A DNA stretch of 64,000 nucleotides, from the NCBI GenBank assembly GCA_965248265.1, contig CBDFJF010000002.1, positions 704,001 to 768,000 of the forward strand. The letters run 5' to 3'. The DNA comes from Candidatus Latescibacterota bacterium (GTDB lineage Bacteria > Latescibacterota > UBA2968 > UBA8231). The notes beneath the pieces are model-generated. The model searched no databases and was not told the origin of the DNA. It saw only the letters and a list, made by a program, of their open reading frames with translations. Made by a program: the position numbers and the translations under genes. Below are positions 1-64,000 of this stretch, one piece after another; within the stretch, counting starts at the first letter, position 1; each line of letters starts with the position of its first letter.

Positions 1-302
1 CGGTCGCGGCGACGGTTGAGGCTCAGCCGCAGGACGATACGCAGGATCCAGGTCTTGAGCGAGGAATCGCCGCGGAACTGCGGCAGGGCACGATGGATCT
101 TGATGAATGCATCCTGCACTACCTCCTCGGCATCTCCGCGCTCTCCCAGGACCTTGAACGCCAGGCTATAGGCGAGGGGGTGGAACTCGCCAACCAGGCT
201 ACGCAAGGCATCGGGGTTGCCAGCGACGACGCGCCGTACGCGTTCCTGTTCGTGCGCGCGCGCATTTTCCGGGTGCAATCTGAGACTTTTGCGAATGCCC
301 AT
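1..302 (-). CDS. ECF sigma-70 family RNA polymerase sigma factor (N-terminal part, runs off window edge)
   Basis: Not in the ORF track. Manual translation of the reverse strand from ATG at 302 gives MGIRKSLRLH...AYSLAFKVLGERGDAEEVVQDAFIKIHRALPQFRGDSSLKTWILRIVLRLSLNRRR, a typical ECF region 2 (DAEE..QDAF, F.G.S...TW..RI). Confidence 0.9.
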   Translation of the reverse strand, partial: MGIRKSLRLHPENARAHEQERVRRVVAGNPDALRSLVGEFHPLAYSLAFKVLGERGDAEEVVQDAFIKIHRALPQFRGDSSLKTWILRIVLRLSLNRRRD

Positions 303-659
303 TTCTTCGTCCTGCGGTAAACGATCTTGCCGGTCGAGGGCAGGGAGCCCATCCCGCTACAGCGTAGACACTGAAAAAGCCCCTCCGCTTCAGTCCGGTT
401 GACGAGCATGAAATCTATCGGGAAAAATATAAAGGAAATGCGGCCAATCGCCGCCGGGGTGCCGGCTGACGGATCGAAACCACCGGTAGACTCAGGTGTC
501 AGCAACGTAGTCATACAGGATGCCTGAGCGCACCGAAACCCTATATTCTGCCGTCATGGAGCCCCTCAACTTGAGCGCTTCACCGAAGCGAAGTCTCGCC
601 TTGCTGCCGGCGCCCTACAGGGCCGATATTGACGGTTTCCGCAAGCGCTGAAGATTGAT

Positions 660-1889
660 ATGCCGATCGCCGATTCACGAATGCACCTGTCCATTATCTC
701 AATGTTCCCAATTTTTATCTCAATGTTCCCAATTTTGGTCCTCGTCCTCTTCGTTGGCGTCGCCGGTTCTCCGAAAGCCGGCGACGCGGAATCGAAAACG
801 ACGACTGCACTCACTACGGCCGATTCCACCAGGAAGTACAGGTATCTCGCCAAGACCGCGCGGGAGCGGAAGGAGCACGACAAGGCACTGGAGTACTACC
901 GACGGCTCCTGCTCTACGATCCCGATTACGCGGCGGCGCATTACTTCCGTGGCAAGATCCTCGTAGAGCAAAAGAACTTTTCCGCCGCCAAGGAGTGTCT
1001 GCTGGCAGCGATCGGTCTCGACTCAACGCTCGTCAACTGCAACGCCCTGTTGTGCCGGCTTTATCTCAAGGAGGACAAACCCGACTCGTCGCAGCTTTAC
1101 GTGAATCGCATCCGCGATCTCAAGGCAGGTCGCTTCAGGCCTTTGCAGCGACGCATCGCCGACGCGCTTCGGCGTGCAGGAATGACCAGAGACGCCATTG
1201 CCCAATACGAAAACCTGGCTGCCGCGGATTCGTCCAATACCGGAGAGCTGTATGCCCTGTTGGCGACGCTGCATCAGGATATCGGCGAGTCGCACGAAGC
1301 ACTGAATTGGCGAACGCGTCTGCTGTCGCACCAGGTACAAATGGTACCCTGCAGTACCGAGGTCAGGATTGAGACGCTGCAGGAAATGGTGCTTCTTCAA
1401 GAACAGACCGGGGCTTACGACGATGCTCTGGCGACCCTGGACGAGTTGGCGAAAGTGGATTCGGGCAATGGTTACCCCTACTACAGCCAGATGGCTGATA
1501 TCGCTGAGAGGGCCAGCAGGCCGGCCATCAAGAGAGCTGCGTTGGAGGGCATGGCCACAGCCAACCCAAAGGACGTGGAGAGCGTTGCCGCTCTGGCAGA
1601 GCTGCTTCTGGCCGAGGACAGGTTCGACGCGGCCGGGGAGTGGATAGCAAGGGGGCTCGCCATCGTGCCGGCCGACGCGCATTTGCAGGTCCTCAAGGGC
1701 GACATCATGTCACGCAAAGGGTTGGAGGAGCAGGCCATCGCTGCCTTTGAAATCGCTTTGGACGATCCGGACTGGCGCGGCGTCGCCCAACAGCGTATCT
1801 GGCAATTGCGCCCTCCGGAAACGGAGGAGGAAAAACTCAAGCGGGCGTTTTTCGGAGAAACCGGCGCGGATGCCAACCCTCCGGAGTAA
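660..1889 (+). CDS. Tetratricopeptide-repeat protein, N-terminal signal/TM anchor
   Basis: Hydrophobic N-terminus and several TPR-like helices (ALEYYRRLLLYDPDYAAAHYFRG; AIAAFEIAL). First gene of the exbBD-tonB cluster. Start uncertain. Confidence 0.75.
   Translation: MPIADSRMHLSIISMFPIFISMFPILVLVLFVGVAGSPKAGDAESKTTTALTTADSTRKYRYLAKTARERKEHDKALEYYRRLLLYDPDYAAAHYFRGKILVEQKNFSAAKECLLAAIGLDSTLVNCNALLCRLYLKEDKPDSSQLYVNRIRDLKAGRFRPLQRRIADALRRAGMTRDAIAQYENLAAADSSNTGELYALLATLHQDIGESHEALNWRTRLLSHQVQMVPCSTEVRIETLQEMVLLQEQTGAYDDALATLDELAKVDSGNGYPYYSQMADIAERASRPAIKRAALEGMATANPKDVESVAALAELLLAEDRFDAAGEWIARGLAIVPADAHLQVLKGDIMSRKGLEEQAIAAFEIALDDPDWRGVAQQRIWQLRPPETEEEKLKRAFFGETGADANPPE
694..736 (+). repeat. 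Perfect 21-bp tandem duplication (TTATCTCAATGTTCCCAATTT x2) in the signal-peptide coding region
   Basis: Read directly. Encodes ISMFPIF-ISMFPIL. Confidence 0.9.
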
Positions 1890-1949
1890 GTGAGCGTCAT
1901 CGGAAGGTGTTGAAAACGAAAGCAAAGTCACTGATCTGAAGGAGCTGTG

Positions 1950-2573
1950 ATGCTTGGACTAATTCAGGACGGCGGATGGGCGATGTACCCCCTCATAGTC
2001 TTGCTCGTACTCGGAATCGCCATCGCTCTCGAACGCCTGTACAACCTGGGTCGCGCGGCTATCGACGCGGATGTGTTTTTCACCGAACTCGAGGCTGCGC
2101 TCAAGTCCGGGGGACCGGAACGGGCGGCTGAACTGTGCGCCCGGACCAGGGGGCCCGTGGCCTCCGTCATCCACGCCGGACTGTTGCGGATTCACCGGGG
2201 CATCGATCATGTCGAGAAAGCCATCGACAACGCAGGAGCCGTCGAGATGGCCTTCCTCGAGCGTGGCATGGTGTGGTTGTCGACGGTAGCCAATCTGGCG
2301 CCGATGATCGGTTTCCTGGGCACGGTCAGCGGCATGATCAACGCCTTTCAGGCAATCAAGGTGGCCGGCGACGTCGAACCCTCGATGGTGGCCGGCGGTA
2401 TCTCCGAGGCGCTGATCACGACCGCGACCGGGTTGGTGGTCGGCATCATCATCCAATTTTGCCACAACTTTTTTGCCTCCCGAATTGACCGCATCATCGC
2501 CGATATGACCGAGCACGCGGCAGGCTTCATCGATGTGCTGGCGGAACGCGAACTGGCCGGCGGCAACGGCTGA
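1950..2573 (+). CDS. exbB: MotA/TolQ/ExbB proton channel family protein
   Basis: APMIGFLGTVSGMI and GISEALITTATGL motifs. AAGGAG RBS upstream. Confidence 0.93.
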   Translation: MLGLIQDGGWAMYPLIVLLVLGIAIALERLYNLGRAAIDADVFFTELEAALKSGGPERAAELCARTRGPVASVIHAGLLRIHRGIDHVEKAIDNAGAVEMAFLERGMVWLSTVANLAPMIGFLGTVSGMINAFQAIKVAGDVEPSMVAGGISEALITTATGLVVGIIIQFCHNFFASRIDRIIADMTEHAAGFIDVLAERELAGGNG

Positions 2574-2602
2574 TCCTCGATCGGTTGAGGTAGAGAAAAA
2601 GC

Positions 2603-3022
2603 GTGAGAAAGCTCAAACACAAGCGGGTAGTTCCGGAGATACCCACGGCATCGATGGCGGACATCGCTTTCCTGCTGATCATCTTTTTTCTGGTGACGAC
2701 GACGATGTCCCAGGACAAGGGACTGTCTCTGCAATTGCCTCCCGTGGGTGAGACCAAGGAGGTAAAACAGAAGAACATCTGCAACGTCTGGATAAACGAT
2801 TCCGATCAGATAGCCTTCTACGAGCAGAAGCAGTTCACCCCGGTGGCCTTCGACCAGCTCCGCGCCGAGATCGAGCGCCGTCTGGCTGAGAACGAGAAGT
2901 TGATCGTGTCCCTGAAGGCGGAGCGCGGGGCGAACTACAGCCGGTTCGTCGACGTCCTTGACGAGCTCAAGCTCGCCGGGGCCACGCGCATCTCCATCGC
3001 TGAACCGGAGCCGGGTGATTGA
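2603..3022 (+). CDS. exbD: Biopolymer transporter ExbD/TolR
   Basis: IPTASMADIAFLLIIFFLVTT TM segment with conserved Asp. C-terminal VDVLDELKLAG. Confidence 0.92.
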   Translation: MRKLKHKRVVPEIPTASMADIAFLLIIFFLVTTTMSQDKGLSLQLPPVGETKEVKQKNICNVWINDSDQIAFYEQKQFTPVAFDQLRAEIERRLAENEKLIVSLKAERGANYSRFVDVLDELKLAGATRISIAEPEPGD

Positions 3023-3453
3023 TGCGGTTTGCACGCAAATCCACCGTGGGCAGCGTCATTCCGACGGCGTCGATGGCGGACATCTCCTTCCTCCTTCTCG
3101 TCTTCTTCATGGTCAGTACCGTCTTCATCCGCTACCGCGGTATCCCCGTCGCGCTGCCGGAGGCGGAGAAGATCGAGGAGCTGGAGATGCGCCGGCATGT
3201 CACCAGCATATGGGTCAGCAATCAGGGTGTCATCAACATCGACGACGCTCTGGTCGCCTTGGACCAGGTCGGGCCACTCATTCACGCCAAGTTGACCGCC
3301 AATCCGCGTCTCGTGGTTTCGCTCAAAGCAGACGCTGACGCCGAATTCGGGCGCGTGTCCGATGTCCTGCAGGAACTGCGCAAGGTCGAGGCGCTACGAG
3401 TGAATTTCGCTACCCTCAGAGAAAACCGAAAAAAAGAGGACAGCACTCGATGA
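3022..3453 (+). CDS. exbD: Biopolymer transporter ExbD/TolR (second copy)
   Basis: IPTASMADISFLLLVFFMVST; LKADADA...V.DVL.ELR. Confidence 0.92.
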   Translation: MRFARKSTVGSVIPTASMADISFLLLVFFMVSTVFIRYRGIPVALPEAEKIEELEMRRHVTSIWVSNQGVINIDDALVALDQVGPLIHAKLTANPRLVVSLKADADAEFGRVSDVLQELRKVEALRVNFATLRENRKKEDSTR

Positions 3454-3490
3454 TGTCCGTATGCGATTACCCCTATCCGCCTGAATTATA

Positions 3491-4144
3491 ATGAGGTTGC
3501 GGAAATACCCTGAGGCCGATCTGCGGTTCACTTACCAGAAAGTGATGTGGACATGTGTAGGCATATCCGTCCTCGCTCACCTGATCATCCTGGTGGTGTA
3601 CCCGGCTGTCCAGGTCAGCGCCTACGCCAAGGCACAGGATCCAATCATCATACAACTGGAGCAGATTCCCGAGACCAAGCAGCAACGTCGTCCTCCTCCC
3701 CCTCCACGCCCGGTGGTCCCCATCATCAGCGACAATCCGGATGTGCCGGACGACGCCACGATCGAGACGACGGACTTTGATTTCCTCGCCGATCTGGCGC
3801 CTCCACCCGCGCTGGTGGACATCGACACCCAGGTCGAGGTCGAAGAAGAGGAAGTTGAATACGCAGAACTGTGGATGCTGGAGCAGAAGCCGGTGGTGAC
3901 AAAGGAAGTTTCTCCCGAGTACCCGCGCCGCGCCCGCGAACTCAAGATCGAGGGCACCGTTGTCGTAGAGATGTACCTGAACGAGCGTGGGAAGGTGGAT
4001 TCCGTACGTGTCATATCCGGTAATCCCCTGCTCCACGAGGTGACCAGGGAAGCAGCGGTGCAGTGGGAATTCACCCCTGCCATGCAGAATGATCGTCCCG
4101 TCCGTCTGAAAGTCGCTGTCCCGTTTTCATTTGAAATCCAGTGA
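3491..4144 (+). CDS. tonB: Energy transducer TonB
   Basis: N-terminal TM with SxxxH (SVLAH), Pro-rich linker, TonB_C domain (YPRRARELKIEGTVVV...WEFTPA). Confidence 0.92.
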   Translation: MRLRKYPEADLRFTYQKVMWTCVGISVLAHLIILVVYPAVQVSAYAKAQDPIIIQLEQIPETKQQRRPPPPPRPVVPIISDNPDVPDDATIETTDFDFLADLAPPPALVDIDTQVEVEEEEVEYAELWMLEQKPVVTKEVSPEYPRRARELKIEGTVVVEMYLNERGKVDSVRVISGNPLLHEVTREAAVQWEFTPAMQNDRPVRLKVAVPFSFEIQ

Positions 4145-4171
4145 CTTAGGGCCATCCCGACACGACCTCAG

Positions 4172-4200
4172 TTGCCATATCTCGGTGTTTTTATTACTAT
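4172..4200 (+). promoter_or_regulatory. Putative sigma70 promoter of nrdR (TTGCCA-N17-TACTAT)
   Basis: Near-consensus hexamers with a 17-bp spacer in an AT-rich patch. Confidence 0.6.
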
Positions 4201-4368
4201 AAGGTCATCCTTGGACCCCGCCGGTTGGCTTATTTGTCCCCCTCCACGCGTCCGCAAGCGCTGATCCGGCGACCCCACGCTCCAGGAACAGCACTCCTCT
4301 GAGATCATCGCCGAAGCTCTCTCTCTTCCAGACTGAGGGCGAAGAGCAAGCCCGGGGAGCCACACCGC

Positions 4369-4818
4369 ATGCGTTGTCCATACTGTGACCATCAAGACGA
4401 TCGCGTGGTAGACTCACGGTCCTGCCGTGACGGCCAGGCCATCCGCCGCCGCCGCGAGTGCGTCAACTGCGAACAGCGGTTTACGACCTACGAGTACATC
4501 GAACATGCGCCCCTGACCATCGTCAAGCGGGATGGCAACCGGGAGCCCTTCGACCGCGGCAAACTCCTGGACAAGGTCCAACTCGCCTGCGTCAAGACCT
4601 CGGTCTCAGTCGATCAGATTGAAGAACTGGTCGACCAGGTCGAGAGCGATCTGAGCAACCTGGCCGAGAAGGAAGTGCCGGCCAAGCAGGTGGGCGAGCT
4701 GGTGATGGAGCGCCTCCGCAACCTGAACGATGTGGCCTACGTTCGTTTTGCCTCCGTTTACCGGCAATTCCGCGAAAAAAGCGATTTCGTGCGCGAGTTG
4801 GAGCAACTGGCGCACTAA
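4369..4818 (+). CDS. nrdR: Transcriptional repressor NrdR
   Basis: MRCPYC...VVDSR...IRRRREC..C..RFTTYE zinc ribbon, ATP-cone, VAYVRFASVY. Confidence 0.98.
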   Translation: MRCPYCDHQDDRVVDSRSCRDGQAIRRRRECVNCEQRFTTYEYIEHAPLTIVKRDGNREPFDRGKLLDKVQLACVKTSVSVDQIEELVDQVESDLSNLAEKEVPAKQVGELVMERLRNLNDVAYVRFASVYRQFREKSDFVRELEQLAH

Positions 4819-4953
4819 ACCCACCACCCACCTGGACCGGTTATTTTCCGGCAAGATTCGGGTTCACAGCCGCCCTATGCCGGCGTTCGACTGCGTCTTC
4901 TCGTAGATTGTCCCTCGTCCCCCTCAGAGCATTACCGCAACACGCGAAAACGC

Positions 4954-4983
4954 TTGACAACGGCGCGGCGTCACCCATATATT
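4954..4983 (+). promoter_or_regulatory. Putative sigma70 promoter of nrdJ (TTGACA-N18-TATATT)
   Basis: Perfect -35, 5/6 -10, directly upstream of the NrdR boxes. Confidence 0.65.
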
Positions 4984-4995
4984 CGCTCTGTCGTT

Positions 4996-5042
4996 GCACA
5001 AGATCTTGTGTAGGGTTCCGAACTAACCCGGAGATCGTGTGG
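4996..5042 (+). promoter_or_regulatory. Tandem NrdR boxes (GCACAAGATCTTGTGT at 4996-5011; degenerate CCCGGAGATCGTGTGG at 5027-5042)
   Basis: Palindrome CACAAGATCTTGTG resembles the NrdR-box consensus. A second, weaker box lies at 31-bp spacing. Located between nrdR and an RNR gene. Confidence 0.8.
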
Positions 5043-5187
5043 TCTCGGGGTCTTTTGTTTATCTTTCTCCCCGCTTCCATATTATCGTACGGCCCCACTG
5101 GTTTCTGGCAGACCGCTTGGCGGGAAAGCCGCACTCGGTGTTTGCTCAGAATGAGGGCTGCTTACGCGCACGAATGGGGGAAGTCCA

Positions 5188-7629
5188 ATGCCGTCCGATC
5201 CATCGAAATCCAGTACTTCCGACACCACCCGAGCACCGGTCGGAGTCCACCGGCTTGAAGATCTGCTTGCCCACCTGGAGGGGCACGGTTACAAGCGCAA
5301 TGGTCGCAAGGCGATCATCGAGAAAGCGGCGGACGCCGAGGTCTATTACAAGGACAATGACCTGGCCGTCGACGTACTGCGCAGCAAGTACCTGGCGCCG
5401 GGAGAAACCGGGCCCCTGCAGATGTGGGACCGCATCGCCCGGGCCATGGCCTCGGTGGAGGAAGACAGGGAATACTGGTACGATCGGTTTTTTTCGCTGC
5501 TACTGGATTTCAAGTTCATCCCGGGTGGTCGGGTCATGCACGGCGCCGGCCGCGAGGAGGCGAAGCGCAAGCCGACGCTGTCGAACTGCTACGTGGTGCC
5601 GATCGAGACTGATAGCATCGAGGGCATTTACCGCTGCCTGAGTGAGTCGGCCATGGTCTATCGCACCGGCGGCGGCGTGGGGACCGACCTGTCCATTCTG
5701 CGTCCCAAGGGCGCGGCCGTGAACGCGACCGTCGATCGCTCGCCGGGATGCACCGCATTCATGAACCTGCTGAGCGAGAGCACGAACGCGGTGTCGCAGG
5801 CAGGACGGCGGGGCGCATTGATGCTGACGCTGCGCGTCGATCACCCCGACATCGAGGATTTCATCACGATCAAGAACGACGCAAATCGCACCAAGGTGCA
5901 GCACGCGAATATCAGCGTGTTGATCACCCATGAGTTTATGAATGCGGTTCTGGAAGACACCGACTTCGACCTGCGGTGGGGGGGTGAGGTGTACCAGACG
6001 GTTCGCGCCCGCGAACTGTGGAACAAGATCATCACCAATGCCCACGCCAGCGCCGAGCCCGGGATCATCTTCTGGGATACCATGCGCGAGTATCACAACG
6101 TCGAATACGCCAACCAGCTGACGAGCACGAACCCGTGTGGCGAACAGCCGCTGGCATCCTACACGGCCTGTAATCTCGGCAATCTGAATCTCGTCGCGTT
6201 CGTACGGGATGACGGCAGTTTCGACTATGAGGACCTGGCCGAAAGCGCGGCGGTGGCGACGCGTTTCCTGGACGACGTCATCGACTACAACATGGACAAC
6301 CACGCCATGCCCAAGATCCGGGATGCGGTCGGCTCTGACCGGCGCGTCGGACTGGGCATCACCGGGTTGGCGGATGCGCTGGTGCTGATGTCGCTGCGCT
6401 ACGACACCGACGAGGCGCTGGAGGTGGTGGAGAAGATCATGCAGACGATCTGCTACTACGCCTACGAGACCTCCATCGAGCTGGCGCGTGAGAAGGGCTC
6501 ATTCCCACTGTTCGAGTGGGAAGGCCTGTCCAAGAGCAAGTTCATCCAGGGTCTGCCCGAAGGTATCAGGGAGCGTATCCAGGAGCACGGCTTGCGCAAC
6601 AGCACACTGGTGACGATGCCACCGGTTGGAACCGGATCGATCGTGGCGCAGACCGCTTCCGGCATCGAACCGATCTTCTGCACCAGCTACAAACGGCGGG
6701 TCAAGCAGCATGATGGCGAGAGTTTTCGCGAATACAAGGTTTATCATCCGCTGATCAAGCGAGTGTTCGGGGATGACGAGAGTCTACCGGATCACGTCGT
6801 CACCTCGCATGAGATCGATCCCTATTTTCGGGTCAAGATGCAGGGTGTTATTCAGAAGTACACCGACAGCAGCATTTCGTCGACGATCAATCTGGCTGAG
6901 GAAACGACCGTCGAAACCGTCGCCGATATCTACATCACGGCGTACAAGGAAGGTCTCAAGGGCGTAACCGTGTACCGCGAGGGCAGTCGGCAGGGGATCC
7001 TGCAGACGGACACATCGGAAGCAGGTTCCGATGCGTCTAACGCAAAAGCGGAGGAGGCGCCCGTGGAAGGCGAAGCTGAGACCATCAATGATTCCTCGGG
7101 CTTCCATCCGCGCCTGCGGCCCGCGGTGACTCAAGGGGTCACCGAACGGATCCGCACGGGCGAGGGCAACATCTACGTTACCATCAATGAGGACGAGCAG
7201 GGCCTGTGCGAGGTATTCAGCACCATCGGCAAGGCGGGAGGCAATGCCGCGGCGCAGTCCGAGGCCATCAGTCGGCTGATTTCGCTGGCGTTGAGGTCGA
7301 GCATCAATCCCCAGGAGATCGTCAAGATGCTGAAGGGGATTTCCGGTCCCACCCCGGTGTGGGAAAACGGCGAGTTGATTCTGTCGACTCCCGATGCCAT
7401 CGGGCGGGCTCTGGAACGCTACCTGGAGCGCAGGGGAGATGCGCCTGCCGCTGGTCCGGTCACTCACCAGGCCGCGGCACCCTCGGCCGCAGCGGGTTCG
7501 GCATCAGGAGGCGCGCCGCCCGCGGCTCAGGGGGTGGTCAACTCCGTCACCTGTCCGGAGTGCGGGTCGACGGTCGTACACGAAAGCAACTGTCTCGCCT
7601 GCAAGCATTGTGGCTGGTCGAAGTGTTGA
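5188..7629 (+). CDS. nrdJ: Class II (adenosylcobalamin-dependent) ribonucleotide reductase with C-terminal TSCPD-like domain and Zn-ribbon
   Basis: PGGR, NCYV, GGGVG, TNPCGEQPL active-site loop, RRVGLGITG, SGIEP, KGVTVYREGSR, C-terminal CPECG...C..CGWSKC. Confidence 0.96.
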   Translation: MPSDPSKSSTSDTTRAPVGVHRLEDLLAHLEGHGYKRNGRKAIIEKAADAEVYYKDNDLAVDVLRSKYLAPGETGPLQMWDRIARAMASVEEDREYWYDRFFSLLLDFKFIPGGRVMHGAGREEAKRKPTLSNCYVVPIETDSIEGIYRCLSESAMVYRTGGGVGTDLSILRPKGAAVNATVDRSPGCTAFMNLLSESTNAVSQAGRRGALMLTLRVDHPDIEDFITIKNDANRTKVQHANISVLITHEFMNAVLEDTDFDLRWGGEVYQTVRARELWNKIITNAHASAEPGIIFWDTMREYHNVEYANQLTSTNPCGEQPLASYTACNLGNLNLVAFVRDDGSFDYEDLAESAAVATRFLDDVIDYNMDNHAMPKIRDAVGSDRRVGLGITGLADALVLMSLRYDTDEALEVVEKIMQTICYYAYETSIELAREKGSFPLFEWEGLSKSKFIQGLPEGIRERIQEHGLRNSTLVTMPPVGTGSIVAQTASGIEPIFCTSYKRRVKQHDGESFREYKVYHPLIKRVFGDDESLPDHVVTSHEIDPYFRVKMQGVIQKYTDSSISSTINLAEETTVETVADIYITAYKEGLKGVTVYREGSRQGILQTDTSEAGSDASNAKAEEAPVEGEAETINDSSGFHPRLRPAVTQGVTERIRTGEGNIYVTINEDEQGLCEVFSTIGKAGGNAAAQSEAISRLISLALRSSINPQEIVKMLKGISGPTPVWENGELILSTPDAIGRALERYLERRGDAPAAGPVTHQAAAPSAAAGSASGGAPPAAQGVVNSVTCPECGSTVVHESNCLACKHCGWSKC

Positions 7630-7643
7630 CATAGCCTGACGCT

Positions 7644-7670
7644 AAAAGGGTCGCCATCGGCGACCCTTTC
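7644..7670. terminator. Bidirectional intrinsic terminator between convergent genes
   Basis: AAAGGGTCGCC-ATC-GGCGACCCTTT perfect hairpin with A/T flanks. Confidence 0.8.
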
Positions 7671-8483
7671 TTATTCCCCTCCGTCCACCTCGAGAATCAA
7701 TCCGTCATAGGCCAGTTCGACGCCAGGCGGGAGACTCTCGTTTGTAAGTCGATGGTCCAGCTCGTGTGCCACATGGGTGAAGAACGTCCTGCGTGGTTTG
7801 ATCTCGGCGACTACATCCAGCGCCTGCGCGACGTTAAAATGGGTCGGGTGTTCCTTGGGCCGCAGAGCGTCCAGGATAAGGGTGTCCAGGTCCCGCAGCT
7901 GATCCATCGAGTTTTCGGGAATGGCGTTGCAGTCGGTGACATAGGCGAAATCACCCATGCGGAAGGCCAAAACCGGCAGCCTGCCGTGCATGACCGTGAT
8001 TGGCTGCACGCGGAGTCCGTGTAAATCGAGCGGCTGGTTTTCAATGTGGCGCAGGTCCAGCTGGGGCAAGGCGTGGGCATAGGGCGAGTCAAAGGCGTAG
8101 TCGAACACCCGTCTGATGCGCTCCAGGGTGCGCTCGTCACCGTAACAAGGAAGGGCGCGGTCAAAGCAGAAGCAGCGCACGTCGTCGAGGCCGTGCAGGT
8201 GATCGGCGTGGCCATGTGTGAACAGGACGGCGTCCAATCGATCGACTCCGTAATGCAATGCCTGAGTGCGCAGGTCAGGGGTGGTGTCGATGAGAACGAC
8301 GGCGCCGTCGGTGCCGGGGGCGGCAGAATCGCCGCTGGTGCTTTCAGCATCGTTTTCATATTCGAGCAGCGCCGAGCAGCGCAAGCGTTTGTTCAGTGGA
8401 TCCTCCGACACACAGACGGGGCAGGTACAGCCGATTCGGGGTACCCCAACCGACGTGCCCGTCCCGAGCAGTGTCACTTTCAT
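7671..8483 (-). CDS. MBL-fold metallo-hydrolase (PhnP-like phosphodiesterase)
   Basis: LLGTGTSVGVP..GC.C.VC, IDTTPDLR.Q, THGHADHLHG, THVAH, LAYDGL. Confidence 0.92.
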   Translation of the reverse strand: MKVTLLGTGTSVGVPRIGCTCPVCVSEDPLNKRLRCSALLEYENDAESTSGDSAAPGTDGAVVLIDTTPDLRTQALHYGVDRLDAVLFTHGHADHLHGLDDVRCFCFDRALPCYGDERTLERIRRVFDYAFDSPYAHALPQLDLRHIENQPLDLHGLRVQPITVMHGRLPVLAFRMGDFAYVTDCNAIPENSMDQLRDLDTLILDALRPKEHPTHFNVAQALDVVAEIKPRRTFFTHVAHELDHRLTNESLPPGVELAYDGLILEVDGGE

Positions 8484-9268
8484 GCGGGTTGACAGGCAGG
8501 AGTTGCCGCGGGCAGGTCCGTTTCAATAAGGGTAAGTATTTGCGGGCCATCTTCCGTCAAGGCTACCGTGTGCTCGAAATGGGCGACAGCGGAGCCATCG
8601 CGGGTGCGCGTGGTCCAACCGTCGTCTGCGACGAACACCTCCGGCTTGCCCATGCTGAGGATGGGCTCGATGCAAAAGACGAAACCGGCTTTGAGTCGCG
8701 GTCCCTTCCCCGGTCGCCCGTGGTTGGGGATGTGAGGGTCCTCGTGCAGGGCTCGTCCGATCCCATGACCGCCGAAATCGCGAACGACCGACAAGCCACT
8801 GCCCTCCGCGCGTTGTTGCACCGCGTGGGAGATGTCCGAGAGGCGGCCTCCAAGCTGCGCTGCGTCGATGCCATCCTGCAAGGCCGCCCTGGTGTTGGTC
8901 AACAGGCGCTCCCGATCCTGGCCGATCTCGCCGACGCCCATCGTGAACGCGCCATCCCCGAAAAAACCCTCGAGCTGGACACCGACATCCACGCTGACGA
9001 TATCCCCTTCCACCAAAGGCCTGTCATCTGGAAATCCGTGTACGGCCTGTTCATTCACAGAGGCGCAGATGGAGGCCGGGAATCCATGGTATCCCTTGAA
9101 GGCAGGCAGGGCTCCGCAATCCCGGATCGCTCTCTCCGCCAGGGCGTCCAGATCGGCGGTGCTGACACCGGGACCGAGGGCTGACTCGAGCAGTCGCTGA
9201 ACCTGACTGACAATGCGGCAGCTGCCACGAATTCGCTTGATTTCATCCGGACTTTTGAGTTTGGTCAA
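8480..9268 (-). CDS. map: Methionine aminopeptidase type I
   Basis: FKGYHGFPASIC.SVNE..VHG, DIVSVDVG, GDGA, GHGIG..LHEDP, IEP, HFEHTV. Confidence 0.97.
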   Translation of the reverse strand: MTKLKSPDEIKRIRGSCRIVSQVQRLLESALGPGVSTADLDALAERAIRDCGALPAFKGYHGFPASICASVNEQAVHGFPDDRPLVEGDIVSVDVGVQLEGFFGDGAFTMGVGEIGQDRERLLTNTRAALQDGIDAAQLGGRLSDISHAVQQRAEGSGLSVVRDFGGHGIGRALHEDPHIPNHGRPGKGPRLKAGFVFCIEPILSMGKPEVFVADDGWTTRTRDGSAVAHFEHTVALTEDGPQILTLIETDLPAATPACQPA

Positions 9269-9309
9269 GCCAATAATCCAAGGTAAGAAAACGTTGTTTG
9301 TTGTTGTTT

Positions 9310-9338
9310 ATTAAAAAGATGGACCCATCTGGTGTCAA
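9310..9338 (-). promoter_or_regulatory. Putative sigma70 promoter of map (TTGACA-N17-TTTAAT) with an inverted repeat in the spacer
   Basis: Read on the reverse strand. AGATGG-AC-CCATCT palindrome at 9317-9330. Confidence 0.6.
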
Positions 9339-9378
9339 GCGATGCGCCTGCGGGCAGGATAGTTCTGCCGCTTGGTTT

Positions 9379-9403
9379 CGAGAATTCGCGCCGCGAATTC
9401 TCG
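9379..9403. repeat. 25-bp inverted repeat (CGAGAATTCGCG-C-CGCGAATTCTCG) between divergent map and topA promoters
   Basis: Perfect 12-bp arms with a 1-nt spacer, read directly. Confidence 0.85.
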
Positions 9404-9427
9404 GAAAGACCGCGCCTGCGGTCTTCA

Positions 9428-9456
9428 TTGCCATCCCCAGGGGCCTTTTATATATT
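9428..9456 (+). promoter_or_regulatory. Putative sigma70 promoter of topA operon (TTGCCA-N17-TATATT)
   Basis: Near-consensus hexamers, 17-bp spacer. Confidence 0.6.
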
Positions 9457-9510
9457 TGTAAAACTTATGGCTCTAGAGACCAGATACTCGGCTCTAGGGC
9501 CGTCTCATTA

Positions 9511-9542
9511 TGCACGCCTATCATCGTGCACGCCTATCATCG
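9511..9542 (+). repeat. Perfect 16-bp tandem duplication (TGCACGCCTATCATCG x2) in topA leader
   Basis: Read directly. Confidence 0.9.
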
Positions 9543-9616
9543 TACACCCCTGGTTCGAGTAGCATGGGCCAGAACACCCTGACGAACCTCTCAGACAGGG
9601 CCACGAAATCGATTAA

Positions 9617-11851
9617 ATGGCAAAATCGCTTGTAGTAGTCGAGTCGCCGGCCAAGGCGACGACGATCAACAAGATTCTCGGCAAGGATTTTCTCGTCAAA
9701 TCCTGCATGGGACACGTGCGGGATCTGCCGCCCAAGGAATTAGGGGTGGACGTAGAGAACGACTTCCAGCCACGGTACGTGACCATCCGCGGCAAGGGTA
9801 AGATTCTCTCCGAGTTGAAGAAGGCTGCCCAGAGTGCGGATACCGTGTACCTGGCCACTGACCCCGATCGCGAAGGGGAGGCGATCGCCTGGCATGTTGC
9901 TCACGCGATTGCCAAGAAAGATCACACGATCAACCGGATTTTGTTCAATGAGATCACCCCGAGGGCGGTGCGCGAATCAATCACCAAACCTCTCGAACTA
10001 GACCTGGCCAAGGTCAACGCGCAACAGGCGCGGCGCGTCCTGGACCGGCTCGTCGGTTACGAAATCAGTCCGCTGCTGTGGAAGGTCATCCATGCCGGTC
10101 TGTCCGCAGGGCGAGTGCAATCGGTTGCACTGAGGCTGATCTGCGAGCGAGATGGGGAAATCAACGCTTTCGAGCCGGTGGAGTACTGGTCCATCGACGC
10201 CCTGGTGAAGCAGGCGAAGCAAACGGACGAAGCCTTCAAGGCCCATGTCATCCAGTTCGAGGGAGAGAAGATCTCCATCGACAACGAAGACACTGCCAAC
10301 ACGATTACAGCCGCGCTGAGGGTGGCCGAGTTCAAAGTCAAGGACGTCAACAAACGCGAGCAGCAACGCCGTCCGTCACCGCCGTTCATCACCAGCACCC
10401 TACAGCAGGACGCTGCCCGTCGCTTGAGGTTTTCGGTCAAGCGCACGATGGCCGTTGCCCAGCAGCTGTACGAGGGGATTGAGGTCTTGGGCGAGGTCCG
10501 AGGTCTGATAACCTACATGCGTACTGATTCGGTGCGTGTGGCCGACGAAGCCGTGGTTTCGGTGCGGCAAGAGATCGAGAGGATGTTCGGCTCCGAGTAC
10601 GTGCCTGACAAACCCAATCAATACAAAACCAAGCGCAGTGCGCAGGATGCGCATGAGGCCATACGGCCCACGGCCGTCGAACTGCACCCCGAGAAGATCA
10701 AGGACGCGTTGACTGCGGATCAGGCGAAGCTCTACGAGCTGGTGTGGAAGCGTTTCGTGGCCTCGCAGATGAAGCCACACGTGCTCAACGTGACCCGGGT
10801 CGATATTGAGGCCGACGCCTACACCCTGAGGGCAACCGGGTCCTCGACCAAGTTTCCGGGTTTTTCACGTCTGTACACCGAGAGCAAGGAAGAAGAGGAC
10901 GAGGACGAGGCGGGCACTGTCCCGGCGGAGATCGCCGCCGGCGAGGCGCTCGCGCTGAATGATCTGTTTCCCGAACAGCACTTCACCAAACCGCCGCCGC
11001 GGTACTCGGAGGCCTCACTGGTGAAGGAGCTGGAAGCCAAGGGCATCGGCCGTCCGAGCACCTACGCCCAGATTATCAGCACCTTGCAGGATCGCGAGTA
11101 CGTGGACAGATCCAACGGCCGCAATTTCATCGGTACGGAGCGCGGTCACACCGTGAACAAGTTTCTCGTCGACACGTTTCCCAACATCTTTGATGTTCAG
11201 TTTACGGCCAAGATGGAGGACGAACTCGACCGCATCGAGGACGGCGAGGAAAACTGGGTCGAATCCGTGCGTCGGTTTTACGGCTCGTGGAAGGGATTCC
11301 TGGATGAGGCCAATGCCCGTCGCAAGGAGTTGAAGGCAGCCTTCCAGGAAGAAACCACGGTTGAGTGCGAGGAGTGCGGCCGCAACATGGTCGTCAAATG
11401 GGGGCGCAACGGACGGTTTCTAGCCTGTCCCGGATATCCCCAGTGCAAGAACACGAAACCTCTCGAAGAGGATGAAGAGGCGGCTACCACAGACGAAATC
11501 TGCGCCCAGTGCGAATCGCCCATGGTGGTCAAAACCGGCCGCTACGGTCGCTTTCTGGCCTGCAGTGCCTACCCCGAGTGCCGCAATGTCAAACCGTTCG
11601 CGCTCGGCATTGACTGTCCGGAAGAAGGCTGCGAGGGCGAACTCGTTGAGAAACAGTCCCGCAAGGGAAAGGTGTTTTACGGGTGCAACCAGTACCCGAG
11701 CTGCAAGTTCGCCAGTTGGGACAAGCCGGTGAAACAGACCTGCCCTCACTGTGAGGCGGCGTTGCTCTACGAGAAGGGTTCCAAGACCGGGACCCCCGCC
11801 CTCCACTGCAGGGTCTGCGAGACTCGCTTCGAGAACACGCAGGCAGCATAG
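9617..11851 (+). CDS. topA: DNA topoisomerase I (type IA) with C-terminal C4 zinc ribbons
   Basis: LVVVESPAKA, ATDPDREGEAIAW TOPRIM motif, SAGRVQS, LITYMRTDS (catalytic Tyr), GIGRPSTYA, repeated C..C zinc fingers. Confidence 0.98.
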   Translation: MAKSLVVVESPAKATTINKILGKDFLVKSCMGHVRDLPPKELGVDVENDFQPRYVTIRGKGKILSELKKAAQSADTVYLATDPDREGEAIAWHVAHAIAKKDHTINRILFNEITPRAVRESITKPLELDLAKVNAQQARRVLDRLVGYEISPLLWKVIHAGLSAGRVQSVALRLICERDGEINAFEPVEYWSIDALVKQAKQTDEAFKAHVIQFEGEKISIDNEDTANTITAALRVAEFKVKDVNKREQQRRPSPPFITSTLQQDAARRLRFSVKRTMAVAQQLYEGIEVLGEVRGLITYMRTDSVRVADEAVVSVRQEIERMFGSEYVPDKPNQYKTKRSAQDAHEAIRPTAVELHPEKIKDALTADQAKLYELVWKRFVASQMKPHVLNVTRVDIEADAYTLRATGSSTKFPGFSRLYTESKEEEDEDEAGTVPAEIAAGEALALNDLFPEQHFTKPPPRYSEASLVKELEAKGIGRPSTYAQIISTLQDREYVDRSNGRNFIGTERGHTVNKFLVDTFPNIFDVQFTAKMEDELDRIEDGEENWVESVRRFYGSWKGFLDEANARRKELKAAFQEETTVECEECGRNMVVKWGRNGRFLACPGYPQCKNTKPLEEDEEAATTDEICAQCESPMVVKTGRYGRFLACSAYPECRNVKPFALGIDCPEEGCEGELVEKQSRKGKVFYGCNQYPSCKFASWDKPVKQTCPHCEAALLYEKGSKTGTPALHCRVCETRFENTQAA

Positions 11852-11862
11852 TACGAGCTTCA

Positions 11863-12894
11863 GTGCGGCATCGAGCAGCTCACCCGCGTGCCAATTCAAA
11901 GACTGACTCCGCTTCGCCGGTAAGCGCCGCCTCGAGCTTGGAGAGTGGGGCCGCGTTGTTTCTGGATGCTCTGGAGGCGCAAGGCTGTGCCCCAGGCACC
12001 GCACGGGCTTATCGCACCGACCTGTCGCAATTCGCTCTTTTCCTACATCCCAGAATGTCCACCCAGCCAGCGTGGGGCCTGCGAGACGTGGGCACCGATC
12101 ATCTTCGGCAGTTCATCGAGGATCTGCGTGAACATGGCTGCAAACCGCGCACGATCGCACGCAAGGTCGCAAGCGTACGCTCGTGCTTCCGGTTTCTGTG
12201 CGCCGAGGGGGTACTCGAGAGTAATCCCGCCATCGCCGTCAATGTTGCTGCGGTTGCCAGGGGATCCGAATCGCTACAGCGGGATGGCCTGGAACATGCC
12301 TTTGGGGAGCGAGCCGAAGGCCCGGATTTTCGCAGCGCCAGGGACAGAGCCATTCTCGAGATTCTGTACGGCTGCGGCTTGAGACTCAGTGAACTTGTCG
12401 GTCTGAACCTGTCTTCGTTGAGTATGGAAGAGGGACACTTGCGGTTGCAGGAACGTGACAACGAGCGCAGCGTGCCGATGGGATCCAGGGCTTCGGCTGC
12501 CATCGCCTCCTACCTGATCTGCAGAGCCGACCAACTGGTCGATCGGGACATCACCCAGATCGATGCGGGAGCGCTATTCGTTAACGAACGCGGCCTGCGT
12601 CTGCACCGCCGCACTGTCCAACGCATCGTAGCCCGCGGCCTGCCGCGCGCTGATGCTGGTGGATTGGCGACCCCACAATTGTTGCGCAACTCTTTCGCTA
12701 CGCATCTTCTCGACGGCGGAGCTCCTGTCGGTAGCGTTCAGGTGATGCTGGGTCAGACCTCACTGCCTGTCGCCGTACGCGAGCCGTCCTCGCTGGAGCA
12801 GCTGCGGGCCATGTACAACCGGGCGCACCCGCGTGCCTACCGTGAGGACGATGGCTTAACTATCGAGGTAGCGGGAGGAGGCACTGGGAAATGA
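11863..12894 (+). CDS. XerC-like tyrosine recombinase homologue, apparently catalytically degenerate
   Basis: RDRAILEILYGCGLRLSEL, LR.SFATHLL, AHPRA C-terminus and topA-xerC-hslVU synteny. However HxxR is QLLR, LGH is LGQ, and the GKG lysine and TTQIY tyrosine are absent. Start uncertain. Confidence 0.85.
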   Translation: MRHRAAHPRANSKTDSASPVSAASSLESGAALFLDALEAQGCAPGTARAYRTDLSQFALFLHPRMSTQPAWGLRDVGTDHLRQFIEDLREHGCKPRTIARKVASVRSCFRFLCAEGVLESNPAIAVNVAAVARGSESLQRDGLEHAFGERAEGPDFRSARDRAILEILYGCGLRLSELVGLNLSSLSMEEGHLRLQERDNERSVPMGSRASAAIASYLICRADQLVDRDITQIDAGALFVNERGLRLHRRTVQRIVARGLPRADAGGLATPQLLRNSFATHLLDGGAPVGSVQVMLGQTSLPVAVREPSSLEQLRAMYNRAHPRAYREDDGLTIEVAGGGTGK

Positions 12895-13424
12895 AGAAGA
12901 CGAGGGCGACGACGATTCTGGGTGTGCGCCACAAGGGCAAGGTGGTGATGGGAGGTGATGGGCAGATCACCTTCGGTGAGATGGTGCTCAAACACAGGAC
13001 ATCGAAGATCCGCAAGCTCTACAACGATTCCATCCTGGTGGGCTTTGCCGGCGGCACGTCGGATGCTCTGGCGCTGTTGGATCACTTCGAGTCCCGCTTG
13101 GAGGAACACAACGGACAGCTGGAGCGGGCCGCTCACGAGCTGGCGAGAGACTGGCGTACCGATCGCATGCTGCGACGTCTGGAAGCCATGATCGTCGCCA
13201 TGGACGCACAGCGCTCGCTGCTGATCTCGGGCGAGGGGGATCTGTTGACGCCTGATGATGACGTCATCAGTATCGGTTCAGGCTCGGCATACGCCACGGC
13301 CGCCGCCCGGGCTTACGTCGATGCTTCCAAACTCGGCGCCGCTCAGATCGTCAAACGCTCTCTGTTGATTGCCGCCGACATGTGCATCTATACCAATACA
13401 GACATCCAAATCCTCGAACTATAA
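12891..13424 (+). CDS. hslV: ATP-dependent protease subunit HslV
   Basis: ATTILGV N-terminal Thr nucleophile, GDGQIT.G, GFAG, WRTDR.LRRLEA, IGSG, CIYTN. Confidence 0.97.
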   Translation: MKKTRATTILGVRHKGKVVMGGDGQITFGEMVLKHRTSKIRKLYNDSILVGFAGGTSDALALLDHFESRLEEHNGQLERAAHELARDWRTDRMLRRLEAMIVAMDAQRSLLISGEGDLLTPDDDVISIGSGSAYATAAARAYVDASKLGAAQIVKRSLLIAADMCIYTNTDIQILEL

Positions 13425-13426
13425 CT

Positions 13427-14929
13427 ATGCAACAGTTGACACCGGCCGAGATCGTGCAGGAGCTGGATCGACACATCGTCGGCCAGAGCAGGGCTAAACG
13501 CTCGGTCGCAATCGCTCTGCGTAACCGCTGGCGCCGGCAGCAGGTAGCCGACACGCTGCGGGAGGAGATTATCCCCAACAACATAATCATGATCGGCCCT
13601 ACCGGGGTGGGCAAGACGGAGATAGCTCGCCGGCTCGCCGATCTGGCCCACGCGCCTTTCCTCAAGGTCGAGGCCTCGAAGTTTACGGAAGTGGGCTACG
13701 TAGGGCGTGACGTCGAGTCGATCATTCGCGATCTGACCGACCTGGCCATCAACATGGTCAAGCAGGAACACGCCAAAGCGGTAGAGGAAAGGGCGCAGGC
13801 GCAGGTTCAGGAGCGGATTGTGCAGCTGTTGCTGGCAACCCGTCAGTCCCCGCAAGAGCCCGCTGACGGCGAGTCCAGGCCTGTCGCAGAGAGCGAGCCT
13901 CCGGCGTCGGAGGCTCTGGAGCCGGCACTCGAGACCACCGAACCGGTGTTGCGGCCGATTTCATCGGAGGCGATACAGGAGGCCATGAGAATCTCCGTCG
14001 ACGTGGAGTTGCCGGACGCTGAGCAAACCGGGGGCAGCGCCGAGGATGATCAGGAGATGGAGCGACTGCGGCAACAGCTGGTGGAGGGTGAATTGGAGGA
14101 AGAGCACGTCGAGCTGGAGCTGCCCAAGGAACGATCGCCCATCATCGAGGTATTCTCGCCGTTGACGAACATCGAAGAGATGAGCATCAACATCCAGGAA
14201 GTCGTGGCGGGAATGGCACAGCAGACAACCCAACCGAAGAAGCTGTCTGTCAGCGAAGCCCGCGATATTCTGCTGCAGGAGGAGACGCAGAGGCTCATCG
14301 ATCACGACCGCGCCGTGGCCGAAGCGATCGACCGCGTTGAGGAATCGGGGATCGTATTTCTGGACGAGATCGACAAGGTTGCCACCTCTCAGGCCAAGGC
14401 CGGTCCGGACATATCTCGCGAGGGGGTACAGCGCGATCTCCTGCCCATCATCGAGGGTTCAACGGTGACGACGAAGTACGGCATCGTCCACACTCATCAC
14501 ATCCTTTTCATCGCCGCGGGCGCCTTCCACATCTCCAAACCCGCTGACTTGATTCCGGAGTTGCAGGGCCGGTTTCCCATACGGGTCGAGCTCGACAGTC
14601 TTGGGGCCTCGGAGTTCGTTGAGATTCTGACGCGCCCCAAGAGCGCGTTGATCAAGCAGTACACGGCCATGCTGGCCAGCGAGGAGGTAGAGCTCTCCTT
14701 CACGCCAGAGGCCATCCGCGAGTGTGCCCGCATCGCCGACGAGGTCAATCAGAGTTCGGAGAATATTGGCGCGCGTAGGCTCCACACCGTCATGTCGACG
14801 CTTCTCGACGAAGTACTGTTCGATGCGCCTGGCCTGGAAGAGAAAAAGGTCCGGATTACCAAGCAGTACGTGCGGGACAAGATTCAGGGGATAATCGAAG
14901 ACGAGGATTTGAGTCGGTACGTGTTGTGA
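13427..14929 (+). CDS. hslU: ATP-dependent protease ATPase subunit HslU
   Basis: GPTGVGKTEIARRLA Walker A, KFTEVGYVGRDV, FLDEIDK, ELQGRFPIRV, NIGARRL, DLSRYVL. ATG at 13427 follows the hslV stop. Confidence 0.97.
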   Translation: MQQLTPAEIVQELDRHIVGQSRAKRSVAIALRNRWRRQQVADTLREEIIPNNIIMIGPTGVGKTEIARRLADLAHAPFLKVEASKFTEVGYVGRDVESIIRDLTDLAINMVKQEHAKAVEERAQAQVQERIVQLLLATRQSPQEPADGESRPVAESEPPASEALEPALETTEPVLRPISSEAIQEAMRISVDVELPDAEQTGGSAEDDQEMERLRQQLVEGELEEEHVELELPKERSPIIEVFSPLTNIEEMSINIQEVVAGMAQQTTQPKKLSVSEARDILLQEETQRLIDHDRAVAEAIDRVEESGIVFLDEIDKVATSQAKAGPDISREGVQRDLLPIIEGSTVTTKYGIVHTHHILFIAAGAFHISKPADLIPELQGRFPIRVELDSLGASEFVEILTRPKSALIKQYTAMLASEEVELSFTPEAIRECARIADEVNQSSENIGARRLHTVMSTLLDEVLFDAPGLEEKKVRITKQYVRDKIQGIIEDEDLSRYVL

Positions 14930-15087
14930 GGCTGGGCGTGATGTCTGGAGAACGGGGGCCACTGATTGATGGGGGCACCAGTCGGTGAGTGCTTTCTGAC
15001 AATACAGGGCGCCAACTGACGGGGGCAGGCTACCGGTGGTGAGATCGTCTGTTGTCTTCCGACGTGCTATGCACGCGCAAGACAGCT

Positions 15088-15158
15088 ATCAACACCCAAC
15101 ACCAACACCCAAACACCAACATCAAACCCTACCACCAACATCAACACCAACGATACCA
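15088..15158 (+). repeat. A/C-rich low-complexity tract (imperfect CCAACA/CAACAC repeats)
   Basis: ATCAACACCCAACACCAACACCCAAACACCAACATCAAACCCTACCACCAACATCAACACCAAC; almost no G. Confidence 0.7.
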
Positions 15159-15161
15159 TCC

Positions 15162-16805
15162 ATGGTTTGTGTGAATTCCTATTGTAGGCTGCTTGTGTAT
15201 TCGTCAGCGGCACTCATGCTGTCGTGTGCGAAGGTTGGCAGGCCGCCGGGTGGGGTCGTGGACAAGCTGGCACCGACAATTGTGGGGACGCAGCCTCGGG
15301 GGGATGAGATTGGGGTGGGGCTTGAACGCTCGATCGAGGTCGAGTTCAGTGAGGGTATGGATGGTCGACGCACTCGTGATGCTGTGTTCGTGTCGCCGGG
15401 CATTGAGATGCGCCTAGAGTGGCGTGGGCGAACGTTGGAAATCCGGCCGCTGGGGGGTTTGCAGCCGGAGAGGACTTACGTCATCACGGTTGGCACGGAC
15501 GCGAGGGATCTTCGTGGGAACAAGCTGGATCAATCGTTCACCTTTGCCTTTGCGACTGGCGGGCAACTCGATCGGGGGAGTATTGGTGGTCGTGTGTTGA
15601 GGGCCGGAAAGGCCGCCGCCTCTGCGAAGGTATGGGCCTATCACATGAGTGGGGGATTTGATGGCCACCTGGGTGTGGATCCGCCGGCCTACGAGACGCA
15701 GTCGGGTCGTGATGGCGGCTATGCGTTTCAGCGACTGGCACCAGGGGTCTACCGGGTAATGGCTTTCAATGACACTGATGGTGATGCTGAGTATGACGAC
15801 GGTGAGATGCTGGGACTACCCTCGGGTGACATAACGCTGGCTGAGAATGACGAGGTCCAGATGGGAGACCTGAATCTTGTCGCACACGGTCCGGCAAAGG
15901 CGTCGGAGTTGAAGCGTGTCCAGGCACTCCACGACCGCGTCATCATGCTTTCGTTCGCGGAGCCGATCGAGGATACCCAGGAGTTGGCGGTGACGATCGA
16001 GGGACTGCCTCTGGAAGGCAAACAGCGCTCGGTCACGGATCCATCTCGTTGGTACCTGCTGACACCCGAGCAGGAAGCAGGTACGCCTTATGAGTTGAGG
16101 GTGACGGTGGATGGCGAGCCTGTGACGTGGGACGAACCGGTCCGGGGAAGCAGTCGCGTCGATCGAAAATCCCCAGCACTCGAGGTCAGCTATCCCACGG
16201 GGGAATTGGCTGCCAGTGTCGACACTGTGCGACTGTCATTCAGCGAAGCCATGGATACGGCGTACCCGTCTCCGGGTGACGATCTGTGGGTCAGGAGTGA
16301 TTCCACGGAATCCCCGGATGGCGCTTGGCATTGGGATAGTCCGGCAACGCTCGTTTTCTTCCCTCCCGAGCCGTTGGGCCCCGGGGTGCACCGGCTGCAG
16401 GTGAGTTTGATCAGATTGCGGGATCGCGCAGGCCTGGGCCCGGCTGACAGCAGCGCCACCCTGGACTTTGAAGTGTTACGGGAGGAAGATCTCAGCAGCA
16501 TTGGCGGGGTCGTCGTCGATGCCGCAGATTCGAGCGCCGTGCGCGCCCGTGTGGTGGTTCAGCGGGTAGCGGACGCCAGCGTCATCGCCTGGGACTACAG
16601 TGATGCGGACGGAAGTTATAGGATTGATGGGTTGGCCCTCGGCCAGTACAACGTGCACTGCATCGACGACGTCGACGGGGATGGTATTGCCGACGGCGGC
16701 CAACTTCATCCTTACCAACCGGCGGAACGACACCAGTCGTATGAACGTTCGATCTCACTCAGTCGCGGCGAACAGATTGACGGCATAGATTTCGAGCTCA
16801 GATGA
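15162..16805 (+). CDS. Ig-like (Big_5) domain lipoprotein with carboxypeptidase-regulatory-like domains
   Basis: Lipobox LMLS-C followed by A..G.PPGG..D..AP; FSE.MD and DLRGN.L..S..FAFATG are typical of this family. Start placed at ATG 15162 (uncertain). Confidence 0.8.
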   Translation: MVCVNSYCRLLVYSSAALMLSCAKVGRPPGGVVDKLAPTIVGTQPRGDEIGVGLERSIEVEFSEGMDGRRTRDAVFVSPGIEMRLEWRGRTLEIRPLGGLQPERTYVITVGTDARDLRGNKLDQSFTFAFATGGQLDRGSIGGRVLRAGKAAASAKVWAYHMSGGFDGHLGVDPPAYETQSGRDGGYAFQRLAPGVYRVMAFNDTDGDAEYDDGEMLGLPSGDITLAENDEVQMGDLNLVAHGPAKASELKRVQALHDRVIMLSFAEPIEDTQELAVTIEGLPLEGKQRSVTDPSRWYLLTPEQEAGTPYELRVTVDGEPVTWDEPVRGSSRVDRKSPALEVSYPTGELAASVDTVRLSFSEAMDTAYPSPGDDLWVRSDSTESPDGAWHWDSPATLVFFPPEPLGPGVHRLQVSLIRLRDRAGLGPADSSATLDFEVLREEDLSSIGGVVVDAADSSAVRARVVVQRVADASVIAWDYSDADGSYRIDGLALGQYNVHCIDDVDGDGIADGGQLHPYQPAERHQSYERSISLSRGEQIDGIDFELR

Positions 16806-17188
16806 TACAAGCCAACCGCTCGCGCTTCTGGTACCGTTACGCAGATGTAGTTGTAATCCTGGGCGTTCTCCTGGCCATGGGTGCGGTCAAATTCTCCCAC
16901 GTTTCGGCCGATCAACGGCGTGAGATCGAACTTGAATCCCGGCTTGAGCAGGTTTACGAATTTGAGATGGAGTTCTACGCCAAGCACAAGCGCTACTACG
17001 ATCCACGCTCGGCTCAGTACAAATCCTATCTCGGTTGGCTGCGGGATTGCGACTGTGACGTGCGGTTGGGGAGTGGTGGGAAGGAATTCGCCGTCGTCGC
17101 CAAAGCGGATTTCGATGGGGACGGCCAGGCTGGTGTCTGGCGCATCGACCAAACCAGTCCGATGGCCAGGCAAGTGGTCGAAGACTGA
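16802..17188 (+). CDS. Small membrane-anchored protein, type IV pilin-like C-terminus
   Basis: Hydrophobic N-terminal helix, FYAKHKRY, and C-terminal F...A.ADFDGDG...VW.IDQ resembling FCB-group pilin-like proteins. No canonical G|FTLIE site. Confidence 0.55.
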   Translation: MIQANRSRFWYRYADVVVILGVLLAMGAVKFSHVSADQRREIELESRLEQVYEFEMEFYAKHKRYYDPRSAQYKSYLGWLRDCDCDVRLGSGGKEFAVVAKADFDGDGQAGVWRIDQTSPMARQVVED

Positions 17189-17190
17189 GT

Positions 17191-18042
17191 TTAGCGGTCG
17201 ATTACCGGAGGTTCGGCCCTTGTTCCGCACCGGTAGGAACCGATCACCCACATTTCAAGCACTCGCTTCCTCATCTCTTCCAGTGCGTCCGCAGTCTGCG
17301 GGTCCTCGAGCGGACCGCGGATCTCGAGATAGCACAAGTACTCCCAGGCCTGACCAACCAGTTTACGCGACTCGACCTTCTCGAGCTCGATACCACGCTC
17401 CGTGATCACGTTGAGTGCAGCAGCAAGAGCACGCGCACTGTCCCCGAGTCTGACGACGATGCAGCTCTTCTGCTCGCCACCCACAGTCGAGATCCCTTCA
17501 CGGCTGAGCACGAGAAAACGGGTGTAGTTCTCATCATCGGACTGGATGTCTTCGGCCAGGATCTGCATGCCGTGATCGCGAGCGGCCTGAGCGGGTGCGA
17601 TGGCGGCATCCGAATCGTCGCCCTCGTTCTTAACCATGGCCACGGCGCCGGCGGTGTCGTAGACGATCTCACTCTGGGCGCCGTTCAAGTTCCCGAGGAA
17701 GGTCTCGCACTGGGCCAGGGCCTGTTCGTGTGAATAGATGCGGCGAATTTCGTCCAGGCGCGCGCCGGGCCGGGCAATCAGGTAGTGTCTGACGTGCAGG
17801 TAGATTTCACCGGCGATCGGCAACGGGTCCGAGATCAGCAGGTCCCAGACTTCGTGTATGCTGCCGGCCAGGGAGTTATCGACGGGGGCTATGCCGTAGT
17901 CGGCGTCGCCGTCGCGAACAGCGCGGAAGAGCTCGTCAAATTTGCGGCATGGAAGGATAGACGGCCGATCGTGGAAGTAGGCGTACGCGGCCAGTTCGCT
18001 GTTGCTGCCCAATTCTCCCTGGACGGCGACGGTGCGGCTCAA
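17191..18042 (-). CDS. pheA: Prephenate dehydratase with ACT domain
   Basis: [35 protein letters not shown] motif, ESRK in the ACT domain. Confidence 0.93.
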
Positions 18043-18833
18043 ACTGCGATCGCCATTGGGATGGAGGGGTGTGGCCGGTAGTTGACGAGTTTGAAGTCCT
18101 CGAACTGAAATCCGAAGATGTCCTGGTCGCGGTTGGCGATGACCATGCGCGGCAACGGCCGAGGCTCGCGCGTCAACTGCTCGCGCAGCGGCTCGATGTG
18201 GTTCTCGTAGACGTGGACGTCACCTCCCGTCCACACGAACTCACCCAGGTCCAGCTCGCAGACCTGTGCCAGCATCATCGTCAGCAGACTGTAGCTGGCG
18301 ATGTTGAAGGGCACGCCGAGGCCGACATCGCAGCTGCGCTGGTAGAGTTGGCAGCTGAGGCGGCCGTCGCCGACGAAAAACTGGAACAGACAGTGACACG
18401 GGGGAAGTGCCATCTTCTCGAGCTCACCCACATTCCACGAACACACTAGCATGCGGCGGCTGTTGGGGTCACGCTGAATCAGCTCAACCAATCCCTGAAT
18501 CTGGTCGACGGCGTCGCCGTCCGCTGTCGGCCATGCCCGCCACTGCTTGCCGTACACCGGGCCGAGCTCGCCGTTCTCATCCGCCCATTCGTTCCAGATA
18601 CGCACGCCGTTTTCCTGCAGGTACTTGACGTTGGTACTGCCCTGCAGGAACCACAGCAACTCGTGGATGATGGACTTCAGATGCAATTTCTTCGTGGTCA
18701 GACAGGGGAAGCCGTCCATCAGGTCAAAGCGCATCTGCTGCCCGAAGGTAGCGAGCGTTCCGGTGCCGGTGCGGTCTTTCTTCTCCACACCCTGCTCCAG
18801 CACATGCTCCACCAGATCCAAGTACTGTTTCAC
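18039..18833 (-). CDS. thyA: Thymidylate synthase ThyA
   Basis: [51 protein letters not shown] start with GGAG RBS gives 264 aa. Confidence 0.98.
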
Positions 18834-19146
18834 CTTATTTCTCCACAACCGGGGAAGGCTACGGGGAGGACACGACGACGGCCAACAGGAAGTCGCCCGG
18901 GGCATTGGGGAAACCGGCATGGGGGTGCCGGCACGATCCTAATATAGAGAACTGGGCCGAAGCGAAAAGGAGGGATTCAGCGAGGAAATTGGAGTCTCGA
19001 ACAGACCGTCTGCAGGCTGTTTGGCTGTCCTGGGACTTCGTTGACAGTCTCGGGGAGGCCCAGTACCTTCTCAAGTTTCGATGGACCCGCGTGACCTGGA
19101 AAATCGATTCCCCTCCCGGGTCGGCGCGACGGCAAACAGCTTTTGA

Positions 19147-19221
19147 GGCGGCGTAGCCAAGTGGTAAGGCAAGGGCCTGCAAAGCCCCTATTCCCCGGTT
19201 CGATTCCGGGCGCCGCCTCCA
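19147..19221 (+). tRNA. tRNA-Cys (GCA)
   Basis: GGCGGCG/CGCCGCC acceptor stem, anticodon loop CTGCAAA, GTTCGATTC T-loop, encoded CCA. Confidence 0.96.
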
Positions 19222-19307
19222 ATTGTATTTACCCCTTCCTTGCCTTTCCGACGCACTTTCCGTTTTTCCGGCCGACTTCCAGCGACAGGACGACGAGACC
19301 GCGACGT

Positions 19308-20054
19308 CTAGCGCGTGTAGATCATTCCGGTTACATAGTCAGCGGCGTCGGAGGCGAGTAAGGCCAGGACTTTGGCGACGCCGTCGGGGTGTCCGAGCTT
19401 GGGCTCCCACTCCGCCAGCGCCTCCTGCTCGGTGATACCCTCCTGTTTGCCGATGTCGCGGATGGCCTGCAACTTGAGTGGTGTGGCGATCTGGTCGGGA
19501 CATATTACGTTGACGCGGATACCCGCCGGTTTCAGCTGTGCTTCCAGGGTATAGGCAAGCCCCTGAATCCCGCCCTTGCTGGCACCGTAGGCGACGGAGC
19601 CGCTGGGGACCCGGGTGCCGGCCGTGGAGCCCATGAAGAGGATGACGCCACCACCGCTCTTCTCCATCAAGGGGACGACGTGATGGGCGCACAAGAACGA
19701 CCCCTTCAAGTTGACATTGAGGAGCTTGTCCCACACCGCCTCCTCGTAGTCGTCGACTCGCACATTCGGGCTGGCGTAGACGCCGGCGCAACTGATAAGG
19801 ACATCCAGACGACCGAACTGGTTGTCGACGAACTCTACCAGGGCGGCGACGCTATCCGATGAGGTGACATTCGTTTCGACGAAATGGGCCTGATCGCCAG
19901 CGGACTTGATCGCAGATACTGTGGCACGACCTTCGTCGGCATTCATGTCGGCGACGACGATGGATGCACCCTCCGCGGCGACAACCTGAGCAGTGGCCTC
20001 ACCGATGCCGGTCGCTCCGCCGGTGAGCAGAATGACTTTGTCCTGAAGGAGCAT
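19308..20054 (-). CDS. SDR family NAD(P)-dependent oxidoreductase
   Basis: TGGATGIG, YGASK catalytic motif, GIRVNVICP. Start set at MLLQDK (20054). Confidence 0.93.
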   Translation of the reverse strand: MLLQDKVILLTGGATGIGEATAQVVAAEGASIVVADMNADEGRATVSAIKSAGDQAHFVETNVTSSDSVAALVEFVDNQFGRLDVLISCAGVYASPNVRVDDYEEAVWDKLLNVNLKGSFLCAHHVVPLMEKSGGGVILFMGSTAGTRVPSGSVAYGASKGGIQGLAYTLEAQLKPAGIRVNVICPDQIATPLKLQAIRDIGKQEGITEQEALAEWEPKLGHPDGVAKVLALLASDAADYVTGMIYTR

Positions 20055-20216
20055 GTAGTTTTTCCCGTTTAACACGACCGGCGGTCTTTGAACCCCGTCC
20101 TCATCGCTGTGATGTTGTGATCGAATATCCTGCGCGGAGAAGCTAGGACAGCGTCGGAGAGAAATCAAAACGAGCCAAATGGTCGCCGTGCGTCTGTCAC
20201 GTCAGACGGAACATGT

Positions 20217-20245
20217 TTGACCTTCTACAGACCGCCCGCTATCTT
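20217..20245 (+). promoter_or_regulatory. Putative sigma70 promoter of tRNA-Leu (TTGACC-N17-TATCTT)
   Basis: Near-consensus, 17-bp spacer, GC-rich discriminator, about 23 bp before the tRNA. Confidence 0.6.
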
Positions 20246-20268
20246 CCGCCGCTCGATGAATCCATAGT

Positions 20269-20357
20269 GCCGGGATGGCGAAACTGGTATACGCGACGGA
20301 CTTAAAATCCGTTGGGCGTAACAGCCCGTGCCGGTTCGAGTCCGGCTCCCGGCACCA
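20269..20357 (+). tRNA. tRNA-Leu (TAA)
   Basis: GCCGGGA/TCCCGGC acceptor stem, ACGGA-CTTAAAA-TCCGT anticodon arm, long variable arm, GGTTCGAGTCC, encoded CCA. Confidence 0.96.
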
Positions 20358-20382
20358 ATGAAAACAGCAGGTTAGAGCGACT

Positions 20383-20410
20383 AAGGGCCTTCAGCGCGGA
20401 GGCCCTTTTT
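20383..20410 (+). terminator. Intrinsic terminator after tRNA-Leu
   Basis: AAGGGCCTTC-AGCGC-GGAGGCCCTT followed by a T-run. Confidence 0.75.
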
Positions 20411-20647
20411 CTATGCAGAGATGGGGCGATTGTGCCAATCACGGCCGAAGCTCCTGCTTGCCAAGCAGAAATGAACACATCCGGTTCTTTTCGAGCCAGT
20501 TCGCAAGAGCGATCGCATCGTCGCCTGAGAGCCGAAGTCGAATTGACCTGGTTCCTCTGACAGGTCGAATCGGTGTGGATCGCCATCGCCTGTCGACAGC
20601 TTGCACACCAGCCTGCAAGGGCTGAATTTGAACTCTCAGAATCCACC

Positions 20648-21850
20648 ATGAAAATTACCGACATACACACTCTGTGCCTCTCTCGGCCACACGAGCCCGA
20701 GCTTGAGTGGTTCAGCCACCGCTTTCGCGTGTACAAGGCGGACTGTCCTATCATCGTCATCGACACCGATGCCGGCATTCAGGGGATCAGCGAGCCGTCG
20801 ACCTACGGGAAGCCGCCTCTCATACGTGAGCGAATCGAATCGCTGAAACCGACTCTGGTCGGCCGCGAGGTGGATGCCCCGTCTCTGGTCCAGGCCAATG
20901 TCGGAAACAGAGAGACCGACATCGTCAACGCCGGCATCGATCTGGCGCTATGGGACATTCGCGCAAAGGCAGCCGGCAAACGTGTCGCTGACCTGCTCGT
21001 CGATCAGATACAGGGCGGGATTCCCGGGCCGCTGCGCCAACCGACCGAGCGCCTGCGCTTGTACGCATCAGCCGGGGTGCAATATGATTGGGATAATCAC
21101 CCCGAGTCCGTCATCGACGAGGCGGTCAGCCTGGCCGAGCGCGGCTACACGGCCTACAAGATGCGCATCGGTACCGAGTGGGAGTGGTCGGGTGTTACCG
21201 TCGACCGGTTGTTGACGTTGACCGGCAAGGTGATGGAGGCCGTCGGCGACCGCATGGAACTGATGCTGGAGGGGAACTGCCGTTTCACCGAAGCTCAAGC
21301 CCTGGAGGTCGGCCGCTGGCTCGGCGCCAATGGGTGGGCTTGGTTCGAGGAGCCGGTCCCGGTTGAGAGCGCCGAGGATGGCATGCCGAGGGCCAGTGAT
21401 GTCGACGCCTATGCCCGATTGAACGCGGCGCTGGATATTCCGATAACGGGTGGTGAGTCGAAATCGATGCTGGCGATGTTCGAGCCGTTCTTCGACAAGA
21501 AGGCCTACGCCAAAGGCCAGCTCGACGTCGGGGTCTGCAGTCTGACCGAGGCAATCCGCATCTGGAAAGGGGGGCACGAGTGCGGCATTCCCGTGTTCAC
21601 ACAAAACTGGCACAACGGCCTGCTCACGGTCTCCAACGCCCACTTTCTGGCGGCCTTGCCGGAGCCGGTCGTCTTGGAGCAATTCGTCGGACAGGGGCCG
21701 CTGCAGTGGGACATTCTCAAGGAGCGGCCGATCGAAGATGGCTACTTCTATCTACCTGAAGGACCGGGATGGGGGGTCGAGCTTGCCGACGATCTGGAAG
21801 AGCGCTTCCCATGGGTCGATGGTCCCTGGGGAGTGGAAGTCACGCGCTGA
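20648..21850 (+). CDS. Mandelate racemase/muconate lactonizing enzyme (enolase superfamily) protein
   Basis: MKITDI...IDTDAGIQG, GIDLALWDI.AK, YAS, WFEEP, GGE, P.GPGWGVE. Confidence 0.9.
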   Translation: MKITDIHTLCLSRPHEPELEWFSHRFRVYKADCPIIVIDTDAGIQGISEPSTYGKPPLIRERIESLKPTLVGREVDAPSLVQANVGNRETDIVNAGIDLALWDIRAKAAGKRVADLLVDQIQGGIPGPLRQPTERLRLYASAGVQYDWDNHPESVIDEAVSLAERGYTAYKMRIGTEWEWSGVTVDRLLTLTGKVMEAVGDRMELMLEGNCRFTEAQALEVGRWLGANGWAWFEEPVPVESAEDGMPRASDVDAYARLNAALDIPITGGESKSMLAMFEPFFDKKAYAKGQLDVGVCSLTEAIRIWKGGHECGIPVFTQNWHNGLLTVSNAHFLAALPEPVVLEQFVGQGPLQWDILKERPIEDGYFYLPEGPGWGVELADDLEERFPWVDGPWGVEVTR

Positions 21851-21862
21851 AGGAGTGGACGC

Positions 21863-22113
21863 ATGACCCCTGAAGGCCGGCGACGTCGTCATCTTCTCCG
21901 AGCTGACGACTCATGGGGTGATTTCGTGGCGTCCGCAGGATCGGCAGCGACGGATGGTCAACTACCGCTACAAGGTCCAGCATCGCGGCTACGAGCATCG
22001 GTACACATCCGGATTGAAAGCTGCTGCTACCCGAACTCGTCGAACTGGTCAGCGACGAGGATTACATGAGCCACAAACAGATCGGCAAATCGGACAGAGT
22101 CGAGCTGACGTGA
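21863..22113 (+). pseudogene. Truncated and frameshifted phytanoyl-CoA dioxygenase (PhyH-like, Fe/2OG) remnant
   Basis: AAGGAG+ATG at 21863 is out of frame with LKAGDVVIFSELTTHGVISW..QDRQRRMVNYRY (frame from 21870). A second shift near 22025 leads to LLPELVELVSDEDYMSHKQIGKSDRVELT* ending at 22113. The N-terminal HxD half is missing. Confidence 0.7.
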
Positions 22114-22141
22114 AGAGGCTCTTCGCCCGCGACTCAAACGC

Positions 22142-24088
22142 TTGGCTGTGACGCCATCGTCGTCGCCCTTCACTGCCAAGGGTTTTCTGGTCGGTGCGAT
22201 CGGCTCGCTGCTGGTAAGCATGTGCGCGCCCTACGTCGTGTTCATGCTCCAGGCTTCGTCCATGGGCATCAACAGCTCCTCCCCGGGCGCCATCTTCTTC
22301 TTTTTCATCCTCGTATTCGTAGTCAATACCCTGCTCGGCCTGATCAAGCGGCGTTTCGCTCTGGGTCGAGGCGACCTCGTCCTCGTCTACGCCATGCTGA
22401 TGATGGCGGTGACGGTGCCGACGTACAATTTTGTCAACTACTTGCTGGCGATGGTCACGGGACCGTACTACCTGGCCAGTGCCGAGAACGAGTTCGAGCA
22501 GGTCTATCACCCACACATCGCCGACTGGATGGTGCCGCAGGATCATCAGGCGATCGTCGGTTTGTTCGAGGGGTTGCCGCGGGGGCAGTCGATCCCGTGG
22601 GGTGCCTGGGTCGAGCCACTCGGGTACTGGTTCGCCTTCTTCCTGGCGCTCAGCTTCATGATGATCTGCATGGGCACGATCCTGCACCGGCAGTGGTCGC
22701 AGCACGAGCGCCTGAGCTATCCGATGGTGCAGCTGCCGACCAAGATGATCGAAGGCAGCGATTCAACCTCTGCCCGCATACTGCCGTTCTTCAAGAGCAA
22801 GGCCATGTGGGTGGGGTTTGCCGTCCCCTTCACCCTGTTCAGTTTCACCGGGTTGCACCACTACTATCCCGGTGTGCCCGATTTCCCCTTCTACCTGGGA
22901 TGGGTGCACTGGTTTCGCGGTCTGGATGCCTGGGGCGAGGGGATCGCGCTGAGCTACGCCTGGGTCGGATTTTTCTACCTCGTCGATCTCGATATCTCTT
23001 TCAGCATCTGGTTTTTCTACCTGATGCTGAAACTGCAGGGTGGATTGTTCCGCCATCTGGGCATCGCCAGTACCGAAAAACTGAGCCAGTACGAGTACTC
23101 GCAGACAGCGGATTTCTCCCATCAGGCGGCTGGAGCCGTCATCGTCTTCGTCCTCTACGGCTTGTGGATGGCTCGTGGCCACCTGCGCGATGTCATCATC
23201 AAGGCCTGGCGTCCGTCGCAAGGCGTCGACGACAGTGAGGAGCTGATGCCCTACCGCCTGGCCTTCTTCGGCGGTATCGCTTCAGCCCTGTTCGTGTGTG
23301 TGTGGTTGTGGCGCTCGGGCATTCCGCTGATCGTCGTTCCCGTGTTCTTCGCCATCTGCATCATCTATTACATCTTCATCACCCGCGTCGTCGCCGCCAG
23401 CGGGGTGCCGACGGCCCGTCCACCTCTGGTCGCTCCGTACTTCGTGATCTCGGGCATGGGAACATCGATTCTGGGAGCCAAGGGCCTGGTGGCGATGGGG
23501 TTTACGATGGTATGGCAGGCGGAGATGCGCCTGTTTCCGATGCTGGCCTGTGCCAATGCGCTCAAGCTGGCGGAGACCGTTCGCGGTCCCAAGAGGCGGC
23601 TGCTGTGGGGCATGCTGCTGGCATTGGTCTGCGGACTGGTGGGTTCCACCTGGGTGAACATGCACATCGGTTACGGCTATGGTGGCAATAACCTGGGAAG
23701 CTATCCCGGATTCGCCTATAACTGGGATTACATGCTATCGTGGATGCACAACCCGACGGAAGCCAATGTCAGAGGATGGTTCTTCACCGGCATCGGCGGT
23801 ACCATCGAGGGATTGCTGCTGCTGGCACAAAAGCGCTGGTTCTGGTGGCCGCTGCATCCGCTCGGGTTCACGGTAGCCGTCGGCTGGTTGACCAGCGAAA
23901 TCTGGTTCCCCGCCTTCGTGGCCTGGATTCTCAAGCTCGCCATCGTCGGCTACGGCGGTGTCCGTCTGTATCAGTTGTTCAAGCCATTCTTTCTGGGAAT
24001 GATTCTGGGTGAGGTGACGGTGGCCGGGTTCTGGGCCTTCGTCGATTCGATTACGGGTGCCACGGGAAATGTCATCACCTATATGTGA
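22142..24088 (+). CDS. Polytopic membrane protein, DUF6785/DUF6784-like (putative peptide/solute transporter)
   Basis: Many TM helices; RQW..HERL.YP, WPLHPLGF and PFFLG.ILGE motifs. Confidence 0.75.
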   Translation: MAVTPSSSPFTAKGFLVGAIGSLLVSMCAPYVVFMLQASSMGINSSSPGAIFFFFILVFVVNTLLGLIKRRFALGRGDLVLVYAMLMMAVTVPTYNFVNYLLAMVTGPYYLASAENEFEQVYHPHIADWMVPQDHQAIVGLFEGLPRGQSIPWGAWVEPLGYWFAFFLALSFMMICMGTILHRQWSQHERLSYPMVQLPTKMIEGSDSTSARILPFFKSKAMWVGFAVPFTLFSFTGLHHYYPGVPDFPFYLGWVHWFRGLDAWGEGIALSYAWVGFFYLVDLDISFSIWFFYLMLKLQGGLFRHLGIASTEKLSQYEYSQTADFSHQAAGAVIVFVLYGLWMARGHLRDVIIKAWRPSQGVDDSEELMPYRLAFFGGIASALFVCVWLWRSGIPLIVVPVFFAICIIYYIFITRVVAASGVPTARPPLVAPYFVISGMGTSILGAKGLVAMGFTMVWQAEMRLFPMLACANALKLAETVRGPKRRLLWGMLLALVCGLVGSTWVNMHIGYGYGGNNLGSYPGFAYNWDYMLSWMHNPTEANVRGWFFTGIGGTIEGLLLLAQKRWFWWPLHPLGFTVAVGWLTSEIWFPAFVAWILKLAIVGYGGVRLYQLFKPFFLGMILGEVTVAGFWAFVDSITGATGNVITYM

Positions 24089-24845
24089 GCGGTCGGTCTC
24101 GATCGTCGTCATTCTGCTGGCAGGGTTAGTCGCAGCCGGATTAACCCACTGCGCACCGGATGAGAATGGCGCGGCTGACGGACAACGAGTGCGCTCGAGT
24201 GCTCCTGACTCAGCCGGTTTCTATCTGCGACGTGGCCGCCTTTACATGAAGGAGCACGTCTACTCACGAGCGATCGATCAGCTCACACAGGCCGTACGGC
24301 TGGACCCCGAATCCGCCCAAGCTCAGAGTCTGCTCGGCCTGGCGTACGCTCTCAGATTGAAGCCAGGCATTGCTATTCAGCATATCGACAAAGCCATCGC
24401 CCTCGACCCCGACAACGGCACTTATCACATGCACCTGGGTAAGGCTTATATGTTATTAACTGACTACGACCGAGCGAAGGGGGCTTACACACGCGCCATC
24501 GAGTTGGGGCTGAAGCGCGCCAAACCCTTTTACGATCTCGGTGTCATCAGTGAGCGCGAGGGTCAGCTACAAGAGGCCCGGACGTTCTACGAGAAAGCGA
24601 TCGAGATGGTTCCCGAGATGGCTGCTCCATGCAACCTGCGGCTGGGGATCATCGCTGAAAAACGGGGTGATCCCGCACGAGCCATCCATCTGCTGGCAGC
24701 AGCACTCGAAGCAGATCCTGATCTGACGGCGGCCCACTATCGCATCGCGCAGCTGTACCTGAAAACCGGAAGCCATGCACTGGCTGATCACCACCTGCAA
24801 CAGTTTCGCCACTTGAAGACAGCTGAAGGACGTGCTGGTGGCTGA
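24069..24845 (+). CDS. TPR-repeat protein, probable lipoprotein
   Basis: Hydrophobic leader ending LTH-C; about six TPR units (AIDQLTQAVRLDP, AIALDPDNGTYHMHLG). Start uncertain. Confidence 0.8.
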   Translation: MSSPICERSVSIVVILLAGLVAAGLTHCAPDENGAADGQRVRSSAPDSAGFYLRRGRLYMKEHVYSRAIDQLTQAVRLDPESAQAQSLLGLAYALRLKPGIAIQHIDKAIALDPDNGTYHMHLGKAYMLLTDYDRAKGAYTRAIELGLKRAKPFYDLGVISEREGQLQEARTFYEKAIEMVPEMAAPCNLRLGIIAEKRGDPARAIHLLAAALEADPDLTAAHYRIAQLYLKTGSHALADHHLQQFRHLKTAEGRAGG

Positions 24846-24922
24846 CCGACTTGACGCGCGGTCTTCGAGTTTGATATCGTCAGGAACCTACACAGACAAC
24901 CAGACAAAAGGAGAGTCTTCAA

Positions 24923-25723
24923 ATGGCCGCATACGACGGCAAGGTCGTCATCGTTACAGGTGGAGCCAAGGGTATCGGGGCCGGCATCTGCCGGGCTTTC
25001 GCCCGGGAGGGGGCACACGTCGCCTCCGTCGACATCGATATTACCGCAGGTGAGGCGATTGCTGTAGAGGGGAAAGCACTGGCTGGCGAGATCCGCTTCT
25101 TCGACGCGGATGTGTCGGAGGGCGATGTCTGCCGGAGCCTGGTAGCAGACGTAATCAATGCGTTCGGTGGTGGAGCAGACGTCCTGTGCAATAACGTCGG
25201 TATTCAACCAACGAACAGCTATCTGCTGGCTCACGAAACCCCGGATGATCTCTGGGATCGCATCATAGACGTCAACCTGAAGAGCCACTTCCTGATGACG
25301 AAACATTGTGTCCCGCACATGATGGAGAAGGGCAAGGGGGTCATCATTAACACCGCCAGCGTCCAGGGCCTGCAGTCAGCGAACCTCATAGCGGCGTACG
25401 CGGCCAGCAAGGGCGGTATCCTGTCCCTGACGCGGCAGCTGGCTCTGGATTACGCCCAGCACGGGATTCGCGTGGTGGCGGTGAATCCTGGTGGCATCGA
25501 GACGCCCCTCGTCGACGAGGCGGTCGCGGCTTTCGGCGTGGACCGCGACAAGTTCATGGTCGACTACGACAAGATTCACCCGATCGGCCGGCGCGGACAG
25601 CCGAGTGACATCGCCGCCGCCATGCTCTTTCTGGCCAGCGACCAGGCGTCCTTCATCACCGGTGAATACCTGTCCGTCGACGGTGGCCTGATGGCGAAAG
25701 GGGCGTGGGCGGATCTGGGGTAA
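24923..25723 (+). CDS. SDR family NAD(P)-dependent oxidoreductase
   Basis: TGGAKGIG, NNVG, YAASK, ITGE...VDGG. AAGGAG RBS. Confidence 0.95.
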   Translation: MAAYDGKVVIVTGGAKGIGAGICRAFAREGAHVASVDIDITAGEAIAVEGKALAGEIRFFDADVSEGDVCRSLVADVINAFGGGADVLCNNVGIQPTNSYLLAHETPDDLWDRIIDVNLKSHFLMTKHCVPHMMEKGKGVIINTASVQGLQSANLIAAYAASKGGILSLTRQLALDYAQHGIRVVAVNPGGIETPLVDEAVAAFGVDRDKFMVDYDKIHPIGRRGQPSDIAAAMLFLASDQASFITGEYLSVDGGLMAKGAWADLG

Positions 25724-25831
25724 GCACCGTCAGCCGTGGCGACAAACTCATCATGACAGCACTATGGTTGACGACATGACGCGGAAGCCCTTCGGCGCTG
25801 CGGTTGCGTCGCCGTCGAGGGCATCGACTTC

Positions 25832-26689
25832 GTGATCTGGTTACTCCTCGCAGTACTCACCTCATTCAGTTTTGGCCAACTGTTCAAGTGGTCCCAACGC
25901 CGCGGCTTCTATGCGCCAGTTGTGGTGACGACGAACTACTTTGTCGTGGCCCTGATGCTGAGCGCCGTCCTGATTCTAGGCCGTGGCTTCAACCTCGATC
26001 TACAGGTTCTCCTGGTCGGCTCGGTAACTGGCGTGGCCTTCATCACTTCCATGCTGCTGTGGACGTGGGCATTGACCGTTTCGAACGTGACTACTGCGCT
26101 CATGGCATTCCGCTTGTCCATGCTCGTGCCCATCGTTGCCGGCGCCGTGGTGTGGCAAGAGGAGGTGTCCCGGGTGCAACTGCTCGGGATTTTTGTAGCG
26201 CTGTGCTCGTTGTTGTTGATGAGCATGGGGGGACGCGCCAGTGTCCAGCGCATCTCTCGTGTTCAGCAAGTCCTGATTGCCTTCGGCATATTCGTGATGC
26301 AGGGAATCTCGCAGCTGTGCAATCGTTGGGTGCGGCCAGCCGGTCTGGACGACCAGCATCTCGAGGTGATCGTGATCACGGCCACTACCGCCGCTGTGAT
26401 CGGGTCGGCGGCCGTGTTGCTGCTACCCCGGCACCCGGACAGTGCGCCGCGCGTGAGTCTGCCAGCTCTGCGTATGGGGGCGGGAATCGGCCTCTTCAAC
26501 GGCATCGCACTGGTTATCATGTTGATCGCCCTGAGCCGTTTCGACGGGGCTCAGTACTACCCGATCAACGGCTGCGCCGTCGTCATCATGGACTGCCTGT
26601 TCGCACATTTTCTGTGGAAAGAGCGCCTGTCAGCTCTTACCATCGCGGGAGCGGCATTGGGTGGCTGTTCGATGTTTCTGGTTTTTTGA
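25832..26689 (+). CDS. DMT/EamA family membrane transporter
   Basis: About 10 TM segments in two repeats; C-terminal LWKERLS...AG. Confidence 0.8.
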   Translation: MIWLLLAVLTSFSFGQLFKWSQRRGFYAPVVVTTNYFVVALMLSAVLILGRGFNLDLQVLLVGSVTGVAFITSMLLWTWALTVSNVTTALMAFRLSMLVPIVAGAVVWQEEVSRVQLLGIFVALCSLLLMSMGGRASVQRISRVQQVLIAFGIFVMQGISQLCNRWVRPAGLDDQHLEVIVITATTAAVIGSAAVLLLPRHPDSAPRVSLPALRMGAGIGLFNGIALVIMLIALSRFDGAQYYPINGCAVVIMDCLFAHFLWKERLSALTIAGAALGGCSMFLVF

Positions 26690-26708
26690 AATCCGCTCTT
26701 CCCCTTTC

Positions 26709-27557
26709 CTACAGGTTCCAGCGGTCCTCGAAGGCCTCTTCCACGCTGAGCTTGACCATGCTGAAGCGCTTGGCCGAGGGGATGTGGCGGGCGGTCCATT
26801 TGACGGCGAACTCGATGTCGGCATCCGTGTAGCCGTCGTTTTTCAGGTCGGAATACTGGTCGAGGTCCTGCTCGAGGTGATCATCGGGCGGCATCTCGTG
26901 CACCAGCTCGTAGAACATCATCACCAGCACCGACTCCTGATCTGCGGTCAGCGAATCGGCAGGGGCCGGCGTTGTTTCCTCGACGGCGTCATCGCCGTCT
27001 GCTGAGGTCTGCAACTCCTGGGTGCCGGCATCCACCGCGTCTTCCTCCGTACCGGCAACGGCGGAAGCAGCTTCTTGGGTAGTGCTGTCATCGGGTACCC
27101 CTCCAGACTCGTAGAGTTTCTTGTAACGCGTGATCATATCATTGGCGTCGTTCAGCCGGTCTGCCAACACACGAATCAGATTCCGGTAGACCTTGATCCG
27201 CAGGTCCACGTGCCGATCGAGGAGGGATTCGAAATCGTGGTGCTCGATTCGGAGCAAGCGGGATGGCTCACTGGTGATGACGGTTGCCGACCGAGGCTTG
27301 CGATTCACGAATCCCATTTCGCCGACCGTCGTCACCGGACGTACGTCCGCAAGAGCGGTGCCATCACGGCTGACGATTTTGAGTGCGCCTTCAAGCAGGA
27401 TGAAGAAGCGACGACTCGCCGTTCCGTACTCGCAGATGACCTCGTCCACGGGGCATTTGGTCGTTTTGCAGATCTCCATGAAGAGCTTGACGTCGCGTGG
27501 TTTGAGGCCGAAAAACAGCGGCACCTTCTGCGTCAATTGCTGCGCCAGACTGGGCAC
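26709..27557 (-). CDS. Cyclic nucleotide-binding domain protein with acidic linker and unidentified C-terminal helical domain
   Basis: VPLF.GL, FFILLEG, intact phosphate-binding cassette GEMGFVNRKPRSAT, C-helix LADRL. Confidence 0.88.
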   Translation of the reverse strand: MPSLAQQLTQKVPLFFGLKPRDVKLFMEICKTTKCPVDEVICEYGTASRRFFILLEGALKIVSRDGTALADVRPVTTVGEMGFVNRKPRSATVITSEPSRLLRIEHHDFESLLDRHVDLRIKVYRNLIRVLADRLNDANDMITRYKKLYESGGVPDDSTTQEAASAVAGTEEDAVDAGTQELQTSADGDDAVEETTPAPADSLTADQESVLVMMFYELVHEMPPDDHLEQDLDQYSDLKNDGYTDADIEFAVKWTARHIPSAKRFSMVKLSVEEAFEDRWNL

Positions 27558-27560
27558 GGA

Positions 27561-27935
27561 TCAGGCCTCCCCTTCCATGACCTTGGAGATCTCGCCGGCA
27601 ATACGCTGTACCTTGAAAGGCTTGGCGACTACCTTCCTGACCTCGTGCTCCAGCAGAACCTCAAGGACTTTGGGTGTCAAGTATCCGGAGATGACGATGA
27701 TGGGAACCTGAGTGCCTTTCTTGCGTATGTAGCGGACGAAGTCGTCACCGTGAATGGCCGGCATCTTGATGTCGAGCAGCATGAGGGAGATGCTCTCTCG
27801 CTGCAGGATCGCCCAAGCCTCGGTCGCACGATCTGCTGTTGACGTTTCGTACCCCATGGCGAGGCTGATGTCGCGCAGCAGGTCGCGATATTCCTGGGAG
27901 TTATCGACGATCAAGATGCGCTTGGGCATCATCAC
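27561..27935 (-). CDS. Single-domain response regulator (receiver)
   Basis: ILIVDN, LLDIKMP, ISG, KPF. Confidence 0.92.
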   Translation of the reverse strand: MMMPKRILIVDNSQEYRDLLRDISLAMGYETSTADRATEAWAILQRESISLMLLDIKMPAIHGDDFVRYIRKKGTQVPIIVISGYLTPKVLEVLLEHEVRKVVAKPFKVQRIAGEISKVMEGEA

Positions 27936-29178
27936 CCTCGTCGGTCACGGGTGCAGCATCCAAGATCGGCAGGGTCACCGTGAAGGTAGCGCCCTTTCCC
28001 TCCTGACTGTGTACGGCAATGGAGGCTCCATGATCCTCCAGAATTCTGAAGACGATGCTGAGGCCCAAGCCGGCACCGGTCTCCTCCTTGGTGGTGTAAA
28101 ACGGATCGAAGATGTGCTCCTTCACTTGATCAGACATCCCCAAACCCGAATCACACACCCGCACTTCTATGCAATCTCCTGACACCGCCGATGTGATGTC
28201 GATTTCTCCACCCTCAGGCATGGCCTCCGCGGCGTTCAGCATCAGATTCGTGAAAACTTCCTTTACATCAGCTGGATTGACGAAGGTTACAGGCAAGGTG
28301 GCCAATTCCGTTTTCCAGGTAATCTCTCCATGTCCCGCTCGCGATTGTTCGGCCAGCGCTCCGGCATCCGCCGCCGCCGCGGTCACCAACTCATTGATAT
28401 TCTCGGCGGTGCGGCTGCGCCCGACGCCCAACCGAGTGGCACGATGAATCCGATTGATGAGCTCTTGTCCTTCTTCCGCCGACGCCAGGATGGCAGACAT
28501 CGCCTGCTCAGGCTCCTTGCCAAAGTTGAGGAACAGATCGGCTCTTCCAATGATGAGTCCCAGGATATGGCGCACGGTATGAGTGACGTCCGCGGCCAGA
28601 TCGCCGAGAGCGCGCAACTGCTCGAGTTGCGCGATTTTGTTTTGTGCCGCTTTGAGCTCCCGGTAGGCCTGAGACAGGTTCGTGTGTAACCGTGCGTTGT
28701 GTAGGGCGGCTGCTGCCTGGAGGGCGAACGAATGCAACAGGGACTCGTCATTGTCGTCGAACGGCCCGACTTCGCCTTCGCGTCCTTCCCGGTCAGCTAC
28801 GAGCAGCAGGCCAGACATGACATCGCGGCACTCGAGTGGGACGATGCAGACGAAGCGGAAGCCGTCGACGCTGCTCTCGCACTGGACCATCTCGCGCGTT
28901 TGCCAAGCCTGCTCGAGTTGAGGAATCGTGGTTGCCGAAGCGGCATCTTGCCCGAGCCCTGCACTGCCCATAACCTCGAACGACGCCCCATCCTGTTCGC
29001 GCATCAGTAGCAGAGCCGAACGAGCATCGACCATCATCACCGCTCGCTGCAACAACTGCTCGGCGACGCGAAGTGGGTCGAGGGATTCGCTCAATGCGAG
29101 GCCGACTTCATACAGCATCTCCATCTGCATGAGCCGCCTGCGGCCCTCGAATCCAGTCGCTTCACTATCCGTGTTCAT
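27901..29178 (-). CDS. GAF-domain sensor histidine kinase (soluble, atypical H-box)
   Basis: GAF domain, H-box DVTHTVRH, N-box NLMLNAAEAM, DSGLGM, FDPFYTTK, GAGLGL. Start set at MNTDSE. Confidence 0.9.
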   Translation of the reverse strand: MNTDSEATGFEGRRRLMQMEMLYEVGLALSESLDPLRVAEQLLQRAVMMVDARSALLLMREQDGASFEVMGSAGLGQDAASATTIPQLEQAWQTREMVQCESSVDGFRFVCIVPLECRDVMSGLLLVADREGREGEVGPFDDNDESLLHSFALQAAAALHNARLHTNLSQAYRELKAAQNKIAQLEQLRALGDLAADVTHTVRHILGLIIGRADLFLNFGKEPEQAMSAILASAEEGQELINRIHRATRLGVGRSRTAENINELVTAAAADAGALAEQSRAGHGEITWKTELATLPVTFVNPADVKEVFTNLMLNAAEAMPEGGEIDITSAVSGDCIEVRVCDSGLGMSDQVKEHIFDPFYTTKEETGAGLGLSIVFRILEDHGASIAVHSQEGKGATFTVTLPILDAAPVTDEGDDAQAHLDRR

Positions 29179-29372
29179 TGCGCTCTCTTCCGCCCCGGTT
29201 AGGTTTGCCCTAAGATATTGCAAAAGCAGACGATTAACCCAAAAAAAGTCGGCAGCGCCGTGGACCAATCTCGGCGCTCGGGCAACAACAGTACGCACTC
29301 GAGCCATCGTGAAGCCGTATATTGTAGCATGATCTAAACGGGGCCCAGGCGAACAGGAACGGAGATATTGCT

Positions 29373-29783
29373 GTGGAAGACAAACGCAACGATGTCGATC
29401 TGATCATTCCCATGATACCGGACATGGAGCTGACGGCCAGTAAGACCGCCGAGGCCGTGGGCGAGTTCATGGAGTTGGATAAGGACAAGATTGACGAAAT
29501 CAAGCTAGCCCTTATCGAAGCTTGCATCAACGCGATAGAGCACAGCAAGAGCGAAGATCGACGAGTCAGCATCAATTTCGAGATCGGTGAAGAAGAGTTG
29601 ACCCTTTACATATCTGACCGCGGAAAGGGCTTCGATCTCGTCAAGGTCCATGAGGAGCTCGGTCGAGGAGCTCGCGCAGATCGTCGTGGGTGGGGGCTCA
29701 AGATCATGGAAGAATTGATGGACCGGGTTGAGGTCAACTCCGACGAGAGCGGCACCATGATTACGATGATCAAGCGCCGCTGA
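29373..29783 (+). CDS. Anti-sigma factor / serine kinase, RsbW/SpoIIAB-like (HATPase_c_2)
   Basis: IKLALIEACINAIEHS, ISDRGKGFD, RGWGLKIMEELMDRVE. Confidence 0.92.
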   Translation: MEDKRNDVDLIIPMIPDMELTASKTAEAVGEFMELDKDKIDEIKLALIEACINAIEHSKSEDRRVSINFEIGEEELTLYISDRGKGFDLVKVHEELGRGARADRRGWGLKIMEELMDRVEVNSDESGTMITMIKRR

Positions 29784-29794
29784 AAAGGGAAGGA

Positions 29795-31780
29795 ATGGCA
29801 GCTGACGGTCACTCTGAGCGCCTGACGCAGGAGCTTCAAGACGCGAACTTTCAGCTCAACCGAAAGCTGGCGCAGATGGAGACCCTGCACGAAGCGGGTT
29901 TGAATCTCAGTGCGTCGTTGCAGGTCCAGGAAGTAATCGAGGAGTTTCTGCGCAATGCTGTCGCCGTCGTAGACGCGGGCAGCGGTTTTCTATTCCTCAA
30001 GAACGAAAAGACGAGACACTTCGGCGTGGCTGCGCATGCGAACATGAGCGAGACACAACAAGAGATGCTCAAGGATCCCGCATTCCGAAAGCATATGCAG
30101 CGTGTGCTGAAGGGTCGCTCGTTTATGATGCTCGGCGAAGGAGATTTCCCCACGGGGTTCTCAGGGCGTCACGTACTGGTGGTTCCAGCCCCTCCTGTGG
30201 GTTTCATAGGCGTGATTGACAAAGAAAGTCGCGAGGGGGTGCAGCCCTTCGAGGATGAGGACGGCCAGCTGCTGGGATTGATGGGGCAGCATGCCGGGAT
30301 GGCTCTCGCCAACGCGCGCCTCTACCGGCAGATGGTCGAAGAGAAGAACCTGGCCTTGAATATCTTCGACAGCGTCGCAGACGGTGTGATCTCGGTGGAT
30401 TTGCAGGGGACGATCATTCGCGTTAACCACGCTGTGAAACGGATGTTCAGCGATGAGAAGGTGTTCTTCGGCAAATCCTGTATCAATCTTTTCAAGCGCC
30501 TGGGGTGCATGAATATCGCTCAGGCCGTCCTGTTTTCGCTCGAAGACGGACACCCCCGTGCTGTGACGAATGACGAGCCCCGGGTCGAAGGTCGGGGTCC
30601 GGACGTCAACCTGAATGCGAAGATCACCCCCCTACGTGGCCAACAGGGCGAAATGGAGGGACTCGTCCTGGCGTTGGAGGATCTCACAGAAGAAACCCGC
30701 GTGCGCGACATGTTCAAGCAGTTCGCCAGCGACCAGGTGGTCGAGTTGCTCTTGAAAGATGGCTCGGCACCGGCCCTGGGTGGACAGACGCTCCAGGCGA
30801 CGATGTTGTTCATGGATATTGCGGGCTACACCGAGCTGCTGGGCAACATTGGCAGCGAAGAGATGGTGCGCCTGATGAACGACTGTTACACCCGCATGGT
30901 GGACATTGTCTTCAAGCACAACGGCACGCTCGACAAATACACGGGAGACGGATTCTTCGTCGTTTTCGGAGCGCCGCTCAGCCTGGACAACGACAGCCAC
31001 AGGGCTGTTCAATGTGCCTTGGAGATTGTGCAGGAACTGGATCGATTCAACACTGCGCACAAGCTCTCCTTTGGCGTCCGCCTGGGCATCAGTCGAGGCA
31101 CCGTGGTGGCCGGCAACATCGGTTCACCACGTAGAATGGAATACAGCGTAATCGGGCCAGACGTCAATCTGGCCCAGCGGTTGTGTGACCAGGCTCTGTC
31201 CGGAGAGATTCTGATCGGAGAAAGCGTTTTCGCGGAAGTTGCTGAGCAGTTCGAGCTCGCTACCATCGGCAGGCTGCGTTTCAAGGGGATTCGCGAACCG
31301 CTGGACGTGTATCAGGTCGTGGGTCCCACCGGCGTCCGCCTCTTGCCGGAGCGGGCAGGCCGGGCGCGAAAGGATGGGGCGACTGTCGATCTGAACATCC
31401 CGATGGAGTCATCCATGGAGCTCACGGCAAGCAACACGGCCGCGTCCGTGGCTGGACTCATGGGGCTCGATCCCATCAAGACCGACGAAGTCAAGCTTGC
31501 CGTGATCGAAGCCTGCATCAACGCCTTCGAACACAGTCAAAGCAAGGACCAGCGTCTCAACGTGGGTTTTTCGATCGGCGAGAAAGAGTTCACCGTGGTG
31601 ATGACCGACCGCGGGCATGGCTTCGATGTGTCGGAGGCCGCCTCCAAAGTCAAGAAGCGAAGAGCTCGTGGCGACCAGCGCCGTGGCTGGGGCCTGGAGC
31701 TCATCGACACCTACATGGACGAGGTTGAGATTGAATCCGGTCAGGACGGCACGATCCTGACGCTGGTCAAATATCGGTAA
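29795..31780 (+). CDS. GAF-PAS-class III adenylate cyclase fused to C-terminal RsbW-like kinase domain
   Basis: GAF (~aa30-180), PAS (IFDSVADGVISVD...VN), cyclase LFMDIAGYT/LDKYTGDG/GNIGS..RMEYSVIG.DVNLAQRL, then EACINAFEHS...DRGHGFD...RGWGL.LI..YMDEVE (~aa528-661). Confidence 0.9.
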   Translation: MAADGHSERLTQELQDANFQLNRKLAQMETLHEAGLNLSASLQVQEVIEEFLRNAVAVVDAGSGFLFLKNEKTRHFGVAAHANMSETQQEMLKDPAFRKHMQRVLKGRSFMMLGEGDFPTGFSGRHVLVVPAPPVGFIGVIDKESREGVQPFEDEDGQLLGLMGQHAGMALANARLYRQMVEEKNLALNIFDSVADGVISVDLQGTIIRVNHAVKRMFSDEKVFFGKSCINLFKRLGCMNIAQAVLFSLEDGHPRAVTNDEPRVEGRGPDVNLNAKITPLRGQQGEMEGLVLALEDLTEETRVRDMFKQFASDQVVELLLKDGSAPALGGQTLQATMLFMDIAGYTELLGNIGSEEMVRLMNDCYTRMVDIVFKHNGTLDKYTGDGFFVVFGAPLSLDNDSHRAVQCALEIVQELDRFNTAHKLSFGVRLGISRGTVVAGNIGSPRRMEYSVIGPDVNLAQRLCDQALSGEILIGESVFAEVAEQFELATIGRLRFKGIREPLDVYQVVGPTGVRLLPERAGRARKDGATVDLNIPMESSMELTASNTAASVAGLMGLDPIKTDEVKLAVIEACINAFEHSQSKDQRLNVGFSIGEKEFTVVMTDRGHGFDVSEAASKVKKRRARGDQRRGWGLELIDTYMDEVEIESGQDGTILTLVKYR

Positions 31781-31819
31781 TTGAAATCAAAAACGCCTTT
31801 GCGAACGGAGATCGAAGCG

Positions 31820-32170
31820 ATGGCAGATGATGCACAAACACGAGTACGAAGAGTGGATTCAGCCGCTGTGGTAGAGGCCCCCGAATACATAAACAACATC
31901 GGCGGAGAGAGTCTGGCGGAGGCCTGCAAGGGCCTGATGGATGGCAATGTTTTGGGGATCGTCCTGAACCTGGAAAGCTGTAACATAGCCAACAGTGTGG
32001 GGATCTCTTTCTTGATTGAGATTCTGGAGAGCTTGAGAGAAAAGGATGGCAAGCTGGCTTTCTGTTGCGTGACGCCGACGATCGCGAAGACATTCCAAAT
32101 CATGGGGTTACTGCAGACCGCCACCGTACACGAGTCCGAGCAAGAAGCGCTGCAGGCGGTAAGTGGTTAA
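31820..32170 (+). CDS. STAS-domain anti-sigma factor antagonist (RsbV/SpoIIAA-like)
   Basis: IVLNLESCNIANSVGISFL (phosphoacceptor Ser position), I.KTF.IMGL...HESEQEAL. GGAG RBS before ATG 31820. Confidence 0.9.
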   Translation: MADDAQTRVRRVDSAAVVEAPEYINNIGGESLAEACKGLMDGNVLGIVLNLESCNIANSVGISFLIEILESLREKDGKLAFCCVTPTIAKTFQIMGLLQTATVHESEQEALQAVSG

Positions 32171-32184
32171 CACCCGAGCTCAAT

Positions 32185-32571
32185 ATGCAATTCTTCAAAG
32201 ACCTGTTCGGGGGTAAGAAACGTCAAAGTCCGCGTATCGCCATCGACTGGTGGGTAGACGCCCAGCTGCCAGCCACGGACCGCTTTATCGGTTTTCACGC
32301 CAACGACATCAGCTCTTTTGGGCTGCGCCTCTCGGGGGAATCGGACGAGGCGTTCAAGCGTGTCCTGACGGACGAAGGGCGCGCCAGAATGTTGTTGAGA
32401 GTGCCCGGTGAGGCCGGGACCCACTCGGTTGAGGCTCAGCTGGTATGGGGACTGGGTGGAAGAGATCGCTTCCAGACCGGGTGGACGTTCGAGGAGATCG
32501 AGGACACCGCCACGGCTGCTATCTGCCGCTACATCGACGCTCACCACAGCGACGAGCTGGCCGAGAGATAG
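32185..32571 (+). CDS. PilZ-domain protein
   Basis: RQSPR (RxxxR) and DISSFG (D/NxSxxG) c-di-GMP-binding motifs, followed by A.LVW...G..F. Confidence 0.75.
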   Translation: MQFFKDLFGGKKRQSPRIAIDWWVDAQLPATDRFIGFHANDISSFGLRLSGESDEAFKRVLTDEGRARMLLRVPGEAGTHSVEAQLVWGLGGRDRFQTGWTFEEIEDTATAAICRYIDAHHSDELAER

Positions 32572-32593
32572 AGCTCACCGACAGCGGCGATAA

Positions 32594-33694
32594 TCAAAAC
32601 AATTCAGCGGCGCGCAGCGCTTCCACGCCCGATTCGCGATCCTCCAGAGGTAGCCGTACGGGTTGATTGTCGTCCAATTGTGATTGGTAGACGGCCATCA
32701 CCAGTTCCAGCGATCGTCTACCGACGACACCATCGCTGCGCAACCCTCCATTCCCTTCCAGCGCGGCCACCAGCTCTTCGAGGGCTACAACATAGGTGGA
32801 GACCGGTTGTGGAGAATCGACCTCGCGTTCTTTTAGGGAGTTCCACTGAAAACCGGAATCCGGCTCGTAATCACCGGCTACGGACTCATACAAGCGTAGC
32901 TTCTCCCAGGCCATGGAAATGACGCCGCGGCTGCCGCGCAGCTGGAAGTCGGTGTCGGTGTAGTCACTGAGCTCAGCCGAGTGGATCAGACCAGTGGCAC
33001 CGCTCCTGTACTTCATGAAGGCGGCGGCGAAATCCTCGACCGCCCACGGACGCTGACGCTGTTCGGCCATCCCACAAAGCCACTCCACTTCCCCTGCGAA
33101 CGAGTCCATCATGTCGAAATAATGGGTGAAGTCGTGCAGCAAGGGACCTTCGTTGTCGCTGCGCCAGGATGGGTCGGGTTTGCCACCGTCCAAATAGCAC
33201 GTGAGCTGGAACAGGTCACCGATAACGCCTTCGCGGATCAGCTCCTGCGCGTGGCACCACTGCGCGTGCCAGCGCCGGTTGTGGTTTATCTGCAACAGCA
33301 CAGAGCTGCGGTCACAGGCCTCGATCATGCGATCGCAATCGGCCAGTGACAGGGCCATCGGTTTTTCGCAGATGATGGCGCGGGTAGCGGGGGCCGCCGC
33401 GCAATCTTCGACCATCTGCGCGTGCAGTTCGGGGTGGGTGGCGATGATGCACAGATCCGGTTTGACCTGCTCCAGCATCTGGCGATGATCGTGGAACAGG
33501 GACTCCACCCCGAAGCGTGTGCCGAAATCCTCCAGTTTTTTGCGGCCGCGGTTGACGCCGGCCACGAGTTCACAGGATTTCACCGCAACGACGGCCTCGG
33601 CATGATTGTCCGGCAGGTCGCCGAAGCTGAACTGATAACCGACCCGGCCGGTGCCGATCAATGCCACGCGATATGTCGCCAACCGGCTACCCAC
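32594..33694 (-). CDS. Gfo/Idh/MocA family oxidoreductase
   Basis: VALIGTGRVG, CEKPMA, NHNRR, HDFTHYFD. Confidence 0.93.
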   Translation of the reverse strand: MGSRLATYRVALIGTGRVGYQFSFGDLPDNHAEAVVAVKSCELVAGVNRGRKKLEDFGTRFGVESLFHDHRQMLEQVKPDLCIIATHPELHAQMVEDCAAAPATRAIICEKPMALSLADCDRMIEACDRSSVLLQINHNRRWHAQWCHAQELIREGVIGDLFQLTCYLDGGKPDPSWRSDNEGPLLHDFTHYFDMMDSFAGEVEWLCGMAEQRQRPWAVEDFAAAFMKYRSGATGLIHSAELSDYTDTDFQLRGSRGVISMAWEKLRLYESVAGDYEPDSGFQWNSLKEREVDSPQPVSTYVVALEELVAALEGNGGLRSDGVVGRRSLELVMAVYQSQLDDNQPVRLPLEDRESGVEALRAAELF

Positions 33695-34046
33695 CCGTAC
33701 CGTCGACGACGGTGTGTAAATTGGCTGTCGTGAAGGGCTTTTCGATTACGGCACGTACTCCCGGAAGCCGTTCTTCATCCGGTGTCATACCAGTGACGAC
33801 GACGACGACGTCGGGATCGGTGATCTGCATCGCGGCAAGGATTTCGTAGCCGGACATGTCCGGCATGCCCAGATCCAGCAGGACCAGGTCGATGCTCTCA
33901 GCCCGGGCCTGGAAAAGGTCCAGGGCTTCGGTCCCGTTGGTGGCGCACAGCACTGTGTGCGGGGGCGAGAGCATCCTTTCGAGAAGCTTCAGAATCGACT
34001 CGTCATCATCGACGACGAGGATCGTTTTCGGTTGGTCCGTCATCAC
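33687..34046 (-). CDS. Single-domain response regulator (receiver)
   Basis: ILVVDDD, LLDLGMPDMSG, TG, KPF. Confidence 0.92.
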   Translation of the reverse strand: MMTDQPKTILVVDDDESILKLLERMLSPPHTVLCATNGTEALDLFQARAESIDLVLLDLGMPDMSGYEILAAMQITDPDVVVVVTGMTPDEERLPGVRAVIEKPFTTANLHTVVDGTGG

Positions 34047-34117
34047 TTACCTATCCCGAGTGTGACGCTCCGTCGGCGCTGGCCGGGAAGCACCCATCAG
34101 GTGTGTCTTCGGTGGCG

Positions 34118-35161
34118 CTACCATGGCAGCTTGATTCCGAAGCGATCGGCCGCGACAAGGAGCTTGTTCACGGTTCCCTCCGGAAGTGGTATGCCATCGC
34201 GGGTGCGTCGTTCACACACCGCGTTTTCCCGCTCTCCCGGAACCTGGATTGGATCGCTACCCTCGTGTACCGGAGTCGCATGCATGGTATCGATCAATTC
34301 GTCGATACGTTGGCGGTAGTCGTCCTGGTCGGTGAAGGTGTCTACGTCAATGGCGCACACGAAACTGTTCTGGACCCCCTGGAGGGGTTTCGGCTGCAGC
34401 TCCCGAATCCACGGAACCAGGATCGGATTGCCCACCAGCACGCCGGTGAGGCACTCGAACAACAGCGCCATGCCATACCCCTTATAGCCTCCCGCGGGAC
34501 GCAGAAATTTCGCCTCGAAAGGGTCCGTCGTCTGCTCGCCGCTCTCGTCGAAAGCCCAATCGTCTGGCAACTCCATTCGCTGGTCGCGGGCGTACTCGAG
34601 CTTGCCGCCGGCGACGATGCTGGTCGCCATGTCGAGGCTGATCGGTGGATGGCTCTTGGCCGGGACGGCGATCGACAGCGGGCTGTTGTGGGTCGCTGGC
34701 GATCGAGCTCCCGGTGGGATCATGTTCGGCGGGTTCGTGCACACCGTCATGCCGGCCATCCCCTTTGCCGTGGCCATATGGGTGTAGTAGGCCATGGCTC
34801 CCTGGTGGCCGTGATTGCGCAACGATGCCCAACCGATGCCGACTTCCCGGGCTTTGTCTATCGCTTTTTCCATCGCCATCGTCGTGGCGATGGGGCCGAA
34901 ACACTGGTCGCATTCGATCAACAGCGTCGCTGGTGTCTCCTTGAGGACTCGGATCTCGGGCAGGACTTTATAGGATCCGGTGTCCACCTTGTCCAAATAG
35001 TTATCGACGCGCAGCACGCCATGCGAATCGATGCCGCGCAGGTTCGCCCACACCAGGACCTCAGCCTCCAGCGCGGCATCATCGTCGGGCATGCCGGCGC
35101 GGGCGAATACCGACGACGTGAATTCCTGCAGATCACTCCACTGGACTACTACATCGCTCAC
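34118..35161 (-). CDS. Ldh_2 family oxidoreductase (malate/L-sulfolactate/ureidoglycolate dehydrogenase-like)
   Basis: LRGIDSHG, LDMATS, GGYKGYG, PGE. Confidence 0.92.
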   Translation of the reverse strand: MSDVVVQWSDLQEFTSSVFARAGMPDDDAALEAEVLVWANLRGIDSHGVLRVDNYLDKVDTGSYKVLPEIRVLKETPATLLIECDQCFGPIATTMAMEKAIDKAREVGIGWASLRNHGHQGAMAYYTHMATAKGMAGMTVCTNPPNMIPPGARSPATHNSPLSIAVPAKSHPPISLDMATSIVAGGKLEYARDQRMELPDDWAFDESGEQTTDPFEAKFLRPAGGYKGYGMALLFECLTGVLVGNPILVPWIRELQPKPLQGVQNSFVCAIDVDTFTDQDDYRQRIDELIDTMHATPVHEGSDPIQVPGERENAVCERRTRDGIPLPEGTVNKLLVAADRFGIKLPW

Positions 35162-35273
35162 TATTCTGCTCCCGACTGGGAAATGAAATATGGATTGGTT
35201 CGTGATTGGACAGGGTCGGACAGTACTACATGAGCTCGTTCAACTCAAACCGAGAGGGACGCGCGTGCGCGGC

Positions 35274-36521
35274 TCACTCGTAACGCAGGGCGTCGATGGG
35301 GTTGAGCAGGGCCGCCTTGCGTGCCGGGTAGAAGCCGAAGCCCACGCCGACAGCGGCGGCGACACCGAACGACAGGATGATGGTCCAGGGTTGGACGATC
35401 GTCTTCCAGTGCGCGTAGAGCGTGATGACCTTGGTCATCGAGAAGCCCAGCATGATTCCGATCACGCCACCAATCAGGCTGACCATGACGGCCTCGGTCA
35501 GGAACTGGGCGAGCACGTCAGCGCGTCGCGCCCCGAGAGCTCGGCGAATGCCGATTTCTCTGGTACGCTCGAGGACGGAGGCCAGCATGATATTCATGAT
35601 GCCGATGCCGCCGACGACGAGAGAGATGCCGGCGATGCATCCCATGACGATGTTGAAGATCCGTTGGGTGCGCTGGCTCTGACGCAGGAGCTCCTCGGGA
35701 ATGGCGATCTTGAAGTCCTCGACGCCGCGGTGACGCCGCTTGACCATGGCCCGCAGGATGTTGGCGGCCTCCTGCAGGCGGCCGGCATCCGAGACCTTGA
35801 CCGTAATCTGAGTAAGTTCGGCGTCGCCGACCTCCCACTTGAAACGCTTCAGCAGTGTCGTCAACGGCACGTAGATGTCCTCGTCTGTATTGCGGACCTC
35901 GAGGACTCCACCAATCTTGCCCCCGGCGGCACCCTTGTCTTCGAGGATGCCGACGACGGTGAACCACTGGCTCTGCAGCTTGATCTGCTCACCCAGAGCA
36001 TTCTCGACATAGAACAACTTCCTTTTGGCATCGCTGCCTAGGACGCAGACTCGTCTGGCGTTGATGATGTCATCATCCGTGATGAATACCCCCTCGCCGA
36101 GTTCGGCGTTGAGGACGTCGAGGTAATTGGGGCTGGTGCCGACGAGCATCGTCTGAAGACGGGTGCTGCCGAAACGGGCCTTGGTCTTGAGTTCCCGCTG
36201 CGGTGACACGATCTCAGCCAGCGGGCAGATTTCGGCGATGGCATCGGCGTCTGATTGCGTCAGGCCCTCGGACCGGTTCTCGTCCTCACTGTCTTCGTCG
36301 CCGGCGTCGTCCTCATTGGGATTCCAGTGTTGGACGATGATGTTGTGGATGCCCATCTGGCGAATCTGCTCGAGTGCTTCCTGCTTGGCACCCTCGCCGA
36401 TGGAGAGCATGGCTATGACGGCAGCAACACCAAAGATGATGCCGAGCATGGTCAGGCAGGTGCGCAGCTTGTGTGACGTGAGGCCGGTAATGCTGAGGTC
36501 GAGTGTTTCGCGAAGATGCAC
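35274..36521 (-). CDS. MacB/FtsX-like ABC transporter permease
   Basis: LRTCLTMLGIIFGVAAVI, VGGIGIMNIML.SV.ERTREIGIRRALGA, GFYPARKAA.LNPIDALRYE. Confidence 0.95.
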   Translation of the reverse strand: MHLRETLDLSITGLTSHKLRTCLTMLGIIFGVAAVIAMLSIGEGAKQEALEQIRQMGIHNIIVQHWNPNEDDAGDEDSEDENRSEGLTQSDADAIAEICPLAEIVSPQRELKTKARFGSTRLQTMLVGTSPNYLDVLNAELGEGVFITDDDIINARRVCVLGSDAKRKLFYVENALGEQIKLQSQWFTVVGILEDKGAAGGKIGGVLEVRNTDEDIYVPLTTLLKRFKWEVGDAELTQITVKVSDAGRLQEAANILRAMVKRRHRGVEDFKIAIPEELLRQSQRTQRIFNIVMGCIAGISLVVGGIGIMNIMLASVLERTREIGIRRALGARRADVLAQFLTEAVMVSLIGGVIGIMLGFSMTKVITLYAHWKTIVQPWTIILSFGVAAAVGVGFGFYPARKAALLNPIDALRYE

Positions 36522-36557
36522 GAGGAAAGTATTAGCCGGTATGTGTCAGAGCGCTGA

Positions 36558-37931
36558 TCACTCGATACCAGGGGAGGAAGGCTCGGCGTCTTCCGTCGGC
36601 ATGCCACCCAGATCTTCGAGGACGAGGGTCGGGTCTCGCAGGGCGACGCGATCGTCGGGCCCCAGACCCTCCTCGACGATGACGAAGTTGTCGTTGCGTG
36701 CCCCCAGAACGATCTCGCGCTCTTCGTTCGCACCCCCGCCCACCACGTAGACGAGGGTCTTGCCGTCCTTGTCGAAGACGGCGTCCAGCGGTATGTAGAG
36801 GGGATAGCCAACGAACTCTTTCTCCGTCAGCGGTGGTTGCACGGAGTCGGACTCCGTGGCTTCGGGCAGCTCGGGTACCGTCTCGATGATGATCTGTGAT
36901 ACGGCAGACATTCCCGGTTTGAGTCGCTTGTCCTCCTTGTCGAGTCCGATGGACACGTCGAAGATCTTGACGTTGCGGTCTCCCTCTCTTTCGTGCCCTA
37001 GCGTGGCGATGTGGGTGATTTCGCCCCCAAAAACAGGACCGGGCAAGGCGTCTAGTTGCACCAGTGCCTGCTGTCCCTCCTCGAGTTTGTCGACGTCGAC
37101 TTCGTTGACGTAGGTCTTTACCCGCATCTGACTCAGATCCGGCAGTGACATTAGTGTGGCGCCACCCCAGGGCTCGTCACCGACGCGAATCTTCTCGATG
37201 CGGCCGCCCTTCCAGATCTTGTCGTAGACGACGATGCCGGGGTGCTCGGCGTGGACTGACAGGCTCTCGAAATCCTCCGAGGCTTTGTCCAGATTGCGCT
37301 GGCGCGCATCCACCAGGATATCCTGCTTTTTGCGCTCCGCTTCATCGATAATCCTCTGGGCCTCGAGCTTGTCGATGGCCTGCTGCAGGCTCAATGAGGC
37401 CTGCTTGGCCTTCAATTTCACTTCCTCCTTCTCGACGAACGACTCGAACTCCATTTTCTCCACCTGGAGCTCGGCCAGTCGCAGTTCGGCTTCCCGGTTC
37501 TCGATATCCGCCTCTTGCCGTCCGATCTCGACACGCTGCGTGGCCAGTTTCTGCACGCGCTCGGCTTCGGTTGCCGCGAGCTCTTGCTGGGCTTCTGTGA
37601 CGCGTTTTTCGAACTCGGATTTTTCGAACTCGATAAGCAGGTCGCCTACTTCGACCCGGTCGCCCTCCGGGAAGAGCTCGGTGATTTTCAGCTGCCCATG
37701 GACCCTCGGTGCGTGGATTTCCACCGCCTCAACGGCTTCGAGCTCACCGCTCTTCAACTTCAGCGAGATCACAAACTCACCCTGACGCACGGGAAACGAA
37801 GCGACGGCCGCACTCTCGGGTGGTGCGAGCAGTTGCAGAATCCCCGCTATCGCGAATACGAGAAGGAAGATGGAACCTACGATGACCCATACCCGCTTGG
37901 GCGATCGTTGCGCTATCGGCGACTGAGCCAT
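36558..37931 (-). CDS. Periplasmic adaptor (membrane fusion protein), MacA-like
   Basis: N-terminal TM, lipoyl halves (PEG..V..GD), coiled-coil hairpin, LKPGMSA, GL..DDRV.L..P. Confidence 0.88.
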   Translation of the reverse strand: MAQSPIAQRSPKRVWVIVGSIFLLVFAIAGILQLLAPPESAAVASFPVRQGEFVISLKLKSGELEAVEAVEIHAPRVHGQLKITELFPEGDRVEVGDLLIEFEKSEFEKRVTEAQQELAATEAERVQKLATQRVEIGRQEADIENREAELRLAELQVEKMEFESFVEKEEVKLKAKQASLSLQQAIDKLEAQRIIDEAERKKQDILVDARQRNLDKASEDFESLSVHAEHPGIVVYDKIWKGGRIEKIRVGDEPWGGATLMSLPDLSQMRVKTYVNEVDVDKLEEGQQALVQLDALPGPVFGGEITHIATLGHEREGDRNVKIFDVSIGLDKEDKRLKPGMSAVSQIIIETVPELPEATESDSVQPPLTEKEFVGYPLYIPLDAVFDKDGKTLVYVVGGGANEEREIVLGARNDNFVIVEEGLGPDDRVALRDPTLVLEDLGGMPTEDAEPSSPGIE

Positions 37932-37940
37932 CTACAGTCC

Positions 37941-39176
37941 TCAGTTGAGTGTGGGATCGCCCAGGGCGATGACGTCGCCCATCTGCAGGCCCTGCTCCAC
38001 GACAACCGCGGTGGCGTTGCGTTTTCCCAACACGACCGCCCGGGGTTCGAATGAGCTTCCCTGCAAATGGTAGACGAACGGTTTCCCCTCAGCATCCCAG
38101 TGCAGGGATGGCAGCGGCGCGGAGACGACGTCCTCGAGTGTCTGGACCAGGATCTCGACCGAGGCCGACATGCCCGGGTACAACCTGGGGTCTTGCTCTT
38201 TGATGTCCACGACCATCACGAAGACCTGCACATTTTCTGCGCCGCGGTCCTTGATCGCCATCGGCGCCACGTTGGAGACGACACCGTGAAAAACCGGACC
38301 CGGGAAGGCCTCCAACTCGATCAGGGCATCCATGCCGACGTCGACCATGTGCACATCCATCTCGCCCACCTGTGAGATCACGTGCATGACGGTGAGGTCC
38401 GGAAAGGTCATGACGGCGACTCCGCCCCACACCGTGTCCCCCTCCTTGATCTTCTCCAGGCGGTTCTCAGCACCCTTCTCCATCTTCTCGTGCACCAGGA
38501 TGCCGGGCCTGTCGGCGTACACCGTCAGGCGGGCGTAGTCCTTCTTCGCTTTGTCGTAGTGTTTCTGAGCCTGCCCTATACGGAGTAGCAGGTTCGCCAT
38601 CTGCGCTTCGTTTATCAGGTAACGGGCTTGCAGTGACTCCCGCGACTCCTTGACGCTGCGTTCGGCCTGCTTCAACCGGATCAGCCGTGTCTCCTTTTCG
38701 ATCGGCGAGGCGTATGCCGCTTTGCGCACGCTGATTCTGGACAGTTCGAGGGCTGCCGAGCGCTGCTCAATCTGCATCTCGAGCTCCGACACCTTCTGGC
38801 GCTGGTCGGCCCGGGCGCTCGCGAGATCGACCGTCGTCTGCTGCAGTCGCTCCTCACGTTCCTTGAGCCGATTCTCAAAGTCGCCGCGGTCGTATTGCAG
38901 GATGAGGTCTCCAACCTCGACGCGCTCGCCCTCCGGCCACATGTGGACGATCGTCAAGCGTCCGCCTACCCGCGGCGAAGTGATGCGTTCGTTCCTGGTT
39001 GCCCAGACCTCACCTGACTCAAAGTGCGAGACGCGGAATTCACCGCGGGAAACGGTGTGAGTCGAGATGGCCTCGTCGGTCGTTCCCCCGCATGTCAGCG
39101 TGCCCGCCAGCAGGGCCACCAGTATCAGTGCGGCCAGCCCGGCCACGATCCGTCCGCTTGATGGCACCGGGCCCAT
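37941..39176 (-). CDS. Periplasmic adaptor (membrane fusion protein), MacA-like, second paralogue
   Basis: PEGERVEVGD, coiled coil, LYPGMSA, GL..GD.IAL.DP. Confidence 0.88.
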   Translation of the reverse strand: MGPVPSSGRIVAGLAALILVALLAGTLTCGGTTDEAISTHTVSRGEFRVSHFESGEVWATRNERITSPRVGGRLTIVHMWPEGERVEVGDLILQYDRGDFENRLKEREERLQQTTVDLASARADQRQKVSELEMQIEQRSAALELSRISVRKAAYASPIEKETRLIRLKQAERSVKESRESLQARYLINEAQMANLLLRIGQAQKHYDKAKKDYARLTVYADRPGILVHEKMEKGAENRLEKIKEGDTVWGGVAVMTFPDLTVMHVISQVGEMDVHMVDVGMDALIELEAFPGPVFHGVVSNVAPMAIKDRGAENVQVFVMVVDIKEQDPRLYPGMSASVEILVQTLEDVVSAPLPSLHWDAEGKPFVYHLQGSSFEPRAVVLGKRNATAVVVEQGLQMGDVIALGDPTLN

Positions 39177-39181
39177 CTCCG

Positions 39182-39880
39182 TCAGCTGGCCGATGGTTGA
39201 CGGGGAAGATCGCTCTCCACCAGACCGTCACGCAGGCGTACGACACGGTGGGCGTGCGCGGCGACGTGCTCTTCGTGGGTGACGACGAGGACCGTGTTAC
39301 CATCCGCGTGCAGCTGATCGAACAATTCCATGATTTCCTGCCCCGTTTTTGTGTCGAGGGCGCCGGTGGGTTCGTCGGCGAGGATCAACGCCGGTCCGTT
39401 CGACAGCGCTCGGGCTACGGCCACGCGCTGTTTCTGGCCACCTGAAAGCTCATTGGGGCGGTGGTGCATACGGTCGGCCAGGCCGACGGCAGCGAGTACT
39501 TCCTCGGCCCGGGCGCGGCGATCCTGAGCACTCATACCGGCATACACCAGGGGCAACTCAACGTTGCGCAGCGCGTCGGACCGCGGCAACAGGTGAAAGG
39601 TCTGAAAAACGAAGCCGATTTCCTGATTGCGCACGTCAGCGAGCTCGTCATCGGCCATGTCGTCGACGCGTCTTCCATTGAGTCTGTAGGTTCCGCTCGT
39701 CGACACGTCGAGGCAGCCGATGATGTTCATGAGCGTCGATTTTCCGGAGCCTGAGGGTCCCATGATGGCGACATACTCGTTGCGCTCTATGCCCAGCGAA
39801 ACACCCTGCAGGGCGCGCACTTCGGTGGCGCCCATGTCGTAGTGTTTCTTGAGGTCTTCAATCTCGATGACGGCTTGCAT
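39182..39880 (-). CDS. ABC transporter ATP-binding protein (LolD/MacB-type)
   Basis: [34 protein letters not shown]. Confidence 0.96.
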
Positions 39881-39888
39881 CTACGGCC

Positions 39889-40539
39889 TCACGGAATGGT
39901 CAGAAGCTCGGTTTCGAGCCAACCCGCCAGCGTGTCACCGTGCACTTCGACGGACGACCATCCGTCCGCCTGCTCTCCCTGCAGCACGATGGTGCCCACT
40001 TCGAGCGATGCCACCCTCCTATGGCTGTACCCCGGGCCGCCGTACAATGTGGTGGTGTCTCCGACTACGGCGATTCGGTCGTGCAGCTCGTCGACGGTAC
40101 GCGTGAACGTGTAGAGGGCGTCGCGGGCGTAATCGTTGTGCTCGGAAATACGGATCCGGTACAGCGTGTTCAGACGCCAGGTGATACCAAGGTTGCGGCC
40201 TGTAGCGCGCCGCAGTTCCAGTGTGGAATCAGCGAACGCCGAATCAACCACGACACCCTGAACCTGAAAACGGCAGGTTACCAGGGCCTCGGTGTCCGGG
40301 TTGCGGGGACTGGGTCGGGCCTCCCAACCGATGAATTCGGCATTCTTATAGGCTTTGAGCGCGTAGGCCCGCGAGAGGATCTCGAAATTGGCCGTTATGC
40401 CACGGTACTCGCACTCTGCCCAGCGAACACGGTCGATGTCCAATCCGGGGATTCTCTGGTCGTGGGGAGCCGGGTCCGGCAGAAGGATGGAGGCGGTGAC
40501 GGCGAGGGCCGCCATCCGTGCGGTGACCAGGGACACCAT
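39889..40539 (-). CDS. Exported protein with C-terminal bacterial SH3-like domain
   Basis: Signal-like N-terminus; LY.GPG......L..G........DGW..V......GW matches the SH3b pattern. Confidence 0.65.
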   Translation of the reverse strand: MVSLVTARMAALAVTASILLPDPAPHDQRIPGLDIDRVRWAECEYRGITANFEILSRAYALKAYKNAEFIGWEARPSPRNPDTEALVTCRFQVQGVVVDSAFADSTLELRRATGRNLGITWRLNTLYRIRISEHNDYARDALYTFTRTVDELHDRIAVVGDTTTLYGGPGYSHRRVASLEVGTIVLQGEQADGWSSVEVHGDTLAGWLETELLTIP

Positions 40540-40766
40540 GGCATCTCAGTTCAGGTAGGTTGATGCTTACCCCCTTGGATAACCCTATAACGAACTCTGT
40601 AGGTTTAACAATGTCAACTATTTAGTAGTGCATTACCCCTCTGGCCTCGGCCGTCAAGGACCGGGCATAGGTGGACCCGGCGTGCGAGGGCCGGCCAGGA
40701 TATGGATATTTCAAGCAGCGTGCGATTTCGTGGTGACACTCTGAGGCCCTTGACGTGTTAAAGTAA

Positions 40767-41261
40767 ATGAGCGCCAGGACAGACATCGATATCGAAGAGC
40801 TTTACCAGAGGTATGGACCGATGGTCCTGCGGCGATGCAGGCAGCTGCTGGGGGATGAGGATGAGGCCCTCGATGCGATGCAGGACGTGTTCGTGCAGAT
40901 GCTGACCCACAAGGACCGCATGAAGGTCGAGTACCCGTCGAGCCTTCTCTACCGGATTGCGACCAACCTGAGCCTCAATAAGATTCGCTCCCGGAAACGC
41001 CGGCCGGATACTCCTGGCGAAGAGTTTTTACAACAGGTCGCTGACCTGGATGAGTTAGAGCCGAAGCTGGAAGCACGGTCCGTACTGGCGGCACTCTTTG
41101 GCCGCCATCCGGAATCGACCAGAACCATAGCCGTCCTTCACTACCGTGATGGCATGACGCTGGAGGAAGTCGCCAACGAGGTTGGGATGTCCGTATCAGG
41201 AGTTCGCAAGCGTTTGCGCAATCTGCGCGGCAGTTTGAAAGAAGTCTTAGAGGACACATGA
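40767..41261 (+). CDS. ECF sigma-70 family sigma factor
   Basis: LYQRYGPMVLRRCRQLL.DEDEALDAMQDVF, LYRIATN..LN, region 4 DGMTLEEVA..VG.S...VRKRL. Confidence 0.95.
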   Translation: MSARTDIDIEELYQRYGPMVLRRCRQLLGDEDEALDAMQDVFVQMLTHKDRMKVEYPSSLLYRIATNLSLNKIRSRKRRPDTPGEEFLQQVADLDELEPKLEARSVLAALFGRHPESTRTIAVLHYRDGMTLEEVANEVGMSVSGVRKRLRNLRGSLKEVLEDT

Positions 41262-42097
41262 CGACGGAAAATCAACATCCGAACGTGCCAGACTGGAAGC
41301 TCGAGCGCTTCCTGCTCGGAGAGCTGCCCGCGGATGAGATGGATCGCATCCGCGACCGGGTCGATGGGGATCCGACGCTGGAGCGCCAACTTCAGAGCCT
41401 GCGTGCCGACGATGATGAGGTGCGCGAGCGCTATCCCGCCGCCTGGATGGCGCGTCAGATCGAGCGTCGGGCAACCCAATCGACCGTGCAGGAAGTCCGG
41501 ATGCCGTCCTCCTCGTCCGTCCAGTGGTCGCGGTTGTGGCCGGTACCTGCCGCCGTCGGCTTGGCCGCCATGCTGGCTTTCGTCGACATCGGAGATGACA
41601 CCCGTGATGGTGATGGTGTCGGGCAAGATCCGATACCGGGAATTCGCCTCAAAGGGAGCGGTCCCCGACTCAGCCTTCACCGCAAGATCGACAACGGCAG
41701 TGAGCAGCTGCATGACGGAGGTATAGGTCGAAGCGGCGACCTGATACAGGTTCGCTACCACGCTGCCGGTCGTTCGTATGGCGCTATTCTGTCCGTCGAC
41801 GGCAACGGTGCGGTGACACTGCACCATCCCTCTGTGGGCGATCAGGCACAACTGCTGCAGACGGCCGGGCTGGTGTCGCTGGCGTTTTCCATAGAACTGG
41901 ATGATGCCCCGCATTGGGAGCGGTTCTACTTCGTCACTTCCCACACCGAGTTTGAGTTGGCCGCGCTACTCGATGCCGCCGCCGCCGCCGGGTTGGCGCG
42001 CCGCGATTCGCTCGAGCTCGACAACGACGCGCTGGAGCAGTTCATCATGACATTGAACAAGGAGCCGCTGCAACAAGCCGCAGGAGGTGGGTCATGA
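41258..42097 (+). CDS. Membrane-anchored anti-sigma factor-like protein with extracytoplasmic DUF4384-like domain (ActD-like)
   Basis: N-terminal LERFLLGEL anti-sigma-like helices without Zn ligands, single TM, R.KG, GD.IQ..Y...Y..ILSVDG.G.VT.H.P, S.ELDDAP..ERF. ATGA overlap with the sigma gene. Confidence 0.75.
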   Translation: MTTENQHPNVPDWKLERFLLGELPADEMDRIRDRVDGDPTLERQLQSLRADDDEVRERYPAAWMARQIERRATQSTVQEVRMPSSSSVQWSRLWPVPAAVGLAAMLAFVDIGDDTRDGDGVGQDPIPGIRLKGSGPRLSLHRKIDNGSEQLHDGGIGRSGDLIQVRYHAAGRSYGAILSVDGNGAVTLHHPSVGDQAQLLQTAGLVSLAFSIELDDAPHWERFYFVTSHTEFELAALLDAAAAAGLARRDSLELDNDALEQFIMTLNKEPLQQAAGGGS

Positions 42098-43875
42098 TCC
42101 CGGGCACGCTCGTCCGCAGCGGAGCGCTCGCGGCCATGGTTGTTGTCGGTCTTGCGATAGAACCCGTGTTCGGAGTCGAATCGATGCGCCGATTCGTGCT
42201 CGCGGCAGGCGCCAATCTCGGAGGTCAACACCGCATCCCACTGCAATACGCGATCTCCGATGCCGAGAAATTCACCGATGTGATGGTGGCGATGGGTGGC
42301 GTGCGCGCGACAGATCGCGTGCTGCTGTCGGACCCTGATCGCTCGGGATTTCAGCGCGCGGTCGAGGAATTGCGGACCCAGGTGGCGGCTGCCAAGCTCG
42401 AGGCCCGGCGCACCGAGGTCCTCGTCTACTATTCGGGGCACGCTGACGAGGAGGGTTTACTGATCGGCGAGGAACGGCTCGGTTACCGGGAGCTGCGGGG
42501 GTTGATGGATCGCATCGACGCGGACGTGCGCATCGCCATCCTGGATGCCTGTGCCTCGGGGGCCATCACCCGTATAAAGGGTGGTACCCGTCGCAATGCC
42601 TTCGAGGTGGACACCTCCTCCGACATGCGCGGCTATGCCTTCCTGACCTCGAGTTCGGCGGAGGAAACAGCTCAGGAATCGGATCGCATCCAGGCCTCCT
42701 TCTTCACGCATTACCTGGTATCGGGCATGCGGGGTGGAGCCGACGTGTCCGGAGACGGCAAGGTGACGCTGAACGAAGCCTATCAGTTTGCCTACAACGA
42801 GACCTTGAATCGGACGGTGGAGTCCCAGGGTGGAGCTCAACACCCGGCCTATCATATCAATCTCTCCGGCACAGGCGATGTCGTCATGACGGACGTCCGT
42901 CAGACATCGGCGGGCCTGGTTTTGGGAGAGGGACTGAACGGCCGGGTTTTTCTGCGCAATGCTGATGACCAGCTTGTGGCCGAGCTGCATAAACCCGAAG
43001 GGCGGATCGTCGAAATCGCCCTCGAGGCGGGTGCCTACGGGATTCACCTGGAGCACAAGGAGGATCTGTTCGTCGCCCGAACAGATGTGGTCAAGGGACA
43101 GCGAACCGAGCTGGTGCGATCGCAATTCACTCCGGTGACACGGGAACAGACCGCCATGCGCGGGTTGCCCGGTGGCCGGCGAACGTATTCAGACCCGCGC
43201 GCGGCGATGCTGCCGTTCGGTGGATTGGCGGGCCGGGCCCGGCTGGAGTTCCATCTGGGAACCGTCGGCCCGCAGCCGAAACTGCTGCCGGATTCGGGGG
43301 AGGAGAATCTACGCGGGCAGGAAACCGCCGATACCGAGGGCACCGCGGACTTCACTCCCATCCCGGTGGCGAACGTCGATCCCTGGAGCGTGCTCTCCGG
43401 TCTGACTCTCGGCTGTTGGATAACGGAGGACTTTTCCGTCAACCTGAGCTACTCGGCGCTGGGCAGTGAGGTCGCCAACATTGTTGGGCCTCCCAGTGTC
43501 GATTCCAGACTGAGCCGCGTCGACATCAGCTTGGCCTCCGTACAGTTGGGCGTGGGCCGGCATTTCGATCTACCATACCTGTCGCCGCTATTGAAGGCCC
43601 AGGTCTCGACCTCGGTCGGCTCGTTCATCGGCCATGTCGACGGGCGAACGGTCGGTGAAGCACCGCTGGCCTGGAAGCGCACCATGCGTTCCGTGGGTGG
43701 CCAGATCGGTGCAGGCATCGATCTTCAGATCAACCGCCATGTCATGCTGGGTGCTCGCGGTGGCTACAATCTCATGGCCGATTTCGAAGAGCCATTGGGT
43801 GGCCGCGACAACTACAGCGGCGCCGAGTTCAGCCTCGGGTTGAGCTGGCTCTTCGGCGGAGGCATTCCCAGGTAG
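42094..43875 (+). CDS. Exported caspase-family (peptidase C14) protease with C-terminal outer-membrane beta-barrel-like domain
   Basis: Signal peptide, L.YA..DA, catalytic dyad YYSGHAD and ILDACASG, SFFTH.LVSG.RG.AD..GDGKVTL.EAY, Q.P. C-terminal alternating beta-strands end in FSLGLSWLF. Confidence 0.85.
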   Translation: MIPGTLVRSGALAAMVVVGLAIEPVFGVESMRRFVLAAGANLGGQHRIPLQYAISDAEKFTDVMVAMGGVRATDRVLLSDPDRSGFQRAVEELRTQVAAAKLEARRTEVLVYYSGHADEEGLLIGEERLGYRELRGLMDRIDADVRIAILDACASGAITRIKGGTRRNAFEVDTSSDMRGYAFLTSSSAEETAQESDRIQASFFTHYLVSGMRGGADVSGDGKVTLNEAYQFAYNETLNRTVESQGGAQHPAYHINLSGTGDVVMTDVRQTSAGLVLGEGLNGRVFLRNADDQLVAELHKPEGRIVEIALEAGAYGIHLEHKEDLFVARTDVVKGQRTELVRSQFTPVTREQTAMRGLPGGRRTYSDPRAAMLPFGGLAGRARLEFHLGTVGPQPKLLPDSGEENLRGQETADTEGTADFTPIPVANVDPWSVLSGLTLGCWITEDFSVNLSYSALGSEVANIVGPPSVDSRLSRVDISLASVQLGVGRHFDLPYLSPLLKAQVSTSVGSFIGHVDGRTVGEAPLAWKRTMRSVGGQIGAGIDLQINRHVMLGARGGYNLMADFEEPLGGRDNYSGAEFSLGLSWLFGGGIPR

Positions 43876-43888
43876 CCCCTCGCAAACG

Positions 43889-45475
43889 TCAACGGCTCTC
43901 CCCCCACTCTCCAGGAGCGGTGATGCTGTCGAGGATCACCCGCCGTCCGAATGCCGCTTCCACCACTGGCAGGGCATTGCGTTCGGTATCCCACAACTCC
44001 ACTGCCGGATGCTCGTCCGCAATCAGGGTCAAACGCAGCTGGTCGTCCGTCCACGACGTGATGACGTCGTTGATGGCGGCATTGCGGCCACGTTCGAGGT
44101 ACTCGGCCAGACGAAGCACGGCAGCGAGTCGGCGCAGCAGTGTCAGGTCATCCTCATCCAGAACGGCCTCGTAACCAGCGGTGTCCGGTGTGCCCTTGCG
44201 GTGGTACCGCGCCAGCAGGGCAATCAGGGCAATCTCGCGTTGTGAAAAACCGGCCAGACCGTTGTACAGAATGAGGGTTTGGGAGTGCTTGTGATGGCCG
44301 TCATAGGCAATCGCGGTGCCCAAATCGTGCAGTAGAGCGCTGGCGTCGAGCAACTCTCGCTCTGCTGGGCCATAGCCGTGCAGCGGGACGAGTTGCTCGA
44401 ACAGACGGCTCGCGAGGTAACGCACATGATTCGCGTGCTGTTTCTGGTAGCGGTAGTTGCGCGCGATGTTGAGGACGCTGAAGCGCCTGACATCTGGGAT
44501 CACCGGATAGGGCAGATGCTGCCAGAAGTGCTCGCAGAAAATACCCTCTCGCAGCCCCCCGGTCGAAACGGTAATGGAGTCGACTCCGAGCGTGTCCATG
44601 ACCACCCGTACCACCAGGCTGCCCTGCAGGATGATATCGGCCCGGTCGGCGCTGAGGCCGGGGATATGCTGGCGTTCGTTCACGGACAGCCGGCGAAACT
44701 CGTCGATACTCTCGTCGACGGAAGTCCGGGTCAACGCGAAACCATGCAGAGTATGCAGGGGATTCATTTGACGCTCTGCTTCGATCTTGGCGAGGTTGCG
44801 GATAGTGCCCCCGATACCGACGAGGCCGGTACTCACCACTTGTTCGAGCCAGTCGATGGAGTTCAACTGGCCCTCGATTTCGGCCTCCAGCCGCCGCATA
44901 TCAGCCTTCTTCGGCGGATCGGAAATCGGGAATCGCTCTGTCAGCGCCAGGGCGCCCAGGGTCCGTGAAACCCCACGCTTGAAGCGGCCATCCTCGATCT
45001 CGCTGAGCTGGGCGCTACCGCCACCGATGTCGAGGATGGCGCCATCGCGCAGACCGGTGTCGTTGAGGGCTCCGATGGCGCCGTAATAGGCCTCGCGCTC
45101 ACCGTCGAGAACGCGCACCGTCAACCCGATCTCATCGCGCGCCTGTTCGACGAAGTCGGCGCCGTTGGCGGCATCGCGCACGGCACTCGTCGCCGTGGCC
45201 AGCACCACGTCGGTTTCGGTACTGTCGCAGAAACGCTTGAACAGCCGTAGAGTCGACAGGCCGCGGGCCATGGCGGCATCGCTGAGCCCTTCCTCCGTCA
45301 TGCCCTGACGGAGGCGGACGACCTCGCGTATTTCGTCTTCGAGACGGAAGGAGAAACCGGGAATCGCACTCAGAGCGATCAGCCGGGCCGTATTCGACCC
45401 GAGGTCAATGACGGCGACCCGGTGGCCGGCGGTCGTTACTGCTGGTGCCTGATCGACCTTGCCTGATTCGCTCAA
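43889..45475 (-). CDS. ppx: Ppx/GppA exopolyphosphatase with HD domain
   Basis: IDLGSNT, ATSAVRDA.N, DIGGGS, GGT, RADII, GLREG, LLHDLG. Confidence 0.94.
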   Translation of the reverse strand: MSESGKVDQAPAVTTAGHRVAVIDLGSNTARLIALSAIPGFSFRLEDEIREVVRLRQGMTEEGLSDAAMARGLSTLRLFKRFCDSTETDVVLATATSAVRDAANGADFVEQARDEIGLTVRVLDGEREAYYGAIGALNDTGLRDGAILDIGGGSAQLSEIEDGRFKRGVSRTLGALALTERFPISDPPKKADMRRLEAEIEGQLNSIDWLEQVVSTGLVGIGGTIRNLAKIEAERQMNPLHTLHGFALTRTSVDESIDEFRRLSVNERQHIPGLSADRADIILQGSLVVRVVMDTLGVDSITVSTGGLREGIFCEHFWQHLPYPVIPDVRRFSVLNIARNYRYQKQHANHVRYLASRLFEQLVPLHGYGPAERELLDASALLHDLGTAIAYDGHHKHSQTLILYNGLAGFSQREIALIALLARYHRKGTPDTAGYEAVLDEDDLTLLRRLAAVLRLAEYLERGRNAAINDVITSWTDDQLRLTLIADEHPAVELWDTERNALPVVEAAFGRRVILDSITAPGEWGESR

Positions 45476-45494
45476 ATCACCTCACGACATGGCG

Positions 45495-46454
45495 CTACTG
45501 GGTGAGGGCTGTCAGGTCGTATGGATTCGACCAGGCCTTGGCGCCATCCGGACCGATCACTTCGAACCGCACCCAGCGCCAGGGAGCGCTCAGCTTGATC
45601 GAGCCGCTCTCAAAGAGTTCTCCGTGCTCGTGGTAGGTCGCGCCCTTGGTGTCGGAGATCGCCATGAGACGCTGGGCGGGTGTGCTGCGGATGGTGGCCT
45701 CGAGGGAGGGTCCGTCATCTGTGTCGGTGCGGGTAATGGCGATGTCATGGATCTGGGGTCCCGTCGTGCTGTAGGAAGCGCCGCTCACGAGGGCTTCGAC
45801 CACGGCGTCCGACGAGCGTTCCTTCACCCGGGCCATTGTCCAGCCTTCGTAGGTGTCGGAACGGTCCTCTTCGCGTGCATGGGAGTCATCGTTGCACAGC
45901 GCCGGCATCGGGAGACCCTTCAGCATCATCCAGTCATCCCAGTGCACTCCGGATTCGCCTCTGCCCATGCGGCGGCAGGTCGAGTTGAACACCTCGATAC
46001 CGGCCAGGCCTTCCAGTGGGTAGGTGTCGCGGAGGATGTTGATTCGACTCCAATGGGGATGGGCGAGCCAGATGTTGCCCCCTTGCTCGCGTACCCGGTC
46101 TATGACGAGCTGTGGTGGCATGGTCGTGCTGTCCATGTCTTCGTGGATATTCAGTGCGACGAAATGGTGCACTTCTCCGCCAAAGGGATTTTTGGGGTGC
46201 AGCTCAGCTCCTTGAATCAGGATGAAGCCGTCAGGACAGTCGACGCTGTCGATGCGGGTTATATCGTAATGATCGGACAGACACAGAAAGTCATACCCCT
46301 GTCCAGCGTAGCCGTCGAGTCGCTCCTGCGGTTCCGCCTTGCCGTCGGAATTCGTCGTGTGCGAATGCAGGTTACCCTTAACCCACTCGTAGCCGTCTTC
46401 GTCTTTCAACGAGAATGGATCCGCCAGCGTCGCGGTACCGTTTCCATCGGTCAT
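45495..46454 (-). CDS. PHP-domain (CehA/McbA-like) metallohydrolase
   Basis: KGNLHSHTTNSDG, LSDH, AHP, IEVFN, DDSH, AWSNP. Confidence 0.88.
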   Translation of the reverse strand: MTDGNGTATLADPFSLKDEDGYEWVKGNLHSHTTNSDGKAEPQERLDGYAGQGYDFLCLSDHYDITRIDSVDCPDGFILIQGAELHPKNPFGGEVHHFVALNIHEDMDSTTMPPQLVIDRVREQGGNIWLAHPHWSRINILRDTYPLEGLAGIEVFNSTCRRMGRGESGVHWDDWMMLKGLPMPALCNDDSHAREEDRSDTYEGWTMARVKERSSDAVVEALVSGASYSTTGPQIHDIAITRTDTDDGPSLEATIRSTPAQRLMAISDTKGATYHEHGELFESGSIKLSAPWRWVRFEVIGPDGAKAWSNPYDLTALTQ

Positions 46455-46725
46455 CTATTGCTCTCCTGTCATTCAGTATTGTGTGCCGGTTTTACGCAAC
46501 CCCGGCGCTCCGTGTCGTTCTCCGAAACTCCATGTCGCCATCTTCGATAACCGACTCAGTACATGTAGTAGGAAGCAGCTAAGGATACCGAAAGGGTTGC
46601 CCCCCTTCAAGTAGGAGTGTGATACATGAGTCAGAGGACTATACCGACTGCTGGACGCAGCATATCGCTCAGAGGTATCCGGCGTTGAAGAATGGGTAGC
46701 ACTACTGGGATAGGACGCGAATATC

Positions 46726-46752
46726 GCAAGAATTTGTCAGAGTGACCGATAT
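46726..46752 (+). promoter_or_regulatory. Possible sigma28-type promoter upstream of fliG (GCAAGAAT-N11-ACCGATAT)
   Basis: CCGATA -10 core and xCAAG -35 at sigma28 spacing; partial match only. Confidence 0.4.
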
Positions 46753-46806
46753 ACCGAATAGACAGAACCGGATCAGGCCGTTTATTCCGAGCAAGGGACG
46801 CGTACG

Positions 46807-47862
46807 ATGCAGGAGTCCGCGGGTCGCGAGACCGAAGAGTTGGGCGTTGGAGGCGACAAGGAGCCGGGTGAGGAGATCCCCGTCTACCAGAGGGTCGCCA
46901 TCATCATGGTCGCTCTGGGTGAAGAAGCCTCTGGACAGGTGATGAAATACCTGTCCGACTTCGAGATCGAGGAGATCACCCAGGCTATCGCCGACACCAA
47001 GAACGTGACCCCGCAAATCATGGATCTGGTGCTGGAAGACTTCGAGCAGCACCTGATGGCCGGCCATTACATCAGCCAGGGTGGTGTCGATTTCGCGCGC
47101 GACGTGCTCGAACGGGCTGTCGGTGCGCGTAAGGCGCAGGAAATACTGGAACGCGTCAACACCCGGGCTTCGTCCGGCTTCTACATCCTCAAGAACGTGG
47201 CGGCGCAGCAGATCGCGCCGTTCATCTCCAACGAGCATCCGCAGACGATAGGCCTGATTCTTTCGCAATTAGATCCTGACCAGGCGGCCGGGATTCTCTC
47301 ACAGTTGCCCGAGCGCATGCAATCGGAGGTCGCTTACCGCATCGCGACCATGGAGAACATCACTCCCAATGTGCTGGAGCAGATCGAGGAGAGCCTGGAG
47401 GCATCGTTGCGCGACATGCTCACAGGCAACCAGGACGTCGGGGGCCCTAAGGTCGTCGCCGACATCCTCAACCTGACCGGATCCAGTGTGGAGAAGAATG
47501 TGCTGGAGCAGATGGATGGGACGGATCCCGAGGTAGCAGAAGAGGTGCGCAATCTCATGTTCGTGTTCGCCGATCTCGTGAAACTGACCGACAAGGAGCT
47601 CCAGGTGCTGATGCGGGAAGTGGAGCAGAAAGACCTCGTCGTTGCCCTGAAGGCGGCCGACCAGGACCTCAAGGACAAGGTGCTGTCGAACATGTCCGAG
47701 CGGGTACGCAGCTTCATCGAGGAAGAGATGGAGTTTCTCGGCCCCATGCGCTTGAGCGAAGTCGAGGAGATTCAACTGCGGGTCGTGCAGCAGGCCAGAC
47801 AGCTGGAAGACCAGGGTCAGATTACGATAACCCGCGGGGACGCCAGCGAAGAGTTCGTCTAA
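46807..47862 (+). CDS. fliG: Flagellar motor switch protein FliG (orphan)
   Basis: AIIMVALGEE, GG..FA..VL, EHPQT, GG...VA.ILN, MFVF.DL, ALK.A, NMS.R, GPMRLSEVE. Confidence 0.93.
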   Translation: MQESAGRETEELGVGGDKEPGEEIPVYQRVAIIMVALGEEASGQVMKYLSDFEIEEITQAIADTKNVTPQIMDLVLEDFEQHLMAGHYISQGGVDFARDVLERAVGARKAQEILERVNTRASSGFYILKNVAAQQIAPFISNEHPQTIGLILSQLDPDQAAGILSQLPERMQSEVAYRIATMENITPNVLEQIEESLEASLRDMLTGNQDVGGPKVVADILNLTGSSVEKNVLEQMDGTDPEVAEEVRNLMFVFADLVKLTDKELQVLMREVEQKDLVVALKAADQDLKDKVLSNMSERVRSFIEEEMEFLGPMRLSEVEEIQLRVVQQARQLEDQGQITITRGDASEEFV

Positions 47863-47905
47863 TCGGACAGCAGGCCCAGCCTGCTCAACATCACCATCAC
47901 CATAC

Positions 47906-47939
47906 AGCCGTCCTCGTGGGAGAGAGGAACGGCTTTTTT
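47906..47939 (+). terminator. Intrinsic terminator after fliG
   Basis: AGCCGT-CCTC...GAGG-A-ACGGCT hairpin followed by TTTTT. Confidence 0.65.
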
Positions 47940-48028
47940 GTGTACATTCGCCTCCTCATCGAGGCATCGAATCCACTGTTTCTTCTCGAACGCAGAACCC
48001 AAGCGTCACCATGTTCGATGGAGCGCAC

Positions 48029-49036
48029 ATGAGCACGAAGTTGCCCGACCTGTTGGCGATGCAACCTTACCTGAGAGAAATGGTATGGGGTGGGCGCCGT
48101 CTCGGGGAGCTGTTTGGCAAGGACTTGCCGGACGCACGGCCGATCGGTGAATCGTGGGAGGTTTCCGCCTATCCCAACTGTGAGAGCCGGGTCCGCGGTG
48201 GTGCTCTCGACGGTCGATCGATCAGCAGTCTGCTGGCCGAGTACGGACCCGAGTTGATCGGCACAGCGCCCTGGGAGCGCTACGGGGGTGCTTTTCCCCT
48301 GTTGATCAAGCTCATCGACGCCAATGCCGATTTGTCGATTCAAGTACACCCGGATGACGACTATGCGACGAATAATGGACTAGCCGACTCGGGCAAGTCC
48401 GAGGCCTGGTACGTCCTTGAGGAGGGCAGTGGCCGTGCATGCCTGGGTCTCAAGGAGGGCGTCGGGCGCGCGGAATTGGCCGAGGCGATCAGGGCAGGGA
48501 CCGTCCTGGATGTGGTCGAGTTTCGCCAGCTGCAACCAGGCGACTGCCTGGACGTGCGGCCGGGCACCGTTCACGCCAGCTGCAAGGGGTTGCTGATTTA
48601 CGAAGTGCAGCAACCGAGCGACCTGACTTTCCGTATCTACGACTACGACCGCCTGGGATTGGATGGCAACAAGCGCGAGCTCCACATCGACCAGTCTCTG
48701 GAGGTGATCGATTTCAGCGGCCATTCGCACACTTTCATTGCCGCTGCGGTCGGCAACCCGGTTGTCCGCTCCCTAGTCGATGGTGATCACTTCAAACTCG
48801 TTCACCATACAGTATCCGGATCAATCACGCACTCCAGCGGTCTTACCTGTAGCGCGCTGACGGCGATCAAGGGGAGTGGGCACATCAGCGCTACCGACAT
48901 CGAGCTCGAGTGGGCGGCCGGCGATACCGTGCTGATTCCCCCGCGGTGCACGATATCCGTGACGACACGAGATGTGCAACCCGGACAGCGGCTTGAATTT
49001 TTGGAAGCGCTCCCGGCTTCCGCTGACCAGGCATGA
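48029..49036 (+). CDS. manA: Class I mannose-6-phosphate isomerase
   Basis: VWGG..L, IGESWEVS, FPLLIKLIDA...LSIQVHPDD, K.EAWY, GTVHA, EVQQ.SD.T.R.YD.DR. Confidence 0.92.
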   Translation: MSTKLPDLLAMQPYLREMVWGGRRLGELFGKDLPDARPIGESWEVSAYPNCESRVRGGALDGRSISSLLAEYGPELIGTAPWERYGGAFPLLIKLIDANADLSIQVHPDDDYATNNGLADSGKSEAWYVLEEGSGRACLGLKEGVGRAELAEAIRAGTVLDVVEFRQLQPGDCLDVRPGTVHASCKGLLIYEVQQPSDLTFRIYDYDRLGLDGNKRELHIDQSLEVIDFSGHSHTFIAAAVGNPVVRSLVDGDHFKLVHHTVSGSITHSSGLTCSALTAIKGSGHISATDIELEWAAGDTVLIPPRCTISVTTRDVQPGQRLEFLEALPASADQA

Positions 49037-49044
49037 GGTAACCC

Positions 49045-50121
49045 ATGAAGTACGTGATCAGGGCCGGCGGGGTCGGCACTAGGTTATGGCCATACAGCAG
49101 GTCGTCGAAACCGAAGCAGTTTCACGCGATGTCCGGCCCCCGGTCGATGATCCAGGACGCCGTTGGGCGAATCGCACCAATCGCCTCCACGGAGGACATC
49201 TACGTGTCGACGGCAGCGGCTTTGCAGGATCTGGTCCACGAACATTTACCAGAATTACCCCCAGACCACGTCATACTGGAACCGGCCTTGCGCAATACCG
49301 GTCCCGCCGTGGGCCTGGAGTGTGCCCTTCTCGAAGCGCGCTACCCTGGCTGCACGATTGCGAGCCTGGGTTCCGATCACCTGGTAGGCCGTCCGCAGGA
49401 GTTCTGCCGACTGTTGAGCGTGGCCGAACAGGCTGTCGACGAGCACCCTGATTACCTGTTTACGATTGGAGTGAAGCCGACGAGGCTGGAAACTGGTTAC
49501 GGGTATATCCGCAAGGGGGAGACGCTGTGCACGACGGACGGGGAAGCGGTATTCACGGCCGTTGAGTTTACTGAGAAACCAGATGAGCCAACCGCGCGCA
49601 AGTACCTGGACAGCGGTGATTTTCTGTGGAACACGAACATGTTCGTGTGGAAGGCGAGCACGGTACTGGACCTGTTCGCTCGCTTCGAACCGGACACGCA
49701 CAACGGCTTGATGCAGATCGCGGACGCCGTGGGCAGCGCCCGGGAAGGGGAGGTCATCGAAGCCGTGTACCCGGCTCTAACCTCGATGGCCATCGACAAC
49801 GCCATCATCGAGCCGGCGCCTCACGTGGCGACACTGGAGGGGAACCTGGACTGGGGCGACATCGGCAGTTGGGCGGCACTGACGGACGTGCTGCGGGCGG
49901 ATGATGACGGCAACCTGTTTGACGGTGATGTTGTGGCTCTGGACGCACGGAATACGACCGCCTACGGCCACCGTGAAAAGCTGCTGGCGCTGATCGGTGT
50001 GGAGGATCTCGTCATCGTTGATACGGACGATGTGCTGCTGGTATGCCGCAAGGAAGATGCCCAGCGGGTCAAGGAACTAGTTGATTACCTCCAGAACGAG
50101 CGCGGAAACAAATACACATGA
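49045..50121 (+). CDS. manC: Mannose-1-phosphate guanylyltransferase
   Basis: AGGVGTRLWP.SR...PKQF, EP..RNT.PA, SDH, ETGYGYI, F.EKP, WGDIGSW. Confidence 0.93.
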   Translation: MKYVIRAGGVGTRLWPYSRSSKPKQFHAMSGPRSMIQDAVGRIAPIASTEDIYVSTAAALQDLVHEHLPELPPDHVILEPALRNTGPAVGLECALLEARYPGCTIASLGSDHLVGRPQEFCRLLSVAEQAVDEHPDYLFTIGVKPTRLETGYGYIRKGETLCTTDGEAVFTAVEFTEKPDEPTARKYLDSGDFLWNTNMFVWKASTVLDLFARFEPDTHNGLMQIADAVGSAREGEVIEAVYPALTSMAIDNAIIEPAPHVATLEGNLDWGDIGSWAALTDVLRADDDGNLFDGDVVALDARNTTAYGHREKLLALIGVEDLVIVDTDDVLLVCRKEDAQRVKELVDYLQNERGNKYT

Positions 50122-50280
50122 GGGCGCCGACGGGCCATCCTGGTCCTGTTTTTCCGCCCGGCAGGAATCTTCGACTTCCATCCATCCAGTCGTTTCCCGG
50201 TAGTTTGGTGATTTGGATCACCATCTCTACTACATCTTGTGGGCAGCTTTACCTGAGCCACTAGAAACCACGCCTAAGTA

Positions 50281-50307
50281 TAAAGTTTGCATTGGTTTAA
50301 CCGATAC
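50281..50307 (+). promoter_or_regulatory. Sigma28 (FliA/WhiG)-like promoter TAAAGTTT-N11-ACCGATAC
   Basis: Exact TAAAGTTT -35, exact 11-bp spacer and 6/8 match to GCCGATAA, about 45 bp upstream of a three-gene operon. Confidence 0.7.
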
Positions 50308-50350
50308 TACTGAGGCGGGCAGAGATGGATCTGTGCCCCGCTGAGACCGT

Positions 50351-51109
50351 GTGGCAGGTGATGATAAGTCAATGACGAACGTTATCGGTGTTATCGGGGT
50401 TCTCTGTGTTGTCTGGGGTCTATTCGGTGTATTCCAATACCCCGCCAAGGAGAGCATTCGCGACAAGCAACCTTCGGTTCAGCAACCGACAGAACCGCAG
50501 CGCTCCAAGGTCCCGATCAATCCCCGCAGCCTGGCGACTGACAGCCACGAGCAACCACCGAAGCAGGAGAGCATTGCGGAGGTTTCCTACTACCCGCTAG
50601 AGGTCGGCCGGTACTGGGTGTATGAATACGAGGATGAGGCGAATAAGGCGACAGTGGAAATTGTGCGTACGATCAACGGCCGCGAACGCAGGGACGGCAA
50701 GGAACTGTTCTTTTTTGATGACGGCACGGTCGCCTATACAGACGATGGCAAGGTGTTCGAGATGGGCGCGGAAGGTGGAGTCAATGTCATACCCGTGGAT
50801 GCGGATAGCACGCCAACGCCATACGTCTATACCTCCGAAGACATGCTGATCCACAAGGAAGTCGGTGCGCGGGACACCTCGGTGGTGTTGGGAGGGCAGC
50901 GGTTCACCGGCTGTCTGGAAATCATTACGAAGTTTGAATCGGCAAGAACCGACGACCGACGCAGGGCGATCTCATACTCGTCGTTTTACGCGCCCCACAT
51001 CGGCCTGGTGGGTCGCGAAGGATGGCCGGAGCGGGACATGTCGCTGGTCCTTACCAGGCATGGATCCAGGCAACCCGGGCTTTCCACACCAATTTCCAAG
51101 GCTCTGTAA
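50351..51109 (+). CDS. Hypothetical membrane-anchored/exported protein
   Basis: N-terminal TM; YYPL..G..W.Y and G..F..C...YAP..GLV motifs typical of beta-rich exported (DUF3108-like) proteins. Confidence 0.65.
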   Translation: MAGDDKSMTNVIGVIGVLCVVWGLFGVFQYPAKESIRDKQPSVQQPTEPQRSKVPINPRSLATDSHEQPPKQESIAEVSYYPLEVGRYWVYEYEDEANKATVEIVRTINGRERRDGKELFFFDDGTVAYTDDGKVFEMGAEGGVNVIPVDADSTPTPYVYTSEDMLIHKEVGARDTSVVLGGQRFTGCLEIITKFESARTDDRRRAISYSSFYAPHIGLVGREGWPERDMSLVLTRHGSRQPGLSTPISKAL

Positions 51110-52273
51110 GTGATGAGGCAGAAAACAGGATCTCTCAAGCAGTACATGGCAACATGGTGGGTGAGTGTGGCCTGTTGTGGAGTGCTCCCATCCATCTGCA
51201 ACGCCGACGGTCACGAGGCAGCTGCCCCGAACGTGGAAGACTCCATGATGATGGAGTCCACAGCCGTCACCGCGATGACGACGGTTGTCGAGGTTTCAGG
51301 ACCGGAGGTTACGCTCGGAGCGGGCAGCCAACACGGCATGGTCATGGCAGCCGAGGTGACGTTGCTGCGCGAAGGGGAGCCGATCGTTCATCCCTTGACC
51401 GGTCAGATTCTCGGCGTTCCCCAGGAGCCCGTGGGGTTGGTGCATGTTTTTGAGGTACAGGAACAAACCGCAAAGGCCCGGCTCGTGAAGGCCTACTCCG
51501 AACCCATGGTCGATGATCTGGCAGAGTACATGCAGGTCATGGTGGAAGCGCCCGAACCCGACGTCAAGGACGTCGTCGATGAGTTTGCGCAGCGGGTGAA
51601 GGAATTGGAGTCCAGCGTTCAGGATTATGAGAAGGCAAACGAGACCCTGACCAAGTCGTATCCGGCTTTCGCTCGTCGCATCTGGGATGAGATCTCAGCC
51701 ATGCGCTCGTACATGGTTTCCCTCGACGAACGTCTGGTTGAGCTCGAGGAGCAGCAGAGCGAAGACCACACGAGGTTGGCGTCGGTGATGACCGGTGAGT
51801 ATCGCCCGGAGGATCTGAAGGAATTCACCATCAAGTACACGCCGGATACACAAATCAAGCTGCAGGCATCGGGCAAAACACTACTGATCAGCGTGGTCAA
51901 CGACAGCGTGCGCATTGACAGCCCGCCGATGGGGATGCACGACGAGACCATGACGGATATCAGGATGCCACCCGAAATGGACGACGACGGGGACGGCATC
52001 ATGGCTGCCATCGCATCGTGGTTCGGCGGCAGCGGTGAGGGTGACGTAGATGAGGTCGTCGCCATGGGTGAGGATGAAGACGAGGGTGAAGCAGGTGGCG
52101 ACAGCGATTTCTGGCTTTGGGCGGCAGCAGGCGGGCTCCTGGTTGCCCTGCTCATAATGGCCATTCTGATCATCAAACGACGCTACAAAGACGTGATGGA
52201 CGGCTTGGACGAATTCGACGACGAGTACCTCGACGACGAAGACAGTGAAGAAGATGATGAAGAAGAGTACTAA
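51110..52273 (+). CDS. Hypothetical envelope protein: FlgT C-terminal-like domain, coiled coil, C-terminal TM and acidic tail
   Basis: V..V.G..V.L.AG...G......LLREGEPI.HP.TG.ILG.....VG...V.EV pattern; heptad region; TM FWLWAAAGGLLVALLIMAILII; D/E-rich tail. Confidence 0.6.
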   Translation: MMRQKTGSLKQYMATWWVSVACCGVLPSICNADGHEAAAPNVEDSMMMESTAVTAMTTVVEVSGPEVTLGAGSQHGMVMAAEVTLLREGEPIVHPLTGQILGVPQEPVGLVHVFEVQEQTAKARLVKAYSEPMVDDLAEYMQVMVEAPEPDVKDVVDEFAQRVKELESSVQDYEKANETLTKSYPAFARRIWDEISAMRSYMVSLDERLVELEEQQSEDHTRLASVMTGEYRPEDLKEFTIKYTPDTQIKLQASGKTLLISVVNDSVRIDSPPMGMHDETMTDIRMPPEMDDDGDGIMAAIASWFGGSGEGDVDEVVAMGEDEDEGEAGGDSDFWLWAAAGGLLVALLIMAILIIKRRYKDVMDGLDEFDDEYLDDEDSEEDDEEEY

Positions 52274-53189
52274 ACTCACAAGCAGATTGATCCTCAGCGC
52301 CCTGCTGCTTGCGGTCGGCGCGAGCACATCGAGGGTAGAGGCATCGGAAGGTGTGGTCGCCGATCTGCTGTACGTGATAAAGACGACGCCCGCACTGGTT
52401 TACCTGGACGCCGGGGCCCTGGAGGGCATGAGTGTTGGGGACGAGTATCTCCTGTTGCGCGAAAACGGAAAGGCTCGCTTCATGCAGGTTGGCGAGGCCA
52501 GGGTTGTCCGGGTTTCGGAAGAGTTCTCCATAGCCGAATTGCTGTCAGTGGAGACCGGGTACGAGATCGAGGTGCTGGACCAGGCAATCTCGGTGAAGGA
52601 TTGGCATGCGCTGGCAGATGAAGCGCGTGCAGCTGGAATCGAACCCTTGATCAGTAGACCGCGACAGATGAAGGATTCCTGGGACTATCCACGCACGTCC
52701 CTTCACATTCTGGGCGGAGCCGAATTCGGGCGCAACACCAGTCTGGTGTGGGACCAGAACTTCCTGATGGGCGCCAAGGACATTACGGATGCCGGCATCG
52801 GGCTGAGACTGGGCAAGGTGCTGGGGAGGCGCTGGAAGCTGAATTTTACCTGGCGTCTGGCGGGCAAGCCGCTTGGGTTGGAAGACGCTGACGTCACTGA
52901 GATGTCCCTATCCGTGGACACCCACCTGCTCTTGCGCGGCAACGATCGCACGACGCCCTACCTGGGGGTCGGAGTTGGCGGCCATCGGCTGACATGGGAC
53001 GCAGCCAAGCCAAACAAAGACTCGACGACGAAGGGGGGCCTCAATTTCATCGCAGGCCTGCACAAACCGGTCTCCGATGGCTTGAGTAGTCTCGTCCTGG
53101 AGACTGGATACCTGCGAGTCGCGAAATTCGACGACGTCATAGATCCCAGCAATATTCGCCTGTACGTCGGCCTCGGCAGGAATTTCTGA
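52245..53189 (+). CDS. Hypothetical outer-membrane protein: FlgT C-terminal-like domain plus small beta-barrel
   Basis: Signal peptide, VYLDAG..EG..VGD.....R......VG...VVRV...SIA, TPYLGVGVG, and a terminal beta-signal LYVGLGRNF. Confidence 0.65.
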   Translation: MKKMMKKSTKLTSRLILSALLLAVGASTSRVEASEGVVADLLYVIKTTPALVYLDAGALEGMSVGDEYLLLRENGKARFMQVGEARVVRVSEEFSIAELLSVETGYEIEVLDQAISVKDWHALADEARAAGIEPLISRPRQMKDSWDYPRTSLHILGGAEFGRNTSLVWDQNFLMGAKDITDAGIGLRLGKVLGRRWKLNFTWRLAGKPLGLEDADVTEMSLSVDTHLLLRGNDRTTPYLGVGVGGHRLTWDAAKPNKDSTTKGGLNFIAGLHKPVSDGLSSLVLETGYLRVAKFDDVIDPSNIRLYVGLGRNF

Positions 53190-53212
53190 AGAAAACGGGA
53201 CCGTTAAATTAG

Positions 53213-53243
53213 AACCGGCCGCTTATCGCGGTCGGTTTTTTTT
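53213..53243 (+). terminator. Intrinsic terminator
   Basis: AACCGGCCGC-TTATC-GCGGTCGGTT followed by a T-run. Confidence 0.8.
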
Positions 53244-53246
53244 GGG

Positions 53247-54233
53247 CTACTCCTCAACGGCCGCTTTCTGTTTGCCGCTGACGCGCGAAACCCAGATGCT
53301 GATCTCATAGAGAACGAGCAGAGGCAAAGCCATAAGCAGCTGTGAGATCGGGTCAGGGGGGGTGAAAATGGCCGCCATCAGGAAGATGGCGACGACAGCA
53401 TAGCGACGAATGCGGCGCAGGTACTCGGGCGTCAGAAGACCTACACGCGAGAGAAACAAACTCACGACCGGCATCTCGAAGACGATGCCGAAACCGAGAA
53501 TCAGTTTCAACACGAGGCTGATGTATTCGGTGACCGCCCACTGCGAAGTCATCCCCTGCGGCTCCAAGCCCAGGAAGAACCGCAATCCCAGGGGCAGGAC
53601 GATCCAATAGGCGATGAGGGTACCCACCAGAAAACATATGACGCTGAGGCCGATCACAGGCAGGAACACGCGGGCTTCGCCCGTCAGCAGACCAGGCGCG
53701 ACAAACTTCCAAAATTGATAGAACACGAGTGGCAACGCCAGCACCAGACCTCCCAGCAGAGCAATCTGAATCTGCACGAAGAAATAGGTCATCGGCTTGA
53801 TGGCCTGCAGCTGCCGCGATATGGGCAGCGGTGCATCCGGATCAACGACAGCGCTCAGAGACGGTTGTGCGGAAGCGCCGAGCCATCGCTCCACAAGTGC
53901 CGAAATCGCCTCCACAGGTCCGGTGTCGCCAGCACGTAGCATGCTGCGCACTGAATCCTCGTAGGGATGAGTGAGGATCCTCAGCAGCTGATCGGAGATG
54001 GTGAAGGCGATGATGGCGCCGACGAGGATAGCGCCCAGGGCTTTGAGTATGCGCCAACGCAACTCCTCGAGATGATCCAGGAACGGCATCTCGTTCCCCC
54101 CGGATGCATCCAGCTCCGCATTCTCATCGGATGGGGCCACTTCGGCGCTCGAGGCGCCGGTGTCACCCGCAGTCTGGTCGTCGTCCGACGCCGTGTGGTC
54201 GTCCGACGCCGTGTGGTCGTCCTGTTCCGTCAT
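53247..54233 (-). CDS. tatC: Twin-arginine translocase subunit TatC
   Basis: MPFLDHLEELR.RI, YQ.W.FVAPGL, FG..FE.P, FTPPD..SQ...A.P...LYE.SI. Confidence 0.96.
   Translation of the reverse strand: MTEQDDHTASDDHTASDDDQTAGDTGASSAEVAPSDENAELDASGGNEMPFLDHLEELRWRILKALGAILVGAIIAFTISDQLLRILTHPYEDSVRSMLRAGDTGPVEAISALVERWLGASAQPSLSAVVDPDAPLPISRQLQAIKPMTYFFVQIQIALLGGLVLALPLVFYQFWKFVAPGLLTGEARVFLPVIGLSVICFLVGTLIAYWIVLPLGLRFFLGLEPQGMTSQWAVTEYISLVLKLILGFGIVFEMPVVSLFLSRVGLLTPEYLRRIRRYAVVAIFLMAAIFTPPDPISQLLMALPLLVLYEISIWVSRVSGKQKAAVEE
54180..54222 (-). repeat. 18-bp tandem repeat (~2.4 copies) encoding DDHTAS-DDHTAS-DD in the TatC N-terminal tail
   Basis: GTCGTCCGACGCCGTGTG x2 + GTCGTCC on the plus strand. 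Confidence 0.85.
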
Positions 54234-54270
54234 GGATCCTCGGCATAATGCGAAGCAGATTTTTTCGTCG

Positions 54271-55857
54271 TCAAAACTTATTCCGGCTTCTGATGGCGAG
54301 CAAGAAAAGGAACGCGGCTGTCACTACCATATTCAGCTGCGCGAACCAATCGCCGTGGCGGGTGTAGAAAGTGGAGATTCGTGAGCGGGGGAGTTCGCGT
54401 AGGGCCACGGCCTCGGTGAAAATGGGTGTGCGATCGAAGGTCCGTCCATACGGATCGACGAACAGGGAGACTCCACTCGTGGCACAACGGGCGATCGCCC
54501 GGCGATTCTCGACAGCCCGCATGGCGGTCAGCTGCGCGTGCTGGTATGGGCCCGCCGTACGTCCGAACCAGGAATCGTTGGTGATGTTGACGAGGAGTTC
54601 GGCACCCTCCAAAACGCTGCGCCTGACGAAATCGGGAAACACTGATTCGAAGCAGATCAGCGCGGAGAATGACGCTCCCGAGCCGGGTAGCTCGAAGAGG
54701 GTGCGATTGCGTCCACGGGCGAACTCAGCTGGCCCGAGGTCTCCGGTCAGGGCGGTCCAATCGATGTCCCTGAGGAAGGGGATGGAGTCGCGAAACGGCG
54801 TGCGCTCCCCAAACGGCACGAGGTGCATTTTCGCGTACGCCACGGGAGGGCTGTCACCGTCAGGCAGCAGGAAGGCGGCGTTGTAGGGCTCTCTCGTGCT
54901 CAATTCAACGTCGGACGCGCCTGTCAGGATCGGCGTCTCCAGGGTCTCCACCAGCTTCCGCATACGCGATTGGCACTCAGGCCGGAGGGTCAGATAGCAC
55001 GGCAGCGCCGTCTCCGGCCAGACGATCAAATCAGGCTGATCCGAATGTTTGGTCACGATCGCAGTCGACAATCTTTCCAGGCTCTCGAAGCTCTTCTCCA
55101 AACCATTCGGGCCCCACTTGGACAGGCCCAGGTTATTCTGGACGAGCCCCACGATCACGGTGTCACCTTTTTGCGCCTGGTCCGCATCGGAGAGTACGGC
55201 CCATCCATACAGCAGAGGTCCACACAAGACGGCAAGTGACGCCGCTGCCCAACGCCGGCGTGTACCGGACTCGTCATGGTCCTCCAGCAGACTGGCCAGC
55301 AGCACATTGACCGCGACGATCCAAAACGAAACTCCGTACACGCCGGTGAACTCCGCGTACTGAATCGCCACGGGAGATCCCCCCTGGCTGTGACCGAGCA
55401 GCAGCCACGGGAATCCCAGCTCGCCCAGAGACAGGGCGTACTCCGATGCCGTCCACAACGCCGGGGCAGCCGTCAGAGCGCGGAAGCCCCAGTTGTGCAT
55501 CATCACCGCCAGTAGGAGCGTACACACTCCCCAATACAAACCCAGGTATGCGGCCATCAACGCGGTCCCGGCGACGACTGCAGGTCCGCCGCCTTGGGTG
55601 AACGCGACCCAGTAGAGACAAACAAGATTGAAGACGAAGCCCGCCTGCCAACCCGAACGAAAGGCCTGGCCGCGAGAGCTACGGAGCAGGGTTCCGAAAA
55701 GCGGAACCAGAGCGACAAACGCCCAGGGAGCTGCGAACATGAAGGCGAAGGAATGATCCGGCCTGGTCGGGAAGGCCAACGCCATGAGCAGACCACTCAA
55801 TGCGGCGAACGCCGTCCTGAGTCGGCTACTGTGCTCGATCGGAGATAATCGGTGCAT
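54271..55857 (-). CDS. lnt: Apolipoprotein N-acyltransferase
   Basis: GFPW..LG.SQ, VWPETA, Y.K.HLVPFGE, ICFES.F, ITNDSWFG, RAVENRR. Confidence 0.96.
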   Translation of the reverse strand: MHRLSPIEHSSRLRTAFAALSGLLMALAFPTRPDHSFAFMFAAPWAFVALVPLFGTLLRSSRGQAFRSGWQAGFVFNLVCLYWVAFTQGGGPAVVAGTALMAAYLGLYWGVCTLLLAVMMHNWGFRALTAAPALWTASEYALSLGELGFPWLLLGHSQGGSPVAIQYAEFTGVYGVSFWIVAVNVLLASLLEDHDESGTRRRWAAASLAVLCGPLLYGWAVLSDADQAQKGDTVIVGLVQNNLGLSKWGPNGLEKSFESLERLSTAIVTKHSDQPDLIVWPETALPCYLTLRPECQSRMRKLVETLETPILTGASDVELSTREPYNAAFLLPDGDSPPVAYAKMHLVPFGERTPFRDSIPFLRDIDWTALTGDLGPAEFARGRNRTLFELPGSGASFSALICFESVFPDFVRRSVLEGAELLVNITNDSWFGRTAGPYQHAQLTAMRAVENRRAIARCATSGVSLFVDPYGRTFDRTPIFTEAVALRELPRSRISTFYTRHGDWFAQLNMVVTAAFLFLLAIRSRNKF

Positions 55858-56071
55858 GGTCAGAGGTTACATTGGAGCGAGCCCGAGGCAAAGGGAGGCG
55901 GCGGTGTGTATGGTACGGATTGTGCTCGAACACGGCTACTCAGTGAAGTCTTCAGTGAGATTGTGAGACGTCATGTCGGCGACCGTGTATTCCCAAGATC
56001 ACATTTGTGGTCTTCAGGTAACACTCGGACCGACCTGGCAGCGACGACGAGAATAGTTGTGGAGGACGGAG

Positions 56072-56755
56072 ATGGTCGACGCAGCAGGCCAACAGACGAG
56101 TGATTGTGTTGTCGACAGGCCACGAGAGAGACTCCGGCGCTGTGGTCCGGAAGCGCTCAAGGATCACGAGCTGGTAGCCATACTACTGGGGACGGGATAC
56201 CGGGGCAACAGCGTGATCGATGTCGCCAGGTCGATCGTGGCTTCTCATCCAAAAGAAGAGCTGATGACCATGTCATTGCATAGGCTGGCCAAGCTAAAGG
56301 GTGTCGGACACGCCAAAGCGTGCATGTTCGTGGCGGCCTTCGAGCTGACTCGTCGCGGTCTGGAGAAGGGAATCGGTATCTTGCCGGTTATTTCCCGGCC
56401 GACCGATGTCGTGCCTTCGTTGTCAGACATAAAGGATCAACGCAAGGAGTACTTCGTGTGTCTGTTTCTCAACGCCCGCAACCAGGTTATTCACAAGGAA
56501 GTCGTGTCGATCGGCAGTCTCTGCGCATCCATCGTTCATCCCCGTGAAGTATTCCACGCTGCCGTTCACCACTCTGCGGCCAGTGTGATACTGGCGCACA
56601 ATCATCCATCGGGGGATGTTTCTCCCAGCAAAGCCGATATCGAATTGACGCGACGGCTCGTTGACGCGGGTGGCATCCTGGGCATCGACGTACTCGACCA
56701 CCTCATCGTCGCGGAGTCAGACTTCGTGAGCTTTAAGGAACGGGGATTGCTGTGA
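56072..56755 (+). CDS. radC: RadC / JAB-domain protein
   Basis: RPRERL...G...L.D.EL.AILL.TG, HhH motif, VHPREVF, HNHPSG...PS..D. Confidence 0.94.
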   Translation: MVDAAGQQTSDCVVDRPRERLRRCGPEALKDHELVAILLGTGYRGNSVIDVARSIVASHPKEELMTMSLHRLAKLKGVGHAKACMFVAAFELTRRGLEKGIGILPVISRPTDVVPSLSDIKDQRKEYFVCLFLNARNQVIHKEVVSIGSLCASIVHPREVFHAAVHHSAASVILAHNHPSGDVSPSKADIELTRRLVDAGGILGIDVLDHLIVAESDFVSFKERGLL

Positions 56756-56871
56756 CAGGGGCGCTTTGGCGCGCCTCAGTTTTACTTGATTAATGGAAGC
56801 TATGGGGTATATTTGAAACAGTGTTGGGCAGGGCGTTGTCTCTCATGCGTCCGACAATCCCAAAGACTGAC

Positions 56872-57606
56872 ATGCAGAGAAAAAAACCAAAAAAAGATCA
56901 CCTAATCCCGGTATCGGTGTGGCGAATTTATCCGTATCCCGATGTCACGCCACCCGAAACGTTCCTCGTCGTTCTTAAGGGTGAGGAGGACCGGTTCGTA
57001 CCCATCTCCATAGGCTTTCCCGAAGGCCAATACCTGGTTATGGCCATGCAGGACATGTCGTTTCCGAGGCCGCTGACCCACAATCTGATAAAGAACCTGC
57101 TTGAAAAAGTGCGAGGTGAGGTCCATCAGCTTGTCGTACACACGCTGAAGGACGAAACCTTCCACGCGTATCTTTTGATCCAGACGCAAGAGGAAGTGTT
57201 CTATCTGGACTGTCGACCCAGCGACGGCATGATTCTGGCAACACTCATGAACATCCCAATCTTCATGAGTCCGGAGGTCATGGAGGAAGCGGGCCGCGAG
57301 TTGAGTGGCATGCTCAACATGGCCGACTTGAGTCAGGAAATCGCGGCAGAGACGGAGGCTGGCGAGTCGGAGCCGCTGCCGGATGCAGCCCTGATCGAAG
57401 TCGAGGTCAAAGCGGAAGAAACTGAAGTGGTCGAGGTAGAGGAAGTGGCCAGCGGAGTCACGGATCGCGCCCCCGCGGATTGTGATCTGAGCGACTTGGA
57501 TTTATTGAAGGCACAGCTCGACAGACTCGTCGCCGAGGAAGCGTACGAGGAAGCCGCGCGTGTGAGAGATCAGATCATTCAGATGGAGGACGAATCTCCC
57601 AGCTGA
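56872..57606 (+). CDS. Bifunctional nuclease (DUF151) family protein with C-terminal UVR domain
   Basis: PI.IG..E, RPLTH.L, D.RPSD, E.YEEAA..RD.I. Start uncertain (56845 or 56872). Confidence 0.88.
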   Translation: MQRKKPKKDHLIPVSVWRIYPYPDVTPPETFLVVLKGEEDRFVPISIGFPEGQYLVMAMQDMSFPRPLTHNLIKNLLEKVRGEVHQLVVHTLKDETFHAYLLIQTQEEVFYLDCRPSDGMILATLMNIPIFMSPEVMEEAGRELSGMLNMADLSQEIAAETEAGESEPLPDAALIEVEVKAEETEVVEVEEVASGVTDRAPADCDLSDLDLLKAQLDRLVAEEAYEEAARVRDQIIQMEDESPS

Positions 57607-57611
57607 TTGCT

Positions 57612-57692
57612 TCCCAACTGTCATTTCCAAACTGTTCATCTCCAAACTGTTCATCTCCAAACTGTTCATCTCCAAACTGTTCATCTCCAAAC
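57612..57692 (+). repeat. 15-bp tandem repeat TCCAAACTGTTCATC: 4 perfect copies (57626-57685) plus degenerate/partial flanks
   Basis: Read directly; no spacers between units. Confidence 0.95.
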
Positions 57693-57712
57693 CGGACGAA
57701 CGGTGCATTTCC

Positions 57713-57743
57713 CCTCGGAGCGAGAAAGCCCCGAGGTTTTTTT
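57713..57743 (+). terminator. Intrinsic terminator
   Basis: CCTCGG...CCGAGG stem followed by TTTTTTT. Confidence 0.75.
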
Positions 57744-57821
57744 GTTGTTTTTCGTACGGTTACAGCACTCCTGCGAGATTGGCGCAGGCTTAATACCCAT
57801 ACACAACAGGAGTAACACAAC

Positions 57822-58271
57822 ATGCGCTCGCTATTCGTTCCACTGTTGTTGGCGACAGTATGGTGCGCGACGGACGTATCCGCCCACTGTGAGATACCCT
57901 GCGGCATCTACGGTGACGATGCCCGTTTCGCAAGTATTCTCGAGGACATCGAGACGATCCAAAAGGCGATGACTCAGATAGACAAACTCTCAGACAGCAC
58001 GAACAATATCAATCAGCTGACCCGGTGGGTGAACAATAAAGAAACCCACGCGAACCATGTACAGGAGGTCGTCACGCAGTATTTCATGACGCAACGAGTC
58101 AAGCTGCCGGATTTCACCGATGAAGCTGCGGTTACTTCATACCGCGACAAGGTGGCGCTGCTGCATCAGATGCTCGTCTACGCGATGAAGTGCAAGCAGA
58201 CGACCGATCCTGCCAACGCTGAGCGGTTGCATGAGTTGACTCATCTTTTCAAGAAAGCGTATACGAATTAA
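57822..58271 (+). CDS. sodN: Nickel superoxide dismutase precursor with Sec-type signal peptide
   Basis: Ni-hook HCEIPCGIY directly after VSA; NQ..RW..NKE.HA, YF..QR, K.KQ. AGGAG RBS. Confidence 0.92.
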   Translation: MRSLFVPLLLATVWCATDVSAHCEIPCGIYGDDARFASILEDIETIQKAMTQIDKLSDSTNNINQLTRWVNNKETHANHVQEVVTQYFMTQRVKLPDFTDEAAVTSYRDKVALLHQMLVYAMKCKQTTDPANAERLHELTHLFKKAYTN

Positions 58272-58470
58272 TCACTGCGTGATTACTCCGCACACGCTTT
58301 TCGGAGTTGGCCAAAAAGCAAACTCCTGGAAGGTGTTCCTGCGTGCAGAAGAAGAGGTTCGGGCCCCGACTAACAGCACACAGGGTGGCAAGCGTCCAAT
58401 GAATCTTGCTTTCGCGGCAACAAACCCGTTGCGGGCAACGCGGCGCGTGCGACTGCCGTTTTGGAAGCTA

Positions 58471-59406
58471 CTAGAACGTGCTGTTCAGGGAGATGCGGTG
58501 GACGTCGCCGAGGGCGGGGAATGAGGTGAAGGCGTAGTCTACGTGATAGCGCTGCATGGCAACGCCGGCGCCGGCTGTCAGGCCTATGGTCTCCTCACCG
58601 TCCAGTCCGGTCTGTTGCATGCTGTACCCGGGTCTCACGAGCAGACCTTTGCCGAGGTTGAGTTCAGCGCCGAAAGTCAGGTAGGCGTCGTTGTCATTGG
58701 GAACGTTGAGGTCAGCCAGCACTGTCATGGGCACAGGTGCGTGAGCGGGTTGATGGCTGAGGCCTACTTTGAACAACACGGGCAGGGAATCCTCGAAGGA
58801 GTCCGTAAAGCCACTTCGCACAGTGCCGACGTTGGCGAGTGAGGCTCCCAGCGTCATGCCGTCAATTGGGCCCGACGCCAGCACACCCAGGTCGATGGCG
58901 TAGGCGTCTGACGTGTAGTCGTCGATGCTGGAGTAGATGGCTTTGAAGCTGACTCCCATTGTCAGGCGGCGCTGCCATACCTTTTGCGCGGCCGTGATCT
59001 GGGCGGCCATGTCGAACGCTCCGAAGGTGCCCGTGGGGTTGCCTTTATCATTCGTGCCTTGCAGCTCGCCGTGAGTGAAATAGTTGACGCTGGCACCCCA
59101 GACGCGGTCCTGGCCGGGAAAAGCCAGGCTGATGAATCCCGCCTCCGTATCGACTAAATAGCTAGTCAGTGACAGAGAGGCGCTGCGCTCGCTGAGGCCA
59201 AAGAGGCTGGCGGGATTCGACGCTGCCGCCTCCAGGTCTCCAGACAGAGCCGTATTGGCGCCGCCCAATGCAGCCGTGCGGGCTCCGACGCCGATCTTCA
59301 GAAAATTGAATCCAGTAGTACCGGCGCTGCTGTTGATCGCCGGGGTGCTCTGCGCGGACGCCAACAGCAGGGCGATCGCGACCAATCTGATTCTCGAACC
59401 GAACAT
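58471..59406 (-). CDS. PorV/PorQ (UPF0164)-family outer-membrane beta-barrel protein
   Basis: FL.IGVGAR..ALG.A, NPA.L, G..TG.F...D, D.G, DYAF......LG..HR.SL...F. Confidence 0.85.
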   Translation of the reverse strand: MFGSRIRLVAIALLLASAQSTPAINSSAGTTGFNFLKIGVGARTAALGGANTALSGDLEAAASNPASLFGLSERSASLSLTSYLVDTEAGFISLAFPGQDRVWGASVNYFTHGELQGTNDKGNPTGTFGAFDMAAQITAAQKVWQRRLTMGVSFKAIYSSIDDYTSDAYAIDLGVLASGPIDGMTLGASLANVGTVRSGFTDSFEDSLPVLFKVGLSHQPAHAPVPMTVLADLNVPNDNDAYLTFGAELNLGKGLLVRPGYSMQQTGLDGEETIGLTAGAGVAMQRYHVDYAFTSFPALGDVHRISLNSTF

Positions 59407-59484
59407 GCTCTTCTCTTGCCTTTCGTCTGATTGTCAGGCCCATGGTCGAGGCCACGACAGACGGTCGCGCAGCGACCGGGGTGA

Positions 59485-60939
59485 TCAATTCGGGGACAGT
59501 CCTTCCAGGACGTGTGCCGCTCGCAACAGTCCTGCTTCTTCGAACGGAGGCGCCAGAAGTTGCGCGCCGATCGGGAGTCCCTGCGAGCTGGTCGCCACTG
59601 GCACCGAAATACCGGGAAGTCCCGCGAGGTTGACCGCAACAGTATAGACATCGTTAAGGTACATCTGCAACGGGTCATCGACCTGCTCGCCGATCTTGAA
59701 CGCCGTCGTCGGCGCCACCGGTGATAGCAGAAAATCACAGCGTTCGTAGGCGCGCTCGAAGTCCTGCCGAATCAGGGTCCGGACTTTCTGCGCCTTAAGG
59801 TAGTAGGCATCGTAGTAGCCGGCACTCAGCACATAGGTGCCCAACATGATGCGACGCTTGACCTCCTCGCCGAAGCCCTGGCTTCGAGTCAACCGGTACA
59901 TTTCCTGCAGATCCGATTTGCCCTTACCTGCCCTGAAAGCATAGCGGACCCCATCGTAGCGTGCCAGATTGGCCGAGGCTTCCCCCATGGCCACTATGTA
60001 GTAGGCACCGACGCAATAATCGGGATCGGCAGCTACCGGTAGTGATATGTCGGAGACCATGATGGCACCGGACGATTCAAGATGACGGGCCGCAGCCTCT
60101 ACGGCAGTCCGAATCTCCGGATCCAAACCAGCGCCGAAGTACTCCGGTGCAATGCCTATTCTAAGACCCTCGACTCCGGCATCGAGTTTCTCAAAATAAT
60201 CGGGCTTGGTGATGTCGGCGGACGTCGCATCACGGGTGTCTCTGCCGGCGATCGCATCTAGAAGCAGTGCCGCGTCTTCCACGTCCTTGGTCACCGGACC
60301 GATCTGGTCGAGAGAGGATGCGTAGGCGACCAGGCCGTACCGTGAAACCCGCCCGTAGGTCGGTTTCAACCCGACTACGCCACAGTAACCCGCCGGTTGG
60401 CGTACGGATCCCCCCGTGTCTGAGCCAAGCGCCAGAATGGTTTCGTGTGCGGCCACGGCGGCGGCGGATCCGCCACTTGAGCCGCCCGGCACACATTCGC
60501 CGTTCACCGGGTTGCGGGTCGGTCCGAAGTAGGAGTTCTCGTTGGACGATCCCATGGCGAACTCGTCCATGTTGGTTTTGCCCAGCAACACGGCGTCCGC
60601 CAGCCGCATGTGCTCGATCACCGTGGCGTCGTAGGGAGGGTTGTAGTCATTGAGAATCCGCGAGCCGCAGGTGGTCGTGCTGCCTCGGACACAGATCAGG
60701 TCCTTTACGGCGACTGGGATTCCGGCCAGCGCGCCCAGTGGCTCCCCGCGAACGCGTTTTTCGTCAATGGCTTCGGCCTGTCGCAAGGCATCATCAGCAT
60801 CGACGCTGATGAACGCGTTGATCTCAGGCTCGCGCTCGTCGATCGTGTCCAGCGCAGCTTGTGTGACTTCGCGGGCACTCGTTTCCCCGGCCGCCAGCAT
60901 CGGAAGCAGTTCGTGAGCAGTGAGATGACTGAGAGACAT
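59485..60939 (-). CDS. gatA: Asp-tRNA(Asn)/Glu-tRNA(Gln) amidotransferase subunit A
   Basis: GKTNMDEFAMGSS, PGGSSGGSA, GSDTGGSVRQPA, EVKRRIMLGTYVLSAGYYDAYY. Confidence 0.97.
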   Translation of the reverse strand: MSLSHLTAHELLPMLAAGETSAREVTQAALDTIDEREPEINAFISVDADDALRQAEAIDEKRVRGEPLGALAGIPVAVKDLICVRGSTTTCGSRILNDYNPPYDATVIEHMRLADAVLLGKTNMDEFAMGSSNENSYFGPTRNPVNGECVPGGSSGGSAAAVAAHETILALGSDTGGSVRQPAGYCGVVGLKPTYGRVSRYGLVAYASSLDQIGPVTKDVEDAALLLDAIAGRDTRDATSADITKPDYFEKLDAGVEGLRIGIAPEYFGAGLDPEIRTAVEAAARHLESSGAIMVSDISLPVAADPDYCVGAYYIVAMGEASANLARYDGVRYAFRAGKGKSDLQEMYRLTRSQGFGEEVKRRIMLGTYVLSAGYYDAYYLKAQKVRTLIRQDFERAYERCDFLLSPVAPTTAFKIGEQVDDPLQMYLNDVYTVAVNLAGLPGISVPVATSSQGLPIGAQLLAPPFEEAGLLRAAHVLEGLSPN

Positions 60940-60960
60940 GCAGGAGCGGATACCTAGACA

Positions 60961-61260
60961 CTAGCTCTTCGAGGTCTCATCGCTCGCGGAATCGCCGGAG
61001 GCCGGGGGGGGCGTCGTCGTGGTAGGCGGAGGGGGTGATGGAGCCGGCGTCTGGTTGGCGACGGTTCCGCCGATCGAGGGTCCCTTGTCAGCGCTCGTTG
61101 GCGAGATGTCAACTTCCTCCTGCACGTCGCGCATCGCCTTGCGAAACTCCTTGATCCCTTTGCCCAATCCCTGCGCCATCTCGGGAATGCGCCTGGCACC
61201 GAAGAGCAGGAGAACCACCAGGAAAATAAGCAGGAGTTCCCATTGACCTAGGCCGAACAT
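60961..61260 (-). CDS. tatA: Twin-arginine translocase TatA/TatE subunit
   Basis: MFGLG.WELL.I..V.LLLFG..R.P.....LG.GI.EF.KA. GGAGG RBS. Confidence 0.95.
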
Positions 61261-61280
61261 GACTACCTCCTACGCATGTA

Positions 61281-61559
61281 CTAGTATGAATACTTGAAGT
61301 AGTACCAACCGACGAAAATACCCAGCAAGGTGATGACGTTGAAGTGCAAAGAGAGCTCAAACGAGAGCGAAAGAATGATCAGGTTCAGGGCGTGAGGGCC
61401 GATGGGATAGGTAACATAGTCGAGAAGGGCTCTCTCCACGATGCTGCCGCCGCCGGCGACAAAATGTAGCACTATGCGCAACGCCTCGCCGATGATGTTG
61501 GCACCGAGGACGCTGATGAACAGTATGACAACCAGGTGGCTGACTCGTTTCTCAGTCAT
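61281..61559 (-). CDS. Small membrane protein (DUF4321-like)
   Basis: G..IG..L, P..L.L.IL...F.L...FN...LLG pattern; inside the operon. Confidence 0.6.
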   Translation of the reverse strand: MTEKRVSHLVVILFISVLGANIIGEALRIVLHFVAGGGSIVERALLDYVTYPIGPHALNLIILSLSFELSLHFNVITLLGIFVGWYYFKYSY

Positions 61560-61579
61560 TCAGCGACCCTTGGAAGGGA

Positions 61580-62293
61580 TCAAGCGTGCTGCGTCACTTC
61601 GTCGCTGAAGATACCCCAGACGCGACGATAGATCCCCATCAGGAGGTAACTGAGTACGAGGGGAAAAAAAAGCTGTTTCGAGGTTGCTGGCAGGCAGATT
61701 AGCACGATGCTTCCAAGGAAGTACACCTGTTTGATCCGATCCGTAAGGGCCGTCGACCGAAAGTTGGGCACCGGATCATACTCGATTCTGCTGACCATGA
61801 GATAGGACAGAAACAGCACCATGGCGACGGCCAGTGTGGCGGCGTGCTCGCTGGACCATGCGGTCTCGGTGAAGACGACGTATTGACTGAGGGCTATCGC
61901 TGCCATCGGGATCGGCAATCCGGCAAAGAATTCGCCTTTTTCGCCATCCTGGCTCAGGATGTTGTAGCGGGCAAGGCGAAAAGCACCAGCCAGCAGGAAC
62001 ACGAACGCGATCGTCGAACCCCAACCGGTGTCGAAGAGACTGCGGTAGACCATCACCGCCGGCACCACACCGAAGGTGCACACATCGACCAGCGAATCGA
62101 TTTCGACACCGAAGCGTGAGTCCTTGCCCACCAACCTGGCGATGCGTCCATCCATGTTGTCGAGACACGCGCCGAGTACGATGAGCCAGGCCGCGGGCAC
62201 GTAGTTGCCTTCGATGACGTAGCGCAAGGCCCAGAACCCGCAAAACAGATTGCCGACCGTGAACACACTAGGCAGAATCGCCCTGTACCTCAT
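61580..62293 (-). CDS. pssA: CDP-diacylglycerol--serine O-phosphatidyltransferase
   Basis: P..FT.GNLFCGF, D..DG..AR, FG..DSL.D...FGV.PA, RLAR.N, F.GLP.P. Adjacent to psd. Confidence 0.94.
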   Translation of the reverse strand: MRYRAILPSVFTVGNLFCGFWALRYVIEGNYVPAAWLIVLGACLDNMDGRIARLVGKDSRFGVEIDSLVDVCTFGVVPAVMVYRSLFDTGWGSTIAFVFLLAGAFRLARYNILSQDGEKGEFFAGLPIPMAAIALSQYVVFTETAWSSEHAATLAVAMVLFLSYLMVSRIEYDPVPNFRSTALTDRIKQVYFLGSIVLICLPATSKQLFFPLVLSYLLMGIYRRVWGIFSDEVTQHA

Positions 62294-62934
62294 CCCTTAT
62301 GCACTCCGATTACAGTTTCGCCCGCTCGTACACGCTGGCCCAGTTGCACCTGCAACTCGGTCTGCGACGGCAGTATGTGGTCAACACGTGATCCAAAGCG
62401 GATCAATCCGAAGCGCTCGCCCAGGAGCACGCGGTCGCCAACACTAAGATAACAGCAAATGCGCCGGGCGAGGATACCGACGATCTGCTTGACCACCAGC
62501 CTGGTAGAATCACTGCTGATGGCGATGACACTCTGCTCATTCGTCGTCGAGGCAATCGACGAGTAAGCGACCCCGAAGGCCCCGCTTCGACGCTCGACAT
62601 GGTCTACACTCCCCGCGATCGGTATTCGATTGACGTGAACATCGAAAATCGACAGGAAAATGCTAACTCTGACAGCCGGAGCTGCCAGGTCCTCGTCTTT
62701 CTCCAACTGGTCGATGGCCACGACTCGGCCGTCAGCAGCAGAGATGATGGCGCCCGGGAGGTCAGGAGCCGTCCTCTCGGGATCGCGAAAGAAGTAAACG
62801 ACAAAACCGGTCAACAACGCCAGCGCAACTGATGGATAGAGGAACAAGGAAGAGAGGTATTGAGAGGCCATCCAGGCCAGCGCCGTTAGCAGAATTCCGG
62901 CTCCGATGAACGGAAATCCCTCACGCGCGATCAA
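62290..62934 (-). CDS. psd: Phosphatidylserine decarboxylase proenzyme
   Basis: FFRDPER, S.ADG.V, SIFLS.FDVHVNR.P, FGSRVD self-cleavage site. TTG start overlaps the htrA stop (alternative GTG at 62940). Confidence 0.94.
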   Translation of the reverse strand: MIAREGFPFIGAGILLTALAWMASQYLSSLFLYPSVALALLTGFVVYFFRDPERTAPDLPGAIISAADGRVVAIDQLEKDEDLAAPAVRVSIFLSIFDVHVNRIPIAGSVDHVERRSGAFGVAYSSIASTTNEQSVIAISSDSTRLVVKQIVGILARRICCYLSVGDRVLLGERFGLIRFGSRVDHILPSQTELQVQLGQRVRAGETVIGVHKG

Positions 62935-64000
62935 TACCACCTCTGCCGTTGGACCTCTTCAAGAACGAACGAGACCGATTGACGCTTGCCATCGCGATAC
63001 AGATCAAGCGCGCAGGTCTCGCCCACTCGTAGAGCCTCCAGTATTCCTTTGACTTCCTGTGCACTGCGAGCGACTTCACCGTTGATGCCGACGATGACGT
63101 CCAGGCGATCGACTCCTGCCAGGTAAGCGGGACTGTCGACGCTCACTTGAACCACGATGGCACCACTCGCATCCGGGAGCTCCAGGTACTCCGCCTGAGG
63201 GCGCGTGATATCACGGATTTCCGCGATTCCCGTCCAACCCTGACGGACCCGGCCGTGGGTGCTGATCTCATCCAGAAACTTCTTGCCGGCATCGATCGGA
63301 ATGGCGAACCCGACACCTGCTGACCCTATGCTCTCGTCGCCGGTAATGATGAAACTGTTTATGCCGATGACTTCGCCCAATGCATTGACCAGCGGCCCAC
63401 CGCTGTTACCATGGTTTATGGCGGCGTCCGTCTGGATCATGTCCCGGTAAAAGTACTTGCCCTGAGGCTCCCCGAAATCCCTGTCTATCCCACTGATAAT
63501 ACCGATACTTGGGGATGTACCAAGGGCGAACGGATTACCGATGGCGATGGCCCATTCACCGACCAAAATATCGCCGGATTGACCAAGAGGCGCAACCGGA
63601 AGGTCCTCGGCCTCCACCTTGAGGATGGCCAGGTCAATGACGTGGTCGGAAGCCACATGCTTGGCCTCGAGCCGGCGCCCATCAGGGAGCGAAATTTCCA
63701 GGCGCTGAATGCGCCGGACCTTGCCGACAACGTGGTCGTTGGTCAGGATGTGGCCGTCTTTTGAAACAACCAGGCCCGAACCGGTGGAAACGCGGTCCCG
63801 CTCTCCTCTGAGTAACTGGGATCCGAATGGCGACATCGGGAAAAAGAGCTCGAACATGGGATCGCGGTAACGGTACACGACACGTTCGCGGTGGGTGGCG
63901 AGAATGGAGACGACGGACGGCGTCACGCGTTCGATGGCACGCACCACCGCTGTCCTTCTCGAAGAGGAGATATCGTCTGCCGGCAGGATCGCGGGAACAA
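62931..64000 (-). CDS. HtrA/DegP-like trypsin serine protease with PDZ domain (5' end outside window)
   Basis: GSG.VV..DG.ILTN.HVV, DLA.LK, IQTDAAIN.GNSGGPL, SPA..AG PDZ motif. Confidence 0.94.
   Translation of the reverse strand, partial: VPAILPADDISSSRRTAVVRAIERVTPSVVSILATHRERVVYRYRDPMFELFFPMSPFGSQLLRGERDRVSTGSGLVVSKDGHILTNDHVVGKVRRIQRLEISLPDGRRLEAKHVASDHVIDLAILKVEAEDLPVAPLGQSGDILVGEWAIAIGNPFALGTSPSIGIISGIDRDFGEPQGKYFYRDMIQTDAAINHGNSGGPLVNALGEVIGINSFIITGDESIGSAGVGFAIPIDAGKKFLDEISTHGRVRQGWTGIAEIRDITRPQAEYLELPDASGAIVVQVSVDSPAYLAGVDRLDVIVGINGEVARSAQEVKGILEALRVGETCALDLYRDGKRQSVSFVLEEVQRQRWY

Follow-up and report, generated by a model that had tools for sequence, protein, structure and literature searches.

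We analysed a 64,000 nt stretch of a Candidatus Latescibacterota contig (the window), in which an ORF encoding a catalytically degenerate XerC orthologue, hereafter XerC*, is located between topA and the hslVU genes (Table 1). The TGA stop codon of XerC* and the ATG of hslV share an ATGA at 12891-12894, an overlap that a sequence-only reading of the window had correctly pointed out. Near-identical DNA is present in seawater metagenomes, and the source names of the homologues of XerC* are Gemmatimonadota or Latescibacterota MAGs. The two close metagenome loci, L103 and L104, have the same gene order, topA-xerC*-hslV-hslU. Among 29 loci of relatives, topA adjoins xerC in 23, and hslV or hslVU comes next after XerC in 8. 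This neighbourhood matches the codV-clpQ-clpY arrangement of Firmicutes. In the XerC gene tree, the dead and canonical XerCs of the family form one clade (SH-aLRT 100) with the sister families outside. By synteny of topA-xerC-hslV-hslU and by the gene tree, the ORF is a vertically inherited XerC orthologue.

Table 1. Genes and XerC* features in the window, with residue numbers referring to XerC*.
Feature	Position	Strand	Basis or remark
topA (DNA topoisomerase I)	9617..11851	+	ORF; ends 11 nt upstream of XerC*
XerC* (catalytically degenerate XerC orthologue)	11863..12894	+	ORF listing; 343 aa, GTG start
Core-binding (N-terminal, SAM-like) domain, residues ~31-125	11953..12237	+	PF02899; holds the invariant stretch AYRTDLSQFALFLHPR
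Arg-I kept, R174 (AGA), in GLRLSE	12382..12384	+	Alignment
beta2-beta3 hairpin, residues 192-206, HLRLQERDNERSVPM	12436..12480	+	Alignment; no lysine, catalytic Lys lost
His-I replaced by Gln, Q272 (CAA), in PQLLRN	12676..12678	+	Gln in 10/10 closest homologues
Arg-II kept, R275 (CGC)	12685..12687	+	No variation in alignment A1 (58 sequences)
His-II replaced by Gln, Q298 (CAG), in LGQ	12754..12756	+	Gln in 10/10 closest homologues
R306-E307 where the nucleophile Tyr belongs, PVAVREPS	12778..12783	+	Two alignments, placing Tyr opposite R306 or E307
C-terminal helix, residues 311-327, LEQLRAMYNRAHPRAY	12793..12843	+	Partner-docking element of Xer/Cre-type recombinases
hslV	12891..13424	+	Start overlaps the XerC* stop (ATGA)
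hslU	13382..14929	+	ORF and synteny

The sequence of the locus was checked against independent assemblies. A contig from the run that is probably the source sample was identical (0 differences) over positions 11800-13000. In a second study, of a marine metagenome, a 236-base contig spans 12474-12709 with 3 differences and includes the PQLLRN codons, so that the Q272 codon falls inside the independently confirmed stretch. An assembly artefact or recent decay is excluded as the source of the residue loss in XerC*.

XerC* scored above the Pfam gathering thresholds of both recombinase domains, PF00589 (77.9 bits, cut-off 27.1) and PF02899 (46.9 bits, cut-off 22.3; residues 32-116), and the PF00589 match stops at profile position 159 of 172, short of the tyrosine region. 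Against the NCBIfam models for XerC (TIGR02224) and XerD (TIGR02225), it scored 193.8 and 188.2 bits and reached neither equivalog cut-off (335.15, about 140 bits away, and 329.6, respectively). By the Pfam thresholds and its two-domain fold, XerC* belongs to the tyrosine recombinase superfamily. When the AlphaFold2 model (mean pLDDT 86.9) was submitted to Foldseek, XerD was the best match (E = 3.9e-11), followed by XerA and lambda Int, and the probability was 1.00 for XerD, XerA, lambda Int, Cre and XerH. In the model, the recombinase fold is retained except in the former tyrosine segment, where residues 301-310 are poorly ordered (block pLDDT 54).

Recombinases of the Xer/Cre type dock onto their partners through the C-terminal helix. 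In this helix, alignment A1 shows no variation at H322 and P323 and conservation of 90% or more at Y318, A321 and R324. Within the dead clade (11 sequences), positions retained by 9 or more members account for 61% of the core-binding domain, 64% of the catalytic domain and 65% of the C-terminal helix, against 30% of the former Tyr loop and 0% of the tails.

E. coli XerD (1a0p, E = 2e-28) and the Xer-like portion of 9i5v served as alignment references for mapping the active site of XerC*. Only R174 and R275 of the R-K-H-R-H-Y set are kept, and the other four of the six catalytic residues are gone. This agrees with the sequence-only reading, which had recognized the arginines of GLRLSE and LLRN as the only survivors and listed preserved structural motifs, all of which are present (RDRAILEILYG, SFATHLL and YNRAHPRA). 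Arg-I itself varies within the dead clade, being Gln in P0005 and P0008 and Lys in P0010, and the position of the catalytic Lys is occupied by R, H, K, G or A across the closest clade. Residues 292-317 of XerC* were searched for a Tyr and contain none; the nearest, Y318, is just as conserved in canonical XerC.

To put numbers on this pattern, we selected the columns with 90% or higher conservation among 80 canonical homologues, 61 in all. XerC* retains 2 of the 7 catalytic-type columns versus 44 of the 54 others (Fisher p = 0.008), and 8 of the 10 other changed columns adjoin catalytic positions. The loss is thus focused on catalytic positions, as had been proposed from the sequence. In Cre, Tyr and Lys alone are described as strictly required for >5% of wild-type activity (PMC2943603). 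XerC* would be unable to cleave DNA because it has neither the Tyr that acts as nucleophile, nor the general-acid Lys, nor either His. DNA binding is plausible because 133 of 134 Cre active-site variants are reported still to bind loxP.

The degenerate form is widespread among relatives. Catalytic loss is common to all of the 10 closest homologue clusters and two metagenome loci. At least three of the six catalytic residues are absent in 14 of the best 150 representatives at 50% identity, and both His are absent in 36 of the best 120 homologues. The 21 family loci include 10 with a dead and 4 with a partly degenerate XerC, and dead XerC spans at least 10 genera. No stop or frameshift was found in the 13 dead loci searched. 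The Nei-Gojobori dN/dS of XerC*, from comparisons in which dS is saturated for some pairs, was 0.19 between the window and L103 (the closest pair, dS 0.48), 0.14 between the window and L104, and 0.21 between L103 and L104. The same comparisons gave 0.08-0.135 for hslU and 0.02-0.07 for hslV, and congeneric pairs in relatives gave 0.13-0.34 for dead and 0.10-0.25 for canonical orthologues. XerC* is under purifying selection. These dN/dS values and the shared loss in the closest clusters and metagenome loci bear out the earlier suggestion of selection for a non-catalytic role. Canonical residues in close relatives, a dN/dS near 1 and an alternative Tyr, which the same reading had listed as counter-evidence, were looked for and not found.

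The XerC gene tree unites all dead forms (SH-aLRT 95), which have long branches, whereas the tree of the adjacent topA rejects monophyly of the dead-XerC carriers (AU p = 1e-8). This conflict may be due to long-branch attraction or to allele spread.

The XerD orthologue of the same genome, hereafter XerD*, is encoded 54 kb from XerC* and is also atypical. Its Arg-I is replaced by Thr, which is conserved in 13 of the 13 closest clusters, and its His-I by Gln, and its C-terminus is shortened by an internal deletion, with about 12 residues missing after the Tyr. We rejected a frameshift or assembly error, as the protein ends in HHPQA with the stop overlapping the ATG of the next gene. A search of the other frames for a C-terminal remnant found none, and close clusters have the same form. 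An active site complemented in trans, composed of the arginines of XerC* and the Lys, His and Tyr of XerD*, was also considered and rejected on structural grounds, because Arg-I, which belongs to the catalytic-domain core, presumably cannot be donated.

A third tyrosine recombinase of this genome, XerX, is encoded at the presumed replication terminus (genome G000, C2:3483353-3484390). All six catalytic residues are invariant in 120 of 120 XerX homologues. The cumulative GC-skew maximum of G000 at C2:~3,484,000 coincides with the XerX gene. XerX lies at the GC-skew terminus in all three genomes tested, with a local skew maximum in G008 and G061 too. The sole exact ACATAA-N6-TTATG core of the 7.3 Mb genome is located 361 bp upstream of XerX. 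The XerC-arm 10-mer TGTCGCATAA occurs in exactly two genome copies, which lie in two dif-like sites flanking XerX, and a perfect 11-6-11 palindrome beside XerX is separate from these sites. The dif at the terminus looks canonical, with distinct XerC-type and XerD-type arms, and the genome encodes an FtsK gamma domain. In G000 coordinates, this dif is at C2:3484751-3484772, two dif-like sites are at C2:3483153-3483283, and the palindrome is at C2:3484647-3484674. Up to 200 kb from the terminus, XDS-like enrichment of dif half-sites was looked for, and nothing emerged other than these dif-like sites. The sequence-only reading had advised looking for a separate intact xerC/xerD and for dif; XerD* is not intact, and dif-like sites and the canonical XerX were found.

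XerX is distant from solved Xer proteins, the best match among PDB sequences being only E = 2e-13. Orthologues (54-74% identity) are present in 59 of the 75 other family genomes, and 16 genomes from three sister families yielded none. The three XerX-less genomes examined (G017, G015 and G043) all have a different PF00589 recombinase beside dif, and each family genome in which an intact recombinase gene was sought at dif has one. We had considered that XerX-less genomes are served by XerD and dead XerC alone and rejected this, given the PF00589 recombinase beside their dif. In five genomes of sister families, no recombinase was found at 1.5 kb or less from the best dif-like core, these cores being candidate dif only. 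Since XerX and canonical XerC coexist in four family genomes, XerX is at most permissive for XerC loss and not sufficient. Encoded at the terminus beside dif, XerX is a better candidate than XerD* for the chemistry, and its position, the neighbouring sites and its conservation suggest that it probably functions in dimer resolution.

On balance, we lean towards reading XerC* as an Xer subunit that binds DNA without catalysis and is retained by selection, its enzymatic activity having probably become dispensable through a dif-linked single recombinase. XerC* would be a pseudo-enzyme, a folded two-domain DNA-clamp protein maintained by purifying selection, which would bind DNA as a recombinase subunit held permanently in the inactive conformation. 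The two retained arginines may hold phosphate, and the conserved C-terminal helix may dock XerC* onto a partner, with which it would probably work in the form of the equally atypical XerD orthologue. The picture of a phosphate-holding subunit is weakened because Arg-I is not invariant in the dead clade. An intact dif-linked single recombinase, XerX or another type where XerX is absent, would have taken over chromosome-dimer resolution, and this takeover would have made XerC catalysis dispensable and, in the lineage of the window, XerD catalysis too. As for the location of XerC*, the likeliest placement, which we propose tentatively, is on the XerC-type half-sites within the terminal dif-like sites.

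It is rather doubtful that these components form a three-protein Xer system, in which XerC and XerD are inert, co-evolving binders of the dif arms and XerX performs all strand exchange. If so, XerC and XerD would be a DNA-marking, architectural or FtsK/SMC-coupling pair, and the XerX gene, specific to this lineage, would lie exactly at the terminus with inverted dif-like sites on either side. Site recognition and control would then be split from the chemistry, an arrangement undescribed for chromosome dimer resolution.

The alternative with the most to recommend it, which we nevertheless regard as unlikely, is that XerC* has a DNA-binding or regulatory role independent of dif. It would be a repurposed sequence-specific regulator or nucleoid protein, either MrpR-like or an organizer of the XerD-at-XDS type. 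Precedents are described for both, as MrpR is a DNA-binding repressor with the tyrosine recombinase fold and without most catalytic residues (PMC10516654), and XerD unloads SMC at XDS sites (PMC12322038, PMC11840125). The XerC* gene is fixed in the topA/hslVU operon away from dif, which would suit such a role. So would the situation in genus g16, which retains dead XerC and has no XerX: its best dif candidate is near-palindromic with two XerD-type arms, and therefore XerC* need not sit at dif there. However, no candidate operator or regulon was found. The docking C-terminal helix and Arg-II stay invariant, which is unexpected in a stand-alone repressor, and the XerC-type dif arm is still maintained, being identical in the two sites of the genome.

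The sequence-only reading had put forward, as one of two possibilities, a system in which XerD alone cuts. In this scheme, XerC* would be a non-cleaving partner, and XerD would exchange strands on its own, leaving the Holliday junction for replication or RuvABC to resolve. Most XerD orthologues of the family do retain Arg-I, Arg-II, His-II and Tyr, and CTX phage integration is described as a one-strand-pair Xer reaction that replication completes (PMC3442271). Nevertheless, the scheme fits this genome poorly and is improbable, with XerD* having lost Arg-I and His-I and the residues after the Tyr. Cre is reported to accept only one substitution at the corresponding arginine, with modest activity (PMC2943603). 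Moreover, the catalytic Lys is replaced by Arg or another residue in many family XerDs, and the consistent presence of an intact recombinase gene at dif also speaks against XerD acting alone.

Still less probable is that XerC* is a functionless relic on its way to loss, kept open by chance or through an essential operon. In genus g10, neither of the two genomes (86-90% complete) has XerC beside topA or an XerC-level match elsewhere, and the protein is therefore dispensable in some relatives. XerC* also evolves faster than its neighbours, judging from the long branches of the dead forms and a dN/dS above that of hslV. Against this stand the low dN/dS at the dS of the closest pair, the uninterrupted reading frames of all dead loci searched, the equal conservation of both domains, the fixation of the replacement residues Q272 and Q298, and the persistence of the dead form across genera. 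That XerC* is a still-active recombinase with unconventional residues, such as an alternative nucleophile, is hardly credible: both scissile-phosphate-binding arginines are kept, but no Tyr other than the ordinary Y318 is at hand, and Lys disappeared along with both His. Within the clade, different residues occupy the Lys and Tyr positions, which would not be expected of new catalytic residues, and nowhere in the protein are conservation and order lower than in the former Tyr segment.

XerC and XerD are regarded as near-universal, strictly vertical housekeeping enzymes, and any XerC/XerD homologue is labelled a recombinase by annotation pipelines. The uncultured bacteria studied here form a family-level lineage that maintains an XerC pseudo-enzyme under purifying selection, and in the window's own clade XerD too is without an essential arginine. 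These proteins would be natural separation-of-function variants for studying what Xer proteins do apart from catalysis, such as DNA bending, synapsis, partner activation and terminus organization. The previously unnamed dif-linked recombinase family represented by XerX is likely the active enzyme, and the lineage probably represents an intermediate state between a two-recombinase and a single-recombinase system. A literature search, with most subscription journals outside its scope, returned no account of a catalytically dead chromosomal XerC orthologue.

Among known systems, XerC* shares its two-domain fold with XerC of E. coli and CodV of B. subtilis, the XerC-type recombinases of the XerCD-dif system for chromosome dimer resolution, and its best family matches are XerC and XerD. 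It has the AHPRA C-terminal helix of canonical XerC, and its genome has a two-arm dif of canonical appearance. Unlike XerC and CodV, XerC* is devoid of four of the six catalytic residues and falls ~140 bits under the equivalog cut-off. Unlike in XerCD-dif, the XerD counterpart has no Arg-I and a third recombinase is encoded at dif.

SMC unloading by XerD at XDS is not known to need catalysis. The B. subtilis protein is described as an Xer protein that serves at the terminus as a site-specific DNA-binding factor and not as a recombinase (PMC12322038, PMC11840125). In contrast to XerC*, this XerD is catalytically competent, and the terminus here has no XDS-like enrichment of half-sites nearby. 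In the single-recombinase systems XerS/difSL, XerH/difH and archaeal XerA/dif, the recombinase gene is linked to its site; XerX, not XerC*, is comparable to them, as its gene directly adjoins its presumed site at the terminus. The linkage of xerS to difSL is reported in PMC2731167, and single-recombinase Xer modules are reviewed in PMC5357621. These systems have no XerC/XerD, whereas both orthologues persist here in degenerate form. Also unlike such modules, XerX is flanked by dif-like sites of the two-arm type in addition to the separate perfect palindrome.

A comparable case is MrpR (YopR), the master repressor of the B. subtilis prophage SPbeta, in which the fold is likewise kept, most catalytic residues are lost and the protein is retained for a function other than catalysis (PMC10516654). 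MrpR is encoded by a phage, shares <25% identity with recombinases and keeps Lys and Tyr. In contrast, XerC* is a chromosomal syntenic orthologue with 28-50% identity to canonical Xer proteins and keeps the two Arg instead. Any likeness between the two would be convergent, because XerC* clearly descends from XerC. By alignment and modelled structure, XerC* has a recombinase fold with most catalytic residues lost, as in the MrpR-like pseudo-recombinases.

XerC*, the degenerate XerC orthologue of the window, is encoded in a tight gene cluster on contig C2, which carries all Xer genes discussed here for the window's own genome (G000). The top curated families were XerC (193.8 bits) and XerD (188.2 bits), far below the equivalog cut-offs of the two models (335 and 330, respectively). 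The tyrosine-recombinase catalytic domain (PF00589) matched at 77.9 bits, the match stopping at profile position 159 of 172, and the SAM-like core-binding domain (PF02899) at 46.9 bits; the closest solved structure by sequence was E. coli XerD (E 2e-28). In 40 related genomes, topA was followed by an XerC orthologue in 23 of the 29 fetched loci, with hslVU next in 8 of these 23. The order topA-xerC*-hslV-hslU is preserved in two metagenome loci of the window's clade, L103 (84% amino acid identity) and L104 (about 70%). XerC* is an XerC orthologue.

Coordinates of the genes and sites considered; positions without a contig prefix are those of the window
Feature	Position	Strand	Remark
topA	9617-11851	+	5' member of the cluster
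XerC* ORF, 343 aa	11863-12894	+	11-nt gap after topA
hslV	12891-13424	+	ATG overlaps TGA of the XerC* ORF
hslU	13382-14929	+	last of the topA-XerC*-hslV-hslU cluster
XerD orthologue	C2:769736-770650 (locus L002:1480-2397)	-	1.7 kb past the window's end
Two further dif-like sites	C2:3483153-3483283		between XerX and leuS
XerX, 345 aa	C2:3483353-3484390 (loci L006/L073)	-	between leuS and mutL, exactly at the GC-skew terminus
Sites upstream of XerX, including a palindrome	C2:3484647-3484772		

The residues needed for catalysis are missing from XerC*. The sequence-only reading had found the R-K-H-R-H/W-Y set reduced to two arginines, and alignments and column read-outs bear this out: Arg-I (R174) and Arg-II (R275) are present, His-I and His-II are replaced by Q272 and Q298, and the beta-hairpin (residues 192-206) has zero lysine. 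Depending on the alignment, R306 or E307 stands where the nucleophile tyrosine would be, and the stretch from residue 292 to 317 contains no Tyr. Across 61 columns with a conservation of 90% or more among 80 canonical homologues, XerC* retains 2 of 7 catalytic-type columns versus 44 of the 54 remaining ones (Fisher p = 0.008), and 8 of the 10 other altered columns adjoin catalytic positions; the erosion is therefore centred on the active-site pocket, in agreement with the earlier claim that the loss is focused on catalytic positions. Saturating mutagenesis of Cre is reported to leave tyrosine and lysine alone as strictly required for >5% activity, and 133 of 134 active-site variants to retain loxP binding (PMC2943603). 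A protein devoid of both residues, such as XerC*, should by analogy be catalytically dead, while DNA binding need not be lost.

Sequencing error or recent decay, which the sequence-only reading had named as possible causes, does not account for this form: a contig from the probable source-sample run matched window positions 11800-13000 with 0 differences, and the Q...R...Q pattern without Lys and Tyr is common to 10/10 closest protein clusters (63-92% identity). Moreover, another study, of a marine metagenome, yielded a 236-base contig that spans window positions 12474-12709 including the PQLLRN codons, with 3 differences, 2 of them at third codon positions. Both histidines are missing in 36 of the 120 best homologues, and 80 have the canonical residue in each of the four R/H/R/H columns. 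Of the six catalytic residues, three or more are missing in 14 of the best 150 representatives of 50%-identity clusters from 1.8 billion proteins, and one or two in a single further representative; the other 135 are canonical. XerC* is one of a wide range of orthologues with a similarly dead active site. The probable source sample (run X1/X3 record 2) also contained a second relative of this gene, roughly 77% identical over window positions 11996-12836, on a 1601-base contig; therefore, two related lineages co-occur there.

Purifying selection acts on XerC*. By a Nei-Gojobori script, dN/dS was 0.19 between the window and L103 (dS 0.48), 0.14 between the window and L104 (dS 1.4, near saturation) and 0.21 between L103 and L104 (dS 1.0); the value near 1 that would have spoken against a retained role was thus not seen in this range of 0.14-0.21. 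The same pairs gave 0.08-0.135 for hslU and 0.02-0.07 for hslV, and congeneric pairs of relatives gave 0.13-0.34 for dead orthologues versus 0.10-0.25 for canonical ones. We scored conservation as the percentage of positions preserved in 9 or more of the 11 dead-clade sequences. By this measure, the core-binding domain, which contains 16 invariant residues in a row (AYRTDLSQFALFLHPR), scores 61%, the catalytic domain 64%, the C-terminal helix 65%, the former tyrosine loop 30%, the linker 27% and the tails 0%. The recombinase fold is retained: the AlphaFold2 model is confident (mean pLDDT 86.9), dips only in the tails and residues 301-310, and matches XerD, XerA, lambda Int, Cre and XerH.

The sequence alignments also touched PDB 9i5v chain 14, a Porphyromonas gingivalis protein of 400 aa given as 'RaiA': ~280 of its residues align with Xer recombinases with the catalytic Tyr kept, and 34 of the 400 are modelled on the ribosome. 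Judging from the alignment, it is apparently a fusion between an Xer-like protein and a RaiA domain; the homologue clusters P0031 (400 aa) and P0096 (415 aa) were noted alongside it, and 'recombinase' has 0 occurrences in the corresponding paper (PMC12123416).

The 21 loci from the window's family comprise 7 canonical, 10 dead and 4 partly degenerate forms, and in three sister families the XerC form is canonical at 8/8 loci. In the XerC gene tree, all 13 dead sequences form a single clade (SH-aLRT 95) nested within a family-wide clade including canonical forms (SH-aLRT 100). When the tree is built from the neighbouring topA fragment instead, the dead lineages are scattered, and their monophyly was rejected by the AU test (p = 1e-8; group fixed before tree building, test run after the tree was seen). 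Forcing one dead sequence beside its topA neighbours in the XerC tree gave a borderline result (p = 0.041). Given this conflict, either several independent losses with long-branch attraction or one old dead allele that spread would fit; under either history, dead XerC has persisted throughout the divergence of at least 10 genera. In genus g10, neither an XerC adjoining topA nor an XerC-level match elsewhere was found in 2/2 genomes (86-90% complete).

The XerD orthologue of G000 is also atypical, scoring 267.6 bits against the XerD model, below the cut-off of 329.6. It has Thr at the Arg-I position (GITASE) and Gln at that of His-I, the stretch between the catalytic tyrosine and the terminal HHPQA has a deletion of about 12 residues, and no frameshift remnant was found at the gene. 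Thr occupies Arg-I in 13/13 closest XerD clusters (58-100% identity), 2 of which are also devoid of His-II and Tyr. The remaining XerDs of the family keep Arg-I, their catalytic lysine often being Arg or another residue, and sister-family XerDs are canonical.

G000 (7.32 Mb, 2 contigs, 92% complete, 4.4% contamination) has 18 PF00589 matches. An integrase gene of about 280-310 aa is present in at least four near-identical copies (loci L005, L007, L008 and L010), which indicates a multi-copy mobile element. GC skew shows that G000 is one circular chromosome, with its origin near C1:2.94 Mb and its terminus at C2:~3,484,000, where a third tyrosine recombinase, XerX, is encoded. XerX is distant from XerC and XerD (about 119 bits on the XerC model; best PDB sequence match E 2e-13), and its six catalytic residues are invariant in 120/120 homologues. 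Of 75 other genomes of the family, 59 each encode a single orthologue of 54-74% identity; a search of 16 sister-family genomes found none. In G008 and G061, two other complete genomes that belong to different genera, XerX likewise lies at the local cumulative-skew maximum. G000 also encodes an FtsK that has a gamma domain. Three genomes without XerX, G015 (L166), G043 (L168) and G017 (L173), have a different, Cre-like PF00589 recombinase beside dif (3/3 examined; about 309-319 aa, 50-55 bits), in which R, K, H-x-x-R, W and Y are present.

The exact core ACATAA-N6-TTATG has its sole copy in G000 361 bp upstream of XerX, in a dif with XerC-type arm GTGTCGCATAA and XerD-type arm TTATGTACA. The XerC-arm 10-mer TGTCGCATAA occurs only twice genome-wide, both times in dif-like sites around XerX. 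Dif-like sites in inverted orientation bracket XerX with their XerD-type arms pointing to the gene and with differing spacers, as also in relatives (L074-L091); of 19 loci of relatives, 16 have a dif-like site after XerX and 7 have an inverted copy before it. About 260 bp upstream of XerX there is a perfect 11-6-11 palindrome, ACTAACGATAA-N6-TTATCGTTAGT, and a pattern search found the same type upstream of XerX in 13/19 loci. Kin to it is a 28-bp imperfect palindrome, AGTGAGGATAA-N6-TTATCGTTACT, with at least 20 copies in G000 (C2:1134276-1156261 and about 15 other places), each followed by a conserved ~40-nt flank and with half-site orientation tracking the replichore. Seven copies, 1.3-5.6 kb apart and separated by varied genes, form a tandem array; an ORF at one of its ends was recognized by eye as an IS91-like transposase. 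These copies may be cassette-like modules or repeated mobile element ends.

XerC* fits a permanently inactive Xer subunit working at the terminus. This reading is supported by the invariant Arg-II and mostly retained Arg-I, by the C-terminal docking helix invariant at H322 and P323, by the shedding of catalytic residues by both XerC and XerD of the same clade, and by the identical XerC-type arm held in two dif-like sites. We infer that the family gained dif-linked single recombinases able to resolve dimers, after which XerC catalysis would have become dispensable and, lineage by lineage, XerD catalysis in part. XerC* and XerD would then have been kept for the functions of inactive subunits, i.e. 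site-specific DNA clamping, bending, synapsis and partner contact.

The literature found on Xer and dif, with most subscription journals outside the search, contained neither a catalytically dead chromosomal XerC orthologue nor a third recombinase encoded at dif in the window's lineage; it includes reviews and surveys (PMC5357621, PMC2731167, PMC3025954) and a tyrosine-recombinase classification paper in which the word 'inactive' occurs 0 times (PMC8138268). A serious rival to the inactive subunit at the terminus is a dif-independent regulator. In its favor, the dif candidate of genus g16 is nearly palindromic, g10 is without any XerC, and Arg-I is variable inside the dead clade. XerC* might then resemble MrpR, which is described as a repressor with a dead recombinase fold (PMC10516654).

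Follow-up and report, generated by a model that had tools for sequence, protein, structure and literature searches.

The window, by which the whole stretch of 64,000 nucleotides analysed here is meant, carries at 26709-32571 seven genes arranged in two divergent sets, whose domains were matched by Pfam (Table 1). The seven-gene divergent cluster and the domains named in a preliminary description of this DNA were thereby confirmed, with the PilZ match falling below the Pfam cut-off but with the PilZ motifs present. Within each strand, the genes are separated by 11-14 bases or overlap, which fits two divergent operons, and the genes on both flanks are convergent and unrelated. The STAS gene most likely starts at ATG 31820, giving 116 aa, since its homologues are 115-121 aa long; the PilZ gene most likely starts at ATG 32185, since the resulting 128 aa is the length of all full-length homologues; and for the histidine kinase the internal ATG 29178 is the most likely start, giving 425 aa, because alignments to its orthologues begin no earlier than query residue 45-49.

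Table 1. Genes of the cluster and its flanks, with positions in the window, Pfam matches and E-values.
Feature	Position	Strand	Length	Pfam match or remark
EamA transporter	25832-26689	+		flanking, convergent, unrelated gene
cNMP-binding protein	26709..27557	-	282 aa	cNMP_binding (3.2e-17)
Single-domain response-regulator receiver	27561..27935	-	124 aa	Response_reg (4.2e-22)
Soluble GAF histidine kinase	27901..29307	-		GAF_3; HisKA (weak, 1.3e-3); HATPase_c (6.2e-24)
Free-standing RsbW-like GHKL serine kinase	29373..29783	+	136 aa	HATPase_c_2 (3.5e-24)
Fusion protein	29795..31780	+	661 aa	GAF_3 (weak, 4.1e-3); PAS_4; Guanylate_cyc (3.1e-28); HATPase_c_2 (1.4e-21)
Fusion protein domains	residues ~44-173; ~190-301; ~334-508; ~545-659			GAF; PAS; class III adenylate cyclase; RsbW-like kinase
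STAS anti-sigma-antagonist-like protein	31781..32170	+		STAS (6.6e-11)
Small PilZ-like protein	ORF 32065-32571, likely gene 32185..32571	+		PilZ (0.004; 17.9 bits, below the 22.5-bit cut-off)
GFO/IDH/MocA oxidoreductase	32594-33694	-		flanking, convergent, unrelated gene

Multi-domain class III adenylate cyclases with GAF/PAS sensors are represented by the cyanobacterial CyaB1 type and, to our knowledge, end at the catalytic domain or bear other C-terminal domains. The fusion protein resembles such enzymes in its N-terminal GAF-PAS region, followed by a homodimeric catalytic domain with an adenine-type Lys/Ser(Thr) pair, and the solved relatives of its cyclase domain are Cya2 (2w01, E 2.8e-31) and CyaB (3r5g, E 3.3e-26). 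It differs from them in its C-terminal RsbW-type kinase domain, and no published description of such a domain on a class III cyclase, or of the fusion itself, was found in the literature searched. The sole paralogue of its GAF region in the genome, when the N-terminal part was compared with all genome ORFs by phmmer, was the GAF domain of the divergent histidine kinase (7.7e-14).

The Guanylate_cyc score of 99.1 bits against a Pfam cut-off of 21.9 places the cyclase domain among the class III enzymes, whose adenylate cyclases specify adenine by a Lys paired with Asp, Thr or Ser. We take D341 and D385 to be the metal-binding aspartates, N458 and R462 to be the transition-state residues, and K381 with S451 to be the adenine-specifying pair; in the alignment to 2w01 and 3r5g, the Lys stands where Cya2 has Glu and the Ser where CyaB has Thr. 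Among 28 aligned members of the fusion family, D341, K381, D385 and R462 were invariant, as were E572, N576, H580, D605, G607, G609, G631 and G633 of the fused kinase; Asn458 varied in some members, the other catalytic residues being invariant or nearly so. With their catalytic residues intact in the alignment, both enzyme domains look active.

The two kinase domains of the cluster scored 85.7 and 77.3 bits against a HATPase_c_2 cut-off of 27.4, which places both in the RsbW/SpoIIAB-type family. The free-standing kinase possesses the N (E49, N53, H57), G1 (D82-G84-G86) and G2 (G106-G108) boxes, has Bacillus subtilis RsbW (6m36, E 1.1e-14) as its best solved relative, and clusters in a tree with the free-standing kinases of genomes G008 and G021 (support 86/93). 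The STAS protein (42.4 bits, Pfam cut-off 22.6) has its best solved relatives among the B. subtilis partner-switch proteins (E 1.5e-7), and its predicted phospho-acceptor is Ser59 (Ser72 if counted from the TTG start), within an N-S-[IV]-G motif. This residue aligns to the first Ser of the SpoIIAA DSSG motif, a position occupied by Ala in entries 1tid and 1til, and a Ser is found there in 68 of the 69 aligned family rows, the remaining row being a gap. The B. subtilis pairs RsbW-RsbV and SpoIIAB-SpoIIAA (6m36, 1th8, 1tid, 1auz) are the best solved sequence relatives, sharing the ATP-binding boxes and the position of the acceptor Ser. However, the window kinases fall below the NCBIfam equivalog cut-offs (for RsbW NF003144, 68.4 bits for the free-standing and 56.7 bits for the fused domain against 145; for SpoIIAB TIGR01925, 67 bits for the free-standing one against 135), the operon has no SigB/SigF-type sigma gene or PP2C, and one of the two kinase copies forms part of a cyclase fusion. 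Since the genome has no RsbW-type kinase domains besides these two, and no other STAS protein of this type was found in it, they presumably work together.

The GAF-PAS-cyclase-RsbW architecture proved to be conserved: among the 120 protein clusters listed, 61 contain PF00211 together with PF13581, at 44-79% identity, and the fusion is present in 13 of the 168 genomes of the phylum and in 12 of 49 genera. Its distribution is patchy, the fusion not being found in the other 155 genomes. Eighteen fusion loci were compared, in 17 of which the downstream DNA was visible. STAS was the next gene after the fusion in 11 of these 17 and lay 1.9 kb downstream in a twelfth, and the other five had no adjacent STAS gene. 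In G008, G021 and G006, which have no STAS gene beside the fusion, an RsbW-STAS pair was found elsewhere, each time beside a cNMP-domain gene. The expected tie of the kinase/STAS pair to a cyclase, with no such visible tie to a sigma factor, was supported by the conserved fusion and its usual downstream neighbour. In 4 of 18 loci, a cNMP gene also adjoins the fusion.

PilZ receptors of c-di-GMP are recognised by the motifs RxxxR and D/NxSxxG. Both can be read, at typical spacing, in the translation of the small ORF, as RQSPR (R13-R17) and DISSFG (D41-G46). Its close homologues form nine clusters at 69-95% identity, one of which has a precomputed PilZ match, and phmmer (E <= 1e-3) detected no homologue at any other locus retrieved, so that the gene was found at 1 of 18 fusion loci, that of the window. 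As judged from this distribution, the PilZ protein is particular to its lineage and stands outside the conserved part of the module, and the proposed c-di-GMP input through PilZ, lineage-specific at best, was not upheld.

Alternatively, the seven genes could be independent signalling neighbours brought together by chance, and the fusion a neutral accretion of domains that are not coupled in their regulation. The patchy occurrence, the gene order round the fusion, which varies widely among loci, the restriction of PilZ to the window locus, and the fusion gene of G011, broken by two transposase genes, are all consistent with this explanation. Nevertheless, it is highly improbable given that the catalytic residues of both domains are kept across the family, that STAS so often follows the fusion, that the genome holds no other RsbW-type kinase domains or matching STAS protein, and that, going by the labels of the records, the module components are found again in at least four phylum-level groups, whether fused or unfused.

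In other phyla, downstream of orthologous unfused RsbW-STAS pairs there is a homologous GAF sensor module bearing PP2C, GGDEF or PAS-cyclase, which agrees with the proposal that the cyclase sits where a PP2C is normally found. RsbW-STAS-[GAF-GAF-PAS-cyclase] loci occur in Marinimicrobia and in SAGs labelled Bacteroidetes, an HK-REC-RsbW-STAS-[GAF-cyclase] locus in G014, and a single GAF-sigma54 AAA+-RsbW fusion in an acidobacterial locus (L087).

Partner switches that control a nucleotide cyclase have printed precedents in Pseudomonas aeruginosa. According to the published accounts, the PP2C SiaA, the kinase SiaB and the phospho-partner SiaC, whose acceptor is Thr68, control the diguanylate cyclase SiaD (PMC7647112, PMC8457831), and the partner-switch antagonist HsbA also binds the diguanylate cyclase HsbD (PMC6482189). 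By analogy, SiaABCD would be the nearest characterised logic to the present module: there, a phosphatase/kinase pair sets the phosphorylation of a small partner of anti-sigma-antagonist fold that acts on a nucleotide cyclase and not on a sigma factor, and relatives of the window have a sensor PP2C, a kinase, STAS and a cyclase at one locus. The systems differ in that the cyclase is a class III adenylate cyclase here and a GGDEF enzyme there, that the kinase is fused to the cyclase here, and that the partner here, a Pfam STAS protein, has a Ser as its acceptor in place of the Thr68 of SiaC. The window locus also brings together kinase, partner and cyclase with no PP2C, and the likeness drawn here is one of logic.

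A SiaABCD-like partner-switching module that acts on cAMP synthesis, with its kinase fused to the adenylate cyclase, is the explanation we tentatively prefer, on grounds of analogy, while holding it slightly likelier to fall than to stand. The switch would then work on cAMP synthesis instead of, or besides, a sigma factor, a proposition that receives not quite half of our confidence. In this scheme, the GAF-PAS-cyclase-kinase protein would dimerise, and unphosphorylated STAS would dock on its RsbW-like domain and alter the cyclase output; that the output is raised is a guess from the SiaC-SiaD analogy. Phosphorylation of Ser59, by the fused kinase domain as well as by its free-standing RsbW paralogue, would end the interaction, and sensor PP2Cs, encoded elsewhere in this genome and beside the operon in relatives, would reset STAS. 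The resulting cAMP, which we infer to be the output of the signalling, would be read by the divergently encoded cNMP-binding protein.

The absence of phosphatase and sigma genes claimed for the cluster stood for this locus, Pfam and a sigma scan having revealed no PP2C or sigma gene inside 26709-32571, but it did not extend to the rest of the genome or to relatives. Outside the cluster, the genome encodes five SpoIIE-type PP2Cs and one PP2C_2, and a sensor PP2C adjoins the operon in three of the 18 fusion loci and lies adjacent in all four unfused cyclase loci scanned by Pfam (L073, L109, L093, L045). The sigma-70-family genes nearest to the cluster are an ECF-type gene at 40767-41261 and another located at the window's left edge. 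In six of the 18 fusion loci (G008, G021, G011, G140, L128, L132), an RpoS/RpoD-like sigma gene lies less than about 1.5 kb upstream of the fusion on the same strand. It encodes 290-320 aa with regions 1.2, 2, 3 and 4, and its best NCBIfam matches are RpoD and RpoS, at ~250 bits, below their cut-offs.

This adjacency raises another possible role for the fused RsbW-like domain, namely that of a CrsR/HsbR-type anti-sigma factor that sequesters an RpoS/RpoD-like sigma until STAS releases it, with the cyclase as a parallel output of the GAF-PAS sensor. In the published account, CrsR and HsbR are sensor proteins with fused RsbW-like domains that sequester RpoS (PMC6482189). As in HsbR-HsbA of P. 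aeruginosa and CrsR-CrsA of Shewanella oneidensis, the window has an RsbW-like kinase/anti-sigma domain at the C-terminus of a multi-domain sensor protein, together with a STAS antagonist encoded by its own gene; those proteins, however, are described there as REC-PP2C-kinase polypeptides, with the phosphatase in the same chain (PMC6482189), whereas Pfam found no REC or PP2C domain in the GAF-PAS-adenylate cyclase-kinase fusion, which thus lies outside that family architecture. The genome of the window does retain an orthologue of the upstream sigma gene (E 5.7e-137; C1:2041978-2042994) and has about nine paralogues. However, this orthologue, together with neighbouring EBP and LOG genes, is on another contig, away from the fusion, so that the adjacency may be the inherited synteny of one subclade. 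Moreover, phmmer with the upstream sigma as query found no sigma gene near the unfused RsbW-STAS-cyclase loci, and this sigma belongs to the group 1/2 type and falls short of the SigB/F/G type, for which it scores 118.6 bits where the cut-off is 234. An anti-sigma role is therefore considered rather unlikely, and it could coexist with the preferred control of cAMP synthesis in a bifunctional protein.

On the divergent strand, the GAF histidine kinase, the receiver and the cNMP protein appear, from their gene order in relatives, to form a conserved three-gene operon. In G008, G021, G004 and G125, the receiver orthologue has the GAF kinase on one side and the cNMP gene on the other, and in the first three genomes the operon is also found apart from the fusion. 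CRP/FNR transcription factors combine a cNMP-binding domain with a C-terminal helix-turn-helix. Pfam found no HTH_Crp match in the window protein, which consists of an N-terminal CAP-like domain with an RSA phosphate-binding motif, an acidic disordered linker at about residues 159-202, and a C-terminal four-helix domain. Its AF2 model (pLDDT 84.5) has Thermus thermophilus CAP as best fold match (Z 18.2, rmsd 1.7, 131 residues aligned). The C-terminal domain, which is conserved (the family alignment comprised 27 sequences), reached pLDDT 86.4 when folded alone, and its best matches, to DnaD-like 2zc2 (Z 6.0) and G39P 1no1 (Z 5.8), are within noise for helical bundles.

The suggested reading of cAMP by this protein found partial support, in that a cNMP gene adjoins the fusion in the four loci mentioned and that cNMP-PP2C (L045) and cNMP-REC (L120, L121) genes follow RsbW-STAS in relatives. 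Full-length orthologues occur in 7 of the 168 genomes, five of which have the fusion, against eight of the other 161, these being counts over related, non-independent genomes and hence no statistical test; G157 and G023 have the protein, and the fusion was not found in them. With at least 15 cNMP-domain ORFs and eight class III cyclases in the genome, the pairing of cyclase and reader is not exclusive.

The cNMP-PP2C gene of L045 suggests that the switch can take cAMP as an input instead of yielding it as output. The cyclase would then feed cNMP-gated regulators (cNMP-PP2C, cNMP-REC and the cNMP-four-helix protein) that set STAS phosphorylation, the real target of STAS would lie elsewhere, and the fusion would merely put both enzymes under one GAF-PAS sensor. 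This accords with the RsbW-STAS-[cNMP-SpoIIE] order of L045, where a GAF-cyclase lies 3.4 kb upstream, and with RsbW-STAS-[cNMP-REC] in G008 and G021, but it is clearly unlikely for the window, whose cNMP protein contains no phosphatase or kinase domain detectable by Pfam, model or fold search and whose genome has no Pfam cNMP domain in its five SpoIIE proteins. Direct coupling is also the simpler account of a covalent cyclase-kinase fusion kept across the family.

Taken together, the interpretation first given to this cluster is partly supported, and the cyclase-kinase fusion beside STAS suggests a form of control over cAMP production that has yet to be described. A broader possibility, which we regard as doubtful, is that the RsbW-like domain is a built-in cyclase regulator releasable by STAS, the attached enzyme replacing the sigma factor, and that the RsbW-STAS clade is a plug-in phospho-switch for GAF-sensor enzymes. 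If so, the process gated by this switch would be cAMP synthesis in Latescibacterota, Marinimicrobia and Gemmatimonadota and c-di-GMP synthesis in Sericytochromatia, and in Acidobacteriota it would act on sigma-54 enhancer-binding ATPases. Partner switching by protein phosphorylation would then form, in several uncultured phyla, a general tier of regulation upstream of both second messengers and sigma-54.

The seven genes and the domains named for them in the preliminary description were all present by Pfam, in an arrangement that fits two divergent operons. The starts listed below as likely are the most probable ones, for the STAS and PilZ-like proteins because the resulting lengths agree with those of homologues, and for the histidine kinase because its orthologues align only from residue 45-49. 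The PilZ-like protein scored under the Pfam cut-off (17.9 against 22.5 bits), although its translation contains the PilZ motifs RxxxR and DxSxxG. The cluster is flanked by convergent, unrelated EamA transporter and GFO/IDH/MocA oxidoreductase genes, its base composition is unremarkable, and a promoter and terminator scan found sites no more numerous than in shuffles.

Genes of the cluster, in window coordinates
Gene product	Coordinates	Likely start and length	Strand	Evidence
cNMP-binding protein	26709-27557		-	Pfam
Single-domain receiver	27561-27935		-	Pfam
GAF-HisKA-HATPase_c histidine kinase	27901-29307	29178	-	Pfam
RsbW-like HATPase_c_2 kinase, free-standing	29373-29783		+	Pfam
GAF-PAS-Guanylate_cyc-HATPase_c_2 fusion, 661 aa	29795-31780		+	Pfam
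STAS protein	31781-32170	31820, 116 aa	+	Pfam
Small PilZ-like protein		32185, 128 aa	+	Pfam below cut-off, motifs

In the alignment of 28 members of the fusion family, the cyclase residues D341, K381, D385 and R462 were invariant, while N458, present in the window protein, varied in some members. The window cyclase carries Lys at the position of Glu in the guanylate cyclase Cya2 (2w01) and Ser at the position of Thr in P. aeruginosa CyaB (3r5g), a residue pair that predicts an adenylate cyclase, given the roles of the substrate-type residues in class III enzymes. The boxes of the fused kinase (E572/N576/H580, D605-G607-G609, G631-G633) were likewise invariant and recur in the free-standing kinase, whose nearest solved structure is B. 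subtilis RsbW (E 1.1e-14). Both kinase domains scored far under the NCBIfam equivalog cut-offs for RsbW and SpoIIAB and are thus best classed as members of the superfamily that are not orthologous to either. In the kinase-domain tree, the window's fused domain fell within a well-supported clade in which fused domains predominate (12 rows, support 99/89), and its free-standing kinase clustered with those of genomes G008 and G021 (support 86/93). The two are paralogous lineages brought together at this locus. The STAS serine falls on the acceptor position in an alignment to SpoIIAA. This serine, which lies in an N-S-[IV]-G motif, is conserved in 68 of the 69 rows of the family alignment, with a gap in the remaining one.

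The classical role of partner switching is the regulation of sigma factors, and a few partner switches are known to act on c-di-GMP cyclases. SiaABCD (PMC7647112, PMC8457831) together with HsbR-HsbA-HsbD and CrsR-CrsA (PMC6482189) provides precedents both for partner-switch control of diguanylate cyclases and for RsbW-like domains as C-terminal parts of sensor proteins. The covalent fusion of cyclase and kinase constitutes, at the level of domain architecture, Rosetta-stone-type evidence for a coupling between cAMP and a phospho-switch, and the cluster is tentatively read here as a SiaABCD-like partner switch whose cyclase makes cAMP, a reading that we place a little short of an even chance. 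We infer that STAS, when unphosphorylated, would bind the cyclase dimer at the fused kinase domain and alter cAMP synthesis, a rise being our guess for the sign of the effect. The fused and free kinases would then phosphorylate Ser59 of STAS, ending the signal, sensor PP2Cs encoded elsewhere would reset it, and the cNMP protein would read the cAMP. The domain layout, the key residues, their conservation and the gene linkage are observed, whereas binding, phosphorylation and the direction and sign of control belong to the proposal. A complex prediction with two copies each of the cyclase domain (322-528) and the kinase domain (529-661) gave no answer (score 0.00, mark 0.32) and speaks neither for nor against this scheme.

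Among the 120 best protein clusters listed, PF00211 and PF13581 occurred together in 61, at 44-79% identity, and the kinase domain was missing from all listed clusters under that range. The cyclase-kinase part was found in 13 of 168 representative genomes of the phylum and in 12 of 49 genera, so the distribution of the fusion is patchy. Related loci came from alignment-based scans, single-protein queries having given none, and 18 fusion loci were retained after near-identical copies had been merged (the window; genomes G125, G078, G081, G011, G006, G021, G008, G026, G140, G079 and G107; fetched loci L128, L129, L130, L132, L136 and L189), the fragments G004, L126/127 and L135/137 being left out. 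STAS was the next gene after the fusion in 11 of the 17 loci with visible downstream DNA, and it lay 1.9 kb downstream in G107, where the gene (L245:8435-9538 (-)) encodes a short 368-aa cyclase-RsbW protein that lacks an in-frame GAF-PAS sensor. Where STAS did not adjoin the fusion, three genomes carried an RsbW-STAS pair elsewhere, followed by a cNMP-REC gene in G008 and G021 and preceded by a cNMP gene in G006. An extra RsbW-like gene lay directly upstream of the fusion in 4 of the 18 loci, and a Reg_prop/Y_Y_Y-SpoIIE phosphatase gene was convergent after STAS in three. PilZ adjoined the fusion in the window alone among the 18 loci (phmmer over all loci, Pfam over a subset of neighbours). 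That the genes are unrelated neighbours is very improbable in view of the recurrent STAS linkage.

In G011 the fusion gene (L125:11741-13949) is interrupted, at the junction of cyclase and kinase, by ~2.7 kb with one DUF772 and one DDE_3 transposase gene. Just upstream of the fusion, L038:5245-6491, L244:5411-6650 and L117:2409-3365 encode an extra STAS and a protein of 290-400 aa whose C-terminal domain is a divergent RsbW-like one and whose N-terminal part has no annotation, which suggests multi-layer switches. In L128 and L132 the fusion and STAS genes are followed by a FliG gene in convergent orientation.

The window is C2:704001-768000 of G000, a 7.3-Mb genome in two contigs whose relatives mostly bear the label Candidatus Latescibacterota. 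In G000 the two kinase domains of the cluster were the sole strong HATPase_c_2 matches and, by phmmer, the sole RsbW-type domains. Besides the STAS of the cluster there were three further STAS matches: one in a SulP transporter, one in an MlaE fusion and a weak one of 114 aa. Five SpoIIE-type PP2Cs (two 7TMR-DISM, one nSTAND2, two with unannotated N-termini) and one PP2C_2 were found, none of them near the cluster, together with 25 sigma-70-family genes. Thus, the earlier statement that phosphatase and sigma factor are lacking describes the locus but not the organism. With 8 class III cyclases and no fewer than 15 cNMP-domain ORFs, the genome is also unusually rich in cAMP signalling.

An RpoS/RpoD-like sigma gene was located ~1.5 kb or less upstream of the fusion, on the same strand, in 6 of the 18 loci, and the kinase domain could accordingly be a CrsR/HsbR-like anti-sigma for an RpoS-like sigma, a role that may coexist with control of the cyclase. 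However, the idea that the sigma-LOG-fusion adjacency marks a dedicated sigma is weakened because the EBP-sigma-LOG genes of G000 sit on the other contig, apart from the fusion, and we retain it as a rather unlikely rival. About nine or ten RpoS/RpoD-like paralogues of ~290-320 aa are encoded in G000. A separate unit ~8 kb from the cluster, at window 40767-43875 (+), consists of an ECF-type sigma gene (164 aa), then a 279-aa ORF that Pfam does not match, then a caspase-domain/outer-membrane beta-barrel protein. The window further holds a 648-aa protein (22142-24088 (+)) with DUF6785 (E 1.8e-125) and DUF6784, after which come a TPR protein and then a short-chain dehydrogenase, and one of at least four full-length FliG paralogues (46762-47859 (+); the others at C1:265574, C1:384407 and C1:1501997 on the first contig; phmmer E ~1e-105 each), an unusual copy number.

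On the minus strand, the genes for the GAF kinase, the receiver and the cNMP protein make up a unit of three that is conserved in the window and in G008, G021, G004 and G125. The cNMP protein has full-length orthologues in 7 of 168 genomes, and the fusion was also present in 5 of those 7 against 8 of the other 161, kin not being independent. A cNMP-domain gene lay no more than two genes from the fusion in 4 of the 18 loci (window, G125, L129, L189). Alternatively, cAMP might be an input, acting via cNMP-gated regulators; given the cyclase fused to the kinase itself, this is considered unlikely. The GAF of the histidine kinase is the sole G000 paralogue of the fusion's GAF region, a hint that the two proteins may share a ligand.

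In the predicted model of the cNMP protein, a domain confidently identified as CAP-like (Z 18.2 to T. thermophilus CAP) is joined by an acidic, disordered linker to a C-terminal domain of four helices, which is conserved. Folded alone, the C-terminal domain reached pLDDT 86.4. Its best VIA matches were to DnaD-like domains (Z 6.0, 5.4) and to G39P of phage (Z 5.8), values that lie in the noise range for helical bundles; Foldseek against the PDB gave no match at E <= 0.001. A fold search of the whole model against viral structures returned nothing usable, and the Atlas matches (unnamed viral clusters and Phg_2220_C at 0.90) are a lead only.

Orthologous RsbW-STAS pairs (~40-55% identity) occur in other phyla, and the protein encoded after them has an N-terminal domain and a GAF domain in common between these loci. 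In Acidobacteriota/Thermoanaerobaculia and Poribacteria the output of this protein is a SpoIIE PP2C (Pfam, 4 loci). Sericytochromatia have GGDEF in that place (3 loci checked), and Marinimicrobia and SAGs labelled Bacteroidetes have a PAS-adenylate cyclase (Pfam in 2 loci, phmmer in 4 more). A large sensor PP2C adjoined RsbW-STAS in all four cyclase-type loci scanned (L073, L109, L093, L045), with a cNMP-SpoIIE gene also after STAS in L045, and G014 carries HK-REC-RsbW-STAS-[GAF-cyclase] on a single strand. The full combination of sensor PP2C, kinase, STAS and GAF-cyclase is thus a recurrent module, and the Latescibacterota form is a variant of it in which kinase and cyclase are one protein. 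The idea that the fused kinase replaced the ~170-aa extra N-terminal domain of the unfused GAF enzymes, implying RsbT-RsbU-like docking, was rejected, as the long fusions L117, L130, L136 and L039 retain that domain.

Among these relatives, a GAF-sigma-54 enhancer-binding protein precedes the RsbW-STAS-[GAF-PP2C] operon in Acidobacteriota/Thermoanaerobaculia (L087:6812-8785 (+), L068:4999-6495, L092:4951-6519). In L087 it is fused to an RsbW-like kinase (GAF-Sigma54_activat-AAA_lid-HATPase_c_2, with no HTH_8 match) and followed by STAS, an arrangement in which a sigma-54 activator may be under the control of a partner switch. The Sericytochromatia operons (RsbW-STAS-[GAF-GGDEF]; L053:6977-9872, L058:7019-9936, L067:6923-9416) include, in L053 and L058, a conserved 165-aa ORF without Pfam match between STAS and the GGDEF cyclase.

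Full-text searches that covered few subscription journals found no account of a cyclase fused to RsbW or of an adenylate cyclase under STAS control, which leaves absence from print unproven; nor did the literature searched yield a case of bacterial cAMP synthesis gated by a Ser-kinase/STAS phospho-switch. The co-mentions of cyclase and partner-switch terms in the top-listed papers appear, judged by title and abstract, to be unrelated, for example two-hybrid methods. The fusion and STAS could be tested simply, since two small proteins and ATP suffice and cAMP is the read-out. Related modules in which the kinase is unfused and sensor PP2Cs are present are spread over several phyla, mostly of uncultured bacteria. 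The proposed switch, if true, would therefore give class III cyclases a further, general route of input and extend the range of outputs known for partner switching.
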